Source: a virus. Taken from it: a stretch of DNA of 64,000 bases. The DNA lies in the IMG/VR virus record IMGVR_UViG_3300046501_000558, positions 1 to 64,000 of that record. One strand, given 5' to 3'. The notes beneath the pieces are model-generated. The model saw only the letters and a list, made by a program, of their open reading frames with translations. It was not told the DNA's origin and searched no databases. Below are positions 1 to 64,000 of this stretch, one piece after another (position 1 is the first letter of the stretch; every line of letters begins with the position of its first letter). The translations under genes were made by a program, and so were the position numbers.

Positions 1-253
1 CAACGGCTTCAGTTTCTACGGCTGCTTCAGCTGCAGGCGCAGCGGTTTCAGTTTCTACGGCTGCTTCAGCTGCAGGCGCAGCGGTTTCGGTTTCCACAGC
101 TGCTTCAGCTGCAGGCGCAGCGGTTTCGGTTTCCACAGCTGCTTCAGCTGCAGGCGCAGCGGTTTCAGTTTCTACAGCTGCTTCGACTGCAGGCGCAACG
201 GCTTCAGTTTCTACAGCTGCTTCAGCTGCAGGCGCAGCGGTTTCAGTTTCAGC
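1..253. repeat. 39-bp coding tandem repeat (~6.5 copies visible)
   Basis: Unit gcggtttcagtttctacggctgcttcagctgcaggcgca with few substitutions. Confidence 0.95.
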
Positions 254-325
254 TGTTTTGTTTCGTGATTTAGCACGAGTAGTAGTAGGTTTTTGTGCAA
301 CTTCAGCATCAATAATTTCAGCCAT
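1..325 (-). CDS. Acidic Ala/Glu-rich tandem-repeat protein downstream of capsid gene (3' end outside window)
   Basis: ATG at 325 with AAGGA upstream; open frame MAEIIDAEVAQKPTTTRAKSRNKTA-(ETETAAPAAEAAV)n to the window edge; missing from ORF track because truncated. Confidence 0.8.
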   Translation of the reverse strand, partial: MAEIIDAEVAQKPTTTRAKSRNKTAETETAAPAAEAAVETEAVAPAVEAAVETETAAPAAEAAVETETAAPAAEAAVETETAAPAAEAAVETETAAPAAEAAVETEAV

Positions 326-355
326 TTTTGTTTCCTTGATTATCTAAATAAGAAT

Positions 356-383
356 TAAAAAGAAGGCAGAAAACTGCCTTCTT
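356..383 (-). terminator. Intrinsic terminator after major capsid gene
   Basis: aagaaggcag-aaaa-ctgccttctt hairpin followed by U-tract on minus strand. Confidence 0.75.
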
Positions 384-394
384 GATTTCAATAA

Positions 395-2254
395 TTAAGA
401 CATTGCAACGGTTAGAGCTGCTGGTAGATTCATGACATGAAGAACTTCAACCTGATCTGCATAGCGCGCAATTTCATTCACTTGGGCTGCAGAACGCGAC
501 ATGTACCAAACACCTTGTACAAAGTCTTCTGAAGTGACGTCTTTAGTGATAACTGGTACGGCGGTATGACCAACGAATACAGATTTAGCAGGTACAGCAT
601 TACGACCAATAACTAACAATTCCCCAAACTGAGATGTTTCGTTGTTAACTGTTACTTCACCTTCTACTACGATGCCCGCAGCTTCAGGCACGTAGTAATA
701 GTTATCTTGGCCTTTAGAGCCGATACGAGTGATTTCAGTCGGTAGCCCGAAAGTCAGGCTTGAAGGCACAAAGTTTGTATCATTCGCTAGGACTTTCATA
801 AGAGTAGAAAGTGAACCAGTACTGTAAATATCAAAACCATCAGGTTTATGCCCTGTACGTACGATAACACGACGTTTACAGTCTTCGACCGCTGGGAAGA
901 TTTCAGCACCAATCATGGTTGTGCTATTAAACGCTTGCGTCATTTCACTGCCACGCGTTAAATCACATTGGCGTTTAAAACCTAAACCTTTTGCACGCCC
1001 TGCAATTTCTTTCAATAAGCGAACGTTTTGCTCAAGCATTAATTTTGCAATCACAATCGCAACAAAAGCAGAACGCATATCAACGCCAAGCTCATTTTGC
1101 ATTTGCGTTAATGCTTCAATTGTCGCGTGATATACGGCGCGGACCGGATACGCATGTACTTCTGCATAATCTAGATCGATGTCGGCATTTGGGGCTTGTA
1201 AAATCACACTACCGTTTGAATCTTTACGCTGATAATCTGCTACAACTTGGATTGTGACTTCCGCATCGACCGGTAACGCTTTATCAAATTCAATAGTAAT
1301 CGTGTCATTTGAAGCCGTATGGGTTCCCGACTTCAACTTGTAAGTTTCACCATTAATTTTGACTGCAGCATTATCTACTGGAAAGAAATTAGTAATTTCC
1401 TGTGTTTTGCCTCGGACAGCTGCATCATTAGCAATGTGAACGCCGTTTAAGTAAATACGTGAAGCACCGACAATAATCGGCAAGCGGTCGTTACCAACAG
1501 GATTTAAATCAGCATCAACCACACGTTTTGTTGTTAATTTGAAGATCAGATTATCAACAGTTTCCATACGGAATTTATGAACAGAGTCAAAGTATTGAGC
1601 TGCTGCTTTAATACCATCGAGGAATTCACCCTGCCGCGTTTGACCGTAATCACGGCCCGCAATTTGGCGCACATACACAAGTGGTAATGTATTAGTACCC
1701 ATCGGGTTAGGAAGGTATGCAACAAGCGGCGACGAGCTTGCAATCATCATTGTGATTGTAACCATTGCTAATGCTGGCACATCTGCAATATGGCTTGAAC
1801 TGCCAGACGAAACGCTGTCATAGAAAGAACGCGTTTCAGTGTTTACAGTGCGAGCATTCGCACTATCAAACAATCCGTCGGTGTTGGATGGCGTTAAACC
1901 GTCATAGATGATATGACCAGCATCAAGCGCAGCTGCTACAGCTGCAGCCGTTGGCATATTACCGCCATGGGCATTGCGATAAAGTTCAATACCTTTTGCA
2001 ACCGAGTCAAGAAGCTGATTTTTTGAAGCAGGGTTTTCTTTGAAAAGGTCAATTAGGCCCGTTAAAGATTTTGGAATGAGCGCATTAACATTGATATTGT
2101 TTTGAGCGCATTGAGCAACAATACTATCGTACTGAGATACAGAGTTAGTAGGGCGACCATTTTGATACTGCATTGCAGCTAAGAATTTGCCGACGGTTGC
2201 TAAAGTCGTACTTGTGTTTTGAGCATGATCACGTAGTTGTTCGTTGTTAAACAT
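395..2254 (-). CDS. Major capsid protein, P1 gp23-like
   Basis: 619 aa; size, long processed N-terminal region and gene context resemble P1-type capsid; late-promoter motif upstream. Confidence 0.75.
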   Translation of the reverse strand: MFNNEQLRDHAQNTSTTLATVGKFLAAMQYQNGRPTNSVSQYDSIVAQCAQNNINVNALIPKSLTGLIDLFKENPASKNQLLDSVAKGIELYRNAHGGNMPTAAAVAAALDAGHIIYDGLTPSNTDGLFDSANARTVNTETRSFYDSVSSGSSSHIADVPALAMVTITMMIASSSPLVAYLPNPMGTNTLPLVYVRQIAGRDYGQTRQGEFLDGIKAAAQYFDSVHKFRMETVDNLIFKLTTKRVVDADLNPVGNDRLPIIVGASRIYLNGVHIANDAAVRGKTQEITNFFPVDNAAVKINGETYKLKSGTHTASNDTITIEFDKALPVDAEVTIQVVADYQRKDSNGSVILQAPNADIDLDYAEVHAYPVRAVYHATIEALTQMQNELGVDMRSAFVAIVIAKLMLEQNVRLLKEIAGRAKGLGFKRQCDLTRGSEMTQAFNSTTMIGAEIFPAVEDCKRRVIVRTGHKPDGFDIYSTGSLSTLMKVLANDTNFVPSSLTFGLPTEITRIGSKGQDNYYYVPEAAGIVVEGEVTVNNETSQFGELLVIGRNAVPAKSVFVGHTAVPVITKDVTSEDFVQGVWYMSRSAAQVNEIARYADQVEVLHVMNLPAALTVAMS

Positions 2255-2356
2255 AGGTTCCTGTGCCTGATTGTTGGCTTGTGATGAACCTATTTTGAAG
2301 ACAACAAAAAGGGGCGAAATATTGAAATTCCACCCCCTTTTTTTACTTAAAAATCT

Positions 2357-2923
2357 TTATTCCCGTAAATCTTCAACTTGTGAATTAAATGGATCTAAAT
2401 ACTCAAGAGAATCACGTACGTTGAACATATATTTCACCCCGTGACTTGTAGGCAGTGATACCCCTGTAGCACCGATACACTCAAGCCACTTTATTGTGTC
2501 TTCAGTAATCAGAAGTGCAAAAATATCCCCCTTTTCTGGCGTCCAGTCGGGAATATTGCGCTGCATCTGCCTAATTACGCCGTAATCATCAAGATTAAAT
2601 GGTTCAACTTGTGCTGAAATGATGGCTTCACCAATATTTACCCCAGAACCATCACTCCACATACTTCCAGCTGCAAAATGATCGAATAACATTTTTGCAT
2701 AACCTTGATCTTCATAATGTGTTGCGTGCTCTTCTTGGCTTCCTAAAACTTCAGCACCAGGATAAACAGTTTCATTTCTTGTTTGCTGATCATTAACAGG
2801 ATCTACTTTTCTACGAAAAACATGGCAATCGACCGCAGAAAGACTTGTTATCACTACAGATCTGGCTGCCATACGGCGTCCATCCATTACCCGGTTAGTT
2901 TCTTGTCGAATCGGTTTTAACAT
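2357..2923 (-). CDS. P1-like virion morphogenesis protein
   Basis: 188 aa in late operon between tail and capsid genes. Confidence 0.5.
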   Translation of the reverse strand: MLKPIRQETNRVMDGRRMAARSVVITSLSAVDCHVFRRKVDPVNDQQTRNETVYPGAEVLGSQEEHATHYEDQGYAKMLFDHFAAGSMWSDGSGVNIGEAIISAQVEPFNLDDYGVIRQMQRNIPDWTPEKGDIFALLITEDTIKWLECIGATGVSLPTSHGVKYMFNVRDSLEYLDPFNSQVEDLRE

Positions 2924-2930
2924 GGTTCAC

Positions 2931-4001
2931 TCATTGCAATTTTTTAGATAAAAGTTGGTATTCGTCTTCGCTTAATATTCCTTGTTTACGAAGTACTTCA
3001 AGTTTTCTCATGGCTTGATGTGTGGTCTGCACGGCCTTGGCTTTTTCAGCAATTACTTTTGCACGTTGTAAAGCCTTCTGTTCAAGCTTTTTAACTTCTT
3101 GCTGTACTTTAGGCACAATATGATTTCGCGCTGTATTCGCTCTTACCATTTGTTCTGAAAGATTGCGGCTCAGATCCTTCTTGTTTTGTTTATAACGAAC
3201 ATCCACTTGCTTTGAACGGTCTGACTCTAAAGCTTGTTCTAAGTAACGGCGGCCATGTGCAGATTTGATGAAATGCATTACTCGTAATAAATGCTTGCAA
3301 GCAATACCAGTCAATTGAGGGTTTTTAAGCTTTGGAAAGCCGCCCTCTTTTCGTCCTAAAACAGTTTCCCCAACTGTATTAATGTAGCGATACCAATACT
3401 TAAATTTTCCGCAATCACATTCAAATTTCACTTTGCCTTTTGATAAACGATTTTGGACAGTTGTGGTTTTAATTCGTTCAGGATTAAATATAAGTGAGTC
3501 AAAAGCCTGAAATTCAACATTTACGTGATGATACTTAGCTTCACTTCCTTTGCTTGCATTCGTAATGAAGTGAACAAGTCCACCTTTACGGCGAACGGGG
3601 TGAGCTACATGAATTTGCTGATTGGCTAAATCAATATCGTCTTGCCGACTAAAAGCAATAACCTGCTCGACCGTAATCCCACCTTTGTAGTTTTCAGCAA
3701 TAGTTTCGATATTGTGCTTAAAAGCAATAAGGTCATCTTTGGTTAAAACACGCGTCATGCCCTCAGGTAAGCCTAAAGTCGTCTGTAAGGCACGCTTAAA
3801 ATCATAATCGCCCGCTAGGTCAGAAGGACGCAAGAACATAGGCTTAGAGCCTTTTTTATCGTCTTTGCTCTCACGCTCTTCTTCTGCAGTACGACGTTGT
3901 GAACGGTCGTCTCTTTGGCGATTTTTAAGATCTTTACCGAAGCCACCCTTTAAGATTGTTTCTCTAAACTTGTCGGGTTCAAAATCAGCATCTTTAAGCA
4001 T
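2931..4001 (-). CDS. Phage tail-associated protein with SWIM-like Zn finger (P1 gp25-like)
   Basis: CDCxxF...CKH motif; late operon context. Confidence 0.6.
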   Translation of the reverse strand: MLKDADFEPDKFRETILKGGFGKDLKNRQRDDRSQRRTAEEERESKDDKKGSKPMFLRPSDLAGDYDFKRALQTTLGLPEGMTRVLTKDDLIAFKHNIETIAENYKGGITVEQVIAFSRQDDIDLANQQIHVAHPVRRKGGLVHFITNASKGSEAKYHHVNVEFQAFDSLIFNPERIKTTTVQNRLSKGKVKFECDCGKFKYWYRYINTVGETVLGRKEGGFPKLKNPQLTGIACKHLLRVMHFIKSAHGRRYLEQALESDRSKQVDVRYKQNKKDLSRNLSEQMVRANTARNHIVPKVQQEVKKLEQKALQRAKVIAEKAKAVQTTHQAMRKLEVLRKQGILSEDEYQLLSKKLQ

Positions 4002-4293
4002 TCTTCACCTCATGCAACTTTTGCAATCGTATGATTTCGCTTAGCCGTGGCAGTAAGATAATTTTTTCCTCTAAAGCTTCATGAAAAAATGAGGCATTAC
4101 AGGCTATACGCACCACATCAGAGTGACGGCGTGTTTTATATGCACGTTCACTTATCAATGAATGATCATAAACTTCATCATTTCCTACTTGATACTGAAA
4201 CAAAACATTGGCGTGAGAAGCTTTATTCTTATTGAGTTCGATTAAGCGCCGTATATCGATTAAATATTCATTAACTGACATTTTCATTCGCAA
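3994..4293 (-). CDS. Small baseplate protein (P1 gp26/LysM-like tail X type)
   Basis: 99 aa with YQVxxDExxDxSLISxRxY pattern; overlaps next gene. Confidence 0.55.
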   Translation of the reverse strand: MRMKMSVNEYLIDIRRLIELNKNKASHANVLFQYQVGNDEVYDHSLISERAYKTRRHSDVVRIACNASFFHEALEEKIILLPRLSEIIRLQKLHEVKNA

Positions 4294-4354
4294 TTAAAAA
4301 GGGATAACTCATTTTCAGTTATCCCTTTTTTGTGCTTTTGTGGTTATTCCACTA

Positions 4355-5797
4355 TCAAACGCTTATAACCTTAGCAAAACCGTTTACACCAAACTCGCCA
4401 TTAAATCCTTGGGGTACTGTACCACCCGCACCAATGGTCAGAGTTAAGTACATTGTATTGTCGGTCGTATTCGCAACACGAACCTTAATAAATGCTCCTG
4501 AGCCACCACCACCACCAAATGACAGACCATCATCACCATGACCATCCCCCCCATCACCGCCCGCGCCATAAATGGAAATTGGACTAACAGATGACCCGCC
4601 GACATGATCCCCAACCCCACCATAAGGATGACCATTTAAACCATTTGAGGATTCAATAAAGGTAACTCTTGGATCCGCAACTAATGGTTGAGCTATGCCC
4701 GGCTCACCACCACCGTTTTCATTTCCATTAGTAAACGATGAGCCATTACCCCAAACACCCTCAGTACCACCAAAACCACCCGAAGCAATAGCAAACATGA
4801 TTCCATCAAGCGATAAACTAGTATTACTACCATTACCGCCATCTCCATTTCCACCTTCAGTACTCCAACGGAAAGAACCACCCGCGCCGCCAGCTCCGAC
4901 AATAATAATATCTTTAGTGGATTGTGCTGGGATACCAATCATGTAATCCCCTGGTACTGTGTACTCACCATCTCCTAGAATCGCGCTTTCAGGCGACGTC
5001 TGTGTTACATTCCAGTTCACAAACCCGCCATAACCGACACGGCTGGTTCCGGAACGATTAAAAACATTAAAAGCAAAGGTTTTTAGGCCTCTAGAGATAG
5101 TCCACCCTTCATGACCACCTTCTGGGGTAAGTGAAATAACGTATTTGGTGTCACGCATATCTGAGACAATATTGCCTAGATCAATAGTTGCATTGCCGTT
5201 AGAAACACCGCTAGCAATCACTCTTGGATAGAGATCAGCAATCTCTTGTTCAATGTCATCGATTTGATCTTGCAAATGCTGATCCTTAGCATCGACATCA
5301 ACTTTTTTAGCATATTGAGGGTGCGGATCTGCCGCAGTTTCATGCATGACCATTAATTGCTGCATGATAGGTACATCTACTTGCACAATAACGGTAATGT
5401 TTGAAGTAGTCCCAAGAGCTAGACCAAAAGAACCTACAAAAGAGATCCCCTTATCTAAAGTGAAATACATCCCTTCAGGTAAACTTGCTACAGCAAATAA
5501 AGTACCATCCTCAGCATAAACGCCAATTTCACTGACCTGTACAACTTTGGTTGGTACAAAATTTACTGAAAGAATCAGTGTATTTTCGGTCGCCTCAATT
5601 CCACCCGCTGATAAAGCAGCCTCAACTACTTTATTTTCCAATTCTGTACGTTGGTCATTATCAATACTTTCATAATGACCGTTGCCAAATCCAATTTTAT
5701 TTAGAGAGAGATTTAACCCGTTATTGTCTTCACTTAATGCAGCCAAACGCCCCGCTGCCGTGACCTTGAATATAACTTGTACTGTTTCTTCACTCAT
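4355..5797 (-). CDS. Tail fibre protein (collar-fibre N-terminus, Gly-rich C-terminal domain)
   Basis: EIGVYAEDGTLFAV and HETAADPHPQY fibre motifs; GAGGAGG/GGGGGSG repeats; start moved to MSEET at 5797. Confidence 0.85.
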   Translation of the reverse strand: MSEETVQVIFKVTAAGRLAALSEDNNGLNLSLNKIGFGNGHYESIDNDQRTELENKVVEAALSAGGIEATENTLILSVNFVPTKVVQVSEIGVYAEDGTLFAVASLPEGMYFTLDKGISFVGSFGLALGTTSNITVIVQVDVPIMQQLMVMHETAADPHPQYAKKVDVDAKDQHLQDQIDDIEQEIADLYPRVIASGVSNGNATIDLGNIVSDMRDTKYVISLTPEGGHEGWTISRGLKTFAFNVFNRSGTSRVGYGGFVNWNVTQTSPESAILGDGEYTVPGDYMIGIPAQSTKDIIIVGAGGAGGSFRWSTEGGNGDGGNGSNTSLSLDGIMFAIASGGFGGTEGVWGNGSSFTNGNENGGGEPGIAQPLVADPRVTFIESSNGLNGHPYGGVGDHVGGSSVSPISIYGAGGDGGDGHGDDGLSFGGGGGSGAFIKVRVANTTDNTMYLTLTIGAGGTVPQGFNGEFGVNGFAKVISV

Positions 5798-5865
5798 GAG
5801 CTTATAGATCCAAATTTTTCGGTATTTATAGCCCGTTAAAACAATTAGCCTTGGCAAAAATTCCA

Positions 5866-7845
5866 CTAGCTTAAAAGATCAGAAAACTCATCAGCTTCTG
5901 CAAGTACGGCCTCAGCCTCAATTTGATCTGAAGATCTACCCGCACCTTGATGATTGATATCCTTAGTAAAGCTATCCTCAGCAACCATATAAGCGGAGGC
6001 GGTTAAAAACATAAATGCAAAGGTATCTACCAAATCAGGTGACTTGATCCCGCGTCGTTTCATTTCCTCTTTAGATAGGATCTTATAGCGTGCTTGATCA
6101 TCGAAGGTGTAAGGAATACGTGTTAATTGCTCTTCTATTTTCGACTTAAACAGTAGTGTGCGGATCTTGAACCGGTTCTCGGCAATTGCACGGCCTAAAG
6201 CAACGAAAGCTTGAGCACGCTGATTAACATACATCTTCTTGTCAGTCGTTTGGAAGCACTGACCGCCCCAATGAATACGGCGATATGTAATACCAATTGA
6301 AGTTAGGTATTGAGCTAAACCCGCACCGGTACCATTGGCATCGAGTAGGATTGAAATATTGGGATATTGGATAAGGCAGTTGTTAATGATGCCGGCCAAT
6401 TCCTGAATATTATCGTTATTCTTACAGAGCGGAACGTCAATAATCTCAATACGCCGTGCCCGTTCGCCAAACTTGGCATTACCCCACACACGACCAATAA
6501 CAATAGCTGAATCGTCACGGCCAACACCGCCGCCGACATCGACCGCCATAAAGTAGCCATATTCTTTAAACTTCTTATCTTTAAGACTTCTACCTTGCCA
6601 TGCCTTTCGAGCATTCTTGTATGTAATTAAGAATTCGCCAGCAAGGTCGGGAAATAGTCCACGTATACGAATTAAATATGATGGATCGTCACGACTACCG
6701 TACTGTAATAATGCCTCTTTAATCTTCCTGATACTGACGATCGGAGAATCTTCACTATTGAAGATAAGTGAATTCCAAATACCTCCCGCAGCCATTGAAA
6801 GTTTATGGTGCGTATCATAGAAGAAACCCGTCGGTTTGGCTGGCTGTGAAGTCAGTGCCATACGGTTATCTTCTTCAGTTAATGCGTTTGTTAAAACGTC
6901 AAAAACTGGATCTTCAATACCCGCAGCCTCATCACCCCAAATAAATAGGTACTTAGCATGTAGACCTGCCAAGTTTGTAGGTTTATTTGGTGGCGCAGTC
7001 TTAGCAAAGATATGCCAAGTCTTTTGAAAGCCTTTGATGTATACGCTTTCTGCAAGCACCTCGATGTAGTCAACCATCCACGCCAAACGGCGTGTTTTCA
7101 TCAGGTCTTTACATATCTCAATCTCTTTCCAGACAAGCTTTCGGAGTTGATCAATCTGCGGAGCCGTGAACAACATGATTGAGAAAGGGAAAAAGAGTAA
7201 GTGCCAAAGCGCACAAACGCCCGCTGAGCGGGTTTTACCTGTGTTGTGTAGTACTACATCATCTTCACCCAAAAACATGTGATTATGAAGCAGCTCGAAG
7301 CCGTAGTAGTCACCTTTCCCGATCGATTTAATAGACTGGATTTCTACACGTTCAAAACCCTTTTTGGTCCACTTATAAAAACTAAAACGGCGTTGTTTTG
7401 GTCGCTTAAATTCTAAGAATTTCTTTAATGTAATTGTGAGCCTATGGCCCGCCTCATCAAGCAAGCAAAGTATGTGAGATTCATTGAAAATACCGCATTT
7501 GCCATTTTTGTAGCGGACCTTATAAAGTCTCTCTTTTCCACGTAGAACATGCGTAACAGTGCGAGAACTTTGATTGTCCTCGCCCATTACTAAATCATCT
7601 TCTTCAATATCCTGAACGGGCTTAAAGCTCCCATTGAACATTTTGATCGGTGTATCTATACCAAAACATCCATGTCCTGATGACACACTCGTTCTACTAC
7701 CAGGAACAGCAATAGATGTATAAAGCTCGTATTGCTGCCAAGTAATTTCCATGCCCAAAGCTTCGATTGCAAAGCGTGGCAAGTCGTAGCGATACCGCTT
7801 ACACGCAGCATGCCACTCAGGTAAATCAACAAGACTTTTAAGCAT
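5866..7845 (-). CDS. Terminase large subunit (P1 PacB-like) containing an intein
   Basis: Walker A GHG/TGKT split by intein, Walker B IWGDEA, nuclease DVGGG and SPDLVD motifs. Confidence 0.92.
   Translation of the reverse strand: MLKSLVDLPEWHAACKRYRYDLPRFAIEALGMEITWQQYELYTSIAVPGSRTSVSSGHGCFGIDTPIKMFNGSFKPVQDIEEDDLVMGEDNQSSRTVTHVLRGKERLYKVRYKNGKCGIFNESHILCLLDEAGHRLTITLKKFLEFKRPKQRRFSFYKWTKKGFERVEIQSIKSIGKGDYYGFELLHNHMFLGEDDVVLHNTGKTRSAGVCALWHLLFFPFSIMLFTAPQIDQLRKLVWKEIEICKDLMKTRRLAWMVDYIEVLAESVYIKGFQKTWHIFAKTAPPNKPTNLAGLHAKYLFIWGDEAAGIEDPVFDVLTNALTEEDNRMALTSQPAKPTGFFYDTHHKLSMAAGGIWNSLIFNSEDSPIVSIRKIKEALLQYGSRDDPSYLIRIRGLFPDLAGEFLITYKNARKAWQGRSLKDKKFKEYGYFMAVDVGGGVGRDDSAIVIGRVWGNAKFGERARRIEIIDVPLCKNNDNIQELAGIINNCLIQYPNISILLDANGTGAGLAQYLTSIGITYRRIHWGGQCFQTTDKKMYVNQRAQAFVALGRAIAENRFKIRTLLFKSKIEEQLTRIPYTFDDQARYKILSKEEMKRRGIKSPDLVDTFAFMFLTASAYMVAEDSFTKDINHQGAGRSSDQIEAEAVLAEADEFSDLLS
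7243..7668 (-). other. 142-aa mini-intein in terminase Walker A
   Basis: Starts CFGIDTPIKMFNG, block B FNESHIL, ends VVLHN followed by Thr; no room for a homing endonuclease. Confidence 0.92.
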
Positions 7846-7856
7846 TCCGCACTACC

Positions 7857-8414
7857 TTAAATAGTGAACGGAACTAAGAAGTCATCTTGATCTTCTTCAG
7901 TTATTTCAACTTTATCGTTGCTTGTAATGGCAGTCGCAGCCATTGCACGAATTGCTGCCCAACAAGATGCTAAAACAGCAATGTGGCCGTTATTTGTTGA
8001 ATCGGGATCTAACTCATAGACAGATCCACCAATATCAAGCTTACGTAGCTGTAAAACCTGTTTAGCGTTATATCTGTTTGCAACTTCTTTCCCGAGTTTT
8101 AAACGACCTGAGCGCTCAAGTTCGTAATAAGCACTTGCGGCTTCAGGCAGATGCAACTTTTCTTGAAAATGGAGATCCCACTTTTTGAAACTGTTAGCAC
8201 TGTCCACCACAATCATCGTATGGCGTTTAAGTACTTTAATTTTTTCAATCTGCTCGGGTGTTTTGTCCTTAAACGTTATTTCTGAGTCGTAAGGTAAAAC
8301 TTTAGAAATCGCTAAAATGCCGTTGATAGTGTCATAGGTGCCCGTTATACGTACTTTCTCTTCATTGTAAGAACCAATACGTACATCGGTAATGATGAAG
8401 CTAGGAGCACTCAT
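7857..8414 (-). CDS. Phage late hypothetical protein
   Basis: 185-aa ORF coupled to neighbours in late operon. Confidence 0.6.
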   Translation of the reverse strand: MSAPSFIITDVRIGSYNEEKVRITGTYDTINGILAISKVLPYDSEITFKDKTPEQIEKIKVLKRHTMIVVDSANSFKKWDLHFQEKLHLPEAASAYYELERSGRLKLGKEVANRYNAKQVLQLRKLDIGGSVYELDPDSTNNGHIAVLASCWAAIRAMAATAITSNDKVEITEEDQDDFLVPFTI

Positions 8415-9175
8415 ACGTTTGTACTCCCCTTAATCACCACTTCTAAACTACGTTTACCCGAGTACTTATCAGCTTTTAAACGTGCGAAGAACGGTGCAGG
8501 TCTGTCTTTAAACATGTCTGCTTCAACAACAACCGACCAAGGTGCAGGCTGATTAGGGTCTAATCCCCCCGTGACTTGGGGCAATAATCCTTGGCATACA
8601 AAATCAAAAATGCCTATTGTTAGGTTTGTCTCTTCGACCGATGCGCTGTCAGGAAATAACGAGTTATCTAGAACTGTGAGAGCCCATGAGTCAGAAACAT
8701 CTTCGGCAAAATGATAGATCACAGGGAAACGGCGCTTTTCCTGTAATTCGAAATAATTACTGAATTGATCAGTTATGCTCGATGCGCTGTCAGGATCATT
8801 CACTACAAAAGCGATTTGAACTCTAAAGGCCCGAGCTAAAGCGCGAATAGTGATATTTCGTTTTTGTGGATCTGTAGGAATACGTGTTTTTAAATCGTAT
8901 GGAACAGCGTGCAAGCTGCTTGCATCTGGTTTTTCTTTAATACGTTGGAGTGCCAAAAATAGCCGTGGCAAGCGAGCTGTACCAGTTTTCCGATAACTGT
9001 CCAACATCGATTGAACATCATCAATCATGCGCCCTTCAACAACTACCGTAGGCATAGGATCTTGTTTCCAAGCCTGTAATGCAGCTGTATCGGGCATCAT
9101 CCATTTTTGAAAATCTAGAATGACGTTGCATAACGCCGTTTTAACAAATTCACGTGTAGAACATTCTTGATTCAT
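8411..9175 (-). CDS. Tail completion/stability protein (P1 gp24-like)
   Basis: 254 aa, position in late operon; family call from recalled resemblance. Confidence 0.45.
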   Translation of the reverse strand: MNQECSTREFVKTALCNVILDFQKWMMPDTAALQAWKQDPMPTVVVEGRMIDDVQSMLDSYRKTGTARLPRLFLALQRIKEKPDASSLHAVPYDLKTRIPTDPQKRNITIRALARAFRVQIAFVVNDPDSASSITDQFSNYFELQEKRRFPVIYHFAEDVSDSWALTVLDNSLFPDSASVEETNLTIGIFDFVCQGLLPQVTGGLDPNQPAPWSVVVEADMFKDRPAPFFARLKADKYSGKRSLEVVIKGSTNV

Positions 9176-9186
9176 TACGCTCTACC

Positions 9187-10035
9187 TTAGAAAAAGTTAA
9201 AAAAGCCGCCCAAAAGCTTCGGCTTTGCTTCAGACTGAGTTTGATTATTAGGTTTTGGTTGCTGCCCCATCTCAAGAAAACGATTTGATTCTTCTAAGAA
9301 CTCATCGAGCTTTACTGTTGGACATAAAGCACTGTCATAAACTTCATTTTGGCGTTCTTTTTGTAATAAACGTTGACGCTCAATACGTGCCTGTTTTTGT
9401 AAAAATGTATTTTCAAGCTGCATGGCTTGTAAAAGGCGTTCATTTGCGTCTTCAAGCGTGAAATTGGCGTATTGCACATCATTGATACAGTCAAGGATTG
9501 CAGCTAAACCAAATTCCAAAGACTCACGAATTAACGGCGTTTGAGTGATTGCCGAATCAAGCACATAACCACGATTATCGACATAGTTTTGCTGTAAAAC
9601 ATAATCCATACCGCCCATGATGGTCGGCATGAAACGCCCACCTACAGGCTGAGCATCTACGGCCATGGAAAAACCGCCCACTTTTGCCTTAAAGTTCTTA
9701 AATGCGTATTCCCCTGAATCTGTTTCTAAGAACTCTTCACGATGAGAAACGTTACCTGAACGATCAGCACTAAACTCAATGGTCCGAACTGCTGGGCTCA
9801 GACGGTATTCTTTACCAGCTAAGAACGCCGTTTCCGGCGGGGTCATTCCAAAAAGTTGCCTAACTTGGTGGCCGTAATAACCGAAAAGGCCGCCTGTTTT
9901 CACCATTTCTTGCGTTGCTGGTGAATTAATAAGATCTACCCATGCTTGGACATCAACATCTGAACGATCTTGACCAGTAAACTTTCGGCCCCGATCATTT
10001 AAGTTAAACGTGATTAGTTGCGTAACCCGTGACAT
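9187..10035 (-). CDS. Head-processing protease (P1 Pro-like)
   Basis: GYYGH, H..EFL and GGFS motifs of prohead protease type; late promoter upstream. Confidence 0.7.
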   Translation of the reverse strand: MSRVTQLITFNLNDRGRKFTGQDRSDVDVQAWVDLINSPATQEMVKTGGLFGYYGHQVRQLFGMTPPETAFLAGKEYRLSPAVRTIEFSADRSGNVSHREEFLETDSGEYAFKNFKAKVGGFSMAVDAQPVGGRFMPTIMGGMDYVLQQNYVDNRGYVLDSAITQTPLIRESLEFGLAAILDCINDVQYANFTLEDANERLLQAMQLENTFLQKQARIERQRLLQKERQNEVYDSALCPTVKLDEFLEESNRFLEMGQQPKPNNQTQSEAKPKLLGGFFNFF

Positions 10036-10099
10036 AAAAAAAGCCCTAATATCAATATTTAGGGCTATTTTGTTTTAAGCAATTAAAGTGACTTTTTCA

Positions 10100-10600
10100 T
10101 TATTCCACCTGCATACAGGCATCTGTAAATTTTGGTATGACCGTTTTTAAGAGATAATCCTCAGTGATGAACTTCTTGTTTACTGGTCCTAAAAAGGCTG
10201 CAACAACACGGCCACTACCCTCGGTTGAATGTGGTATACGGTCATTAACGGCGTAAATAGTGCCTACTTCGAGCTTGATACGCTCTGTTTCTTTAACTTT
10301 TGGGTCAATGGTTGGCTTCTCAACTAATAGAAAATCTTCTGATTCCATGTTAATCGGCATAAAGAAAATATAGCCCGAGTTATCCTGGTGCTCCTCGATT
10401 GGAGACTTCCACCCGTAATATTGAATATGGTCACTTTGCGTCGTAGTAATGATATTTAAACCGGGCAGATCTTTATGAAGTATCTGATTGACTGTCGAAA
10501 TAACAGGGAGAAGAGTTGTTGTAATCGTTGGTACAGTTCCAACTACAAAAACTTGTTTTAATTTGCCTTTTGAATCAAAAATTTCCATTAGGGGCACCAC
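10100..10600 (-). CDS. Putative 2OG-Fe(II) oxygenase / cupin
   Basis: HxD (EEHQD), distal His (IPHST) and downstream Arg (GRVV). Confidence 0.5.
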   Translation of the reverse strand: MVPLMEIFDSKGKLKQVFVVGTVPTITTTLLPVISTVNQILHKDLPGLNIITTTQSDHIQYYGWKSPIEEHQDNSGYIFFMPINMESEDFLLVEKPTIDPKVKETERIKLEVGTIYAVNDRIPHSTEGSGRVVAAFLGPVNKKFITEDYLLKTVIPKFTDACMQVE

Positions 10601-10677
10601 TTTAATTTAGTGGTCTTATTATTTAGGTTTTAAAAAAGCCCGCTTGGTCGTTATTCCATAGAGGGCTTTTATATTAA

Positions 10678-10896
10678 TTAATTTAGCTTTTCTTCTCTTG
10701 GGCCATTATATTCAAAATCATTTAATCTTTGCTGATGTTCTAAGAATTCATTTTCAGAGATTATTTCTTCACCAAATAGCGCTGATACATAACCCATAAT
10801 ATAAGCTTTAGTTGCAATAAACATTTCTGGGCTTTCATGAGGTTTCATTAGTGAAGTGAAACGTTCATTCAGGATTTGCCGCGTCATACCTTTCAT
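10678..10896 (-). CDS. Hypothetical protein
   Basis: 72-aa ORF co-oriented with neighbours. Confidence 0.5.
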   Translation of the reverse strand: MKGMTRQILNERFTSLMKPHESPEMFIATKAYIMGYVSALFGEEIISENEFLEHQQRLNDFEYNGPREEKLN

Positions 10897-10941
10897 TCAA
10901 TAGCCCTTATAAAAATACTGCTTTTAAATTAAAAATTTCAG

Positions 10942-11202
10942 TTAAATTTTACTCAACACATTAAGAGTTGATTCAAGATCAGTAACGCTAACTTCAAGCT
11001 TTTGAGCTAGTCGTATCATATTGTTATCATCTAATATTCTTAATGCTCTATGTAAAGCGGCATAGTTACTAAGTTCAGAAAATTCTTCGATTTTCTCGTC
11101 AATATAATATTGATCTAAACCAGCATCTTTAAAGCACTCTATTACTAGCTTACCAACATATTTTAGTTGTGCTTCTTTTTCCTGTATTTCAGATAAACTC
11201 AT
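10942..11202 (-). CDS. Hypothetical protein
   Basis: 86 aa with AAGGA RBS. Confidence 0.65.
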   Translation of the reverse strand: MSLSEIQEKEAQLKYVGKLVIECFKDAGLDQYYIDEKIEEFSELSNYAALHRALRILDDNNMIRLAQKLEVSVTDLESTLNVLSKI

Positions 11203-11259
11203 TTATCATTCCTTTATAAATTATCAAGTTTATGCCCAAATTGTATTTAGGGCAGGTTG

Positions 11260-11871
11260 TTATTTAGGAGTTGAAACAGCTGACGGCGTATCAGTAGGTA
11301 AATATTTCTTAGTAACATTATCTTGAGCAGATTGACCTTTATTAATAAGAATAAAAATTCCCCAAAGTAAAAAAGTAGAAGCTACAGTAATTACTGCTGC
11401 TTTACCTATTTCTTTAAGCCAAGCACCCCAGCCTTCCTCATTTATTTTTCCTAACTTAGTCATGACAGAGGTATGTTTTTTATCCAAGTCACTATCTAAT
11501 CTAGTTTGGTTTTGATTAACGGCGGTTTTAAGAGCATCTAGCTCCCTTTTCATTTCTGCATTTGCTTCTTGATCTAGTCGCGCTTCAAGGTCAGTAATTT
11601 TTTTCGCTAATGTAATATTTAAAATATCAGTAACAATAATACCTGCTTGGTCACGCAAAGCTTGTAATTGACCAGGCATCATAAAAATATCATGAAAACT
11701 ATTGATTTGTTCTTCAGTAGGGTTGCCTTGATGTTTTTCATAAAATTCAATTTTACGTTGCTTATAAATAATATAAGCAACGTTATTTACTAAATTGAAA
11801 TCGTCACCATCGAATTTTGTTAGTTCTTGATATACCCAACTATACTGCGGGTTGTTGGGTGTATTAACCAT
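11260..11871 (-). CDS. Membrane-anchored coiled-coil protein
   Basis: 203 aa, coiled coil and single C-terminal TM helix; overlaps upstream gene. Confidence 0.7.
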   Translation of the reverse strand: MVNTPNNPQYSWVYQELTKFDGDDFNLVNNVAYIIYKQRKIEFYEKHQGNPTEEQINSFHDIFMMPGQLQALRDQAGIIVTDILNITLAKKITDLEARLDQEANAEMKRELDALKTAVNQNQTRLDSDLDKKHTSVMTKLGKINEEGWGAWLKEIGKAAVITVASTFLLWGIFILINKGQSAQDNVTKKYLPTDTPSAVSTPK

Positions 11872-12247
11872 GATTTTGCTTCATTGCTCTGTCAAATGCA
11901 TAATTAACTGTATCTAAATCGATATCCACATCACGTAACACTTCAGCACCCAAGCGAGTACGGGGTTTTCCTAGATGACCCTCAACCACTGCAACTTTTG
12001 CAAGCTTAATGTAAAGCGCTGCAGCTTCCTCTGCATTAGCATATTTTTGTGATCCTAATATTTCATCAATATTAGGAGGCAAGCTAGAAGACTTTTCGAG
12101 TGCTTCCATCAATTTTGCTACATCAGAATTAATGTTTAACTCTTCAGAGGGCTTTACTAAACTTTCTAATTTTGTTCGCAAACGTTTGGTTTTGGCTTCA
12201 AGAGCATCTCGAAGTGTGAAGCCTGTTGTTTTAACAGTCATCTCCAA
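11864..12247 (-). CDS. Hypothetical protein, partner of 11260..11871
   Basis: 127 aa with GAGGA RBS; 8-bp overlap with downstream gene. Confidence 0.65.
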   Translation of the reverse strand: MEMTVKTTGFTLRDALEAKTKRLRTKLESLVKPSEELNINSDVAKLMEALEKSSSLPPNIDEILGSQKYANAEEAAALYIKLAKVAVVEGHLGKPRTRLGAEVLRDVDIDLDTVNYAFDRAMKQNHG

Positions 12248-12398
12248 ATCCTCATTTAAATATAATTAAATATGTATAACTATCTTTGATCATTATACAT
12301 GTTTGCATAATTGTAGTATGTAATGTACTACAAAAAGGGTAATTTTTAACAATAAAAAGGGATGAAGAAAACCTCATCCCTTTATGCAGGACTTACCC

Positions 12399-13529
12399 TT
12401 AAACAAAGTACGGCGCTACCACCTCGCTATATTTCGCCGTTGTGCTATATGTGAAATAGATATTTGAATCAAACTCTTGTTTAGAAATTACTTCACCCGT
12501 CAATGGGCAACCGAACTCACCCGTTTCGGGTTCTGGTTTGCAGTAATCAGCATATCGCTCTTCTGTCAGTGTTAGGTCTTCACGATACCCTTCATATGGC
12601 TCATCATCATATGCGTTGTAACGAATGCATCGAGCCAATATGTTTAGTTCGATCAACTTACCAACCATTTTATAAAAATCTTCATCAGATTGAGCGCCCA
12701 AGCAATCATAGACAATGCCAGCATTTATATGGTTGCTTCCTTCTTGTATCCGCTGAACAAATGCGGTGAAATCCAATTCAGTGACATCAATGCCTGAGAT
12801 GATCTGAAGGTTCTTAGCTGCATTTTCACTTTGAGTATTCCTCACATCCTTAATTAAGCTACGTATTCGACTCTCTTCACGCTGTAGCTCTTCTAAACGT
12901 TCATTTAAACGTTTGACAGTACTCGGTTCGCTTTTCTCTCTATTCTTCAATTTAAGCGCTGAATATCGTCTCTCATTCAGTACACTTGGCTCTACTGCTT
13001 GAAGGTTATCAAGAGTGAATTTTACCTCAGTGAATCTTCGTTCTAAATCTGCTAATAAATATCCGCTTCGGCCTGCTATCCCCATTTCTAGGGCTTCAGC
13101 GCTGGTTTTAATATAAACGCCCATCGATTGAATAGTTGCAACTAACATTTCTTGCATAAGTGGCTGATCGATCTCTTCAAGAGCTTTGACATAATCAGAC
13201 ATATAATTTTCTAACTTGTTGAAATCTACAAACGTTTGATCTTCATATGCTTTGCATGTAACTACTTGGGCATTTATCCAAGTTTTAGAGTAAGGACACC
13301 AACAATCATAAGTATATAAATAAGTTTCATTTCCTTGCTCTAATTCCTCAGCAGTACGTTCACGAAAGTTTTTACTAAATTTAGAACAATCCCAAAACTC
13401 AGCGCCGTCAGGTTTGTCGTTTAATAGCTTCTCTGCCTGAGACAAACTTAAAATTGCATTTTCACCAAATTTGAACTCAAAAATTAAACGGTATGATCCA
13501 TTATTTAATGCTTGCATAGTGTTCCCCAA
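12399..13529 (-). CDS. Phage hypothetical protein
   Basis: 376-aa ORF. Confidence 0.7.
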   Translation of the reverse strand: MGNTMQALNNGSYRLIFEFKFGENAILSLSQAEKLLNDKPDGAEFWDCSKFSKNFRERTAEELEQGNETYLYTYDCWCPYSKTWINAQVVTCKAYEDQTFVDFNKLENYMSDYVKALEEIDQPLMQEMLVATIQSMGVYIKTSAEALEMGIAGRSGYLLADLERRFTEVKFTLDNLQAVEPSVLNERRYSALKLKNREKSEPSTVKRLNERLEELQREESRIRSLIKDVRNTQSENAAKNLQIISGIDVTELDFTAFVQRIQEGSNHINAGIVYDCLGAQSDEDFYKMVGKLIELNILARCIRYNAYDDEPYEGYREDLTLTEERYADYCKPEPETGEFGCPLTGEVISKQEFDSNIYFTYSTTAKYSEVVAPYFV

Positions 13530-13977
13530 GGTTTAGGTCTTTAAATTCCTTTAAAGGTGTTACTGTCATTGTATTTTTGGAAAGGTTCTCTTTTACCCAC
13601 CGTATATATTCAGGATCCATGTTAGAAACATCAACGACAAGAATAGGCGGCTGAATGGCGTATATCGCCTTTTTAGCGAGAATATGACACATAGCTTGTC
13701 GCATATCATTCATGTAAAGATCCTCATGAGCGGCTCTTAATAAATGCTCTATAGCAACATCATTCACAGACTCACAAATTGCTCTACATTCTTCGCAATA
13801 TTGCTTGAGAGCATTAAAGTACTTTTCATCTGTTTCTTTAATTATTTCATCCTCAGGTTTGTTAAATGAATCGGGCATCCATCGTATGCCTGCGGTGTAT
13901 GAGGTGTATAAAGCTTGATGGAAATTACCCCGTCTTAAATGTTCTGAAAAGATTATTTGCTTAAATTGCTTAGACAT
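13501..13977 (-). CDS. Phage hypothetical protein
   Basis: 158-aa ORF. Confidence 0.65.
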   Translation of the reverse strand: MSKQFKQIIFSEHLRRGNFHQALYTSYTAGIRWMPDSFNKPEDEIIKETDEKYFNALKQYCEECRAICESVNDVAIEHLLRAAHEDLYMNDMRQAMCHILAKKAIYAIQPPILVVDVSNMDPEYIRWVKENLSKNTMTVTPLKEFKDLNLGEHYASIK

Positions 13978-14078
13978 AAAAACCTATGATCATATTTACA
14001 AATGTGCAAATGATCATTTATCCATTTAACAAAATGATCATTTGCACATATATTAATTACTTATTAAGTATCTGAAGT

Positions 14079-14648
14079 TTATGGAGTTGATCTATGGGTA
14101 TGATTAGCTTCAATCATTAATTCACCTACGACTTCATCAGGAGTCTCTAGGATTGCTGGAAAAACATCCTTCATATTACCTCTCCACAAGTTGTCATAAT
14201 TAAAATCAAAAACACCCATGGCCGCAATGAACATTGCCTTAACAAATGATGGTTCAATTTTTAATTCTGAAAGTTCTTTAGGTAATTGCTGATCTGTTGC
14301 TTTTACTACACGGCGATAAAATGCTTGTGCAAAGTTGTAAGTGTCTTGAACATTAGGATTCTTGATGCGATTGATTTTATCCTGTAACCGTTTACATTCA
14401 CTTCTAAGCTCTTCCACTTCATTTTGACGAATCTGCCAAGCTTGCCAAGCGCCGTTTATTCTAAAAAGCGTCTGTTCACTTACACCTCTTTTATTAATGA
14501 AGTACTTATTTTGAGTTGAATCAAAAATTAGAAAATCTAGCAAATCTACTACATACTCTTGTGCCTCAAAGGTTCGTCGACATTGTTCTTTCATGTGCTT
14601 CTCAAGAAGAGCATTAGCCAAATCATCAACACTCAAAATCGGTTTCAC
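14079..14648 (-). CDS. Phage hypothetical protein
   Basis: 189 aa with AWQAWQ motif common in phage early genes. Confidence 0.65.
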   Translation of the reverse strand: MKPILSVDDLANALLEKHMKEQCRRTFEAQEYVVDLLDFLIFDSTQNKYFINKRGVSEQTLFRINGAWQAWQIRQNEVEELRSECKRLQDKINRIKNPNVQDTYNFAQAFYRRVVKATDQQLPKELSELKIEPSFVKAMFIAAMGVFDFNYDNLWRGNMKDVFPAILETPDEVVGELMIEANHTHRSTP

Positions 14649-14890
14649 TTCATCACCCCTGTACCTTTAAATCTTCTAGTTGAAAACAAACGAAGATCTA
14701 ACTTCTTACCTAAACCTATCTCACGGCCATCAGCTTTTCTTAAACCAGTCTTACCAACAACTATTTTTCGATGTTTAGACTGCAGCTCGTAACGCGCACT
14801 TTTTCCATCAGTAATTTTTGTAAGTTGATATAAGGCGTTATCAGCAGGGTTGCGACGGACAACCACATCACCAACTCTATAATTTTCCAT
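14645..14890 (-). CDS. Small SH3-like hypothetical protein
   Basis: 81 aa starting YRVGDVV. Confidence 0.55.
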   Translation of the reverse strand: MENYRVGDVVVRRNPADNALYQLTKITDGKSARYELQSKHRKIVVGKTGLRKADGREIGLGKKLDLRLFSTRRFKGTGVMK

Positions 14891-14956
14891 TGTTTAATCT
14901 CAAATACGGCATAAATTTACTATGCAAATTTACAGGGAGAAGTAACTTTGCATATT

Positions 14957-15664
14957 TCAACAACTTGGGCTTAAATCGCAATTAAATCGCTTTGCCTTTG
15001 CTTCAGCGGTGTTTTTTATAGCCCGATCTACATTCTTGTTTAGCTCAGGGCGTGAACAACTAAAAGTTGCATCTTCATCACGCCATTCAATACGTTTTGC
15101 ATATTGTTTCAGCCATAAATAACGCTCACTATTCTTGTGAATATCGGATTCATCCAATAAAAATGAAACAGTCGTATTAAAGTGATTAGCGAGTAATTTA
15201 AGGGTATTAAGCGTCGGGTTATCTTCAGCACCAATTTCTAATCTATGAATGATTTCGTTGTTAAGACTTGTCTTTTCAGCTACTTCAGATATTGATTCAC
15301 CTTTTTTACTGCGCAATTCATACAAGTTATGGCCTAAGATGCCGCGGACAATAATGCTAATAACATTCAGCGCTATATACGGTTTGCTATGTAAACGCGT
15401 GTTATATGGATAACCATCATCAACGCCTATCCAATGACCGCAGCCGTACATACCTGCACTTTCCCAAGTCATTGCTGGCCCGTCTTTTTGTTCAGTCTCG
15501 GCAAAATAATGATAATGATTGTTTTCAGGAAATAGTTCGACAAATAAATCATTGATATCACAAGGCGGCGCGGACTCAATGACTTCACCCAAATAAACCA
15601 TTAGCTCTTGCTCTGATTCAAATACAGAACCATCTAACCCCAATTTTTCGATAATATTTTTCAT
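14957..15664 (-). CDS. XRE-family HTH domain protein
   Basis: LRSKKGESISEVAEKT...NPTLNTLKLLANHF HTH_3 pattern. Confidence 0.75.
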   Translation of the reverse strand: MKNIIEKLGLDGSVFESEQELMVYLGEVIESAPPCDINDLFVELFPENNHYHYFAETEQKDGPAMTWESAGMYGCGHWIGVDDGYPYNTRLHSKPYIALNVISIIVRGILGHNLYELRSKKGESISEVAEKTSLNNEIIHRLEIGAEDNPTLNTLKLLANHFNTTVSFLLDESDIHKNSERYLWLKQYAKRIEWRDEDATFSCSRPELNKNVDRAIKNTAEAKAKRFNCDLSPSC

Positions 15665-15783
15665 TTCTTTCTACCCTTCTTTTTTTTCTTAGCCTTTTTA
15701 CGTACTTCATTAGAAGGTTGAGTAAGTTCCCATCTGTTTTGTGGGCAATAAAAATCCCGCGCCATTTCACTAAAATTCATAGC

Positions 15784-16362
15784 TTATTCCACGCCCTGAT
15801 TAATAACTAAGTCCTGTTTCTTAGATAAGCCTTCTTTTCTAGAATGGTTCCAAACAAAAGGAAATTCGACAATCATTAAGAAAACAGTTACTACCAATAA
15901 AGCAATAAGAACTACAGGTTTCAAAACTAACGGCGCAACATGAAACATCTTGATCGAACTATTCAAATGCTTTGAAAACCATTCTTGTATAGGCTGTTTT
16001 AATTCAATAGTTTCTATTGGATAACACGCATTAAAATCACGTATAGCCTGTTTTAACATTGCTGTTTGATACTGATGTTTTGTACCTGCTATGTTTAATC
16101 TTTCACTTAAAATTCTTTGCGCTTCTCCATACCCTCCAAGGTCTTTAAGGATTGTGAGGGATAACAAAACACGCCGTAATTCGGGAACGGTAAAGCCGCC
16201 TTCTTGGGGACTGACCCAACTGCTACCAATTATTTTGAAACGAATTGAGTCAGGTAAATGAGACTTTTCAAGATTACGAAGAATTTTTTCACATTCTGGA
16301 ACGCCTTTAGTGCGAACTAATTCAAAGACACTAATCCCCACATCACTATGCATTTTCTTCAT
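15784..16362 (-). CDS. Phage hypothetical protein with C-terminal TM helix
   Basis: 192 aa; hydrophobic C-terminal segment. Confidence 0.6.
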   Translation of the reverse strand: MKKMHSDVGISVFELVRTKGVPECEKILRNLEKSHLPDSIRFKIIGSSWVSPQEGGFTVPELRRVLLSLTILKDLGGYGEAQRILSERLNIAGTKHQYQTAMLKQAIRDFNACYPIETIELKQPIQEWFSKHLNSSIKMFHVAPLVLKPVVLIALLVVTVFLMIVEFPFVWNHSRKEGLSKKQDLVINQGVE

Positions 16363-17086
16363 TTTCTTGTTCCCAAATGAATAAAGCGACCTGTAAATCG
16401 AATAGATCTACTTTTAAAACTTTGTTAATAGTGAAATTGGTACGTTCATTTACAACACCATAGATTTCCCACATTTTTTCTATCATCTCTTCATAAGAGT
16501 GAAATATCTCTCCAACTGGTTCAAAACGACCCTCTAAAGAAACCTTAATAACAACGCCATCGCCCATTGAATAGAAAGTGTCAACATTGTGGGGTTTCAT
16601 ATCCCAATATGTTCTAATCATCACAGCAGCTTGTTTAGGAGCAGATTTGAATATCTGTTTAGCACTTTCCAAGCCGCCAGCCTCTTTAATGACTGTGGCT
16701 GCAAAGGCCAATGAAATAGCAGGGACATTGATTAGATTTGGATTGGATTTATCACGGTGCTCACTAAAAGTTTTGGTTGTTTCGTCATACCAATTGTCAA
16801 TGAGCAGATTACGACTACTAAAAATAATTTCCCGAGCACGCGCATAACCAAACTGTTTTATGAATGCTGGATAATCGTAATCAGTCTCAACATTTGTGCC
16901 GCAGAATGGGCAATGTGAAATTAGTGTTTTATCGCGGCCATGTGGACCAACCGCAATTGTCAGGCGCTTCAAGTCTAGAATTTGATAGCTAAACACTTGT
17001 TCATGAAAGCCAAAACGTTGAGGCACTACAGCATCAGCCAGAGGCTCACACATATTGATCCAATTACCCGTATTAATGCAGCTCAT
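16346..17086 (-). CDS. Phage hypothetical protein (CPFCG Zn-ribbon)
   Basis: 246 aa; ISHCPFCG. Confidence 0.65.
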   Translation of the reverse strand: MSCINTGNWINMCEPLADAVVPQRFGFHEQVFSYQILDLKRLTIAVGPHGRDKTLISHCPFCGTNVETDYDYPAFIKQFGYARAREIIFSSRNLLIDNWYDETTKTFSEHRDKSNPNLINVPAISLAFAATVIKEAGGLESAKQIFKSAPKQAAVMIRTYWDMKPHNVDTFYSMGDGVVIKVSLEGRFEPVGEIFHSYEEMIEKMWEIYGVVNERTNFTINKVLKVDLFDLQVALFIWEQENEENA

Positions 17087-17676
17087 ACCACACCTTTAAG
17101 GGCATTACCCAATTCAGATAAAACAACTAGATTAGTGGTAGTACCACGCGGAATTTTAAGCCATTTGAAATCAACGAAATGACGCCAAGCATGATCATAA
17201 CGAACATATTTTTGAGTACTTAGGTCGTAATGAGTGGAAGTAATAGCCTGCTTTTCAAAAACTGTCTTAGCTTCATTTAGATCAGTAAAGCGACCTAACA
17301 ACTGCGTTTCATAAACCTTCATGCTTTCTTTCACATGATCAAGAGTGAACTCAACCCCAAAATAATTGAATTCAGAAGCCCCTTTAGTCAGACATTCGCT
17401 TAATTTTGTATAACCAAAACGATGAATCAAATACTGAATTTTTGCATTACGTGAAAGCAGCTCATAGTTTTGAATTGCGTAACGTAAATCTTGAACTCGA
17501 TATACACGGCGACCTTCTTCAGCAGAGATTTCATTCAGGCCAATAACTTGAAAATTGTCTTGTTTAAAATATTCAAAAGTCCCCATCTTTTCCAAACAAG
17601 TCAAGATCGTTGAAGCATTAACTAAATCGCCGAGTGTATCGATCAGCAAGAGGCCCGTTAAAAATCTGCGTTCCAT
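17083..17676 (-). CDS. Phage hypothetical protein
   Basis: 197 aa, coupled operon. Confidence 0.65.
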   Translation of the reverse strand: MERRFLTGLLLIDTLGDLVNASTILTCLEKMGTFEYFKQDNFQVIGLNEISAEEGRRVYRVQDLRYAIQNYELLSRNAKIQYLIHRFGYTKLSECLTKGASEFNYFGVEFTLDHVKESMKVYETQLLGRFTDLNEAKTVFEKQAITSTHYDLSTQKYVRYDHAWRHFVDFKWLKIPRGTTTNLVVLSELGNALKGVV

Positions 17677-18039
17677 TTATTTCCCCTTAATAATTAGTTC
17701 GCCACGAACACGGCGAGCTAAATACAAATGTTTTGCTAACTTAAAAACCCGCATAGGGGTATTGATATATTCAATGTCAGAAAACGAACGCGTATATCCG
17801 TAAAAAACCAAATGCAATTCGTCTTGTAAGTAAATTTGAAGCTCTTCAAAAGCTGGTGTTGTATCCCACCCTATTGCATACCACTCAACTGAACGGAACC
17901 AAAACATAAGATTTGGACCACCATCACGGGCAAAATCTTCAGGAAGGGCGTAACCCAACTTGATAAGCATTTCAGCAGCGCGAACATGCAATTTCTTTGT
18001 AATACGCGGCTTTCTTTTGTTCTTCACTTTCAATGCCAT
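17677..18039 (-). CDS. Phage hypothetical protein
   Basis: 120 aa, coupled operon. Confidence 0.6.
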   Translation of the reverse strand: MALKVKNKRKPRITKKLHVRAAEMLIKLGYALPEDFARDGGPNLMFWFRSVEWYAIGWDTTPAFEELQIYLQDELHLVFYGYTRSFSDIEYINTPMRVFKLAKHLYLARRVRGELIIKGK

Positions 18040-18041
18040 CT

Positions 18042-18518
18042 TTATGCAACCGCAGTAACACCACGGATAATATGAAGGACTGCTTCATATGCTTCACGTT
18101 GAGCCTTCCAATATTCCGTATTGTTGCTTTGTCCCATACGTAAAGCACACGTATCAATATGGCCTTTAATTTGATCCGATATTTCTTTAATAGGATTTGC
18201 GAAAGTACTGTCTGATAAGTTCAAGAGCTTCAATTCAAGCTCTAATAATTTGGCATTAACAATTAAGTAACCCGCGATTTGTAAATCACTTTTTAGATCA
18301 TAGAAATCTTTATATCGAGTAAAAGTAAAACCTGCGCCGTCCAGATAGTCTACTTTGATCTGTTTACCTGATGTGTCATAAACAATTGAGCCTGCTCGAT
18401 CTTTATGAAAAGCGACAAAAATAGATTCTGTTTTTGAATCATTTTGAATAATTTTGGATAGTGTGGTTGTAATCCGTTTTGGATCTACAAGCTCAATAAT
18501 CAATTTTGCATTAGACAT
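18042..18518 (-). CDS. Phage hypothetical protein, first gene of early operon
   Basis: Start moved to MSNAK; upstream region holds operator palindromes. Confidence 0.6.
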   Translation of the reverse strand: MSNAKLIIELVDPKRITTTLSKIIQNDSKTESIFVAFHKDRAGSIVYDTSGKQIKVDYLDGAGFTFTRYKDFYDLKSDLQIAGYLIVNAKLLELELKLLNLSDSTFANPIKEISDQIKGHIDTCALRMGQSNNTEYWKAQREAYEAVLHIIRGVTAVA

Positions 18519-18649
18519 GGGTTTGATTCTCAATAAAACCCGTGCATTATATACATTTGTGTATATTTTTAAATACAATTTATGCATTAATGTATTTTTA
18601 TGCTTAAAAAAACCCTCTAGTGATTAAACTAAAGGGTTTATTTATGCAC

Positions 18650-20686
18650 TTATGCATTATAACTAGAGCCTAAACCTCCCGTTATGACATGAGCTAAATT
18701 ACGGTCAGAAATATTTTGAGCAATCATTCCATCTTGCTTATTAATTACTACCTGCGCTTGTTGAGGTGCCGGGCTATTCACTTTTGATAATTGATTAACT
18801 TGAGGTACTTGGAGTTTTTGACCCTTTGACGCTTGTGGGCTTGGTTTTGAATTAATTATGCCTCTTTGTTCTGGTAGCGCATAAGGGACTTTCACATCAG
18901 TTCGAACGTTTTTACTTGAGATGTTTGAATTGTTTTTATCTTGTAGTTGAGCATCAATGCTATCTCGATAGTTATATTCCTTAGCAAGATGTTTTCGATA
19001 ATCGAATGATTTCCCATTTCTTAATCTCGTTTGGCCGTATGCCCACTTCACAAAACGTTTACCCATCACCCGTGCAATATCTTCCTCTGAAGCATTAGGG
19101 TTATTCTTTATATATTCTCTTACATCTGCATACTCGGGTTTTGTATCAATTTCTTGTTTCAAGTAAGCGCCTTGGGCATTTAAAGCGGCTTGACCTCTAA
19201 TAATATTACCATTGCCATCAATCAAGCCCCGTTGACTCATATAGTTGGCTAAACCCTGTCTACGCGGACCCTGCCATGAAATCATGCCCATGTTTGTACC
19301 GCCAGCTTTATCCTGGTGTTTACCAAAAAGGTACTTATCTTGATAATCATTTTCTCGACCAATCGTCGCCGTAATACCAGCGGCCCAATTTTCATTAAAC
19401 CCTGCACCTTTCATGGCATTAAATACGGCCATCTGCTTTTCTTTGGTTTTGCGACCGATAGGAGAATTAGAAGCAGCAACGTCTGTGCCTATTGCACCAC
19501 CAGAAAGGTTGTATGCTCCTTGGCTGGTTTTTTCCCATAGTGACTTCCCCCATCCCGCAATTGATTGAAATGGATGAGCCGCAAATTCTTTTGTACTTTT
19601 TCTAATTGATGAAATGGCATCGGTAAAGAGTTGACCAAAGTCGATTTTTTTCAGGTCATCAGTCCATTCACCAACTTTTTGACCAAATATACCGCCTAAA
19701 TAAACCCCCAAACCGCCGCCAGCAATAGTTCCAACTGGTCCGAAAAAAGTACCTAAGGCAGATCCTACTAATCCCCCTACAATTTCCCCAATACCTTTCC
19801 CTTTCCCGCCTGAATTTAGCGTATTCCAATCTTTAGCCAGTAACCCTCCACCAATTAAGGCACCAAGCAAAGGTAAGCGTTTAAGCACGCCACGACCTAA
19901 TTTAAGTAATCCTTTGCCTCTTCCTACACCTCCACCTAACAAACTAGATAATAGATCCGTTGGCTTTAAATGACTCTTAGCACCTCGCACCACATCAATT
20001 AACCGTTTAAGAAGCTTATTACGCTCCTTATCACTGGCTTCTTCACGGCGGTTAGATTTCGCTTGCTCATCAGGAAGTATTTCATCAGAACGTCGTTTAC
20101 GCATACGACCACGAAATAAGCCTACCGCTTTACCTGTCATTTTAGAGAAAACAGACCCGACCGGTGATACAACATCTTTTAATTCTGTTAGCGCGTCTAT
20201 TGTTGGATCATACCCATGTACATCACCATCGATACGACCAAAATTAACAATGTCTTTTACTTGGTTAATCAGGTTTCCATTGTCTTTGTTCTGCCCAATA
20301 AAACGACCTTTCTCGTCTCGTTGTCTCTCGCGTGAAGCTTGTGCCCGGTCTGAGGCGCTATTTGTTACCCGTGGTCGCTCAGAGGCATCCTGAGGTATAA
20401 CAATTGTAGTTTTGCTTTCTTTATTGCTGTCTCTTACAGGTACTCTTCGCTGTGTAGGTTCATCACTTAGCTTGTTATTATTCTCAGTGCTGTCAATCGC
20501 ATCAATGACTCTGTTTATTACTCTATTAAAGCCCTGTCGGTCACTATCTACTGCCTCTTTTAAATTACTTACTAAGACATTGAGAATGTTCTCTGTATTG
20601 TCACGTGTCTGATCAATACTCGCTGCCATTTCCTTGAATTGTTTTTCACCAACGATAAAACCTAAATCATCTGATTGAATTGCCAT
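18650..20686 (-). CDS. Tape-measure-like protein with phage tail lysozyme domain (P1 Sit-like)
   Basis: Gly-rich hydrophobic centre; AAGITATIGREN...GMISWQGPRR Phage_lysozyme2 pattern; late promoter. Confidence 0.8.
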   Translation of the reverse strand: MAIQSDDLGFIVGEKQFKEMAASIDQTRDNTENILNVLVSNLKEAVDSDRQGFNRVINRVIDAIDSTENNNKLSDEPTQRRVPVRDSNKESKTTIVIPQDASERPRVTNSASDRAQASRERQRDEKGRFIGQNKDNGNLINQVKDIVNFGRIDGDVHGYDPTIDALTELKDVVSPVGSVFSKMTGKAVGLFRGRMRKRRSDEILPDEQAKSNRREEASDKERNKLLKRLIDVVRGAKSHLKPTDLLSSLLGGGVGRGKGLLKLGRGVLKRLPLLGALIGGGLLAKDWNTLNSGGKGKGIGEIVGGLVGSALGTFFGPVGTIAGGGLGVYLGGIFGQKVGEWTDDLKKIDFGQLFTDAISSIRKSTKEFAAHPFQSIAGWGKSLWEKTSQGAYNLSGGAIGTDVAASNSPIGRKTKEKQMAVFNAMKGAGFNENWAAGITATIGRENDYQDKYLFGKHQDKAGGTNMGMISWQGPRRQGLANYMSQRGLIDGNGNIIRGQAALNAQGAYLKQEIDTKPEYADVREYIKNNPNASEEDIARVMGKRFVKWAYGQTRLRNGKSFDYRKHLAKEYNYRDSIDAQLQDKNNSNISSKNVRTDVKVPYALPEQRGIINSKPSPQASKGQKLQVPQVNQLSKVNSPAPQQAQVVINKQDGMIAQNISDRNLAHVITGGLGSSYNA

Positions 20687-20915
20687 AAATCTAGAACCAC
20701 TTTTACTGATATAGGCATTATCAGTCTTTAAAATTATGTGGCTTTTTCTAAGTTCCAGACAAAAAAAAGCCTCACTAAAAAATTGGAGTGAGGCTTACTT
20801 TAAAACGTAAATTGGATATAGCCATGACCAAATGGCTATGATGCAATTTTACTAAACTTTATATAAATATAAAACGTATTTTTTTACTTAACCCAAAGAA
20901 ATAAAACAATTTTTA

Positions 20916-21869
20916 CTATTCCTCTAAATCTTCATCACTTACATCAGCGCCGTCGTCCATGGCTGCCATTTGCGCCCTTACATCTGCCATGACTTCCTCC
21001 TCCATCTGACCAGACTCAATGTACTCACGCCGTGTACGGACCATCCTTACTTGTTCGTCTAATTTACGTTTTTGGGCTTCATATGCTTCGTCGTCGTTTA
21101 GATCTTGCATACGATTACCTGTTTCGGGTTCTTTCAGATCTTCAGGTGTAAGACCGTAGAGAGCGAAATCAGACTTATGCAGTTTTTCAATACTTGCGAC
21201 CGTTAAATTGATTTTATCCAAAAATGACATATTGAGGTTTAAAGTCATTTCTAGATTCGATTTATCAATATCATTGCTTAATAGTCTGTATTGAACATTC
21301 GTCATAAGCTCTTTGGACAAAACAATATTGTCCAATGTATGAGCAAGAATAAGATGCGCTCTATCTGACAAATTACGAGCGCGTTTTATGACTTCGGCTT
21401 TATTTTTTTTACGATGTGTGTAGTTAGACAGTAACTTTTTGACTCCATCACCAGCAGCATTAATAATGTTCTGCCTCTTCTCATGATAGAGCGTGTCTGA
21501 GTTATACGCATCTAGCGCCATTTGCTGTTCATAATGTTGATTATCTTCGTGATTTTCCTCTTGCTCAGGTTCATTGCTTACACCGATCAAATCAAAGTAC
21601 CCCCTACATCTTTGAATGATTTTTTCCAGTTTGGCCGTAGATAATTGCACTAAACTATCGGGGCGCAGCCATTTTTCACGCTTTGCCCGAGCGACTACAG
21701 TAGATCTTGAGGGTAAATCGAAGATTTGGGTTGTATTTCGTACAATATCGAGTATTCGCTCAACACTACTTCCCCCATCAGCTTCATAAACGGCGCGTAT
21801 ACATGCCCAAACATCATCTGAATAACGCTCTGTATTACTCTTCTTTGTCTTAGCTTGTACTTTTTGCAT
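20916..21869 (-). CDS. Putative terminase small subunit (PacA-like)
   Basis: N-terminal W..IR..YE...S..T...RAK.E.W HTH typical of small terminases; acidic tail. Confidence 0.55.
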   Translation of the reverse strand: MQKVQAKTKKSNTERYSDDVWACIRAVYEADGGSSVERILDIVRNTTQIFDLPSRSTVVARAKREKWLRPDSLVQLSTAKLEKIIQRCRGYFDLIGVSNEPEQEENHEDNQHYEQQMALDAYNSDTLYHEKRQNIINAAGDGVKKLLSNYTHRKKNKAEVIKRARNLSDRAHLILAHTLDNIVLSKELMTNVQYRLLSNDIDKSNLEMTLNLNMSFLDKINLTVASIEKLHKSDFALYGLTPEDLKEPETGNRMQDLNDDEAYEAQKRKLDEQVRMVRTRREYIESGQMEEEVMADVRAQMAAMDDGADVSDEDLEE

Positions 21870-21893
21870 TGGATTAGTCAGTATCGGTTAAAG

Positions 21894-22562
21894 TTATATT
21901 TGCTCAAGCTGAGCAGGTACGGGCTTGTTAAGCTGATCTCTTGTTATCGAGAGATTCATTTTTTCATAACCTTCAACATGCTCAACCATATTCAGTTCTA
22001 TGGCTCGTTGATATTTAGCCATCATCGTTTCAAAAGCAATTACATGTGTTTGAAGTTCATGAGCGCCTTCAATTAAATCGCCATATACACCCGAAAATGC
22101 TAAATCATTGGTATGCATTAATATTTCTTTTACCAAGTTCTTAGCAGCCATATGAAGCATTGCGCCCTGAAATCTAGGCAAGTTCTGCATCGTTTTTGAC
22201 ATAGAGTGGCTAATAACATCAGCAACTTCTAAGGCTGTACTTCTCATTGTTTCGAGTATTAGGCCATTGTGAGAAGCCGCTAGATTTGGCTCAATTTCAT
22301 TACTGATTCCAAAGAGGAAATCGATACTGCATTTATATGCAAGACTTACTTTATAAAGTGTATGAGTCGAAATAGGTTTAGATCCTTTCTCAAGCTCAAC
22401 AATTCGATTGAGTTGCTTTTCATCTTTATAACCAAAGATCAAATGCATTGCTTCAAATCGCGTCATGCCATGCCATAAACGTGCTCGCTTACAGTTTTCA
22501 CCAATTAAGCGCTGTAAACGTTCTTTATCTACTGAGTCTCTATAAGTGATTGCTACAGTCAT
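21894..22562 (-). CDS. XRE-type HTH protein
   Basis: IGENCKRAR...SIDFLFG HTH_3-like N-terminus. Confidence 0.7.
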   Translation of the reverse strand: MTVAITYRDSVDKERLQRLIGENCKRARLWHGMTRFEAMHLIFGYKDEKQLNRIVELEKGSKPISTHTLYKVSLAYKCSIDFLFGISNEIEPNLAASHNGLILETMRSTALEVADVISHSMSKTMQNLPRFQGAMLHMAAKNLVKEILMHTNDLAFSGVYGDLIEGAHELQTHVIAFETMMAKYQRAIELNMVEHVEGYEKMNLSITRDQLNKPVPAQLEQI

Positions 22563-23045
22563 TTAGATTTCCAAATAAGCCTTAATTGTATCGATCGCAT
22601 CTGCCACTGAGCGGCATACAACTACTTTGTTTCCTAACATTTGTAGTAAAGGAATTTGTTCAATTTGAGAGTCCAGAAAATCACCATCCTCTGTTTTACA
22701 TTCCATCCATAGAGCGATAAAACCATGTTTACCGACTGGAAGTAGTAAATCTGGCGTGCCTGCTTTAACCCCCATTCTTTTGAGCCTAGCCGCTTCTGAT
22801 TTACTTCTAAGGCCACCATTAGGAATATGCCTAATAATTTCAGATACTCGAAAACCCTTATATTTAAGGTATTGGCACTCATTAATGATTTGAGTCTGAA
22901 TTTCATCTTCAGACGGTTTCAAGCCTAACGCTGCACGCTCCTTAGGAGTAAGGCGTTTCTTTTTAGTTGTCCTTTTTAATTGATCCATGGGCTTTTTAAA
23001 TGGGTCCAATTTGAAGCGTGGTTTTGAGTTCAATCTAACGCTCAT
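22563..23045 (-). CDS. VRR-NUC domain nuclease
   Basis: EDEIQ, HIPNGG, GVKAGTPDL, ECKT motifs. Confidence 0.9.
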   Translation of the reverse strand: MSVRLNSKPRFKLDPFKKPMDQLKRTTKKKRLTPKERAALGLKPSEDEIQTQIINECQYLKYKGFRVSEIIRHIPNGGLRSKSEAARLKRMGVKAGTPDLLLPVGKHGFIALWMECKTEDGDFLDSQIEQIPLLQMLGNKVVVCRSVADAIDTIKAYLEI

Positions 23046-23260
23046 GATTGACCTGTCTTTTCTAAGTTTTGTTCTGAACGGCGAAAAGCTAAATCATTCA
23101 TTTTCTTGATCTGCTTTGGACTAAATTTTCTTTTTTGTTTAATTCTATGGGCTTTATATAACAATCCACAAATTATGATGCGCCCAATATAGAAAAGAGC
23201 TTTAAGCCCTAGAACCCCCAACACAATTCCGAAGAAAAGAATGAATAAATTATCTTTCAT
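23042..23260 (-). CDS. Small membrane protein
   Basis: 72 aa, N-terminal TM then basic tail. Confidence 0.6.
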   Translation of the reverse strand: MKDNLFILFFGIVLGVLGLKALFYIGRIIICGLLYKAHRIKQKRKFSPKQIKKMNDLAFRRSEQNLEKTGQS

Positions 23261-23347
23261 ATATCGCCTATATACACTTATGTATAAATTATTTAATAAT
23301 TATACATTAATGCATTTAAAATCATACATAATTGTATTTTATAGCGC

Positions 23348-23510
23348 AAAAAAAAGGCTACCCATTTGAGTAGCCTTTTTCTGAATCTTTTTTAACGATG
23401 CCGTCAATGATAGCCGATTCATACTATCCATCGCACTTCAAGCCTTGCTTAATCTCAGCTTGCCCGAAGTTTTCACCGATGCAAGCTACATATGGTAATA
23501 GCTTGCAAAG
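23348..23510 (-). ncRNA. Putative structured small RNA (~165 nt)
   Basis: TTGACT-16-TATTAT promoter (23541-23514), five hairpins, loop-tail pseudoknot, intrinsic terminator GGCTAC-TCAAATGG-GTAGCC-U8; no credible ORF. Confidence 0.65.
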
Positions 23511-23642
23511 CCAATAATATACAATAATGCATATTAGTCAATACACAAATGCATAATTTTGCGATTCTGATAATTAATTTAATAGATTGCTTAATTAAAA
23601 GAATTCTAATAATTTCTCAAAAGTAACAGAGGTCCTTAGCAT

Positions 23643-24254
23643 ATGCATACTTTTTATCATGTAAGTTATTCAAAACCCTACAATCATTTTCCTGATTTTA
23701 TAGAAAACACACAAATTAAAATTGGTGAACAAATTAATCCTTTTTTTAATTATTTTTATAATACTAATGATATGCGAATTGTACCCGCAGGTGGTCAGCA
23801 GCAAGAAGTACATTACTCGACTCTCCTAGAACATTTAGCAAAGGGTGAAGGAATTATTCAATATCCCCGTCCTGACGTAATTCTCCCTTATATGTACGGA
23901 AAATTCTTGGATTTATATAATTTAAATCGAGAGATGATTTTAGAAAATATTCGTTTGCAAGATTATCCTCATATGCCTTCACGAACGAAATGCTTGTGGG
24001 TAACTACAACGCCTGAAGAATGTGCGGTTTGGTATAGTCTTTTTTCTGATGAGGTTGATAAAAAACTCATAACTTTTGAAAGTGAAAATGAACCCAAGAT
24101 TGTTGATAGTAAATTTGTACCTAATAAAAATGATTCATTAGCTGAAAAAGAAAGAAAAGCTCATGCCTATTGGTCTGGTGAAATGAGTGAATCACCTATG
24201 ATTGAACATCTTTTTGTTGGAACTGCTACAGTTAAACGTATCGAAGCAGCGTGA
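23643..24254 (+). CDS. DUF2441-family ADP-ribosyltransferase-fold protein
   Basis: FYH, E.IR...P..PSR..C, A..YW.G and distal Glu motifs; lone plus-strand AT-rich gene. Confidence 0.7.
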   Translation: MHTFYHVSYSKPYNHFPDFIENTQIKIGEQINPFFNYFYNTNDMRIVPAGGQQQEVHYSTLLEHLAKGEGIIQYPRPDVILPYMYGKFLDLYNLNREMILENIRLQDYPHMPSRTKCLWVTTTPEECAVWYSLFSDEVDKKLITFESENEPKIVDSKFVPNKNDSLAEKERKAHAYWSGEMSESPMIEHLFVGTATVKRIEAA

Positions 24255-24295
24255 AAAGTATGAGGAATAAGGTTTAAGTCCTTATTCCCTCACCT

Positions 24296-24742
24296 CTAAC
24301 GAGTAGCTTCTAATATTGATTGAGGGATACTCTTATCAACTTCTTGATTAGGTATTTCCTCACTTTGAACTAAATGCAATCCTTTAATAGTCATCCTCAA
24401 TAATGCCATTTGTTCATTAGCTTGCTGTAATTTAGCCTCAGATGAGCTACACCTCAGCTTAAAAGAATCAATTTCTGACTGCATTTGTGTCTTATATTCA
24501 GCTATAGCGCGTTTCTCAGCCTTAGCGACCGCTAAGCGTACCTTAGGATGCCAACTTAAATCATGATCTGACCAAGCATATTTAGAGAATAGATCAAAAA
24601 CACTTTTCTCATTTGTTTTGTTCAAGTACAAGATCTGAAAAAACAAAAAGCTAATACACCAAAACTTAGGCATATCCCGCAAATTAAACTCATGTTTCAG
24701 TTCAACACGTATACCCGTCCACCCGAAAAAGATAAGAAACAT
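24296..24742 (-). CDS. Membrane/coiled-coil hypothetical protein
   Basis: 148 aa; hydrophobic N-terminus and C-terminal coiled coil. Confidence 0.55.
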   Translation of the reverse strand: MFLIFFGWTGIRVELKHEFNLRDMPKFWCISFLFFQILYLNKTNEKSVFDLFSKYAWSDHDLSWHPKVRLAVAKAEKRAIAEYKTQMQSEIDSFKLRCSSSEAKLQQANEQMALLRMTIKGLHLVQSEEIPNQEVDKSIPQSILEATR

Positions 24743-24745
24743 GTA

Positions 24746-25144
24746 TTAATCCCGATCTATACAACGCCAGCCATTAAAATTCATCGTTCTATATGGGATA
24801 CAGTCATTAAATGGATAGTATTCATATTCAATGCCTTTTCGTCTTAATAAGTTACTTCTTGAACTTGGTTTACGATTGGCTGAAAGGTTGTTACTGACAG
24901 GTTTTGAAGGTAGTTTGCTTACTGGTTTTAAAGGAAGGTTTTTAGGGCCAGAACTTACAGGTAAAGGGCTAATACTACGGATAGTTGAGGGTTTAATTAC
25001 TGTTACAGTAGGTCGGGAGGTTGAGACGGATGCCCGCGAAAAAGAACTAGATGCCCGTGATACTGAAACGGCTGCCATTGCGGTCGTTGGTACTGCGACA
25101 AGTACAGCAAGAATTAAAGGTGTTAAACGATATAAACGGCGCAT
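24746..25144 (-). CDS. Secreted Ser/Pro/Lys-rich protein
   Basis: Signal peptide ending AMA, low-complexity middle, C-terminal Cys pair; AGGA RBS. Confidence 0.65.
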   Translation of the reverse strand: MRRLYRLTPLILAVLVAVPTTAMAAVSVSRASSSFSRASVSTSRPTVTVIKPSTIRSISPLPVSSGPKNLPLKPVSKLPSKPVSNNLSANRKPSSRSNLLRRKGIEYEYYPFNDCIPYRTMNFNGWRCIDRD

Positions 25145-25260
25145 ATTAGTCCTATTTAACGAATGTGATAAACAGGACCTAATATATTTTCAGTTCAAAT
25201 ATAAAATTTAATGTAATTCCACGTATGAAATTCAGATTAATCAAAACATTTTTAAATTTA

Positions 25261-25299
25261 TAACTCTGGGGTTATTGCATTAATATAACTCTGGGGTTA
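25261..25299 (+). promoter_or_regulatory. hicAB promoter/operator, two copies of TAACTCTGGGGTTA
   Basis: Identical 14-bp quasi-palindromes at 25261 and 25286 flanking TTGCAT (-35) and TATACT (-10). Confidence 0.8.
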
Positions 25300-25332
25300 T
25301 ACTAGCTACATCATGATTGATATGGTGATGTT

Positions 25333-25515
25333 GTGAAAAGCCAAGATTTGATCAAGATGATCGAAGCCGATGGTTGGTATCAAGTTAGAGTGAATGGTAG
25401 TCACCACCACTTCAAACACCCTTCAAAGTCTGGACTGGTAACGGTTCCACACCCAAAGAAGGATTTACCGCCAAAGACTAGAGATAGTATCTTGAAGCAG
25501 GCAGGTCTTAAATGA
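25333..25515 (+). CDS. hicA: HicA toxin
   Basis: GSHHHFKHP...VTVPHP motif, 60 aa. Confidence 0.95.
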   Translation: MKSQDLIKMIEADGWYQVRVNGSHHHFKHPSKSGLVTVPHPKKDLPPKTRDSILKQAGLK

Positions 25516-25565
25516 CCTGCCCTTTTAGGCTAGGCACTTCAAAGCCAATTTCGGAGATTAGAGAT

Positions 25566-25970
25566 ATGTATTATCCTGTTGCCATTGAAAAAGGTGATGA
25601 AAATAATGCTTTTGGTGTAACCGTACCTGATATACCAGGATGCTTCTCTGCAGGAGATACTTTTGAAGAAGCCATCAAAGGTGTTAAAGAGGCCATCGCA
25701 GGGCATTTAGAGCTACTTGCTGAAGAAGGTGATGAGATTCCTCTTGCATCGAATGCAAGTAAATTTATAGATCTTGAAGAGTACCAAGGCTATATATGGG
25801 CTGTTGTTGATATAGATGTTGGACGTTACTTAGGTAAAGCTGAAAAAATCAATGTCACTTTACCAAGTCGCCTCATTCATATGATCGATGACAAAGTAAA
25901 AGCAGATGCTCGCTTTAAAAGCAGATCAGCTTTTTTAGCGGCTAGTGCTGAGCAACTATTAAAAGCATAA
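25566..25970 (+). CDS. hicB: HicB antitoxin
   Basis: VPDIPGCFSAGDT and C-terminal RHH KINVTLP; start moved to MYYP. Confidence 0.95.
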   Translation: MYYPVAIEKGDENNAFGVTVPDIPGCFSAGDTFEEAIKGVKEAIAGHLELLAEEGDEIPLASNASKFIDLEEYQGYIWAVVDIDVGRYLGKAEKINVTLPSRLIHMIDDKVKADARFKSRSAFLAASAEQLLKA

Positions 25971-25996
25971 AAAATGCCCTAACAGGGGCATTTTTA
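25968..25996. terminator. Bidirectional terminator
   Basis: aaaaatgccc-taacag-gggcattttt. Confidence 0.75.
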
Positions 25997-26057
25997 TGTT
26001 TCTGATCCAAAGTACTGAATTGCTGTCTATCACAATCTTAGACAGCAATTTTTTTGG

Positions 26058-26432
26058 TTAAACTATGTCAAAATTATTCATAATTTCCTTAATTTCACGT
26101 TTAACAAACTCTGTTGCCCATACCATAGGCTGATTACCCGTCTTTAAAGCATTCTGATACTTATCTGCCATCATAAGAAAATTACCCTTCAACCTTGACA
26201 CCATCAACGTTTCACGCATTTTAAGATTTGATATTTCCTCTTCTAATTCTGTGATTTTTGCTAGTGCTTTTTCTGGATCTGTCCAAGGATTAGTAAAGCA
26301 AACACCGTCATACACACAAACTTTTTGCTCGGCACATACCCACGGCGCACCTGATGAACATTTACCTATAGCTTTGCCCCATGTTTCATGATCTTCACTA
26401 TGTAAATCTGCCTCACAAGGTTTTAAGCTCAT
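26058..26432 (-). CDS. Cys-rich phage hypothetical protein
   Basis: 124 aa; Cys cluster then coiled coil. Confidence 0.6.
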   Translation of the reverse strand: MSLKPCEADLHSEDHETWGKAIGKCSSGAPWVCAEQKVCVYDGVCFTNPWTDPEKALAKITELEEEISNLKMRETLMVSRLKGNFLMMADKYQNALKTGNQPMVWATEFVKREIKEIMNNFDIV

Positions 26433-26450
26433 TTCAAAGTTCTCTATATT

Positions 26451-26663
26451 TCATAGGAGGCTCACAGGTATTTTAAAAAAGACGTTAGATGATCCGGTAT
26501 ATACTTTGTCTTTAGAATCCTTAGCACTAATGACCGTTGCATATTTGCCTTCTTTCAAAGCAACAACCTTTAATGTACCGCATGGGTTCCATGCTTTATT
26601 CGTTGTTCCTACGCGATCCCCGACTTTCCAAGCACGTGATTGATTTATAACTTCAAGATTCAT
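26451..26663 (-). CDS. Small SH3-like hypothetical protein
   Basis: 70 aa, WKVGDRV. Confidence 0.55.
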   Translation of the reverse strand: MNLEVINQSRAWKVGDRVGTTNKAWNPCGTLKVVALKEGKYATVISAKDSKDKVYTGSSNVFFKIPVSLL

Positions 26664-27097
26664 TCTTTGCTCAACTCTGGCTGTGTTAAACGTGCTTTAA
26701 GTTCTTCAAGCTTTGTGGGGTTTTCTATACGCCAATCACTCCAACTTTCATGAGTTTCTACATGATTAACCCATGTCGGATGCTCTTTATATTCGATTTC
26801 CCCATGTTGACAGCGAATAATGCCATCGTCTTCCTGAGCTTGCTCATCACGATCAAGTTTTAATGATTGAAGTTCCTCATCGCCCATATCCTCAAGTTCA
26901 TCTTCAAAGATATAATTATAACGATGCTCTTCACAGTAAAAGCCTCCGCAATGTTGGGTATGGCTTGGATTTTCACAGCATGCATACCCCATACCCCGAT
27001 CAATTTCGTTTAAACAACCTGAATGATCACAAAATGCAGGCACGCTGTATCCTTGAAAACGTCCGTTCTGTTCGTAAACCCCATAACCCATATACAA
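26660..27097 (-). CDS. Cys/His-rich phage protein
   Basis: GYSVPAFCDH.GC..EIDRG..YAC...CG.FYC..H pattern. Confidence 0.7.
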   Translation of the reverse strand: MYMGYGVYEQNGRFQGYSVPAFCDHSGCLNEIDRGMGYACCENPSHTQHCGGFYCEEHRYNYIFEDELEDMGDEELQSLKLDRDEQAQEDDGIIRCQHGEIEYKEHPTWVNHVETHESWSDWRIENPTKLEELKARLTQPELSKE

Positions 27098-27181
27098 ACC
27101 TATTAAATTGAAATAAAAACCATGGCAAAAAAATAATAAGGTGGTATCTCACTTGAAATACCACCTCTCAGAAACTAAATG

Positions 27182-27751
27182 TTAAGAATCCATCCCTACG
27201 CCGTAACCCTTGAGCATTTTTGTAGATTTAAACTCTCGTTCATGTGCAAAACTTTTAAAACTTGTGAAGCAAGTTAAACAGCAATGATTAGTTAGTAGTC
27301 TTAGCTGTTTACCGCCACTTACTTCATCAAGAAACGCAAATAACTCGCCGTGAAAACCAAGCCACTGCTCACCGTTTTCTAAGAAAATTTCAGCATCCTC
27401 ATCCCCTAAAAATTCCCAAAGCTCTAAATGGGCAGGTGAAGCCACTTGAATTTCATAATCCGATGTTTCGCCTGTAACCTCATCTATCGCATGCACTCGA
27501 CTAACTATATGAAAGCTTTGGGCCGAACTGATAGTTTCTGTTTTTAATGCAAGAGCCAAATCGCCTTTATAAGCGTTCATCCATACATTCAACGGCGTCA
27601 CAACATCCTCGGTTGCATTAAAACCACCAAGTAAGTGATGAAGCTCAATTACTCGATTTGCATTATTAGCTTCCCAAGTCATTTGCAGTTTATGAACCTT
27701 TTGCTTAACGACCTGCTTAGGATCATATTTTTTATTTCGCTTTTTCTGCAT
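27182..27751 (-). CDS. Phage hypothetical protein
   Basis: 189 aa starting MQKKRNKKYDP. Confidence 0.65.
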   Translation of the reverse strand: MQKKRNKKYDPKQVVKQKVHKLQMTWEANNANRVIELHHLLGGFNATEDVVTPLNVWMNAYKGDLALALKTETISSAQSFHIVSRVHAIDEVTGETSDYEIQVASPAHLELWEFLGDEDAEIFLENGEQWLGFHGELFAFLDEVSGGKQLRLLTNHCCLTCFTSFKSFAHEREFKSTKMLKGYGVGMDS

Positions 27752-27795
27752 TTACTTAAACACCCAATGAAAATATGGATTTAACGAAATTAAAG

Positions 27796-29457
27796 TCATG
27801 CTACAGCTCTCATTTGTGAATCTGATTTATCAAAAGGATTATTTGCACGTGCGATCGACATCATTGGGTACGGCGAAACACTATTACCGACCATATTGAC
27901 TTGATCCTTTTTAGAAAATGGCTTCCCATCATGGCCGTGCTCGATGATGTAAGAATCAGGAAAGCCTTGAGCCTTATACAGCTCTCGCGGGTGAAGCATT
28001 CGCATTCGAATATCGACTATTAGCCATGGCTCCCCTTTTATCCAAACCGTTACTAACGCTAAGCGGTCTTTTGTAGTAACTGTATCCATTGGTTGCGTAA
28101 GGTCCCGTGCATCCCCATTACCGTAAAAATTGATAAGAAAAGATGCGACACGCAAAGCGCCGTCTAAATTTTCTTTACTTAACGTTGCAGAGACTAGCTG
28201 CTGCTGACTCCCTGAATTTGTTATTGTTGTTAAAGGTTCATTTAAAGTGCGCCCATCTATTTCATTAAAACCACCGTTAGCCTGCATCATGTATGCCGCT
28301 ACTACAGCATGATGCCCCCCTTTAACTTGAGCGCATATAGTCGAAAGAGGGTCTTCAACTGACCAATTTCTTTGCTGTGAAGCGTTAGCAAACTCGGTTA
28401 GATACGGAGCCAAAATTGGACTAACCAAAGCACTATGCCCGCCGTATGCGGATGTCGTTGTAGCTAATGGATCCTTAATACTGTGACCTACACCAGTTCT
28501 AAAGTCTCTACTGATAAACGGCGCTGCTGTATTAACAAAAAAAGGATCTTTTGCATCAATCACAAACTTCTGCAAGCCGCGTGCAATGCGTTTCATAGTG
28601 GCATCAGCTAAATGCTTTGGCCTACCGAATATTGATTTTCCGAGATCTGAAAAATCTATACATTCCGCTGCCGCTTTCCATTTCGTTTGACCACGTTTCG
28701 GATCCTTATGTAAAAGTGGATCTTCCCAATTAATAGGCTGGCCGTCACAGCGTGCAACCAAGAAAAGGCGGTCCCGAGTTGTTGGCGCACCAAAGTCCGA
28801 AGCTTTTAATCGTTTCCAATCGACCACGTAGCCAAGTTTTTCAAGACTTTTGACAAAATGACGCCATGTTTTGCCTTTTAATTTTGGATTAGGTACTAAA
28901 AATTGATTATGTCGCGGTACTCGCTCTCCTGGTTCTGCAACCCGATTAATGAGTTTGTTATTCACTTTTATTTTTTCGAGTGTGACAACGCGACCTGTAT
29001 CTTTATCTCTTTTTGCTATTAAAGGCCCCCAATTAAGGATCTGTCTTACATTTTCCATGCTAATCAGATCTGGCTTAACCTTACCCGCAAACTTAATGAC
29101 TACCCAACTAAGATCCCTTATTTCTTTCTTACGTGGTTGCCCACCTGCAGCTTGAGAGTGATGAGTGCAATCAGGACTTGCATGGAACCAGCCAACGGGG
29201 TAGCCGTCACATATTGCAATGGGATCTACTGCAAAAACATCTTGTACGTAATGCTTTGTGTGTGGATGGTTCGCCGCATGCATCGAAATGGCTTTGGGAT
29301 TATGGTTTACCGCTGCATATACTGTACGGTTTAAGCCCATTTCAAGGCCTGTGCTTGCTCCACCACCACCAGCAAAGTAGTCGATGATAATCTTTTCACC
29401 AAAATTTAAAGCAAACTGAGTTTTAAAGGTTTTCGAGCAATCTACAAAACTGGTCAT
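27796..29457 (-). CDS. DNA cytosine-5 methyltransferase
   Basis: Motif I FAGGGG, IV SPDC, VI ENV, VIII RDRLF, X GNSV. Confidence 0.92.
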   Translation of the reverse strand: MTSFVDCSKTFKTQFALNFGEKIIIDYFAGGGGASTGLEMGLNRTVYAAVNHNPKAISMHAANHPHTKHYVQDVFAVDPIAICDGYPVGWFHASPDCTHHSQAAGGQPRKKEIRDLSWVVIKFAGKVKPDLISMENVRQILNWGPLIAKRDKDTGRVVTLEKIKVNNKLINRVAEPGERVPRHNQFLVPNPKLKGKTWRHFVKSLEKLGYVVDWKRLKASDFGAPTTRDRLFLVARCDGQPINWEDPLLHKDPKRGQTKWKAAAECIDFSDLGKSIFGRPKHLADATMKRIARGLQKFVIDAKDPFFVNTAAPFISRDFRTGVGHSIKDPLATTTSAYGGHSALVSPILAPYLTEFANASQQRNWSVEDPLSTICAQVKGGHHAVVAAYMMQANGGFNEIDGRTLNEPLTTITNSGSQQQLVSATLSKENLDGALRVASFLINFYGNGDARDLTQPMDTVTTKDRLALVTVWIKGEPWLIVDIRMRMLHPRELYKAQGFPDSYIIEHGHDGKPFSKKDQVNMVGNSVSPYPMMSIARANNPFDKSDSQMRAVA

Positions 29458-29708
29458 ATTGAGAACCCACCAATAAGAACAGCATTACTTGGGCATTTCT
29501 TTAAAAAAAATATTTGGTCCCGAACCCACTGATCAAGATGCCTTTCTATTTGCTCATTGCTTTGAAAAGTTGGTCGCTTAAACGTTATAGCAACGTTATC
29601 AAATTGGTTTTTAACTGATAGAACGGCGTTACTATATTTTGATAAAACTAAGTAACGAATATCTTGTGAAACACTTTCATTATTGAAAATTAACGGTTTT
29701 TCTTTCAT
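29454..29708 (-). CDS. Hypothetical protein
   Basis: 84 aa coupled to MTase; GAGG RBS. Confidence 0.55.
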   Translation of the reverse strand: MKEKPLIFNNESVSQDIRYLVLSKYSNAVLSVKNQFDNVAITFKRPTFQSNEQIERHLDQWVRDQIFFLKKCPSNAVLIGGFSI

Positions 29709-29843
29709 AAAAGCCTCTTAAAATTGATCAATCAACCAAATGATCATTTATACATATGTGCAAATGATCATTTGTACCTATTTTTAATACCTTGATTTGT
29801 GGATCAAGCTCCCTAAACTTGATCCTTAATCTTGCTTAGGCTA

Positions 29844-31196
29844 TTAATCCATCACTTCATTTAAGTAACTTACAATTTGCTCACCAATCCATTTCATAAC
29901 TGGTACAGCCATGGAGTTACCTAACGCCGCATATCTTCGAGTGTCTGGACAATCACACTCTTTCTTTCCGCGGTAAGGTATCTGTGTGTAATTATCAGGG
30001 AAACCCTGAAGCCGCTCGCATTCGAGCGGAGTTAAACGCCGTACAACACCTTCATGAATAAAATTCTGACAGTGCGTACCTTGTGAAGCAGTTAAAGCAC
30101 CAGCAATATTTCCATCGCCTCCGACTGGTCTAACTTCATCACGGCTATTCTGTTGATAGCTCACCCCATGAACGTCAGTTCTTGTTAAACAAGCTGTTCT
30201 CTCCAAAGTTGGCGTAACAGAGTTACCGCCATTTTCAGCTTTACGGCCAATCCAATTACCAGGAAAACCAAAAACATTAGAAATTGGTTTTGTGCCTGTT
30301 GAAGCCCTTAATGTTGGTGCTCTTTCAAGCGCCACATCATCTGCAGCATTACTATTACTGCAAAAAATAAGATCTTCATTAAACAAAATCTTTCCGTCTT
30401 CAACGGATTGATTGCCTAAACCTTTCTCATCGGACTTACATAAAGTACCAATAGGATCTTTATGGCTTATCCAGCTATTTGTGCTTGAATTTTTAGCGCT
30501 TGCTCGAATGGCTCGGGCAATCTCTTTCCGCGTTTTGCGGACCGGCGCAGAATCCCGTCGCACGCCGTTGAACTCAAATAATATTTTCTCGGCACGGAAC
30601 TCTTCTCTAGCACTTCCGACAACAAAGAGACGCCGCCTACGTTGGGGAACTCCGAAATATTGGGCATCGAGGATCCGCCAAGATGCTGACCTTTGGGGTC
30701 CAAACAAAAAACCTGCGTTTTTCCACTTCTTCCCTGCTGGTTGAAGCTCAATATCTTCTCCGGCAAGTGCTCCCAGAAAGCACCCGTATGCATTGTCTTT
30801 TGTAGACAAGACTCCGGGGACGTTTTCCCACACAACAATAACGGGTTCTTTTCCATTCTTAATTCTCACTTCATCAATTGCATTAGCGATATCAATAAAC
30901 ACAAGTGACAGCTGTCCTCTTGAGTCATTTAACGAGTTTCTAAGTCCCGCAACACTAAAAGCTTGGCACGGCGTGCCACCTATTAAAATGTCAGGAGCTT
31001 CGATTTCCTCATTCCTAATTTTCTCCGCAATACTTGTCATATCACCGAGATTAGGCACATTAGGGTAGTGATGATCTAAAACAGCACTTGGAAATTGTTC
31101 AATTTCCGCAAACCATATCGGATCCCACCCAAGGCTATGCCACGCAACCGTCGGAGCTTCAATTCCCGAACAGACAGAGCCATACGTCAAAACCAT
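29844..31196 (-). CDS. DNA cytosine-5 methyltransferase (alpha-type polypeptide)
   Basis: CSGIEA, GGTPCQAFS, ENVPG, QRRRR, GNSM motifs. Confidence 0.93.
   Translation of the reverse strand: MVLTYGSVCSGIEAPTVAWHSLGWDPIWFAEIEQFPSAVLDHHYPNVPNLGDMTSIAEKIRNEEIEAPDILIGGTPCQAFSVAGLRNSLNDSRGQLSLVFIDIANAIDEVRIKNGKEPVIVVWENVPGVLSTKDNAYGCFLGALAGEDIELQPAGKKWKNAGFLFGPQRSASWRILDAQYFGVPQRRRRLFVVGSAREEFRAEKILFEFNGVRRDSAPVRKTRKEIARAIRASAKNSSTNSWISHKDPIGTLCKSDEKGLGNQSVEDGKILFNEDLIFCSNSNAADDVALERAPTLRASTGTKPISNVFGFPGNWIGRKAENGGNSVTPTLERTACLTRTDVHGVSYQQNSRDEVRPVGGDGNIAGALTASQGTHCQNFIHEGVVRRLTPLECERLQGFPDNYTQIPYRGKKECDCPDTRRYAALGNSMAVPVMKWIGEQIVSYLNEVMD
30467..30856 (-). CDS. Alternative-frame ORF inside the C5 MTase, M.EcoHK31I beta-polypeptide-like
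   Basis: 129 aa, same strand, different frame; LSEVLE...KYYLS..AC.GILRR pattern. Confidence 0.6.
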   Translation of the reverse strand: MEKNPLLLCGKTSPESCLQKTMHTGAFWEHLPEKILSFNQQGRSGKTQVFCLDPKGQHLGGSSMPNISEFPNVGGVSLLSEVLEKSSVPRKYYLSSTACDGILRRSAKRGKRLPEPFEQALKIQAQIAG

Positions 31197-31416
31197 GAGT
31201 TTTCTATCCTAAAATTTGGGGCGGGGATCGTGCTCCAACTCCAAATATTCAAGAAATGAAAATTCCATGCTATTTCAACTCTAAAAATGCATTAATTGCA
31301 TAATTATGCATTTAAGTATATTACATAATACGCATTATGCAATATCGCATATAAACTATTTTAAATATAAAAAAACCTCCACTTAGGGAGGTCTTTTTTA
31401 TTTGGCATATCTTCTT

Positions 31417-32673
31417 TTAAATTTCTAACTCATTAACACTACTTTCAATGTCATCCTCTGTACCATCTCGCTCCTTCTCATTTTTCTGAAGGTTTAAAAG
31501 GCCATTGTTTAATTGACAGTGAACATAATAATCAAAGTCGATTAGCTTGATGTCATTTAACAGGCTTGGCTTACTTCTCAAAAGGGTGGCAAGAATCTCT
31601 TTTGCAAGTTTTCGATTACTTACTTCATCATCTGTTGTTGAACCTGCATAAAACTCACTGTAATCATTCAAGAATTGTGGGCATGACACCAAGAACCCGA
31701 TTTGCTTAGGTGTAAAGGAATCAATACGGTTAATATACTTCTCACGATCAGGTGATTTAAAGTGAGAGCCATCGTCGTTGTAAGGTATACCCGCTTTTAA
31801 CAGCTTAGTTTTGAATTCATGTAACTTATCTTCAATCTTCTTAATACGATCTGAAGCTTTGTATTCGTAATTAAATCTCAGACCAACAATACTGAGGCCA
31901 CTTTTAATATTCTCGACCTTTAGAATTGTAATATTAGATAAGTCATTAATTTCTTTTATTGAAGGCTTAATAATACGGCGCTTTAAATTATCGATGTCAT
32001 TGTAAGAAGGCTTATCTTCTAAATCTAATGCAAATTTTAGATCATCTAAGGAAATTTCAAGAATATTTGATTTCCATTTATTTTCAATTAGCATTCGATA
32101 GATTCTCATTGAATAAAAGCCATCAAGTTGTGTCACTTGCTTTAATTCATGTGAAAAATATCCATCAAGCTTTTTATCATCTGCTTGATCAACTAATACC
32201 CGATAAAAGTATTCATAAAATTCTGGCGCAAAACGAATATCGATACTTTTACTTTTGGCAATATATTTGCAATAAGTAATCATCGGTACTTTTGCTGGCA
32301 CAGGTGAATCTGGTTCTTTGACTTTCATTATTAGTGGCTGGAATTTGTTATAAATTCGAAGCAATGCTTTGTCTGCAGTCTTTTCTATAAGCTTTAATTC
32401 AGCTTCTTCTAAAGCAGTTGCTTCGCCACTAATGACTTTTTTATGTGTAAGTTCAGCGTAATTACGCGCAGAGATACGAATCTTTGAATTAGGATCAATA
32501 GGGCCTTTATTTTCAAGCTCTAACTTCCGTATAACAATCATAGCCGCAAACATTAGCTTTTCTTGGTTTGGATCGTTACTATAGCTTGCGTAAGCCATGG
32601 TGTTGCGAGTTACTACAAGAGAGTCTTTCTTTACTCGTTTAGCTATTATTAGCTCATCTTTTTGTTCGCTCAT
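31417..32673 (-). CDS. repB: Plasmid replication initiator, Rep_3 (RepB) family
   Basis: YSMRIYRML, ISLDDLK..L, Y....NLKRRII...I.EIN motifs; iterons upstream. Confidence 0.92.
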   Translation of the reverse strand: MSEQKDELIIAKRVKKDSLVVTRNTMAYASYSNDPNQEKLMFAAMIVIRKLELENKGPIDPNSKIRISARNYAELTHKKVISGEATALEEAELKLIEKTADKALLRIYNKFQPLIMKVKEPDSPVPAKVPMITYCKYIAKSKSIDIRFAPEFYEYFYRVLVDQADDKKLDGYFSHELKQVTQLDGFYSMRIYRMLIENKWKSNILEISLDDLKFALDLEDKPSYNDIDNLKRRIIKPSIKEINDLSNITILKVENIKSGLSIVGLRFNYEYKASDRIKKIEDKLHEFKTKLLKAGIPYNDDGSHFKSPDREKYINRIDSFTPKQIGFLVSCPQFLNDYSEFYAGSTTDDEVSNRKLAKEILATLLRSKPSLLNDIKLIDFDYYVHCQLNNGLLNLQKNEKERDGTEDDIESSVNELEI

Positions 32674-32786
32674 ACAGAAAACCCCAACAAAACCTACAAA
32701 TTATCATTTTGTACGTTTATAACATCTTTTTAGTTATCATACTTCATTAAGTTAGAATATTTACATACAGAAACACCGTTAATTTC

Positions 32787-33287
32787 GAGACATATTGTAC
32801 GGTTTCTCTAAGAATCTCTTTTTTTAGCCCCCTCCCCTCCCGTTTTTAGCCATTTTTTGAGACATGTTGTACGGTTTCAATGTTCAGCATGGCTCTATAT
32901 CCAGATAAAAAGCTTATTTTTTATTATAGTTTGTGGTGCTTTCCCCCTAAATGCAGTATTTGAGACAAGTTGTACGGTTTTAAAATAATTAAGACAAGTT
33001 GTACGGTTAATCAATTTTGAATAATTTTTATATAGAAAATGCTCTAAATCATCGATTTGATTACTTTTTATCTTAATGTGGATAATTCTGTTGATAAAAT
33101 GAGACGTTTTGTACGGAGAAAAGACAAGTTGTACGGTTTCTGAGACATGTTGTAGGGTTTCACAGACACGTTGTACGGGTTTAAAGACGTCCTGTACGGT
33201 CATCAAGACATGTTGTAGGGTTTTAAATACACCTTGTACGGTCTTTGAGACATGTTGTACGGGTTTGGAGACATGTTGTACGGAGGT
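32787..33287. repeat. Iteron array of plasmid origin, 13 copies of ~RAGACANGTTGTACGG
   Basis: Four spaced copies (32787, 32859, 32962, 32991) and nine contiguous copies at 20-21 bp period from 33101. Confidence 0.93.
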
Positions 33288-33299
33288 TGGATTGTAAGA

Positions 33300-33445
33300 T
33301 GTTGATTAATATAAATTATTTAACACTCTAAAACCATACCTAAAACCTTCTAAAACCCTCTCTAAAACCTTTTAAAACCCTTCTAAAAACTATTTAAAAA
33401 TATATAAAACCCTCATATTTTTTTTAAATTCATTTTTAAATTTAT
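33300..33445. other. AT-rich unwinding region of origin with (C/T)TAAAACC repeats
   Basis: About six TAAAAC(C) units adjacent to iterons. Confidence 0.65.
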
Positions 33446-33510
33446 TTCACACGAAAGATACACCTCGAAAGGCATATCCATCAGATCTTAAAAAATATTG
33501 CTATGTAAGC

Positions 33511-34005
33511 TTACATACTAGTAACTGTGCTTAGCAATGAATCCAGTGATACAAATTTTTCAATTAAGTCTGTATTGCAATGTGCTGACCCTACCCAACC
33601 TGAATTTGAAAAATAAATTTCAGAATCACTAGGCCCTGCTCTGTGATAACACGATGAAAGAAAATTGAAATGAGTTGCACCAACTGGTGCTTTTTTAAGA
33701 ATGGAAAGAATATTGTTTTTTGAAAAAAGTTCTTTTATCCATAATTTGAAATAAGCATGTTTAAAATCTGTAGTCTTAATGATACTTCTTCCTTTAACAA
33801 ACTCATTCCATTGTTCATAAGTAAGATCTAATGCAAACCAATCATTACTCACTTTATTGAAACAATGAGGGATCTTAAATTGCCCCATTTTTTGTTCAGG
33901 ATCAAATTTATAAAAATACACTCCGGTTGTATCAATACATACATCGGTCGCATCTACAGGCATGTTTTTATAAATTTGATGATCAAATAAAAATACTTTA
34001 TTCAT
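33511..34005 (-). CDS. Phage hypothetical protein
   Basis: Contains APVGATHF motif common in phage small proteins; start uncertain. Confidence 0.6.
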   Translation of the reverse strand: MNKVFLFDHQIYKNMPVDATDVCIDTTGVYFYKFDPEQKMGQFKIPHCFNKVSNDWFALDLTYEQWNEFVKGRSIIKTTDFKHAYFKLWIKELFSKNNILSILKKAPVGATHFNFLSSCYHRAGPSDSEIYFSNSGWVGSAHCNTDLIEKFVSLDSLLSTVTSM

Positions 34006-34049
34006 TGCTTTATTCCGCATCTGAGGTTTTAAAAATTGGTTTAAGACAT

Positions 34050-34412
34050 TTAGCAATTTTTTAACCTTTTTAACCGAGCATTTTGATATGTGGCCGTTAG
34101 GAATGTACAGATATTACATCGACAACCCACATGATAGCCATTACGCCCATGTTTAAGATTAGGTGGTAGAACCCCCTTTTCTTTAAACTCATTTTTATAG
34201 TTTTCCAATCTCTTAGAATTAGCTTGGATGGTTTTATCTTTAATTTCTTTTTTATAAAAATCTACACAGACCGAACATCTGCATTGATAAATATTAAAAG
34301 CCGTGTAAGAGCCATGTTTTGTTCTTTTTGTGGCGAACTCTCCTGTTTCTTTAAACTTTTGTTGTAGTAAAGCCCTAGAAGCTTTTTGATTTTGTGGTTT
34401 ATCATGATTCAT
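34050..34412 (-). CDS. Zn-binding protein with two HG...CRC..C repeats
   Basis: HGSYTAF...CRCSVC and HGRNGY...CRCNIC. Confidence 0.65.
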   Translation of the reverse strand: MNHDKPQNQKASRALLQQKFKETGEFATKRTKHGSYTAFNIYQCRCSVCVDFYKKEIKDKTIQANSKRLENYKNEFKEKGVLPPNLKHGRNGYHVGCRCNICTFLTATYQNARLKRLKNC

Positions 34413-34496
34413 GATCATTTTCTCAATTGGGTAAAAGTACATTTGTGTAAATGATCATTTGTACATATGTTTATAAGTGCAAATGATCATTTTTGG

Positions 34497-34904
34497 TTAA
34501 ATAAAATCTCTAATGTTTTTCTCTATTTGAAACATTCCATCACGAATATTTTGAACACCGTATTTAATAAGATTGTATTTTCCTTCACCTTTGGCATATC
34601 CAATCTTTCTTAAAGCTACAGTAGTAATTCCCAAGTAATCAGCTAGAGCTTTTTGTCTTCCACTCCCCAATTTAATCCAGACCTTTAAACGATTATGCAA
34701 ATCTATTGCCTGACGTTCTTCACGCTCAATTTTCTTGATATTTACCTTAATTTGTTGCATCAAATCATGATCAACGCGATAAGTGAAGATCCTGGTATGT
34801 AAAGTCTGCCGCTTAATATCCAAAAGGGCAGATAGTTGTGACAAACGTCCACGGCGTTTGCTGATCCATTTATTTAAAAAAATATAATCTTTAATTAAGG
34901 ACAT
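34497..34904 (-). CDS. Tandem HTH-like protein
   Basis: Two W...GR...L...L.I repeats. Confidence 0.55.
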   Translation of the reverse strand: MSLIKDYIFLNKWISKRRGRLSQLSALLDIKRQTLHTRIFTYRVDHDLMQQIKVNIKKIEREERQAIDLHNRLKVWIKLGSGRQKALADYLGITTVALRKIGYAKGEGKYNLIKYGVQNIRDGMFQIEKNIRDFI

Positions 34905-34906
34905 TT

Positions 34907-35725
34907 TTAAATCCCATAAAACAAATCTTGTTGACGTTCGGCCTGAGGATTTATCCAAAGAATTTCCTCACGACCAACTGAACCTGCTTGACTAGTAGCA
35001 GCAACATTTTTTACAGCCTTTTGCCAGCCTAACCGGTTATATAGATCATTTTCATAACCACACAAAATGACCTGTCCTTTAACATTTTTAAGAACATCTA
35101 TTAATTGCTCATGCTCTGCAAAAGACATCTCATGTTTATAGGCAGTACCTGCAGTGTTGCGAACATCTAATAAATAAGGCGGATCAATAAAGAATAAAGT
35201 GTCTAGTCGGTCATGATCTTGAATGACCTGAAGGGCATCACGATTTTCAATCATGACCTTACTTAAACGTTTAGCTGCCTCAAGAATTAAGTTTGGTTGC
35301 CGTTGCCAGATAGTTACTAAGTCTGTACAACCTCGACCAGTATCCAGCCTAAACCCCGTATTACCATTTGAAGCCCCAACGCTACTGAAACCCATTTGTG
35401 CCCTAATAACTAAACGTCTTGCGCGTTCTACAGAATCTTCAGCCACTTCACGAGAAAGGTTAAATTCAGTTCTAGAATAAGGTGTAAGTTGAATTTGACT
35501 AGCCAACGTCTTAGAAAGATTAGGATCACGAAGCACTTCAAAAAAATTAACTACTTCGTTATCTAGATCGTTATAAACCTCGCAGCGACTTGGCGTTTTA
35601 TTCAAGAGAACAGAAGCACCGCCACCAAATGGCTCAACGTAAGTGTCATGCAATGGAAAATAAGAAAGTATCCAATTAGATAATCTATATTTACCGCCAT
35701 GGTAGCGAATTAGAGGATGATTCAT
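34907..35725 (-). CDS. DNA adenine methyltransferase (D12/Dam class)
   Basis: YHGGK, EPFGG, YND, DPPY motifs. Confidence 0.93.
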   Translation of the reverse strand: MNHPLIRYHGGKYRLSNWILSYFPLHDTYVEPFGGGASVLLNKTPSRCEVYNDLDNEVVNFFEVLRDPNLSKTLASQIQLTPYSRTEFNLSREVAEDSVERARRLVIRAQMGFSSVGASNGNTGFRLDTGRGCTDLVTIWQRQPNLILEAAKRLSKVMIENRDALQVIQDHDRLDTLFFIDPPYLLDVRNTAGTAYKHEMSFAEHEQLIDVLKNVKGQVILCGYENDLYNRLGWQKAVKNVAATSQAGSVGREEILWINPQAERQQDLFYGI

Positions 35726-35738
35726 ATTTCTTATCCTA

Positions 35739-36701
35739 CTAAATCACAGGAATTGGTTTGCGCTGGCGATAACTGCCCCAATCGCATTTAATAACAAGAA
35801 TGCGATCGGACTCTAAAAATCGATCAGCTGAGCGGCTACCTATCAATTGATACAATTCATCATGAGCAACATTCGATGTCATGATAGTCGGTAAGTGTCG
35901 TTTATATCTTTCATCAAGAATTGTTGAGTAGGCTTCAAAAAGATGAGTACTAGATTCTAGGCTGCCGATATCATCAATGCACAATATAGGCACACTTGAG
36001 AGCCGCTGGATAATGGCTTTAACAGTGTTGTTACTTGTGTTGCTCCATGTCTCTTTGATGTCATGGATAATTTGAGCTTCTGTAATGAATAAACAGCGCA
36101 ATTTATTCTTATACTTTATGTCATTTGTGTCATGACTCGTACAGGTAACAGACCGCTTTATGATGTTTTGCATAAATATCGAAGCCATGGCTGTTTTACC
36201 TGTTCCCATAGCACCGCCAAGATAAATATTTCGATGATTTAGAGCATCCCCTTTCCCCAACAAATTTTTAATGTCTTCGATCAATGTTGAGACAATCAGT
36301 GTTTGTTTAGAACTTTGAGATAAATCCAAATTTTCAAAAGACATATTCAAAGAGTTTTTAGGTAAATTTGCGTTTAGGTACTCATCTTGAATACGTGAAT
36401 TTATTGCTGCTTCAATAGCTGGCTTCTTTTCAAGTAAACGACACTCATCACAAGTATTTTCGACTTTCTCAGAAATACTTGAAGGAATTTGTATTTCTTT
36501 AAAGCCATGTATTAAACAACCTACTTTCACAGTTTTGATCGAAAGTAGAGATTGAATTGGGTGGTGATTTTTTAGAGTGTCAGCTTTTGCATCAGCTTGG
36601 GCACAATAAGGACAATTAGTATTTTGATCACCATCAAACTTTCTATATTCACCATGTGCAAGGCATGAAAAGTTTTTAAATAAATTATGCATAGCGCCCA
36701 T
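35739..36701 (-). CDS. DnaC/IstB-like AAA+ helicase loader
   Basis: GAMGTGKT, LCIDDIG, PTIMTSN, DR motifs; N-terminal Zn sites. Confidence 0.88.
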   Translation of the reverse strand: MGAMHNLFKNFSCLAHGEYRKFDGDQNTNCPYCAQADAKADTLKNHHPIQSLLSIKTVKVGCLIHGFKEIQIPSSISEKVENTCDECRLLEKKPAIEAAINSRIQDEYLNANLPKNSLNMSFENLDLSQSSKQTLIVSTLIEDIKNLLGKGDALNHRNIYLGGAMGTGKTAMASIFMQNIIKRSVTCTSHDTNDIKYKNKLRCLFITEAQIIHDIKETWSNTSNNTVKAIIQRLSSVPILCIDDIGSLESSTHLFEAYSTILDERYKRHLPTIMTSNVAHDELYQLIGSRSADRFLESDRILVIKCDWGSYRQRKPIPVI

Positions 36702-36703
36702 TC

Positions 36704-37675
36704 TTAAAAGCCCTCAAAATTAGTGATGTTTGGAGCTGCTACAGGTTCCGGAATTTGCTGTGACATTGGAGTTTGTATTGTTTGAGGCAAAATAAATCGA
36801 TCAAAATTTTTAGTTTTTGAAGAAGTGGGTTTCTTAACATCATTATGAGCAGTACTACCAAGGGCTTTAAGTCTGGCAACATGTGCTCTTTGGCCTGATG
36901 TCGAATGATGAATTTTCAAAAGAAATTTAATGAAGTTATTCAAACGTTGATGATCAGAGATCTTTTTGTATTGATGATGATTAACGTTGAAATCAATAAG
37001 CAAAGCATCAAGTTGCTTTTGTGTTTGAACTAACAATCCTAAACCAGCCATCTTTATGCGTGCTGCTACAATTGGATCATCTAGTTTTAGATGGTAACGC
37101 TGCAATAGATCATTTTCGTTTTCCATATCCCCCACCCTCTTATTAAATATTAAATTACTTCTTAACTCATTGTATTTATTAGTTAAGGATTTACCGTCAA
37201 CGGGAAACCCGTTTGCGGTTTCATCTTTTGGATCATTAATCTGTGCTTCAAAGTCGAAGCCGAGTTGAGCCTTTTCAAGCAATTTTGCAGCATCATTTTC
37301 ACAAGACTGGCCGTCTTCAATTACAGCCATAATTTTTCCATCTTGAGCGCTTTCAAAAATTTGATATACGACTTTGCCAAAGGTCCCATCAGAATTTTTA
37401 ATTTGGGTTTTTTTGATATAACCCGCTTCATCAAGACGGTTAAGCATGCCTTGAATGGCATCTCTCCCCTCTTTACCTCGATTGATTAAAGCTTGAACAC
37501 AAACCCGATGTTTATCACCCCATGAAAGGAGTTCAACCAGTAGGCCTTTATCAGACCGTTTAATATTTGGGTCCCTCAAAAGTTTGTTCGAAATTACCGT
37601 GTAAGGGTTGTCTTTACTATGTTCGGCACGAAAGATCGTCCGTTCTAGGATTTCTAGTACAGCTAAATTGGTCAT
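36704..37675 (-). CDS. Phage (lytic) replication initiator, wHTH
   Basis: YTVISN.LLRD...KGLL..LLS, L...GYI pattern; upstream of loader. Confidence 0.75.
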   Translation of the reverse strand: MTNLAVLEILERTIFRAEHSKDNPYTVISNKLLRDPNIKRSDKGLLVELLSWGDKHRVCVQALINRGKEGRDAIQGMLNRLDEAGYIKKTQIKNSDGTFGKVVYQIFESAQDGKIMAVIEDGQSCENDAAKLLEKAQLGFDFEAQINDPKDETANGFPVDGKSLTNKYNELRSNLIFNKRVGDMENENDLLQRYHLKLDDPIVAARIKMAGLGLLVQTQKQLDALLIDFNVNHHQYKKISDHQRLNNFIKFLLKIHHSTSGQRAHVARLKALGSTAHNDVKKPTSSKTKNFDRFILPQTIQTPMSQQIPEPVAAPNITNFEGF

Positions 37676-37691
37676 GTTTATATCCGGTTGA

Positions 37692-37973
37692 TTAGCTTCT
37701 TATTAGTTGCTCTACAGTCACAGCACCTTTTGATGCTTCGGAGAGTGCTTTTGCAGCTGAATATGAAATTGCTGTTTCACCGCTTAAATATCTACTCATT
37801 GTTCCCTGAGAAACTTTTAGCTTCAAAGCTGCCTCTTCTTGGCTACGAAATAACAATCTAAAGTTAGTCTGTAAAAGCAAAAGCTTCTCTTGATTATCAG
37901 TAGAAAGCCCCATAAAAATTTTATTCAAACGAGCTTCACGTGACGCTCGTCTCACAGTATTAACATTTTGCAT
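37692..37973 (-). CDS. Cro-like HTH regulator
   Basis: SQEEAALKLKVSQGTMSRYLSG; divergent from CI. Confidence 0.8.
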   Translation of the reverse strand: MQNVNTVRRASREARLNKIFMGLSTDNQEKLLLLQTNFRLLFRSQEEAALKLKVSQGTMSRYLSGETAISYSAAKALSEASKGAVTVEQLIRS

Positions 37974-38201
37974 ACTTGTATTATATATACCAATTATGTA
38001 TAAAACTGTTTAATAATATGCGTTTGTGTATAAATTTACAATGCCTTTAATTCTACGTACGTACTTTTCTGTCTATATGAAAATGTGTATTAAATGCATA
38101 AAATGCGAATGTGATTATACGCTAGTGCATTTATATGGTTTTATAATGCCTTTTATAACGTATTGTATTAATTATAATTCTTTGACTTTCGAGGATACAA
38201 A

Positions 38202-38921
38202 ATGTCAAATATTAACTCTCTTCCTGATAATAAAAATTTAATAGCAAATACAATTGGCGATCGTATTGAAGCACTAATGTTAAAGAATAAAATTGATCAA
38301 GAAACATTGGCTAAAAGTGCTGGAACAACACAACCAACTATAAGCAGAATTATGTCTGGTAAGACTTCCAATAGTAGAACCATTCCTAAAATTGCGAACG
38401 TTTTAAATACAACTGTTGAGTATTTAGTCTTTGGAACGGGAATTGAATCTCTTTCTTCATCAGAAGCGTCGGAAAGTTTGCGTATAAAAGAAAATGATTT
38501 TATGCTAATTCGCATGTATGACAATGTGTCCGAGAACACAGACCTGCATACGAATAAAAATGCTGAGGACATTTTAATGTTAGAAAAGAGTTTGATACCA
38601 CTGGGGTCCTGTTCAGATGATTTACGTTATTTAAAAGTTGATGATAATTCTATGTCGCCTAAAATACCTGTGTCAGCGCGAGTATTCTTCAATATGAAAG
38701 ATACTAATGTTATTGCGGGTAAAGCATATGCTATAAAATACGGACACTTACGTGAACAAGTAAGAATTTTATATCCTCTACCAGACGGTGGTTATCGAGT
38801 TAGAGTAACTACAGAAATGTCAGAAGAATTTCCAGAAATTCAAGTTAGTAAGCAAGAAATTGATAATCAAACCTTCAAAGTTTTGGGGCGGGTATTTAGT
38901 GTTACTTCCCTATGGGAATAA
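38202..38921 (+). CDS. CI-like repressor (HTH + degenerate S24 domain)
   Basis: QETLAKSAGTTQPTISRI HTH; DNSMSP; VLGRV; terminator at 38936-38958. Confidence 0.88.
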   Translation: MSNINSLPDNKNLIANTIGDRIEALMLKNKIDQETLAKSAGTTQPTISRIMSGKTSNSRTIPKIANVLNTTVEYLVFGTGIESLSSSEASESLRIKENDFMLIRMYDNVSENTDLHTNKNAEDILMLEKSLIPLGSCSDDLRYLKVDDNSMSPKIPVSARVFFNMKDTNVIAGKAYAIKYGHLREQVRILYPLPDGGYRVRVTTEMSEEFPEIQVSKQEIDNQTFKVLGRVFSVTSLWE

Positions 38922-39121
38922 TGTTTTATGAATAGAACGGGCGAAAGCCCGTTTTTTTATGCATACAAAGGTGAATAATTAAATGCTTTTATGTATACAA
39001 ATCAAAAATATTTACAAATTGTTACGTTTATAAATGCGCATAAAAATAAAACTATTTATGCAAGCTTGCATAAAAATATGCAGTTATGTATATTTAAGAC
39101 CTGTTACTTAGGAGCTTAAAT

Positions 39122-39469
39122 ATGCAAACAACCCTACATGTACAAGAACCTGTACAGGTTCATGTACAAAAATCTAATTCTGTTAAGCTAAATTTAATTT
39201 TAGTGCAAATCATTTTATTTGTTTTAACTTGCATTATTCACCTTATTTTAGTTCTTCGTTCAATTAAGTCATTTTTTACGTATGTATTTACTATCCCTTT
39301 AGTTGGCTACGTTTCTGTGTATGTAATTTTAAGTGCCCTCTCCTTCTTATTTGTTGTACATGTGGTCGATGCTAATGAAATCGAACAAGAAGGACGATTT
39401 CAAGCTAACCAGCATTACATTCAACTAGTTGAGACAAAGAACCCCGAAGGAATATTTATTTATAAATAA
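39122..39469 (+). CDS. Membrane protein
   Basis: Two hydrophobic segments; AGGAG RBS. Confidence 0.65.
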   Translation: MQTTLHVQEPVQVHVQKSNSVKLNLILVQIILFVLTCIIHLILVLRSIKSFFTYVFTIPLVGYVSVYVILSALSFLFVVHVVDANEIEQEGRFQANQHYIQLVETKNPEGIFIYK

Positions 39470-39594
39470 ATGATCATTTTTCCGTATGTGCAAATGATCA
39501 TTTACACATTTGATCAAATGTTCATATGTGCAAAGGATCAATCCTAAAAACACACAAAAGATCAAATTTATATTATTAATTTTAAGGAGCGTTT

Positions 39595-40338
39595 ATGAAC
39601 CAATTTATACTGCAACAAGATGTCCAGCTTGAGACGAAAGGTTTCGCCGTTTTGAATGGGCTTTTGAATATTCAAAAAAAACTAGCAATCACGGGTATAC
39701 CAAAAGATAGACGTACAAAAAGTACAAACCAACGTTTTCAAAACTTCAATTTCCGAAGTATTGATGATTTTTATAATGCCATCTCACCTTTATTGGCTGA
39801 AGAAAGCATTATATGTATGCCTGATGTTCTTGAACAAACACAGACAACAATCCAAACTCCTAACGGAAGTACTCAGCGTTTTTCATTTGTAAGAGTTAAA
39901 TATACTTTTATTTCCTGTATAGATGGTTCATACAAATCAGGTGTATGTGTAGGTGAAGCTATGGACTCAGCTGATAAGTCTCTTTCGAAAGCAATGAGTA
40001 TTGCCCAAAAAACTTTTTTTGAACAAGCCTTTTCTATTCCTACGACGCCACAAGAAAATAATCGATTTTTTATGGGTAGCGAAATAGTTCAAATAAACAA
40101 TCATCAGTTATCTGAAAACAATACAATTAGTTCAAGTAGTACCTTCCCGACCCAAGAAGAATTTGATCAATTTATAAAGCTGCTAGGTGCAATAGGAAGG
40201 TCTTATCAAGCATATTTAACAAAACGTCAGTTAAGACATGAGCAGATAACGCGAGACATTCTTAGAGTAGAAACTTCTAAGATTGAAAAATATATCAATA
40301 ATCAAAATTCCAGTAATTGTGTTGCTGTGTACCAATGA
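39595..40338 (+). CDS. ERF-family ssDNA annealing protein
   Basis: NFRSIDD...PLL, GEAMDSADK...KAMS.A.K motifs. Confidence 0.85.
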   Translation: MNQFILQQDVQLETKGFAVLNGLLNIQKKLAITGIPKDRRTKSTNQRFQNFNFRSIDDFYNAISPLLAEESIICMPDVLEQTQTTIQTPNGSTQRFSFVRVKYTFISCIDGSYKSGVCVGEAMDSADKSLSKAMSIAQKTFFEQAFSIPTTPQENNRFFMGSEIVQINNHQLSENNTISSSSTFPTQEEFDQFIKLLGAIGRSYQAYLTKRQLRHEQITRDILRVETSKIEKYINNQNSSNCVAVYQ

Positions 40339-40820
40339 TCATTTTTTTATATGTGTAAATGATCATTTGCACATATGATCATAAATACATTTGATCATTT
40401 ACACGGTTGAGTGAATGATCAGTATTGGATTTGATCATTAGGAGATATGATTTTTTAGCCAATAGAGAAAATGATCAGAAGACCGAATGATCATTTAAAC
40501 AAAAGATCATATGTTGTTTTGACTTAGTGATCATTATAAGAACTGATCATTTGTGGAAATGATCTTTTATCCAAAAGTTAAATTGATCAGAAGTTCGAAT
40601 GATCATTTAAACAAAAGATCATAGGTAGTTTTGAGTTAGTGATCATTATAAAAACTGATCATTTGTGGAAATGATCTTTTATCCAAAAGTTAAATTGATC
40701 AGAAGTTCGAATGATCATTTAAACAAAAGATCATAGGTAGTTTTGAGTTAGTGATCATTAGTTAATTATTGGCTTTGTACAAAAGTGTAAATGATCACAA
40801 GTGTAAATGATCATTTGTAT
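40335..40820. repeat. TGATCA-dense array including a 112-bp direct repeat (~2.4 copies)
   Basis: Units start 40486, 40598, 40710; upstream of parA. Confidence 0.9.
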
Positions 40821-41182
40821 GTACTACCAAGGGATCTTTATTTAAGTGGAATTTTTTGGAAATAAGTTTAACTCCATAAATATGGATTATTTTCCGTCTA
40901 CCTTATTTGGAGGTGTAAAAGAACTAAAGATTTAGCGGTCATAAGTAGTTGTAAATTTAAATTGATCAAAAACATAAATGATCATATGTACAAATGATCA
41001 TTTGTAAAATTGATCTTTTGTGTAAATGAACTATTGTACAAGTGAACATAATGAGTAAAATGATTAAACCCGATGTACATGGCACTGCAAATACCTGTTT
41101 TAAAAATGCTTGTATTTGCCTAATTTGTAAAAACGTCAAAAGCAAATTGATAAGTGACTATGTAAACAATATGGATTTCCGC

Positions 41183-41818
41183 ATGAAAACAAAATATATC
41201 TCGTCGTTACAGCTAAAGGGTGGGGTTGGTAAATCAACTCTAGCTACTAACCTTGTTGGTTATTTCATCTCAAAAAAGAAAAAAGTATTAGGTATTGATG
41301 CAGATATGAAACAGGGGACTATGTTCGCATGGTCTAAAATGTTCTCTCATGAGAATTATAAATCTGTTGGTGTTCGCAACATTGATGAGTTATTAGAAGT
41401 TCTACGTGATGCTAACGGCGTTTACGATATCGTCATTACAGATCTACCTCCGCGTATTGAAGAACTTGCGAGTTCTGCACTTTTGTTTAGTGACTTAGTC
41501 TTATTGCCTGTCCCGATTTCTGCTCCCGATGTATGGGCTGCCTCTGATCTTGAAAAACTAATAACTGCTGCAAAGCAAGAGGGTGACGTTACTCTTCGTG
41601 TTGTTTGGAATAAATTTAAAACAACGAAACGAAATGTTGAAATGAAAGACGAAGTTAAAGATCTTTTAGGGCATGAAGAAATCAAACAAGTTATTTCTGA
41701 TTATATTGCTTATAGATATGTAATAGGTATTGGCTCTTGGGTGGGTGAATATACTCACCAAAAAGCTAAAGCTGAATTTTTAGAATTCTGTAAAGAAGTT
41801 GAAAAGTTAATTAAATAG
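41183..41818 (+). CDS. parA: ParA partition ATPase (short type Ib)
   Basis: KGGVGKST, IDAD.Q, DLPP; no N-terminal HTH. Confidence 0.92.
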   Translation: MKTKYISSLQLKGGVGKSTLATNLVGYFISKKKKVLGIDADMKQGTMFAWSKMFSHENYKSVGVRNIDELLEVLRDANGVYDIVITDLPPRIEELASSALLFSDLVLLPVPISAPDVWAASDLEKLITAAKQEGDVTLRVVWNKFKTTKRNVEMKDEVKDLLGHEEIKQVISDYIAYRYVIGIGSWVGEYTHQKAKAEFLEFCKEVEKLIK

Positions 41819-41828
41819 TGAGGTTGAT

Positions 41829-42095
41829 ATGACGACGACGAGGCCGAAGCCGCAATTTCAGAAACCAGGAGATGCTAACGATCGTTTTTCTAGTGCAGCT
41901 CAATTTGCTAAGTCTACAAAAGAAATTGACTCTACAACTTCTATTGTTGATGAGGGGCGCGAAAGCTGGGAGTGCCCGAACGATTTGCGCAAGCAGTTGA
42001 AGCACTTTATTGTTGACTCCAGCAAGTTTAAAACCAAAAAAGAATTTTTAAATCAATGCCTCAGAGATGGTCTGGAAAAATACCAAGGCAAATAA
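41829..42095 (+). CDS. Small partition partner (ParG-like, putative RHH)
   Basis: 88 aa directly after parA; flexible N-terminus, beta-alpha-alpha C-terminus. Confidence 0.65.
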   Translation: MTTTRPKPQFQKPGDANDRFSSAAQFAKSTKEIDSTTSIVDEGRESWECPNDLRKQLKHFIVDSSKFKTKKEFLNQCLRDGLEKYQGK

Positions 42096-42270
42096 AAAGG
42101 AACCTAGGCTGAAAACCTAGGTTTTTTTTCAATAATAGTTAATTTATACAATAATGTATTATATGCGTTTTACGCATATAGCCTAAGAAACATATGCAAT
42201 TAAAAAAATTAAAAAGATCAATCGTACATATGTACTAATGATCAAATGTAAAAAAAATCATAATGAACTT

Positions 42271-42324
42271 TGATCAAATGATCAAATGATCAAATGATCA
42301 AATGATCAAATGATCAAATGATCA
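42271..42324. repeat. Tandem (TGATCAAA) array, seven TGATCA hexamers
   Basis: Perfect 8-bp period from 42271. Confidence 0.95.
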
Positions 42325-42346
42325 TTAGTAAATTATTGATTATTAG

Positions 42347-43555
42347 CTAATTAATTACAGAACAAAACTTATTATCTAAGTAATCTGCCCACCATTGCAT
42401 CATTTTGGAACGGTGCTCAACATACTCAGCATGGTTGTATGTGCCGCGTACTTTGTTTTCGTCGGCATGTGAAAGTTGTGCTTCGATCCATTCGCGTTTA
42501 AATAATCCTGAATCATTTAGTACTGTGCTCATGGTTGCTCGTAATCCATGGGGAGATAATTCATCGTTTGTATATCCCATTCGACGTATAAGTTGACAGA
42601 AAACATTGACGCCCATTTGCTTATTTGCTTTGTAAGGGCTATTGAAAAGGTACTTTTCGCCAGCGCTCCAAGCCTCAGCTTCCTTAATAATTTCTATAAC
42701 TTGGTCTGAAAGCGGGATTAGATATTCTGGAACATTTGGATCTATAAGAGCCAGTTTTCTAAGCTGCTTTACATTCTCAGGTGGGATTCGCCAAACCTTT
42801 TTATCTAAATCAAACTGAGTTATTTGTGCTTGTCGGACTTCGGCACTTCGAACACCGGTATATGCTAAAAGTCTCAAAGCACGTTTAGTAATTGGAAATG
42901 CTTCAGCTTGTTCAAGTCGCGGACCAAAATCACTAAGCTCTGAATCTCTTAAATGCGGGTAATTACGTTTTACTGTATTGATTGCTATAAGTGATCTTAA
43001 ATTGTCTGCAAGGTTGTATTCACAGTATTCATGCAGAACGGCGAATTTATAAATATCTTTAAGATAAGTACATGTCTTTTCGACCGTATTTTTTGCTTCT
43101 CGTACTTCAATTGATCTAATTAGTTGGATTAAATCTAATTTGGTCACTTCACTAAAAGTTTTTTCTCCTAAGGCTGGCAATATGTCAAAATCAAGTGAAT
43201 TCCTAGAAGTCTTTATCATTCCAGCCCGAGGAATTTCACCAAGGTATTTTTTTTGTCGGAATGCATGCCAGCTTTCTGCCACATCTCCAAAAGTTAGAAT
43301 CTTTGGTTTAATAATAGGTTCAACGCTTTTGTTTTTTTGAAAATTGTCTCTTAATGTGCGGGCTTCTTTTAGGCTAATCTCTGGGTACATGCCAATTTTA
43401 ACAAGTGGTCGTTTTCCCGATGAATCTGTATATCTAACTTTCCATGTTTTTTTCCCAGAGATGTTAATGTATAGATATAAGCCATCACCGTCATTCACAC
43501 AGAAAACTTCTGTTGACGGTTTGAGCTGGCGTATCTTAGTTTCGGTAAGAGCCAT
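42347..43555 (-). CDS. int: Tyrosine integrase, P4-type with arm-binding domain
   Basis: MALTE...DGDGLYL N-terminus; R (GVRS), HGLR, QLSH, YNHAEY. Confidence 0.93.
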   Translation of the reverse strand: MALTETKIRQLKPSTEVFCVNDGDGLYLYINISGKKTWKVRYTDSSGKRPLVKIGMYPEISLKEARTLRDNFQKNKSVEPIIKPKILTFGDVAESWHAFRQKKYLGEIPRAGMIKTSRNSLDFDILPALGEKTFSEVTKLDLIQLIRSIEVREAKNTVEKTCTYLKDIYKFAVLHEYCEYNLADNLRSLIAINTVKRNYPHLRDSELSDFGPRLEQAEAFPITKRALRLLAYTGVRSAEVRQAQITQFDLDKKVWRIPPENVKQLRKLALIDPNVPEYLIPLSDQVIEIIKEAEAWSAGEKYLFNSPYKANKQMGVNVFCQLIRRMGYTNDELSPHGLRATMSTVLNDSGLFKREWIEAQLSHADENKVRGTYNHAEYVEHRSKMMQWWADYLDNKFCSVIN

Positions 43556-43623
43556 TTAGAAAGTAGTTAATTGTTTGACGGTATGGCTACGATATTTTAT
43601 TTTTATTCAAAATACAAGAAATC

Positions 43624-43652
43624 ATCGTGATGCTTATTATAAGCATCACGAT
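43624..43652. other. Perfect 14-1-14 inverted repeat upstream of integrase (candidate recombination core)
   Basis: atcgtgatgcttat-t-ataagcatcacgat. Confidence 0.5.
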
Positions 43653-43756
43653 CTATAGTACGACTGTTTAATATAAAGGGTTTTGTGCTGGTGTATAAAT
43701 AAAAGTAGCCGCAAAAGTTGCCAATTAATCAACGGCCACTTTTTTATCAAATTACC

Positions 43757-44467
43757 TTATGACGCGGGAGCAAGACAGAATGATAAGTAAGGATAACCAT
43801 TGTCATTTTGTGCAATGTAAGAAGCAGAAGGGTTTGCAGGTATTTCAAATGTTGAAGGCTCACTAGCGTCTACAATCTCAATTCGAATACGAACATATTT
43901 ATCAGATGTATTTTCGAAACGGGCACCTTGGGCACCATTGTAGTAACCGTTAACGTTTGCCACTGGTTGCCATGCAGCATCTACAGCTGTAAGAACTACA
44001 CCATGAACGTTCATTAGGTAATTTTTAAAATCATCACCTCTAAATATTCTAGTATTAGAGAATTGATCGTCATTCACGTATAAGAAATAAGTACCTCCAT
44101 CTGAAAGAATTTGTGCCCCCATTCTTGAAGTGGCATTAGCACAACCGATAGGTATTACCGTATCGCCATTATTACCTGTATTTCCGTTATTGATGGGTTC
44201 TCCATTTACTCGCAATACTTGAATGCTCGGTATATTGGTATCAAGTGCATCTTGTACGGCGACATAATCTAGATTTTTAGGATCAAAGCCAAGCATACCG
44301 CGAATGTTTGCTTTAGTAATAGTCATTGGTCGATCTAAGCGACCACGCTTAAACTTACCGATCAGAATATTATTAATTGATGCGGATCCTGTAGAACCTG
44401 TTTTGTCTGTAACGCCCTGGTATTGGATACCGGGTTCGTTGCCTAAAATTGATGTGATTTGTGGCAT
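43757..44467 (-). CDS. Virion protein with tail-sheath-like N-terminal domain and distinct C-terminal domain
   Basis: IGKFKRGRLD.P..IT..N motif; late promoter upstream. Confidence 0.6.
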   Translation of the reverse strand: MPQITSILGNEPGIQYQGVTDKTGSTGSASINNILIGKFKRGRLDRPMTITKANIRGMLGFDPKNLDYVAVQDALDTNIPSIQVLRVNGEPINNGNTGNNGDTVIPIGCANATSRMGAQILSDGGTYFLYVNDDQFSNTRIFRGDDFKNYLMNVHGVVLTAVDAAWQPVANVNGYYNGAQGARFENTSDKYVRIRIEIVDASEPSTFEIPANPSASYIAQNDNGYPYLSFCLAPAS

Positions 44468-44711
44468 AAGTTTTACCTCTGTTTTTTTTGTATTTTGAGG
44501 TAGTTCTTTTGAGCTGATTTATTAAAATTCCTTATAAAAAAGAGGGTAGGACCCTCTTGAGAGATGCACAAAAAATACTATATTTTAATAAGTTGCCCCA
44601 TCTTATTTACCACATTAAAAGTAATTTTTCCGATCGTAGCCCCTTCGGTGCCATTAGTCATTCTATAAGTCATTGAGGTTCTGGCTCTCCTGGTTGTAGT
44701 TCAGGTTGCGG

Positions 44712-45014
44712 CTAGGGATCTTCTGGGAAAAATTGTTCGGTATAAATGCGTAAAACTGATATTTCAGCGATCCCATTATCTAGAGCATCATGAACGGCAA
44801 CGTAATCAGGATTCCAAGGCTCATGACCTAATACGGCGCGAACATTGGCTTTTGTCACTTTCATTGGCGTATCAAGACGACCGCGTTTAAATTTTCCAAT
44901 AAAGACATTGTTAATAGGAGCTTTAGGGGCGTTATCATCGATAACGTTTACCCCATTGTTTTGAATTCCTGATTCGTTTTGAAGATAGGTAGTTATATGA
45001 GCCATGATTATCAA
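44712..45014 (-). CDS. Truncated paralogue of 43757..44467
   Basis: Aligns by eye with first ~90 aa of downstream gene; Pro-rich linker continues past TAG. Confidence 0.65.
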   Translation of the reverse strand: MIIMAHITTYLQNESGIQNNGVNVIDDNAPKAPINNVFIGKFKRGRLDTPMKVTKANVRAVLGHEPWNPDYVAVHDALDNGIAEISVLRIYTEQFFPEDP

Positions 45015-45050
45015 ATAAATGAGCCCTGCAATTCAGGGCTTTAAAAATAA

Positions 45051-45662
45051 TTAAGATACAAAAAGCTGTTTCTCTGCAGTACGGCGGTTTGCTAAACCTT
45101 CCACCTTTCTGCCTGCATCAAACACCCAGCGATCAAACTGTTCAGCTGCGGCGCGACCTTGATTTGCATTGATCAAGCGTAGCATCGTACTTTTGGTAAA
45201 TTGGGTTTCACCCACGTTATAGACAAAGCTTGCTAGTGCATCGAATTGATTTTGTGTAATGCTTACAGTCACATATCGATCAAGACATGCATCAACCCAT
45301 TTACAATCATTAATAAGCCATTGTGTCGCTTGATCTTCTGTACATGTGTCGCCCTGTTTTACTGAACGGCCATCAGGATATTTAATAGTACCGAAGCCAA
45401 TAGTCCAAACATTGCCTGTATCCAAATATGCGCTTGCTCGAAAGCCTTCTAACTTTTTGATTAGTGCATAACCTTTAGGTGAGATATCTCGAGAACCTGA
45501 AACACCGTTTAGCGTAAAGCTAATTGATTTAGCAAAAGTCTCTAAACCTACGGCTGCAATAATTTGGTCGCTTGCCGTAACCTGATCATGTGTTAATACT
45601 CCGCCAGACATGGCTTTTAACCACGAAAAAGCTGCAGCAATTTGCTCTTTATTTCCGTTCAT
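45051..45662 (-). CDS. Endolysin, GH24 lysozyme
   Basis: EGFRASAYLDTGNVWTIGFGT catalytic E-D-T triad; GLANRR.AE. Confidence 0.93.
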   Translation of the reverse strand: MNGNKEQIAAAFSWLKAMSGGVLTHDQVTASDQIIAAVGLETFAKSISFTLNGVSGSRDISPKGYALIKKLEGFRASAYLDTGNVWTIGFGTIKYPDGRSVKQGDTCTEDQATQWLINDCKWVDACLDRYVTVSITQNQFDALASFVYNVGETQFTKSTMLRLINANQGRAAAEQFDRWVFDAGRKVEGLANRRTAEKQLFVS

Positions 45663-45919
45663 AAGTCGCATCCTTCCAATTTTTTAAAATAAGTAGCTAG
45701 GAAGTGAATAAATAACGTAACTAGCAGAACTAAAAATATGAAAGTTCCAAGTAGATTTTTATTTGCAATGAAGCTACATGAGGAAAGGATTGTTAAAACA
45801 ATGATCCAACTTCTTTTACAGCTGGCCGTATATAAAATATGGTCGGGTAAAAAAGTACATATACCTGTGATGAGAATAATCGTTAAACAAATAACGTTTT
45901 TAAGTGTGAAAAAGTCCAT
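45659..45919 (-). CDS. Holin-like membrane protein
   Basis: 86 aa, three hydrophobic helices, next to endolysin. Confidence 0.6.
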   Translation of the reverse strand: MDFFTLKNVICLTIILITGICTFLPDHILYTASCKRSWIIVLTILSSCSFIANKNLLGTFIFLVLLVTLFIHFLATYFKKLEGCDL

Positions 45920-45921
45920 GA

Positions 45922-46416
45922 TTAAGCCTCATCACGAAAGGTTTTTTTGATTCTTTCTAGATCTTCTTCAGTTACACCTGTTTTCTCTTCTGCTTTTTTG
46001 ATCATTGCAGCGTGGAATAAATGAATAATTGCAGGTGAAACGAAAGAAACGCCAGCTACCCAAAAAATGACACCAGTTGTAATTTCATTCTCTGAATGGA
46101 TGTAATACACGAATGCAATAAAACCACAGGTGATAGAGATGAGTAATTTTATTGGCTTAGGTATTGGCTTTGCGCCGTATTGTGGCGTAGGAAAGAAGTA
46201 ACCGATTGTTGAGCCTAAGATCAATACAATCACGCAAGCCACAGTCAGAATAAAATCACTATGGCTTGCGGTAGATTCTCGAAGGACTTCATTTGTTAGC
46301 AATGAAGCTGTTTTAGTGTCCTTGTTGAAGGCTGCAAAAGCAGCCTCGGTACAAGGGAGAAATAACCAGACGATGCGCCAAAGCAATGCACTGATTAGTT
46401 TTAAATTGTCGCTCAT
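45922..46416 (-). CDS. Holin/antiholin-like membrane protein
   Basis: Multiple TM helices, charged C-terminus, lysis cassette. Confidence 0.6.
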   Translation of the reverse strand: MSDNLKLISALLWRIVWLFLPCTEAAFAAFNKDTKTASLLTNEVLRESTASHSDFILTVACVIVLILGSTIGYFFPTPQYGAKPIPKPIKLLISITCGFIAFVYYIHSENEITTGVIFWVAGVSFVSPAIIHLFHAAMIKKAEEKTGVTEEDLERIKKTFRDEA

Positions 46417-46427
46417 TATTAGCTCGC

Positions 46428-46694
46428 TTATCTGTAATTCGTTAAAAGTCGAATTAATTCAGCGTTCATTTGAGCATTCTTCTTATCTTCCTCTTTTTTA
46501 ACCTTCCACGCCTCTGACGCATAATATTCATCAATAAAGTTAAAAGGCAGATCTAAAACAGCATCTAAGTTGATATTACTATCAATACTAAACTGTTGTA
46601 TTTTCCTCCACCATGATTTCAAAAAGCCGTTTTGCTGGTCCCGTGATTGCAGAATTAATGCGAAATCGAACGGGTGCATCATCTGTACCCCCAT
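46428..46694 (-). CDS. Small tail/baseplate assembly protein overlapping upstream gene
   Basis: 107-bp out-of-frame overlap; start uncertain. Confidence 0.5.
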   Translation of the reverse strand: MGVQMMHPFDFALILQSRDQQNGFLKSWWRKIQQFSIDSNINLDAVLDLPFNFIDEYYASEAWKVKKEEDKKNAQMNAELIRLLTNYR

Positions 46695-47307
46695 TAATCT
46701 TGTTTAATACAATTCCTTTGTAATAACTGATATTTACAAGAGTTTGCAGCTGCTCTTCTAAATTGCGAAATTTATAAATTAATTCGTTTAAAACTGGCTG
46801 ATCAAGTTCATTTAATATATCAATTCGGTTTTTGATCATCTTGCCTGTATTGCCGACATCTTTTAATAGATCTGGTCGGATTGGTGGAAGTTCATCGCAA
46901 CCAATTTGCATGCTCATGGCTCCTAAGATCCAATCCGCTGAATTTTCACAGCCAATTTCTAAAGCCTCTGCTTCAATACCTGTTAAATGTCTAACTTGAA
47001 TATTATCGTCTTCAATTGGATCTCGTTTAAAAACACTCAGATCAGAATGAAGGAATTGCTTAATATCGATCGACTCATCAATGTTTTTATCTTCAATAGC
47101 ATCTAAGTAGGTTAGAAGGATTGCGTAACGCTCTTGAGTTGTTAGAGCACGGGCATTAACGTCTGAGCCTATGATTGCACCCAAACCCCGAGTAAGCATA
47201 GCTTCGAAGTGCGTTGATTTGAGTTTTGCCATATCTTGAATGACACTATTTTTTAAGTGATTAAATTTATAGTTGCGATTCGCAATAGACTCTTGCATGA
47301 AGCTCAT
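46588..47307 (-). CDS. Tail/baseplate assembly chaperone-like protein
   Basis: LT.QERY and RHLTG.EAEALE motifs; late operon. Confidence 0.5.
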   Translation of the reverse strand: MSFMQESIANRNYKFNHLKNSVIQDMAKLKSTHFEAMLTRGLGAIIGSDVNARALTTQERYAILLTYLDAIEDKNIDESIDIKQFLHSDLSVFKRDPIEDDNIQVRHLTGIEAEALEIGCENSADWILGAMSMQIGCDELPPIRPDLLKDVGNTGKMIKNRIDILNELDQPVLNELIYKFRNLEEQLQTLVNISYYKGIVLNKINGGTDDAPVRFRINSAITGPAKRLFEIMVEENTTV

Positions 47308-47310
47308 AAG

Positions 47311-48087
47311 TTACCCCAAATAAAGTTTAGAAATATTGTTTTTATCCCAAGCTTCTCGGCTCAAGAAATTGACAGGTATCGTGACAAACATTCGATTCCC
47401 TTCAGAATCCTTGGGCATGGTTAAAGATTCTGAATAGGTCTGAATAAGTAGTGGTGCATATCTTTTACCGCCGTAATACAAGGCAACGAACGGTGGAACT
47501 AGAGAAGGAAATAGTGATTCAAGTGTTTTTTCTTGCGCAAAGCTTGATAAAAGCGATTGGTCACTTAGATACTCTGGTAAGGACCACTGTTTTAATACAT
47601 CTAATTGATCTTCTACTTCAGCCTTTGCATCTTCCCATGTCTCAAAATACAGGGTGAATGGAATGCTCACAGGATTTGTTGATGTGTAAATTTGCGTAGA
47701 GTTTTCTTTAGTTAAGTTGCTACGGCCAGCGAGTGAATTTAATTTTTCTTTAGTCGTATCACTCATATCAAAACCAACTGTGCCGAGTACAGTATCAAGT
47801 GTATCGGCCCAATTACCAGACTGCAGCTGTCCCATCATAGTAGGAAACTTTTGCTCGGGATTCGAGTTTTCAAATGGTGATGAGTACTGATTATCAATAT
47901 TCAGTTCACCATCTAAACCCAATGCTGTTACTTGATCGGCTTCACCTTCGATTAGGTTGCCTTTGTTGTCACAACGGCGGATCCTAACTAATAGATGGTC
48001 GTTTATAGATCCAAAATTAGATGAGTTTTTATATTGGGTTGATTCTTTGGGCGTGTTTTCAGGTTCAACTGGTGGATTATAAGCCAT
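47311..48087 (-). CDS. Baseplate/tail tube initiator-like protein
   Basis: 258 aa; PPFVAL.YGG..Y.PL.I...S..L..P.D..GNR pattern; late promoter. Confidence 0.6.
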   Translation of the reverse strand: MAYNPPVEPENTPKESTQYKNSSNFGSINDHLLVRIRRCDNKGNLIEGEADQVTALGLDGELNIDNQYSSPFENSNPEQKFPTMMGQLQSGNWADTLDTVLGTVGFDMSDTTKEKLNSLAGRSNLTKENSTQIYTSTNPVSIPFTLYFETWEDAKAEVEDQLDVLKQWSLPEYLSDQSLLSSFAQEKTLESLFPSLVPPFVALYYGGKRYAPLLIQTYSESLTMPKDSEGNRMFVTIPVNFLSREAWDKNNISKLYLG

Positions 48088-48160
48088 GATGCACCGATAA
48101 AATGAATAATTAAACCCATCTTATCGGCTAACAAACTGAGGTTTTTATTAAGATTCCATT

Positions 48161-48496
48161 CTATTTTTTAACATAGTTTGGAAAGGCTTTTAAAATATCT
48201 TTGCATAATTGGGCTTTAGGTGTTTCATCTTCGCGTTCTTCGAACTGACTAATACCAAATTTCAAAACTTCTTCAGTGTACTTATCGCCTAGCTCATGTC
48301 TTGAACATTTACCAACATCATGCATGAATTCTTTTGAATAATACCGATATTTACATTCATATTGTGCGCGGCTTAAAAAACCATGTAGTGCTACAATTTG
48401 CTCACAATATGTTGGCTCTTCCCCGTTTTTAGGTGCCAGCGCATATACTGATGTTCCAATGAATAAAGTACAAACCATAATTAAGAATTTACGCAT
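48161..48496 (-). CDS. Secreted small Cys-containing protein
   Basis: Signal peptide ending VYA; four Cys in mature part. Confidence 0.7.
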   Translation of the reverse strand: MRKFLIMVCTLFIGTSVYALAPKNGEEPTYCEQIVALHGFLSRAQYECKYRYYSKEFMHDVGKCSRHELGDKYTEEVLKFGISQFEEREDETPKAQLCKDILKAFPNYVKK

Positions 48497-48636
48497 TATT
48501 TTCCCCGATAAAATTATTAGAAAGTAATAGTGATAATGTTGCGGGGCGTATTAAATAATAATTGTTTTTAAGTGTCTATTAATAAAAGAAAAAGAGGGGA
48601 ATTCCCCTCTTTCTAATGAATACTAAGTCACAAAAT

Positions 48637-48846
48637 CTAATTTATTACCTCTGTGACATACTTCATTTCCCAAGTTGGATGAAAAAATTTTGATTTATTT
48701 TCACCATCAAGTTTTATTGTTAAATGCATTGTGCCATCTTTACGTGTGCCAGTGATAACACCCGGTTTACCTGATGCAACTACATGCATGCCGCGCTTTG
48801 CGGGTACGCCGTACATTTTACGGATTGCTTCCATTGTGCCTTTCAT
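48637..48846 (-). CDS. Small phage protein
   Basis: IR..YGVPAKRG..V...G..G.I.G...HPTW conserved phage pattern. Confidence 0.75.
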   Translation of the reverse strand: MKGTMEAIRKMYGVPAKRGMHVVASGKPGVITGTRKDGTMHLTIKLDGENKSKFFHPTWEMKYVTEVIN

Positions 48847-48877
48847 AACATTCCCCTAATAATTTATGTCACCCTAA

Positions 48878-49168
48878 TTAATCCTTCTTTTTGGGCTTTG
48901 GTATTTCTAAAGAACTAATTGTTTCCAAAATTAAAACCACAGCTTCATACTTAAGCTTATTTAAATCGTCATGAGGGGGATTAAAAAAACTAATAAAACC
49001 CGAAAAACTTGAGCATTCATCTTCCTCTTCAAGATGTATATTGTATTGATACGCTAACTCGAAAACTTCTTTGCGAAATCTTAACGTTGCATTTTCATGT
49101 TCTATTTCAGCACGGCGATCAAGTATTAAATCCCGCTCTTCATCAGTTAATTCCATCATTGTAGCCAT
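48878..49168 (-). CDS. Hypothetical protein
   Basis: 96-aa ORF. Confidence 0.6.
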   Translation of the reverse strand: MATMMELTDEERDLILDRRAEIEHENATLRFRKEVFELAYQYNIHLEEEDECSSFSGFISFFNPPHDDLNKLKYEAVVLILETISSLEIPKPKKKD

Positions 49169-49283
49169 TAAAAACTTACTCTATTTGTAGGAAGCATAAT
49201 TCCTATAATTAACATTAAATATTCTGGTGAAGCAGTATTAATCTTAGTTAAAACTGCTTCACCAATAGAATCAATTTAAACCT

Positions 49284-49541
49284 TTATTTTTTGGTCATAA
49301 CAAATTGGTTCGCATTAAAAGCCATATGAACTTTGGCTCTTGCTTGCCATGAAATCCACCCAAAATTGAAACGTTCAGCTGCTTGCATAACAATTAAGTG
49401 GTCTGCATATTGATATTTTGGCATATAAGCATTTAATGCAGCTATATACTCAACACGCTCGAATAGCAGATCAGTTTTTTGTTCCTGAGCTAATTCAAAA
49501 AGTTTTCTTTCCTGAAGCAGATCAATTTGATTACTGCTCAT
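49284..49541 (-). CDS. Phage hypothetical protein
   Basis: ER..FE...W..WQARA motif. Confidence 0.65.
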   Translation of the reverse strand: MSSNQIDLLQERKLFELAQEQKTDLLFERVEYIAALNAYMPKYQYADHLIVMQAAERFNFGWISWQARAKVHMAFNANQFVMTKK

Positions 49542-50109
49542 TTTTAGATTTCACCATTGTTTGACCTGATTCAATGAGTGCTTTATAAGCCTTTAAGTAC
49601 TTTTCAGGATTACCATATTTAAAAAACCAAAGAGCATTTAATAAATTAAACCAATCATCTTGTGTTCCAAATTTCGGCAACCAATAACAAGAAATTTTCT
49701 CTTTTAACCTTTCTATGTAAACTTCTTCGCCAGCTTCCCATTTACCCTTATCACCTGTTCGCAAGTAATTTAAATAACGTTCAACAATGACCTTAGATTT
49801 ATCAGCGCAGCATGAACCGCCTTCAAAGAGGGTGCTTAGTTTTTCTATATGATCTTCGTAAAACTGAAAGTCGAGAAATATATCTGTATATTCTTCCTTA
49901 ACCCCTTTTACAGTTTTAACTGCTTCCTCAATCGCGTTATTCATCTTATATAAGAACATGAACTTGAAAGTAGTTGGTGATTCAAATAGTTCAGGTTTAC
50001 CGTTTAGTAGTTTAAATAGTGGATGGGTTTGGGCCTCTAGGCTCTGATGTTCCAATAATGCCCCAAAAATTGAATTTAAGCCCTGTTCGATGTTTTCTGT
50101 TTTAGCCAT
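49531..50109 (-). CDS. Phage hypothetical protein
   Basis: 192-aa ORF. Confidence 0.65.
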   Translation of the reverse strand: MAKTENIEQGLNSIFGALLEHQSLEAQTHPLFKLLNGKPELFESPTTFKFMFLYKMNNAIEEAVKTVKGVKEEYTDIFLDFQFYEDHIEKLSTLFEGGSCCADKSKVIVERYLNYLRTGDKGKWEAGEEVYIERLKEKISCYWLPKFGTQDDWFNLLNALWFFKYGNPEKYLKAYKALIESGQTMVKSKNEQ

Positions 50110-50141
50110 TGCTATGATGTTCCTAATTTAAAAATAATGGT

Positions 50142-50675
50142 TTACCAAGGAAAAATTACCGCTTCATCAGCTGGGTAATAGCAAAGAGGCGTTATACAGT
50201 TTTTGATTTTTTCGTTTAGCTCATTAAAAGCCTTTTGAATCTCTTCTGGAAGATCAATGCCATCAGGTAAATGTTCATCGTAAATGTCTTCAGGTTTGAT
50301 TTGATCAGCATATTGAGGTGTTACAAAGACAAGCATTAAATCCCTTTCGTTTTGCTGCATTTCCTCCATGTAATCAAGTAAAGCTTGGCGACTTTCAGAA
50401 AAAAACCATTTATCTGCTGCAATTGAATAAATATGCTCCCCTTCCCATACGCGCTTAGGGAACTTCTCATAATTTTCACGCTGGTTTATAACCTGACATT
50501 CTTCACATGGGCTCTTTTTAGGAATGGTATGACCGCGGTGGCATTTACGGTGTGTAGAACCATCATAGCGAGCTAAAGACTCATCTAAATATGATTTACC
50601 GCTTCTTGATACCCAAATTGTAGTTTGAACAGGATTCGCTGAGATTTGATCCGTTGGCAATATAACTTCAGACAT
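50142..50675 (-). CDS. Phage hypothetical protein with Zn ribbon
   Basis: WVSR.G..Y..E..ARY.G.TH..C...C..C. Confidence 0.7.
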   Translation of the reverse strand: MSEVILPTDQISANPVQTTIWVSRSGKSYLDESLARYDGSTHRKCHRGHTIPKKSPCEECQVINQRENYEKFPKRVWEGEHIYSIAADKWFFSESRQALLDYMEEMQQNERDLMLVFVTPQYADQIKPEDIYDEHLPDGIDLPEEIQKAFNELNEKIKNCITPLCYYPADEAVIFPW

Positions 50676-51267
50676 TAGTTTCCCCATTAGTGCAATAAAA
50701 TGTTTCTTTCATGGCCTTTTGAAAAGCCTTTATATATTCCTCAAGCTGAATAAACTCGGGGTTAATTTTTTTCTGGAAAACTGAACCTTCATACCAATTT
50801 GAACCAAATAATTTTTCGAAAAATTCATATGTAGATTCATTGTGATAGATGAAGTCCATGCCTAAACAATGCTCGTTATTTATTACCGCATCATAGGCAT
50901 AACGTAGGATATCGTGAAAGTTCGAGTCCTCATCTTCATCACTGAACAATAGTTCTTTAATACGATCCCGATATTCTCGATATATGAACTTTAAAAAACT
51001 TTCGAGGTCTGTATCATCAACTTGATACGGCTTTTTAAATAGCTTTTCGACTAAATATGAAGGTGTTGCGGTCGCTAGAAATTCTTTCATAGGCATACCC
51101 ATATTTGCCCAAGAGTATGAACCTAGATAATCATCATCAATATTAAAAAGAACTTTTCCGCTTTTCTCACCTGTAGGCATCAGGGTTACAGTTATCGGTA
51201 TATAAAGTTCACGGTCATAAAAGTTAATAACTTCTTCAGTCGTCACAGACAAATTATACTTTTTCAT
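50668..51267 (-). CDS. Phage hypothetical protein
   Basis: 199 aa; appears distantly paralogous to 51254..51859. Confidence 0.65.
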   Translation of the reverse strand: MKKYNLSVTTEEVINFYDRELYIPITVTLMPTGEKSGKVLFNIDDDYLGSYSWANMGMPMKEFLATATPSYLVEKLFKKPYQVDDTDLESFLKFIYREYRDRIKELLFSDEDEDSNFHDILRYAYDAVINNEHCLGMDFIYHNESTYEFFEKLFGSNWYEGSVFQKKINPEFIQLEEYIKAFQKAMKETFYCTNGETNV

Positions 51268-51859
51268 TCATTTGCCCTTTTAAAAATTGTTGGAATGCGG
51301 CAATCATCTTGTATTGATATTTATATGCTTCGCATGGTTTTTCAGGGCTAATTGAAGACCACCAAAAATCCTCCCCAAACATTCTATTTAGGATTTCATT
51401 TGTCTCAGTGGTTAAGTCCTTACATGCAACATTGGGATCATCAAACTCGCCAACTTCCTTTAGTTCATCAAAAACAAGACGCAGCTCATTTTTAGAAATT
51501 TCGCCCGACTGTCTCGCTTCAAAAATCAATTCACGATTATTTGAATAAGCCCATTCTATTAATTCTTCACCGTTTTCAACATTTGTGGTGCCATAACTCC
51601 CAAATAATCGGGTAACTATACTGCTTGTATTGGTATCAGCAAGAAACGCTTTCAAAGTGGTGTTATCGCCGTTGGAATAATACGTAGTACCAACATGATT
51701 AGGCAGAATGACCGTAAAATTACCGCCTCCTGTACTACCATCTTTTACAGTGGCATCATTCGGTTCAATCATGACTTTCATCCACTCTTGACCGTTTAAC
51801 ATTTTAGTAAGAGTGAAACACTCAATTAGCTTTAAGTTAGCTTCTAATTTAATTGTCAT
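51254..51859 (-). CDS. Phage hypothetical protein
   Basis: 201-aa ORF. Confidence 0.65.
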   Translation of the reverse strand: MTIKLEANLKLIECFTLTKMLNGQEWMKVMIEPNDATVKDGSTGGGNFTVILPNHVGTTYYSNGDNTTLKAFLADTNTSSIVTRLFGSYGTTNVENGEELIEWAYSNNRELIFEARQSGEISKNELRLVFDELKEVGEFDDPNVACKDLTTETNEILNRMFGEDFWWSSISPEKPCEAYKYQYKMIAAFQQFLKGQMNEKV

Positions 51860-51862
51860 TGA

Positions 51863-52009
51863 TTAATACCGGTATTGAGATTCTTTAAAACGTACGTGGG
51901 CGCAATATCTTTCCACTTCATGCAAAGAAACATCCTGAAAGATCCACGGTGTAGCTTTTTTACTATTTATCGTTAAAACACGACTTTTAGAGCTATATGT
52001 AAAACCCAT
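51863..52009 (-). CDS. Small hypothetical protein (48 aa)
   Basis: TAATG coupling to exonuclease; MGFTYSSKSRVLTINS...; below ORF-track cutoff. Confidence 0.55.
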   Translation of the reverse strand: MGFTYSSKSRVLTINSKKATPWIFQDVSLHEVERYCAHVRFKESQYRY

Positions 52010-52695
52010 TACGACACCTGCTCTAAAGCTTTTCTTATGAACTGATCAAGATCATTACGACCAAGCATGTAATGCACGTAATCCTTTGGCAACTCTACAA
52101 TTGGAATACCTTTATGCTTGCCAAATGGCATGATTGAAGGGGTTTGAATGGCTTCAGCTGTAATCACAAAGCTATTTAAATCTTGTACGGCTAACTTCTG
52201 GATAATCTGATTTAGTACACCAGCTGTAAGCATAATATCGACGGCGGCTGAATGAGCCCCACGGATATAATTACGTATCTTTTCTTTGTCCTTAGCAAAG
52301 TAATATGACAATGCGCTAAGCGAGTGAGAGTCTAGCTCGGGCCACAATTTGCGGGCTAAGGCTAGTGTGCAAATTGCTTTGATTTGCTTAGTATCTGTGC
52401 CTGCACGATTTAAACTTTTAATATCATAATCAATGTTATGGCCGATCATATAAATCGTTTCAGGTGGCAGTTTAAAAGTGCTGCAGTGCGGTTGCCCTTC
52501 TATTTCCGATTCTAAAATGTGATGAACTGCCATGGCACCAAGCTCGATAGGTTCACCACAAGAATAGTATTTTTGAAATATCTGCTCTTTTTCGGCTTTA
52601 ACCTTTCGGTCAACGATGACGCAAGGCATATATGCAATTTCGATTGGCAAGCCATTAAGTTTATGCGTTTCGGTATCAAGAATGATGGCTTTCAT
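52009..52695 (-). CDS. DEDDh 3'-5' exonuclease (ExoX-like)
   Basis: LDTET, GHNIDYD, HSAAVD and C-terminal MPFGKHKG. Confidence 0.9.
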   Translation of the reverse strand: MKAIILDTETHKLNGLPIEIAYMPCVIVDRKVKAEKEQIFQKYYSCGEPIELGAMAVHHILESEIEGQPHCSTFKLPPETIYMIGHNIDYDIKSLNRAGTDTKQIKAICTLALARKLWPELDSHSLSALSYYFAKDKEKIRNYIRGAHSAAVDIMLTAGVLNQIIQKLAVQDLNSFVITAEAIQTPSIMPFGKHKGIPIVELPKDYVHYMLGRNDLDQFIRKALEQVS

Positions 52696-52994
52696 TGCGT
52701 AACCTCAACAACTGGTGAGGCTGAATGTACTACGCAAACTTCAGCATGCAGCGTGAAGTCGTTATAAAACTCTTCATTAATAAAAACGCTGATTGTTGAA
52801 GTAAAGCCTTTCTTTAAGCTTTCTTTATCCTGACTAGCCTTTTCGTCTGAATATAGCTGAATAGCTGCAGAAATATATTCATCGTCTAGTCGACCAGCTT
52901 CATGAAGCAATTCCAAATACTCATTTTCAATGGCAACGGCGTCTTTAAATTCCCGTAGTCCAGAAAAATCAACGTGCAATTTTTTAATTTTCAA
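52692..52994 (-). CDS. Hypothetical protein, first gene of early operon
   Basis: 100 aa, TTG start with AGGGG RBS. Confidence 0.55.
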   Translation of the reverse strand: MKIKKLHVDFSGLREFKDAVAIENEYLELLHEAGRLDDEYISAAIQLYSDEKASQDKESLKKGFTSTISVFINEEFYNDFTLHAEVCVVHSASPVVEVTQ

Positions 52995-53231
52995 TGATTT
53001 CCCCTATTAAAGTTAAATGAAAAATTATTCAAACGAATACATTAATGCATATATTATGCATTAATGTATAAAATGTATAGATAAAAATGCATTTAATGTA
53101 TTTTTTAAGGTGGGTATTGGGTTTTATTAAGAATAATTGTTTAGAAATCACATAAGTCGTTATAAATATTTATAATATTTTATGATTTAAAAAATTAATT
53201 CAATTATTTAGAACTTAGATAAGAGACCAAG

Positions 53232-55058
53232 ATGACTACTGACGAAAAATCAAAAAGGGATTTATTTTTAGAATGTGATTGGACTTATGATCTTGAAAAA
53301 TATAAAAACTATAACTACACATCACTTTGTTTGAGCCTTCATCAAGCTGCAACTGGTATGCAGGAATCGGGAAAGGTTAAACATTATGAAGTTCTTTTAT
53401 TTCTTTCATATATTGCATCTCTATCTTTTGTTCCTGAAAGACAACATGAGCCATATAAGCATGCTTCAGAGAGTCTAAGGGAACAATTAGCGGCTTTTAG
53501 GCCAGACCATATGATAGATGAAGATTTTATATTTTTAGAGTCAATTTTAGATGATGTTAAACATCCCCTGCTAAAGGCAAGATTAGCGGATTTGCTATGG
53601 GTTTATAATAAACCTAAAAATCATCTTCATGCCCGTAAAGCAATTGATGCTTATATAGAATTACCCATAGATCACCATTGGAATGATGGTATTGATATAG
53701 GTTGGGACCGAGCGATAACGTTAAGTTTGCAATTAAGAGATAATTCTCGTTTAGATAGGATTAAAGCAGAAATGTTTGATGCTCTTAAAAGAGAAATATC
53801 AAATCCTGAAAATCATTTTTTAAGCCTTACAATTGGGAGAATGCTTAATAGAACTGGGATAGATCAAGATTATAGAGAGCTGCTTGCAGAATTATTTTTT
53901 ACTCATGGGGAATGTTTGAAAGGCAAACATAGTTATGGGTTAGCGAGACAATTCTATGATTTGGCAGTTAAGAAATATTATCAGGTTAAAGATGAAGAGA
54001 GCTGGGCTAATTCACTATTAGCCATTGCAGAATGTTTTGAATTGGAAGCTGAAGCTTATCCAACCCCAATGCAAGCTCATGAATCATATGAAAGAGCATT
54101 ACTTGCTTATAGAGCAATTCCTAACGAGAATCGAAAAAAATTAGGGATAGAAGATAAAATAGACGATATTCAGAGAAAAATAGCCCAAGCTGGTAAAGAC
54201 TCCTTAGCTTATATGGTTCGAATTCCATATCCAAAGGCTGATTTCTCAGATATTGAGTTAGAGGCCAAAAACTATGTTAGTGAAAAGAGTGCGCCAATTA
54301 ATGCTTTATTTTCTTTTGTAAAATTATACCAAGGTCCTAATTGTGAAGAGATTGAAAATATTGCAAAACAATCGTTACAACAATCATTTTTTTCAGGTTT
54401 ATCACCAATAAAACTTTTAGATCGAGGGGGGCGTGTTTTAGCTAGAACTCCTGCAGCTCACAAATTTGGACCATTGGACGGTTCAATTAATGAAGAAGCA
54501 TTAGAAGATAAAATATACGAATTATTTAAATTAGAAGTTTCAAGAATTGTTCAGCATTTGATTATGCCTGCTTTAGAGCAACTAACTCATGAATATAGAA
54601 TTAGCAAAGATCTATTAAGGGCTATTTGTGAAGCATCACCGATTATTCCACGTGACCGGATCATGTTAATGGTTGATGCACTTTGGTATGGGTTTGAATA
54701 CGAATTTGCTGCTTCAATACACTTACTTTGCCCACAAATTGAAAATATAGTCAGAAATGAGTTAGATAAAAGAGGTGCAATAACCCTAACACGTGGTGAG
54801 GATGGCGCAACAAATGAAAATGGATTAAGTACATTAATGAAAGACCCCAAAATTGTAGATATTTTGGGTAAAAATCTTTCTTTTGAAATTGAATTTATTT
54901 TTTGTAAAGTACATGGTTTTAACTTAAGAAATAATGTTGCTCATGGTTTATTGGATGATGCTGAGGCTACAAGTTCAGTTGGATGCATATACGCTTGGTG
55001 GATGACGTTAAGAATAATTTTAAAGAACTGGCATTATAAACAAATTAACTTTGGTTGA
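53232..55058 (+). CDS. DUF4209-family protein with C-terminal HEPN-like motif
   Basis: L.PQIE..VR and NLRNNVAHG (RxxxxH); helical N-terminus. Confidence 0.8.
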   Translation: MTTDEKSKRDLFLECDWTYDLEKYKNYNYTSLCLSLHQAATGMQESGKVKHYEVLLFLSYIASLSFVPERQHEPYKHASESLREQLAAFRPDHMIDEDFIFLESILDDVKHPLLKARLADLLWVYNKPKNHLHARKAIDAYIELPIDHHWNDGIDIGWDRAITLSLQLRDNSRLDRIKAEMFDALKREISNPENHFLSLTIGRMLNRTGIDQDYRELLAELFFTHGECLKGKHSYGLARQFYDLAVKKYYQVKDEESWANSLLAIAECFELEAEAYPTPMQAHESYERALLAYRAIPNENRKKLGIEDKIDDIQRKIAQAGKDSLAYMVRIPYPKADFSDIELEAKNYVSEKSAPINALFSFVKLYQGPNCEEIENIAKQSLQQSFFSGLSPIKLLDRGGRVLARTPAAHKFGPLDGSINEEALEDKIYELFKLEVSRIVQHLIMPALEQLTHEYRISKDLLRAICEASPIIPRDRIMLMVDALWYGFEYEFAASIHLLCPQIENIVRNELDKRGAITLTRGEDGATNENGLSTLMKDPKIVDILGKNLSFEIEFIFCKVHGFNLRNNVAHGLLDDAEATSSVGCIYAWWMTLRIILKNWHYKQINFG

Positions 55059-55089
55059 GTTTTGCAGTAATTGCCCTCCGTAGAGGGCT

Positions 55090-55662
55090 TTAATCACAGC
55101 TTTTTAGCTCAAATGCAGCCACTAAAAAATATCTAAATATACTTTCTCTTTGGTCAAGGTTATCTGTACTTAGTAGTTGCGTTAAGGTTCCATCCATTAT
55201 ATATAACAACAATAGTGCATCATGTTTGGTTGCACTTACTTTTATCGGGCTAATCAGTTCAAAAATCTCATTTATTAACCATTTTCTATATGAAATGATA
55301 AAATTATAAGCATCAGGAAAATCATTTTTAATTTCATAAATTCCTTTGAAGAGTAAGAAATAATCACCTTTCAAGTCGGTATGAGTAAAAAATATCTTTT
55401 TTAGTTTATCAACTTCCGAAATATCATGAGTTAAATCTTTGATATGAATGATTTGTTCGGTTAGTTTTTCTTTTTGATATTTTACACATGCATTTATTAA
55501 TTTCTCTTTGGAGGGGAAATATTTATAAAGTGTCATTTTAGAAATACTTCCCTCATTTACAATTGTATTTACGCCTACATTATGAAATCCATATTGAGTG
55601 AAAAGCATGCAAGATGTTTGAAATAAATTTAATATTTTATTATTACTTATTTTGTTAGACAT
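55090..55662 (-). CDS. TetR-family regulator
   Basis: GFHNVGVNTI...SKMTLYKYFPSKEKLI; start moved to MSNK with AAGGA RBS. Confidence 0.9.
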   Translation of the reverse strand: MSNKISNNKILNLFQTSCMLFTQYGFHNVGVNTIVNEGSISKMTLYKYFPSKEKLINACVKYQKEKLTEQIIHIKDLTHDISEVDKLKKIFFTHTDLKGDYFLLFKGIYEIKNDFPDAYNFIISYRKWLINEIFELISPIKVSATKHDALLLLYIMDGTLTQLLSTDNLDQRESIFRYFLVAAFELKSCD

Positions 55663-55892
55663 ATTTAACGTCCTTGACGAACTCAATCAGTAAAAAATAC
55701 ATGTAGAAACTCGTTAGGTTGTGATTAAACACAACCCAAAATTAATATTGGATTTATTGAAATAAAACGACAAAAAGTTTGGCAACAATAAAATTGCCAA
55801 ACAAAAAATAATTACTAAGTTGTGTTGTATTTAATGATCACGGCGGTAGTTCTCCAATACTTAAATTTGGATTTCTGCCATGACATTATGAA

Positions 55893-56080
55893 ACTGGTGG
55901 CAGAACGGAAGAAGGTTGACGGACCAGTAACTCTCTACCAGCACACCCGAAGGTGTCCCTCTCCCGTCCTACCGCTACGAGAGGGGACGAGTGGTACATC
56001 TAAGACAAATCCTCAGAAAAGGATAAGCTCTGATGCGAGAGTTAAACAGTCCGTCAAGACTGCCTGGCAATGTGGCCAGA
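55893..56080 (-). ncRNA. C4-type antisense RNA plus its target hairpin (P1 c4 / P4 CI RNA-like)
   Basis: TTGACA-17-TATTCT promoter (56115-56087); CUUGACGGAC and UAACUCUC elements complementary to downstream GAGAGUUA..GUCCGUCAA. Confidence 0.75.
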
Positions 56081-56171
56081 ATGTGAAGAATAATGATCGG
56101 TTTAACAACTGTCAATAATTCATATTTTTTAATTGTAAAAAAAAATTGACAATAAATAAATACTTAACAAT

Positions 56172-56819
56172 CTAAGTGTTCTGTATTTGGTCGTATATGG
56201 ATTGATCTTTAGTCTGAAAAAACACATCAAAGCTTTGACTCATTAGCCAATCTTGTTGACTTTGTTTTTTAAAAATCGGAGCTAAGCGCTTAATATAGTA
56301 ATTAATCCATTCATTATTATTATTAAAAAAAGCCCTATCTTTTAAATCTTCGTATAAATCTTGCAAATTGACTGCAATCGTTTCAATAGAAGGATTAAAT
56401 AACCATATGGTTATATCCATTGGCTCCGCTGCCGTGACCTGATACTTATCTTCAGGGTTAAATGCTTCAATCCGATAAAGCTGTGCGCCTTTTTCAGTGT
56501 ACGATGAATACATAAGTTTAGTATTTGCAACTTGATAATAGCCCTTACCAATTTCAAATTCACGTAATTTTCTGGAAACATCTAAGCAATCTGATAAATA
56601 TTGAGGTGGTAGATCTTTATAATTATTAAATATTTTTACACTTCGACTAATAACATAATATTCACCTGTGCCTGTAATTATCCCTTTTTTCCATAGAAAC
56701 ATTTTTGAGAGATTTCCATTAGATATATTTAAAGATCCATCATTTGATATAGTAACTTTCTTATTATCTGAAGCAATGATAATGCTATCGTTTAATTGAA
56801 TTGCAACAATAAATGTCAT
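56172..56819 (-). CDS. Ntn-hydrolase/proteasome-beta-like protein
   Basis: Starts M-T-FIVAI...IIIASD.K; Thr1 after Met removal. Confidence 0.55.
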   Translation of the reverse strand: MTFIVAIQLNDSIIIASDNKKVTISNDGSLNISNGNLSKMFLWKKGIITGTGEYYVISRSVKIFNNYKDLPPQYLSDCLDVSRKLREFEIGKGYYQVANTKLMYSSYTEKGAQLYRIEAFNPEDKYQVTAAEPMDITIWLFNPSIETIAVNLQDLYEDLKDRAFFNNNNEWINYYIKRLAPIFKKQSQQDWLMSQSFDVFFQTKDQSIYDQIQNT

Positions 56820-56915
56820 AAAGAAGGTGGAATTAATCACGTTTAAATACTATTATTATGCAGATTATAGTTTAATTTTAAATCTTTTTAATAAAATAAT
56901 AGGTAATTCTTAATC

Positions 56916-57116
56916 ATGGCTGGTGGTTCACAGATCATTATCAATAAAAGCGGTATTACTGTTATTACGCCGTCTAAATTCGAGGTTAAAGCAGGTCAGC
57001 ATCTATTTAAGCCCGGTGCTCAAGTACAAATGCCTCAGATTGCACTTCCCCAACCTATTTGTATTGAATGCCTTGTGAAAGCGGCCAAAGAAGGTGCAGG
57101 GATCGTAAGAAGATGA
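56916..57116 (+). pseudogene. vgrG: 3' remnant of vgrG (end of DUF2345 plus C-terminal extension)
   Basis: AGGSQIIINKSGI...KAGQH.F and ICIECL.KAA; no upstream VgrG body. Confidence 0.8.
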
Positions 57117-57610
57117 GTTTTAAGAATCAAAATTTAGAAAGTTTTATTGCTAATCATCATAAAGATGGACAATTATTTTTGCTTGTCGATGGCGCACAGA
57201 TTGACCACGACCATATATCAAATTTAGAAGACTTGTACGGCGATTGTTTCTACTTATTTCAAGGTACATATGAAGAAGAAGCCTTTCAGTATGGCCCTAT
57301 ATTGTTCGATTTAAGTCAGTTAAATCTAAAGCAAGTAGAAAGCCAAATTAAGCTCATGAAATCCAAGGATTCTATGATTTTGATTAAAAGTAAATTAGAC
57401 ATTAAGCAATTGAAAAATAAGCTTCTTGAAAAGCTCTATATTGAACTCGATGACGGCGGCATAGGTATTCTTCGTTATTACGATCCACGTGTGTTAAATC
57501 GCCTCTCTCTCATCTTTACCAGTGAACAAAAAAAGCAATTGCTTGAAGGCTTTGAGTCCATTTCTTTTATGCTCAACGAATTAAGCTATGAGTTGAAATA
57601 CAATGATTAA
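57113..57610 (+). CDS. DUF4123 T6SS adaptor
   Basis: LLVDGA, GP.L, LRYYDPRVL motifs. Confidence 0.9.
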   Translation: MSFKNQNLESFIANHHKDGQLFLLVDGAQIDHDHISNLEDLYGDCFYLFQGTYEEEAFQYGPILFDLSQLNLKQVESQIKLMKSKDSMILIKSKLDIKQLKNKLLEKLYIELDDGGIGILRYYDPRVLNRLSLIFTSEQKKQLLEGFESISFMLNELSYELKYND

Positions 57611-57947
57611 GTTAGATAAAAATCAGATTGATAGCCTTGAGAAAGTAAAAGATAGAGAAGAACTCTGTGAAAAAATTTATCAGTATTTAGTAGATAAAAA
57701 GGAATCTTTCAAAGCCTACCCGGTTAATTATGAACAGCTGAAGCCTGATATATACAAGAGCTTTGATTTATTGATATCGCTTTTATTGACGGACAATGAG
57801 GTCATTTGTCAGTTGATTGTATGGAACACAATCATGAGAAAAGGTGTTCTAAATGATCCTGGTATTCAAAGCTTTGTTAAAGGCTCAAATGCCCGTGGAA
57901 AAGACCTAATAGCAGCTTTTGAATATTACGAACTGAGAGATAAATAA
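57603..57947 (+). CDS. T6SS accessory/co-adaptor hypothetical protein
   Basis: 114 aa between DUF4123 and effector. Confidence 0.6.
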   Translation: MIKLDKNQIDSLEKVKDREELCEKIYQYLVDKKESFKAYPVNYEQLKPDIYKSFDLLISLLLTDNEVICQLIVWNTIMRKGVLNDPGIQSFVKGSNARGKDLIAAFEYYELRDK

Positions 57948-57948
57948 T

Positions 57949-58587
57949 ATGTGGGGTTTGATTGCACGAGGATTAGCGACCGCTGGCGCGAGAGTTGCCG
58001 CCCCTGCTGCTGGTGAAGTTGTAGCGACTCAAGGTGGGCGGGTGATTGCTACTGAAGCTGCAAAGGGTATGGCTACGATTGTTTTAGCGAAAGAAGTAAG
58101 TAAAGACATAACAAAACAACAGCGTTGTAATAAATGCGAGCCTTACCAAAGAGGTAATAAACATGAAATTGAACGCTCAATGGGCAATGAAATTAATACA
58201 CAATATCAGTTCAAAATTGCCAACCTATCTAGCTATCCTTTAACGTTTAGAGTGTCCGAACCTTTTTTAAAAACGGGGAATAAAAAGCCAACTACAAAGG
58301 TCCAAGAATGGGTAGTTGGAGGGGTTTCATTTGATGGGTTATGGCCTATGGAATGTATTTTAGTTGAGGCAAAAGGAAGATATGCCCAATTTTTGGACCC
58401 TAAAATGAAAGAGTTCATTACAGATAATGTTTTTAAACTTATGGTTAAAGAAGCTAAGAGCCAAACGGCCGTTGTTTTGACGCTCAAGGGGGCTAAATTA
58501 CAATGGTATTTTTATGAAAAAGAAACCAAGGATTATGTAGATGACCTTCTTTTTAATTCGGTTCATACAATTTTTATGCCTATGTAA
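57949..58587 (+). CDS. Tox-REase-5 nuclease effector
   Basis: YQ..I, FDG, EAKG.Y.QF, EA..Q, L.WYF.E motifs. Confidence 0.88.
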   Translation: MWGLIARGLATAGARVAAPAAGEVVATQGGRVIATEAAKGMATIVLAKEVSKDITKQQRCNKCEPYQRGNKHEIERSMGNEINTQYQFKIANLSSYPLTFRVSEPFLKTGNKKPTTKVQEWVVGGVSFDGLWPMECILVEAKGRYAQFLDPKMKEFITDNVFKLMVKEAKSQTAVVLTLKGAKLQWYFYEKETKDYVDDLLFNSVHTIFMPM

Positions 58588-58601
58588 AACAGGAAATTAA
58601 A

Positions 58602-59294
58602 ATGAAAAAGTTTTTCGTTAGTACACGTATACCCAAAGCGCTTGGTAATTCATCTTCGGAAATTGAATCCCAATTAAAAATACTAGACAAAATAGTTAGA
58701 GAAATATCTGTCATTGATCCTATTTTTGCTAATTGGTATGTCAATAATTATGATGAGACTGCACCTGAAGCGCCTTTAGAATATTCGTTCCCTTCAGACC
58801 AAGGATTTCAATATCTTTTTGATAAAAAAAGTGCTGACCAATTTGAAAGCTTCTCATTATGGAATGGCTCAGAAGAAAATAATGATTATGCCAGTATAGA
58901 TTTGAGTAACCTTGGCCTACTCCTGAAATTTCAGAAAGTCCTATCAGCTGATCAAATTGTTCAAATTTTTGAAGTGCTTTTAAAATATTTAAAAATTGAT
59001 TATTTATATGTAAATTATAAATTTTTTAAAGATATTAATGTTTTTGAACATCGTTTACCTACGACCTCAATTTGCTATGTCTCTTTAAATGTAGCCGCTG
59101 ACTATCTCCCACATCTTTATAAAAAAGTAGATGTAGATAATGAAAATAATAAAGGTACAATCTTGGTATTTGATGAAAATTGGGTTTCTGAAACTGAAGA
59201 TTTAAAGAAAAAAGTGCAAGAAAATTCTATTGCTCTAATAGAGGTCGGTGCAATTCCTGAAGCTATGATCCCTGATTCTTTTTATTTAAACTAA
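58602..59294 (+). CDS. Immunity protein (Imm52-like)
   Basis: Directly after Tox-REase-5; L..IDP.F..WY, SLWNG, GT..V pattern. Confidence 0.75.
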   Translation: MKKFFVSTRIPKALGNSSSEIESQLKILDKIVREISVIDPIFANWYVNNYDETAPEAPLEYSFPSDQGFQYLFDKKSADQFESFSLWNGSEENNDYASIDLSNLGLLLKFQKVLSADQIVQIFEVLLKYLKIDYLYVNYKFFKDINVFEHRLPTTSICYVSLNVAADYLPHLYKKVDVDNENNKGTILVFDENWVSETEDLKKKVQENSIALIEVGAIPEAMIPDSFYLN

Positions 59295-59345
59295 ATCATT
59301 GTAAATTAAGTCTATAATCACTTAAAAATATGCATTGGAATATAT

Positions 59346-59897
59346 ATGCTACTTCAAAATTTACATATTGATGTAAAAGTAATTGCTTTTGATCAAGCGA
59401 GACTAACAACCATTTATTCTTTAAATAAAGATAGTAACGGCGAAATTTTTAATGGTGAAATCAAAGTAGTCGATGCAGATTTGCAAAGTGAAAGCGCCGT
59501 ATCTGGTTTGGTTGAATTAACACCTAAGCTTTTAGGGTTAAGTATTATTCCTTTTGATACTCATACAGATGAAGCTTATACAAACTTTAAGAATGAATTT
59601 AGCAAAGGTCTATTAATAGCTCATAAGCACTCAATTGATGACTTTAAGATTATAGTTTCTCAAGCTGGCTATAACTTTAAGCTGAATGGAATTGAAAGCA
59701 CTAAAATTCAAAGATTTAAAGCCGGCGATAAAGTGATGATGGTCGGTAGTCATGAAGCAACTTTTCCGGAAAATGAATCTAAAGTTTGGACGTGTCTAAA
59801 TGATAGTTTCATTGATAAAGGTAAAGACGAGTGTGTTCACTTAGAAGGCTTTAGTGGAGCATATTTTTGTAAATACTTAGCTTTGGTTAAAAGTTAA
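59346..59897 (+). CDS. Hypothetical protein with C-terminal SH3-like domain
   Basis: FKAGDKVMM...VWTC..DSF...V.LEGFSG.F. Confidence 0.65.
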   Translation: MLLQNLHIDVKVIAFDQARLTTIYSLNKDSNGEIFNGEIKVVDADLQSESAVSGLVELTPKLLGLSIIPFDTHTDEAYTNFKNEFSKGLLIAHKHSIDDFKIIVSQAGYNFKLNGIESTKIQRFKAGDKVMMVGSHEATFPENESKVWTCLNDSFIDKGKDECVHLEGFSGAYFCKYLALVKS

Positions 59898-59948
59898 TAT
59901 TTTAGGCACTATTGCAGGCAGCACACGCTTTATTCTTCAAGTACACCA

Positions 59949-60191
59949 ATGATTGATTTAGACGAAAGTCACCCCTTAACTCCTAAGCAGCTCGAACAGA
60001 TTGGAAATTAGCTATTTGGTGAGAAATATAAAATAGCTTTGGCCTACTTTTTGAGTGTAGATAGACGGCTTATCAATCATTGGTTAGATAGGGATCGGTC
60101 GATACCTGCTGGTATAAGAGATGAAATCATTAAGCTTTTAAATCTAAAAATTGAGTATATGGCTAAGCAATTAAAAAAAGAAAATGAGTAA
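59949..60191 (+). pseudogene. Small HTH protein interrupted by in-frame TAG
   Basis: MIDLDESHPLTPKQLEQIGN*LFGEKYKIALAYFLSVDRRLINHWL...RSIP; TAG at 60009. Confidence 0.65.
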
Positions 60192-60276
60192 ATTAACGAA
60201 AAAATGAACTTTCTTCTTAGACTGAAATACCACTCATCGGCTTAATTTGAAATCTACAAAAACACCCCTTACGATT

Positions 60277-60303
60277 CACTTGAATATGTTACGTAATCAA
60301 GTT
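60277..60303 (+). promoter_or_regulatory. Acinetobacter UmuDAb-type SOS operator
   Basis: cACTTGAA-N11-aTCAAGTT, near match to AACTTGAA-N11-TTCAAGTT, just before umuC. Confidence 0.7.
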
Positions 60304-60308
60304 TTATC

Positions 60309-61604
60309 ATGGAAAAAAAGGTCTTCGCTCTCGCTGATATCAACAACGCATACTGCAGTTGTGAGAGAGTTTTTAATCCTAAATTATTGGGTAAGCCTTT
60401 GATTATATTGAGTAATAATGATGGATGTGCAATAAGTCGTTCAGATGAGGCCAAAAAAATTGGCATAAAAATGGGGGTTCCACTCTTCAAATTAAAAGAC
60501 ATTATCAAAGAACATAATGTAATTGTTCATTCGAGTAATTTTCCTGTTTACGCTGAAATGTCTCGCCGTTTTATGAATGTGTTAGCCGAATTTGTGGGCG
60601 ACAAAGAAACAGAAATTTATTCTATTGATGAATGTTTTCTTGATTTAACGACCTTCCAAAATTTATATGATTTAACAGACTACACAAGAATAATGAAAAA
60701 CCGAGTCTATCAGTATCTTGGTTTACCTATTTGCATTGGCATTGGCCGTACGAAAACTGAAGCAAAGCTTGCAAATTTTATTGCGAAAAAAAACAAACAT
60801 TACAAAGGTATATGCAATCTACTTGATATAGATTTAACTAATCTTGAAGCTATTTACCAAAGTATACCAGTTGATGAGGTGTGGGGTATTGGCTCTCAAC
60901 ATGCGAAAAAATTGCACGCTATGGGGCTAAATACTGTTTATGACTTAGCTGTGAGTGCTAACCCCCAACATATACAACAATTGTTCTCAGTCGTAGTAAA
61001 ACGTACTGTTTTGGAGTTACAAGGTACTGCATGCATTGAGCTTGAACATACTAAACCTGATCAGAAACAGATTATTTGTTCCCGTGCATTTGGCCGTCCG
61101 GTTATGAACATTGATGATTTAGGTGAAGCGATATCGCTCTATACACAAATCGCAGTGAGAAGGCTTAGAAAACAAGGTCTACTTTGTGGAGCAATAACAA
61201 CTTTTGCACATTCAAACCCATTCGACGAAAACGTTAAATTTTTTAGGTCCACGGCGTCGATTGGTATGCCCACACCTACTGATAGCGCGATTATTTTGGT
61301 AAAAGCTGCAATGCATACGCTACCAAAACTTTTCAAAGATGATATTGCATTCAAAAAATGTGGTGTATTACTTACGGCGTTAGAGCCCAAGACTGGCTAT
61401 ATTCATGATTTACTTATTGATCTTGATTTCATTGAACAACAAGAAAACATAATGAAAGCTTTTGATAAAATTACCGATCGTTTTGGCAAGAAGAAAATCG
61501 GAATTGGCAGCTGTGTTTTGCCTGATAGAAACTGGTCAATGAATCAACAATACAAGACTCAAAATTATTTCAGTTTGGAAGGTCTGCCGCTAATAAACAA
61601 CTAA
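60309..61604 (+). CDS. umuC: Y-family DNA polymerase V catalytic subunit
   Basis: DINNAYCSCE, SNNDGC, YSIDE, TKTEAKLAN, W.M.Q C-terminus. Confidence 0.95.
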   Translation: MEKKVFALADINNAYCSCERVFNPKLLGKPLIILSNNDGCAISRSDEAKKIGIKMGVPLFKLKDIIKEHNVIVHSSNFPVYAEMSRRFMNVLAEFVGDKETEIYSIDECFLDLTTFQNLYDLTDYTRIMKNRVYQYLGLPICIGIGRTKTEAKLANFIAKKNKHYKGICNLLDIDLTNLEAIYQSIPVDEVWGIGSQHAKKLHAMGLNTVYDLAVSANPQHIQQLFSVVVKRTVLELQGTACIELEHTKPDQKQIICSRAFGRPVMNIDDLGEAISLYTQIAVRRLRKQGLLCGAITTFAHSNPFDENVKFFRSTASIGMPTPTDSAIILVKAAMHTLPKLFKDDIAFKKCGVLLTALEPKTGYIHDLLIDLDFIEQQENIMKAFDKITDRFGKKKIGIGSCVLPDRNWSMNQQYKTQNYFSLEGLPLINN

Positions 61605-61662
61605 AAAACAGATAGTTAAATGTCATATTTGGTCAATGTAATATATTTTATTCTTAACTATA

Positions 61663-62088
61663 TTGATCAAAAAACATCAGCTTAATTTAGTTTTGGATAA
61701 ACTCATGGGAAAAAACGGTGTACCTTTGGGCCTTATTATTTTTGGTCTATTATCTGTTGCGGTAATATATTCAATTGCTCAATTTTTTCAAGATTCTTTT
61801 ACTTTGAGCGATTCAATTGCTTTACTTGTCGGTCTAAAATTTAGCGTTTTTGTAGTACTGATCGGCTTACTTTCAATAGGGTTTAACAGTGTTTTTACTG
61901 TTCTGTTTACCGTTGCCATTCCTACTTCAATTTTTTGGTATCGACCGATACTGAATGAAAAAGCATTACAAACTTTTGAAAAAACACTAGAAATGCCTTT
62001 CTACGGAACAAATAATGGTCAAATTATAATATCTTTAGTTATCGCATTAGCGTCCTATGGTTTTTGGATATATAAAAAATCTAAGTGA
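61663..62088 (+). CDS. Membrane protein
   Basis: ~4 TM helices; start uncertain. Confidence 0.6.
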   Translation: MIKKHQLNLVLDKLMGKNGVPLGLIIFGLLSVAVIYSIAQFFQDSFTLSDSIALLVGLKFSVFVVLIGLLSIGFNSVFTVLFTVAIPTSIFWYRPILNEKALQTFEKTLEMPFYGTNNGQIIISLVIALASYGFWIYKKSK

Positions 62089-62215
62089 GCATAAACAAGT
62101 ATTAAAAAAGCCCTCATTTTGAGGGCTTTTTTATAAAGTAAAAGTTAATATTAGCCAGTGTATTATATGTTTTTATAAAGTATATTCCGCCAAAATTACT
62201 TTATACCTATTAGAA

Positions 62216-62599
62216 ATGTTAAACGTATCAAATCCAGCAAATATCATCGTTATTACTATTGTTTTACTAATGACATTAATAAATACAATAACCTTTAATT
62301 TTTGGGAATTGATAGGAATCGATATCTATACAAGCCATCAGGTCTTATTTAATACCCTCATTTATGCAGTTGTTACAGGTCTGTTCAGCTTCAAATTTCG
62401 GTATACCGTTAAAGTCCGTACATCCTTAATTCTTTCATTACCTATCTATTTTTTTTGTATACGACCAATCTTAGAATATAAAGAAAATCATTCGATTGGA
62501 GTGATTCCTATGTATGTGACACATCAAGGACAAGGATTAATTTTATTGAGTGTTTCTCTGTTGGCTTGTGCTTTGTGGGTTTATATAGCAGATACATGA
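62216..62599 (+). CDS. Membrane protein, probable paralogue of 61663..62088
   Basis: Shared RPIL and P.Y.T..GQ..I motifs. Confidence 0.65.
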   Translation: MLNVSNPANIIVITIVLLMTLINTITFNFWELIGIDIYTSHQVLFNTLIYAVVTGLFSFKFRYTVKVRTSLILSLPIYFFCIRPILEYKENHSIGVIPMYVTHQGQGLILLSVSLLACALWVYIADT

Positions 62600-62634
62600 A
62601 TGAAAGCCCTCATTATGAGGGCTTTCTTATTAGG

Positions 62635-63999
62635 CTAAAGCTGCTGCATAGCTTCATCTTCAATTAGTTTGGTGATTAGAGCGCCTAAAGCTACAGGATC
62701 AACGGGATGACCTGCCAACTTAATAGCAGCATTGACTGTACTCCAACTAACCTCAGAACTTTTAAAAATAATGGCTGGTACCATTCTTTCATTACGATCT
62801 TTAGCGAGGGTTAAACGTTCAATACCGTGGACTAAAAAGTACTTACTTCCATTTTCAAGTACAACTATAGGATCTTCGAGAGAAATTCTACTTTCTTGCA
62901 ATTTTGGGGCTTTGGCCGTGTTCACTTTACTCACCATGACATGTTCATAATGACCGTCTTGCGACCAGCTGTCATAGATACCCTTTAACTGCTTATTCTC
63001 TTCAGTAATCTGGTTAAGCCATTGGACAAACTCGTCAAAGCTGTACTGTTCAATATTACCCATACCCGAAAAATTTTCATCATAATGATTTTGGTACAGT
63101 AAAGTAGCCTCAGCTTTGCTATTCGCGCCGATAATGACTTTATGTTCATCAAAGTCACCATGTTCATCATTCTGGTGAACAACAAAAATAGGTCCCGCAT
63201 AATCCGATTGAGTACCAGGAACAACGAACACATCGACTTCATCACCATCATGGCCTAGAGAGTCTGTAAAGAATCCGTAGTGAGCTAACATTTTGGTTTC
63301 CCAAGTCTCGCCGTCAGCCCCTACCCCTGACCGTACGCTACCCGCAGGATTCTCTATATGAACATGTAATTCATTAATTTTTAACTTGCCAGTAGTGTAA
63401 TCACCACTCTGCAATTGTTGCTCATTTGGCTCTTGTCCTTGATTTAAACTGCTTGTAGCGGCAGATTGGGCAAGAATGTCATTAACACCAAGCTGGTCAT
63501 CGTCAGTGAAGTTATTAGTGCCAGAGCTACCAATACCATCAAGCAATTGAAAATTTTCATTAGAACCTATGACCATTTCAAAATCAGGATCATGGAATGC
63601 ATGCGTAAATAATGCATCCATGAATGCTTTATTTTGACTTGCTGTTTCAAGAATTTTTTTCTCTTTAATTACATGAAAGAGCTGATCGAATGCAGCATTT
63701 ACAGCTTCACGTTCAACGCCCTGCGGGTACGCAACTTCACCAACACGATTATTGCCCCCTTGTGTTGAGTAAGCTAAATAATCATTTTTACGGCCCATAG
63801 TAGCCAAACGATCTTGTAAGTATGCAGAAAACGAACGCGCAGCCATTTCAAGTTCTTGGGACCAATATTTGCCCATTTTGCCTTGATCTAAAAGTAATGC
63901 TTTATTATAAAAATCACTATGAGAATCAAAACCCTCTATAGCGATTTGTACACCGCCGTCAGCTGTAAGAGAAACGTCGCCTTTTATAAAATGGCGAGC
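62635..63999 (-). CDS. C-terminus of large polyvalent protein (LPD1 + InPase-like + ParB-like), DdrB/DarA-type; 5' end outside window
   Basis: YWS..EM.AR.F.AY.QD...YP.G.ER (LPD1); IENP.GS.R.G...YG...DGD.VDVF...DEHK (InPase); frame open to edge. Confidence 0.8.
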   Translation of the reverse strand, partial: ARHFIKGDVSLTADGGVQIAIEGFDSHSDFYNKALLLDQGKMGKYWSQELEMAARSFSAYLQDRLATMGRKNDYLAYSTQGGNNRVGEVAYPQGVEREAVNAAFDQLFHVIKEKKILETASQNKAFMDALFTHAFHDPDFEMVIGSNENFQLLDGIGSSGTNNFTDDDQLGVNDILAQSAATSSLNQGQEPNEQQLQSGDYTTGKLKINELHVHIENPAGSVRSGVGADGETWETKMLAHYGFFTDSLGHDGDEVDVFVVPGTQSDYAGPIFVVHQNDEHGDFDEHKVIIGANSKAEATLLYQNHYDENFSGMGNIEQYSFDEFVQWLNQITEENKQLKGIYDSWSQDGHYEHVMVSKVNTAKAPKLQESRISLEDPIVVLENGSKYFLVHGIERLTLAKDRNERMVPAIIFKSSEVSWSTVNAAIKLAGHPVDPVALGALITKLIEDEAMQQL

Positions 64000-64000
64000 A

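What the first reader, a model, noticed from the sequence alone, without database searches (positions are those of the whole stretch)
23348..23555. Stand-alone ~165-nt structured RNA with a pseudoknot, apparently under phage-repressor control
Seen: minus-strand promoter TTGACT-16-TATTAT, then hairpins UGCAAGCUA/UAGCUUGCA, UCGGU/GCUGA (A-rich internal loops), UUAAGC/GCUUGA, GAUAGU/GCUAUC and UUGACG/CGUUAA; the fourth loop UGAAUC is perfectly complementary to the later GAUUCA (pseudoknot); then a strong terminator. No ORF with an RBS. Operator palindromes lie between -35 and -10 (23519-23532) and at 23541-23554. Inference: a lytic-phase ncRNA I cannot assign to a known family. The AUCGGUGAA..GGCAA.GCUGAG..AAGC segment loosely recalls group I intron P4-P6. 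It lies divergent from a DUF2441 ART-like gene and upstream of the operon ending in the small terminase, so antitoxin, decoy or packaging roles are all open.
Basis: partly seen in the sequence, partly recalled or inferred. Interest (0 to 1): 0.8.

Follow-up and report, generated by a model that had tools for sequence, protein, structure and literature searches.

The report
Operator-controlled small RNA of phage-plasmid
A self-contained gene for a folded RNA of about 160 bases, flanked by the phage's repressor-type binding sites, sits at the head of an early operon in an Acinetobacter phage-plasmid; it fits no described RNA family and its job is still unknown.

Summary
On the minus strand there is a near-consensus promoter (23541-23514), about 160 nt without a conserved ORF, and an intrinsic terminator (23375-23348). 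The fold is far more stable than shuffles (z -5.96; plus strand -2.84). No Rfam family matches, here or in relatives.

The window is part of an 81.5-kb Acinetobacter phage. Its relatives include circular plasmids.

Only four homologues were reachable. All five keep the promoter, the terminator and a 3' module: a hairpin whose loop UGAAKC pairs with GDUUCR 4-7 nt before the terminator stem. This pseudoknot pairs in 5 of 5, with U-A changed to G-U or U-G. The hairpin stem and the first hairpin also show compensatory changes. The 5' domain is not conserved.

The palindrome ATRCA-N4-TGYAT occurs 14 times (0.52 expected). Five copies flank the RNA, so repressor control is plausible.

The DUF2441 neighbour is a lineage-specific insertion, not a partner. 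The group I intron resemblance is unsupported.

Two more distant plasmids carry unrelated structured RNAs in the same slot.

Function is unresolved. My best guess is an early trans-acting sRNA (0.4); a cis-acting leader with a regulated terminator is the main rival. It is a new RNA family of a known kind, supported by five sequences and no expression data.

The parts
23541..23554 (.). Operator-type palindrome O1 (ATGCATTTGTGTAT on the minus strand), abutting the -35 hexamer
   Evidence: Match to ATRCANNNNTGYAT, (14 sites against 0.52 expected).
23519..23532 (.). Operator-type palindrome O2 in the promoter spacer, touching the -10; centre 22 bp from O1
   Evidence: position relative to the hexamers.
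23514..23541 (-). Promoter P_RNA: -35 TTGACT (23541-23536), 16-bp spacer, -10 TATTAT (23519-23514)
   Evidence: 10 of 12. The hexamers are invariant in the window plus 3 homologues. L047 has TTGAAA-17-TATATT (read).
23348..23507 (-). Predicted RNA, about 160 nt. The start is inferred 6-8 nt after the -10 and the end within the U-tract; neither is measured.
   Evidence: Fold z -5.96 against -2.84 on the other strand. No conserved ORF. No Rfam match.
23480..23507 (-). Hairpin H1, 10 bp (UGCAAGCUAU/(A)UAGCUUGCA)
   Evidence: One compensatory G-C to A-U change in the 94% homologue (23502 with 23485).
23435..23470 (-). Hairpin H2, imperfect (ACUUCGGGC..GCU/AGC..GCUUGAAGU).
   Evidence: -14.5 against -6.3 kcal/mol. 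No covariation is available.
23409..23428 (-). Hairpin S1 (GAUAGU/GCUAUC) with the 8-nt loop AUGAAUCG. Loop bases 23421-23416 (UGAAUC) form the 5' strand of the pseudoknot.
   Evidence: S1 cells are 100% paired and 3 of its 6 pairs change on both sides across 5 sequences.
23392..23407 (-). Hairpin H4 (UUGACG-GCAU-CGUUAA) within the pseudoknot linker. It is absent from L045 and L046. In sequence it resembles the loop-bearing hairpin of L047.
23382..23387 (-). GAUUCA, the 3' strand of the pseudoknot, 7 nt before GCUAC of the terminator stem
   Evidence: A complementary partner is present in 5 of 5 homologues at 4-7 nt from GCUAC.
23348..23375 (-). Intrinsic terminator: stem GGCUACUC/GGGUAGCC (23375-23356), loop AAAU, U8 (23355-23348). 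An upstream A-tract can extend the stem.
   Evidence: Cells are 100% paired and 3 of the 8 pairs change on both sides.
23272..23337 (.). Context, not part of the RNA: three more operator-type palindromes (23324-23337, 23302-23315, 23272-23285) around a second promoter P2 (-10 TATAAT at 23304-23299, poor -35). P2 heads the small-membrane-protein / VRR-NUC operon that starts at 23260.
   Evidence: 22-bp phasing. Sequence read. P2 is my reading and did not pass the scan thresholds.

Best explanation
This is an independent gene for a structured, non-coding RNA of about 160 nt in a temperate Acinetobacter phage-plasmid.

In the plasmid (lysogenic) state, a palindrome-binding repressor sits on two operators that overlap the promoter and keeps the gene silent. 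The CI-like HTH + S24 peptidase protein at 38202-38921 is the likely repressor. On induction, the strong promoter produces the RNA and the intrinsic terminator releases it as a discrete molecule.

The conserved 3' module is a hairpin, a 6-bp loop-to-tail pseudoknot and the terminator. I read it as a compact scaffold for stability and/or protein binding. The fast-diverging 5' domain would carry the specificity.

I take the RNA to act in trans early in lytic growth, on host or phage transcripts or on a protein.

Shown by sequence analysis: the gene anatomy, its conservation, the pairing pattern and the operator regulon. Inferred: which protein binds the operators, the timing of expression, trans action and any target.
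For: Gene anatomy and fold.

Five homologues keep the promoter, the terminator and the 3' module although flanking proteins are only 49-69% identical in three of them.

Structure counts on 5 sequences: 96.8% of cells are paired and 7 pairs change on both sides. 0 of 500 shuffles reach the observed values for cells paired, for double changes and for the covariation score; 31 of 500 reach it for further pair types. With the 3' partners slid by 1-3 columns, only 28-48% of cells pair.

The pseudoknot complement is present in 5 of 5 homologues. The variants are UGAAUC/GAUUCA, UGAAUC/GGUUCG and UGAAGC/GUUUCA. The G-U pairs exist only on this strand.

Between the window and L044 there are 7 substitutions. 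Four preserve pairs, two are unpaired, and one opens a terminal pair.

Operators: 14 sites against 0.52 expected, with 5 around this gene.

The terminator is followed by a second operator-bearing promoter, so the RNA is its own transcription unit.

In L045, L046 and L047 the RNA follows a co-directional upstream gene closely, by my reading with no terminator between. This resembles sRNAs that share a terminator with an upstream operon.
Against: There are no expression data. No RNA run holding the stretch was listed.

No target was found:
- No antisense match of 12 nt or more anywhere in the phage genome.
- A duplex scan of 111 start regions gave a best of -42.6 kcal/mol, against a mean best of -43.7 for shuffled RNAs.
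- No own-specific pairing with the downstream leader or with the phage's C4 RNA.

Host genomes could not be searched. The RNA has few long single-stranded stretches and no conserved seed. Five sequences in about three lineages give little statistical power, and shared ancestry inflates the shuffle controls. The second promoter has a good -10 but a poor -35 in the window (my reading), so read-through from P_RNA may matter. That would favour the cis-acting rival.
Confidence: 0.4

Rival explanations
1. Cis-acting leader with a regulated terminator. P_RNA would be the main early promoter of the small-membrane-protein / VRR-NUC / 222-aa / 317-aa operon. Most transcripts stop at the terminator. A phage factor, or the RNA structure itself, lets polymerase read through and so delays expression of the operon. 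The factor would be N- or Q-like; RNA-only action would be put-like. The conserved pseudoknot that abuts the terminator would be the recognition or control element.
For: The conserved part of the RNA is exactly the element adjoining the terminator. The partner strand ends 4-7 nt before the stem in 5 of 5 homologues.

P_RNA scores 10 of 12, whereas P2 in the window has only a good -10 (my reading; it was not listed).

Both promoters carry the same paired operators at 22-bp spacing.

The 222-aa product has a weak, sub-threshold HTH_3 match, and its homologues are annotated as HTH regulators in two plasmids. Gating it could time late genes.

Unrelated RNAs with a promoter and terminator fill the same slot in L039 and L040.
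Against: A second operator-bearing promoter follows the terminator in every homologue, and in L047 it has a good -35. Read-through is therefore not needed.

No conserved antiterminator alternative pairing was found by inspection.

The module is single-copy in the genome, unlike paired nut or put sites.

The linker across the pseudoknot varies from 4 to 21 nt without conserved bases. This argues against a ligand pocket.

No N- or Q-like gene was identified.
Confidence: 0.25
2. Protein-binding decoy or anti-defence RNA. The structured RNA would sequester a host protein early in infection, such as a defence nuclease, an RNA chaperone or a Cas protein. The variable 5' domains and the unrelated RNAs in the same slot would reflect an arms race.
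For: The slot sits beside a variable accessory region that holds DUF2441, HicA/HicB and swapped segments.

Three unrelated RNA types occupy the same position.

The RNA is highly structured and lacks an obvious seed.

Viral RNAs that mimic CRISPR RNAs are described in bioRxiv 10.1101/2024.10.29.618823 (passages read).
Against: No tandem repeats lie within the RNA, so it is not ToxI-like.

Likeness to the A. baumannii I-Fb CRISPR repeat (consensus printed in PMC4338279) is marginal in the window: 3.3% of shuffles score as high. It is absent in L045, L046 and L047, where 48-99% of shuffles score as high.

No partner protein is implied by the gene context.
Confidence: 0.15
3. Junction by-product. 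The terminator exists to end the upstream operon and insulate the next one, and the promoter merely adds a short, functionless transcript, as with lambda 6S RNA.
For: In L045, L046 and L047 the upstream co-directional gene ends just before the RNA promoter. DNA identity of the RNA to L044 is 94.4%, which is no higher than that of some neighbouring genes (83-96%).
Against: Compensatory changes in three helices and a maintained pseudoknot are not expected of a functionless spacer. The 3' module stays alignable where flanking proteins have fallen to 49-69% identity. A near-consensus, operator-controlled promoter is kept in 5 of 5 homologues.
Confidence: 0.1
4. RNA antitoxin or regulator of the divergent DUF2441 gene (one of the first reader's options).
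For: The two are divergent neighbours in the window and in L044.
Against: DUF2441 is absent from L045, L046 and L047, which carry the RNA. The contig of run X2 keeps the RNA but has 580 other letters in place of 23555-24135. No complementarity of 12 nt or more exists.
Confidence: 0.03
5. Self-associating packaging-type RNA, like phi29 pRNA. The loop and tail complementarity would act between molecules to build a multimer.
For: Covariation cannot tell intramolecular from intermolecular pairing. The size is similar to pRNA (recalled).
Against: No match to any Rfam family, including pRNA. The phage has a terminase-type packaging gene (phrog_2 match). The promoter is under early-type operator control.
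Confidence: 0.02

Closest known systems
DicF of the E. coli Qin prophage, and similar prophage sRNAs under CI/Cro-type repressor control (recalled, not from a call)
   Same: A small non-coding RNA encoded by a temperate element, silent under the prophage repressor, released on derepression and thought to act in trans.
   Different: No sequence or Rfam similarity. DicF is processed from an operon transcript, whereas this RNA has its own promoter and terminator. DicF has known targets; none was found here.
Lambda PR'-6S RNA-tR' late leader and nut/put antitermination leaders (recalled)
   Same: A strong promoter, a short terminated transcript of 100-200 nt, then an operon. The leader sequence differs between related phages.
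   Different: Here the promoter carries repressor-type operators, a second promoter follows the terminator, and the RNA has a conserved pseudoknot. No Q- or N-like gene was identified, and the element is single-copy.
C4 antisense RNA of P1/P7 (Rfam RF01695, clan CL00128)
   Same: An immunity-type small RNA of phage-plasmids. This same genome carries one at 55893-55979 (51.4 bits).
   Different: The RNA at 23348-23507 does not match that family. It shows no significant pairing with the resident C4: 230 of 300 shuffled RNAs pair at least as well.
RydC, an enterobacterial Hfq-dependent sRNA folded as a pseudoknot (recalled)
   Same: A trans-acting sRNA whose body is a small pseudoknot next to the terminator, thought to stabilise the RNA.
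   Different: No homology. RydC exposes a conserved 5' seed, whereas here the 5' domain is structured and not conserved.
Class I preQ1 riboswitch architecture (recalled)
   Same: A short hairpin whose loop pairs with a tail after an A-rich linker, placed directly before a terminator.
   Different: No Rfam hit. The linker and loop residues that would form a pocket are not conserved, with linkers of 4-21 nt. The RNA is followed by another promoter rather than a regulated ORF.

Membership tests
Any Rfam 15 family | Covariance-model score at or above the family's gathering threshold | tested here: not met
   the only gathering hit in the window is C4, at 55893-55979. (E <= 10): only sub-threshold hits, up to 26.3 bits against cut-offs of 40 or more; the three whose alignments were shown are carried by the terminator; no hit over the homologous RNAs in L045 and L047 or the slot RNAs in L039 and L040.
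Group I intron (P4-P6 domain) | Match to the intron core model | tested here: not met
   No group I intron family is listed even at E <= 10.
C4 / P4-CI type immunity RNAs | Match to RF01695 or its clan, and pairing with target sites in an antirepressor leader | tested here: not met
   No match at this locus. No antisense match of 12 nt or more in the genome.
Type I toxin-antitoxin antitoxin sRNA | Base-pairing with the mRNA of an adjacent small hydrophobic toxin | tested here: not met
   A small membrane ORF does follow (23260-23042). Duplex energies of each RNA with its own downstream leader are not better than with the leaders of other phages (5 x 5 matrix). The method is crude.
Type III toxin-antitoxin antitoxin RNA (ToxI-like) | Tandem repeats of about 36 nt next to an endoribonuclease toxin gene | tested here: not met
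   No tandem repeat lies within 23348-23507. The only arrays are the 11- and 22-bp operator phasing at 23278-23343. No ToxN-like neighbour was found.
Retron msr/msd RNA | An adjacent reverse transcriptase gene | tested here: not met
   Of the 10 neighbouring products scanned, those with a Pfam match are DUF2441, VRR-NUC, a tail lysozyme and HicB. None is a reverse transcriptase.
CRISPR-repeat mimic (Racr/Cracr type) | A stretch closely similar to the host's CRISPR repeat, including the Cas6 hairpin | tested here: not met
   Local alignment to the A. baumannii I-Fb repeat consensus printed in PMC4338279. Window score 19 against a shuffle mean of 13.7, with 3.3% of shuffles as high. In L045, L046 and L047, 48-99% of shuffles score as high. 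Other CRISPR types were not tested.
Trans-acting Hfq/ProQ-type sRNA | A discrete transcript, chaperone binding, and a conserved seed pairing with targets | not testable with these tools
   No RNA run was listed. No conserved seed appears among the 5 homologues.
Processive antitermination leader (nut, put, Q-utilisation) | Read-through of downstream terminators that depends on the leader element; usually two or more copies per phage for nut and put | tested here: inconclusive
   The module is single-copy. The read-through itself cannot be tested by sequence.

The most novel reading that the evidence does not exclude
Acinetobacter phage-plasmids of this lineage keep a dedicated, repressor-controlled 'RNA slot' at the head of one early operon. 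In this sample at least three unrelated structured RNAs fill it: the pseudoknot family here (5 loci), the L039 type and the L040 type.

In the boldest reading the slot holds interchangeable effector RNAs. These would be either anti-defence decoys or RNA-only switches of early-to-late timing. In the pseudoknot family, a 6-bp loop-to-tail pseudoknot stacked on the terminator would be the working part.
Probability: 0.2. Interest if true: 0.7.

Novelty: new member of a known kind. Interest (0 to 1): 0.45.

Why it matters
Phage-plasmids move genes among Acinetobacter species, and their regulation is almost unstudied. This is a clean candidate for an early regulatory RNA, with defined promoter, operators, terminator and a testable pseudoknot.

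If it acts in trans, it would be one of the few repressor-gated phage sRNAs outside the enterobacteria. If it acts in cis, it would be a new kind of terminator-linked RNA element.

The finding that unrelated RNAs occupy the same slot in related elements suggests that the position, rather than the sequence, is under selection. That can be tested by swapping the RNAs. The evidence is modest: five sequences and no expression data.

Tried and rejected
Homologue hunting
- blastn of the locus against INPHARED phages and PLSDB plasmids found nothing.
- An exact 24-mer scan of IMG/VR found one relative.
- A degenerate module pattern gave 21 stretches. Only the three already-known relatives were real by my inspection; the other 18 lacked the stem and terminator.
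- Protein-anchored scans gave 34 loci with VRR-NUC in IMG/VR. In 33 of them (L005-L037) model R1 found only terminator-like matches at E > 0.05; the 34th, L004, is the relative IMGVR_UViG_3300014073_000002, searched as L044.
- The 317-aa protein profile gave 3 IMG/VR loci, 1 unrelated Pseudaminobacter locus in genome contigs and 1 metagenome locus.
- PLSDB gave 6 plasmid records by VRR-NUC and 3 by the 317-aa protein.
- INPHARED gave 9 phage records by VRR-NUC, which I did not fetch.
- Searching the whole records of 4 plasmids and L045 with R1 added only weak hits (E 7e-4 to 8e-3), which I judged terminator-like by score and did not inspect.

Expression
- No RNA holder was listed.
- All four runs laid were DNA contigs of relatives, mostly 80-95% alike.

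Targets
- No antisense match of 12 nt or more in the phage.
- The start-region duplex scan was not above shuffles.
- No own-specific pairing with the downstream leader.
- No significant pairing with C4.
- Sites complementary to the conserved loop are few and none lies at a gene start.

Other readings rejected
- Riboswitch: no conserved unpaired residues.
- Attenuator: by inspection, the S1 3' arm resembles the terminator 5' arm in the window only, not in L045-L047.
- CRISPR-repeat mimic.
- tRNA or tmRNA.
- Tandem repeats.
- Membership of the published 'AB' phage-plasmid group. Section 20 of PMC7969092, read in full, gives about 110-kb replicons. This element is 81.5 kb, so I make no such claim. 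That paper's supplementary tables were not seen and could settle it.

Literature
Full-text searches on Acinetobacter phage-plasmids and sRNAs listed no paper whose title or abstract start describes this RNA. I read listings only, apart from passages of 10.1101/2024.10.29.618823 and PMC4338279 and passages plus section 20 of PMC7969092. Supplementary tables of the Cracr preprint (its Tables S2 and S3) were not seen and might list Acinetobacter elements.

Earlier scan notes gave the same operator reading. They are not independent evidence.
Full report
What the element is

The window is the first 64 kb of an 81,477-bp IMG/VR virus record with direct terminal repeats, rated complete. Its G+C content is 37.5%.

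It encodes:
- a terminase-like protein, DNA methyltransferases, a replication-initiator-like protein, an integrase-family protein and a DNA polymerase;
- a CI-like repressor with HTH_3 and Peptidase_S24 domains at 38202-38921;
- a P1-type C4 antisense RNA at 55893-55979.

Homologues of the neighbouring VRR-NUC and 317-aa proteins are named from Acinetobacter calcoaceticus, A. oleivorans, A. nosocomialis and A. baumannii, on contigs of 81-88 kb. More distant homologues lie on complete circular Acinetobacter plasmids of 71-83 kb that also carry phage tail genes. The element is therefore a temperate Acinetobacter phage of the phage-plasmid kind.

Checking the observation

The minus strand carries TTGACT-16-TATTAT at 23541-23514. 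About 160 nt follow, and then the hairpin GGCUACUC-AAAU-GGGUAGCC with eight U.

The fold of 23512-23340(-) is -62.6 kcal/mol, against -41.7 +/- 3.5 for shuffles (z -5.96, 0 of 200). The opposite strand reaches only -40.3 (z -2.84).

The second and third are better drawn as one imperfect hairpin (-14.5 against -6.3 kcal/mol).

The only ORF, 30 aa at 23431-23339, is shifted out of frame by a 1-nt insertion in the closest relative.

Both operator palindromes match ATRCA-N4-TGYAT. That pattern occurs 14 times in the window against 0.52 expected, and 0 of 100 shuffles reach 14. By comparison with my ORF list, the sites lie between or at the edges of ORFs. Five of the 14 flank this RNA: two on its promoter and three on the next promoter and leader, phased at 22 bp.

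Relatives and conservation

Four homologous RNAs were found:
- L004, also held as L044 (IMGVR_UViG_3300014073_000002), at 94.4% identity;
- L045 and L046, from two further IMG/VR phages;
- L047, from a metagenome contig.

A covariance model of the 3' module (R1) scored these five at 68-92 bits. Nothing else among 42 sources (310 kb) scored above 28.5 bits. The remainder were terminator-like matches, several on the reverse strand of the same terminators. Degenerate-pattern scanning of IMG/VR added no member.

Contigs of four DNA runs hold variants that are mostly 80-95% alike. Two of those runs are labelled soil metagenome.

No Rfam family matches the window RNA or its relatives.

What is conserved is the promoter, the terminator and a 3' module:
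- a 5-6-bp hairpin with an 8-nt loop, DUGAAKCG;
- a linker of 4 to 21 nt;
- a hexamer complementary to the loop, placed 4-7 nt before GCUAC of the terminator stem.

The 5' domain is not alignable between lineages. It is about 80 nt with two hairpins in the window, about 48 nt in L045 and L046, and about 60 nt in L047. All of these RNAs are nevertheless strongly structured, with z between -2.6 and -5.0.

Evidence for the fold

On the five-sequence alignment A7, the structure S1 + pseudoknot + terminator has 96.8% of cells paired and 7 pairs with changes on both sides. 0 of 500 column shuffles reach the observed values for cells paired, double changes or the covariation score; 31 of 500 reach it for further pair types. 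With the partners slid by 1-3 columns, only 28-48% of cells pair.

The three unpaired cells and two gap cells of the pseudoknot helix all belong to L047. MAFFT shifted that sequence by one column. A script that locates the partner directly finds a full 6-bp complement in 5 of 5.

The pseudoknot variants are:
- UGAAUC/GAUUCA in the window and L047;
- UGAAUC/GGUUCG in L044, with two U-A pairs changed to U-G;
- UGAAGC/GUUUCA in L045 and L046, with one U-A changed to G-U on both sides.

These wobble pairs exist only if the minus strand is the RNA.

The chance that a composition-matched linker holds such a complement is 0.06, 0.06, 0.001, 0.005 and 0.11 for the five sequences. These values are not independent, because the sequences share ancestry.

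Between the window and L044, the RNA differs by 7 substitutions and one internal insertion:
- two form a compensatory G-C to A-U pair in H1;
- two are the wobble changes in the pseudoknot;
- two are unpaired;
- one opens the terminal pair of H4 (pairing assigned by hand).

One caveat concerns S1. MAFFT aligns the loop-bearing hairpin of L047 with the window's H4 rather than its S1. Part of the 'S1 covariation' may therefore compare duplicated hairpins rather than orthologous ones.

With five sequences in about three lineages, the evidence is suggestive and not conclusive.

Context

Downstream of the terminator lies a second promoter, P2, with a TATAAT -10, a poor -35 in the window, and three operators. 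After it come a small membrane ORF (72 aa), VRR-NUC (160 aa), a 222-aa protein with a weak HTH signal and a 317-aa protein of unknown family. This order is kept in the homologues, except that tblastn detects the short membrane ORF only in L044.

Upstream, the window has a divergent DUF2441 gene (Pfam E 3.4e-12). That gene is present only in the window and L044. In L045 and L046 the homologue of the next gene (148 aa) ends just before the RNA promoter, and L047 likewise has a co-directional gene there. In the contig of run X2, the stretch 23555-24135 is replaced by 580 other letters, with the breakpoint at the upstream edge of the promoter region.

The RNA therefore belongs with the downstream module. 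DUF2441 is an inserted accessory gene.

A conserved slot

In two more distant plasmids (A. defluvii p1_010030, L039, and A. soli pGFJ2, L040), the same position before the small-ORF/VRR-NUC operon holds a promoter, a 140-145-nt stretch and an intrinsic terminator. Their sequences are unrelated to the window RNA and fold with z -5.1 and -5.5. By my reading, their promoters carry a different repeated motif (AGAATA/TATTCT type). L041 and L042 gave no R1 match, and L041 has no such gap.

Mechanism

The RNA is a separate transcription unit under operator control, so I infer that it is made on derepression.

I favour a trans-acting early sRNA whose pseudoknot-terminator module is a stabilising or protein-binding scaffold (0.4). 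The target searches were negative or uninformative, and host genomes were out of reach.

The main rival (0.25) is a cis-acting leader. Three observations bear on it. The conserved element abuts the terminator. P_RNA is much closer to consensus than P2 in the window. And the operon may encode a regulator.

Decoy or anti-defence roles (0.15) and a functionless junction transcript (0.1) remain possible. A DUF2441 antitoxin role (0.03) and a pRNA-like role (0.02) are unlikely. CRISPR-repeat mimicry was tested against the I-Fb consensus printed in PMC4338279 and is not a family feature.

Verdict

This is a real-looking and previously undescribed RNA family. It has no Rfam match, and three full-text searches listed no paper whose title or abstract start describes it. 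In kind it is familiar: a repressor-gated sRNA or leader of a temperate phage. Its interest lies in the terminator-linked pseudoknot and in the conserved slot that is filled by unrelated RNAs.

Noticed in passing
window 55893-55979 (-): C4 antisense RNA (Rfam RF01695, 51.4 bits, full length), the P1/P7-type immunity RNA. A TetR-family gene (55090-55686) lies next to it.
   Followed up: partly
window 12295-53069 (14 sites): The palindrome ATRCA-N4-TGYAT occurs 14 times against 0.52 expected, always between or at the edges of ORFs. It looks like a dispersed repressor regulon of the kind known for P1 C1 (recalled), but palindromic. Two one-mismatch copies lie in the CI/Cro-type divergent region at 38018-38130.
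   Followed up: partly
L039:2679-2819 and L040:2497-2641: Unrelated structured RNAs (z -5.1 and -5.5), each with its own promoter and terminator, occupy the same position before the VRR-NUC operon in two Acinetobacter plasmids. Their promoters carry a different repeat (AGAATA/TATTCT type).
   Followed up: partly
window 25333-25970 (+): A HicA-sized ORF (60 aa) overlaps a HicB antitoxin gene (Pfam E 4e-45) in the accessory region upstream of the RNA. The first 119 residues of HicB are 100% identical at the edge of L044.
   Followed up: no
window 23555-24135, against the contig of run X2: The DUF2441 gene is swapped for 580 unrelated letters in a related metagenome contig. The breakpoint lies exactly at the upstream edge of the RNA promoter region, which marks an accessory-gene hot spot.
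   Followed up: partly
genome 80833-81457 and window 107-224 (-): Many copies of a roughly 39-nt unit (CTGCAGCTGAAGCAGCTG...) lie inside the ORF at the genome end and within the terminal repeat region. This would give a protein with Ala/Glu/Pro/Thr-rich 13-residue repeats.
   Followed up: no
L040:3001-3382: The VRR-NUC gene of A. soli pGFJ2 matches in two pieces in different frames, and PLSDB lists no CDS there. It is probably a frameshifted pseudogene.
   Followed up: no
L039:1372-2501: An IS3-family transposase is inserted just upstream of the slot RNA in A. defluvii p1_010030.
   Followed up: no
window 39058-39071 and 23480-23507: The operator-type site ATGCAAGCTTGCAT shares its arms (TGCAAGC/GCTTGCA) with the stem of hairpin H1 of the RNA. 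The likeness is lost in L044, so it is probably chance.
   Followed up: no
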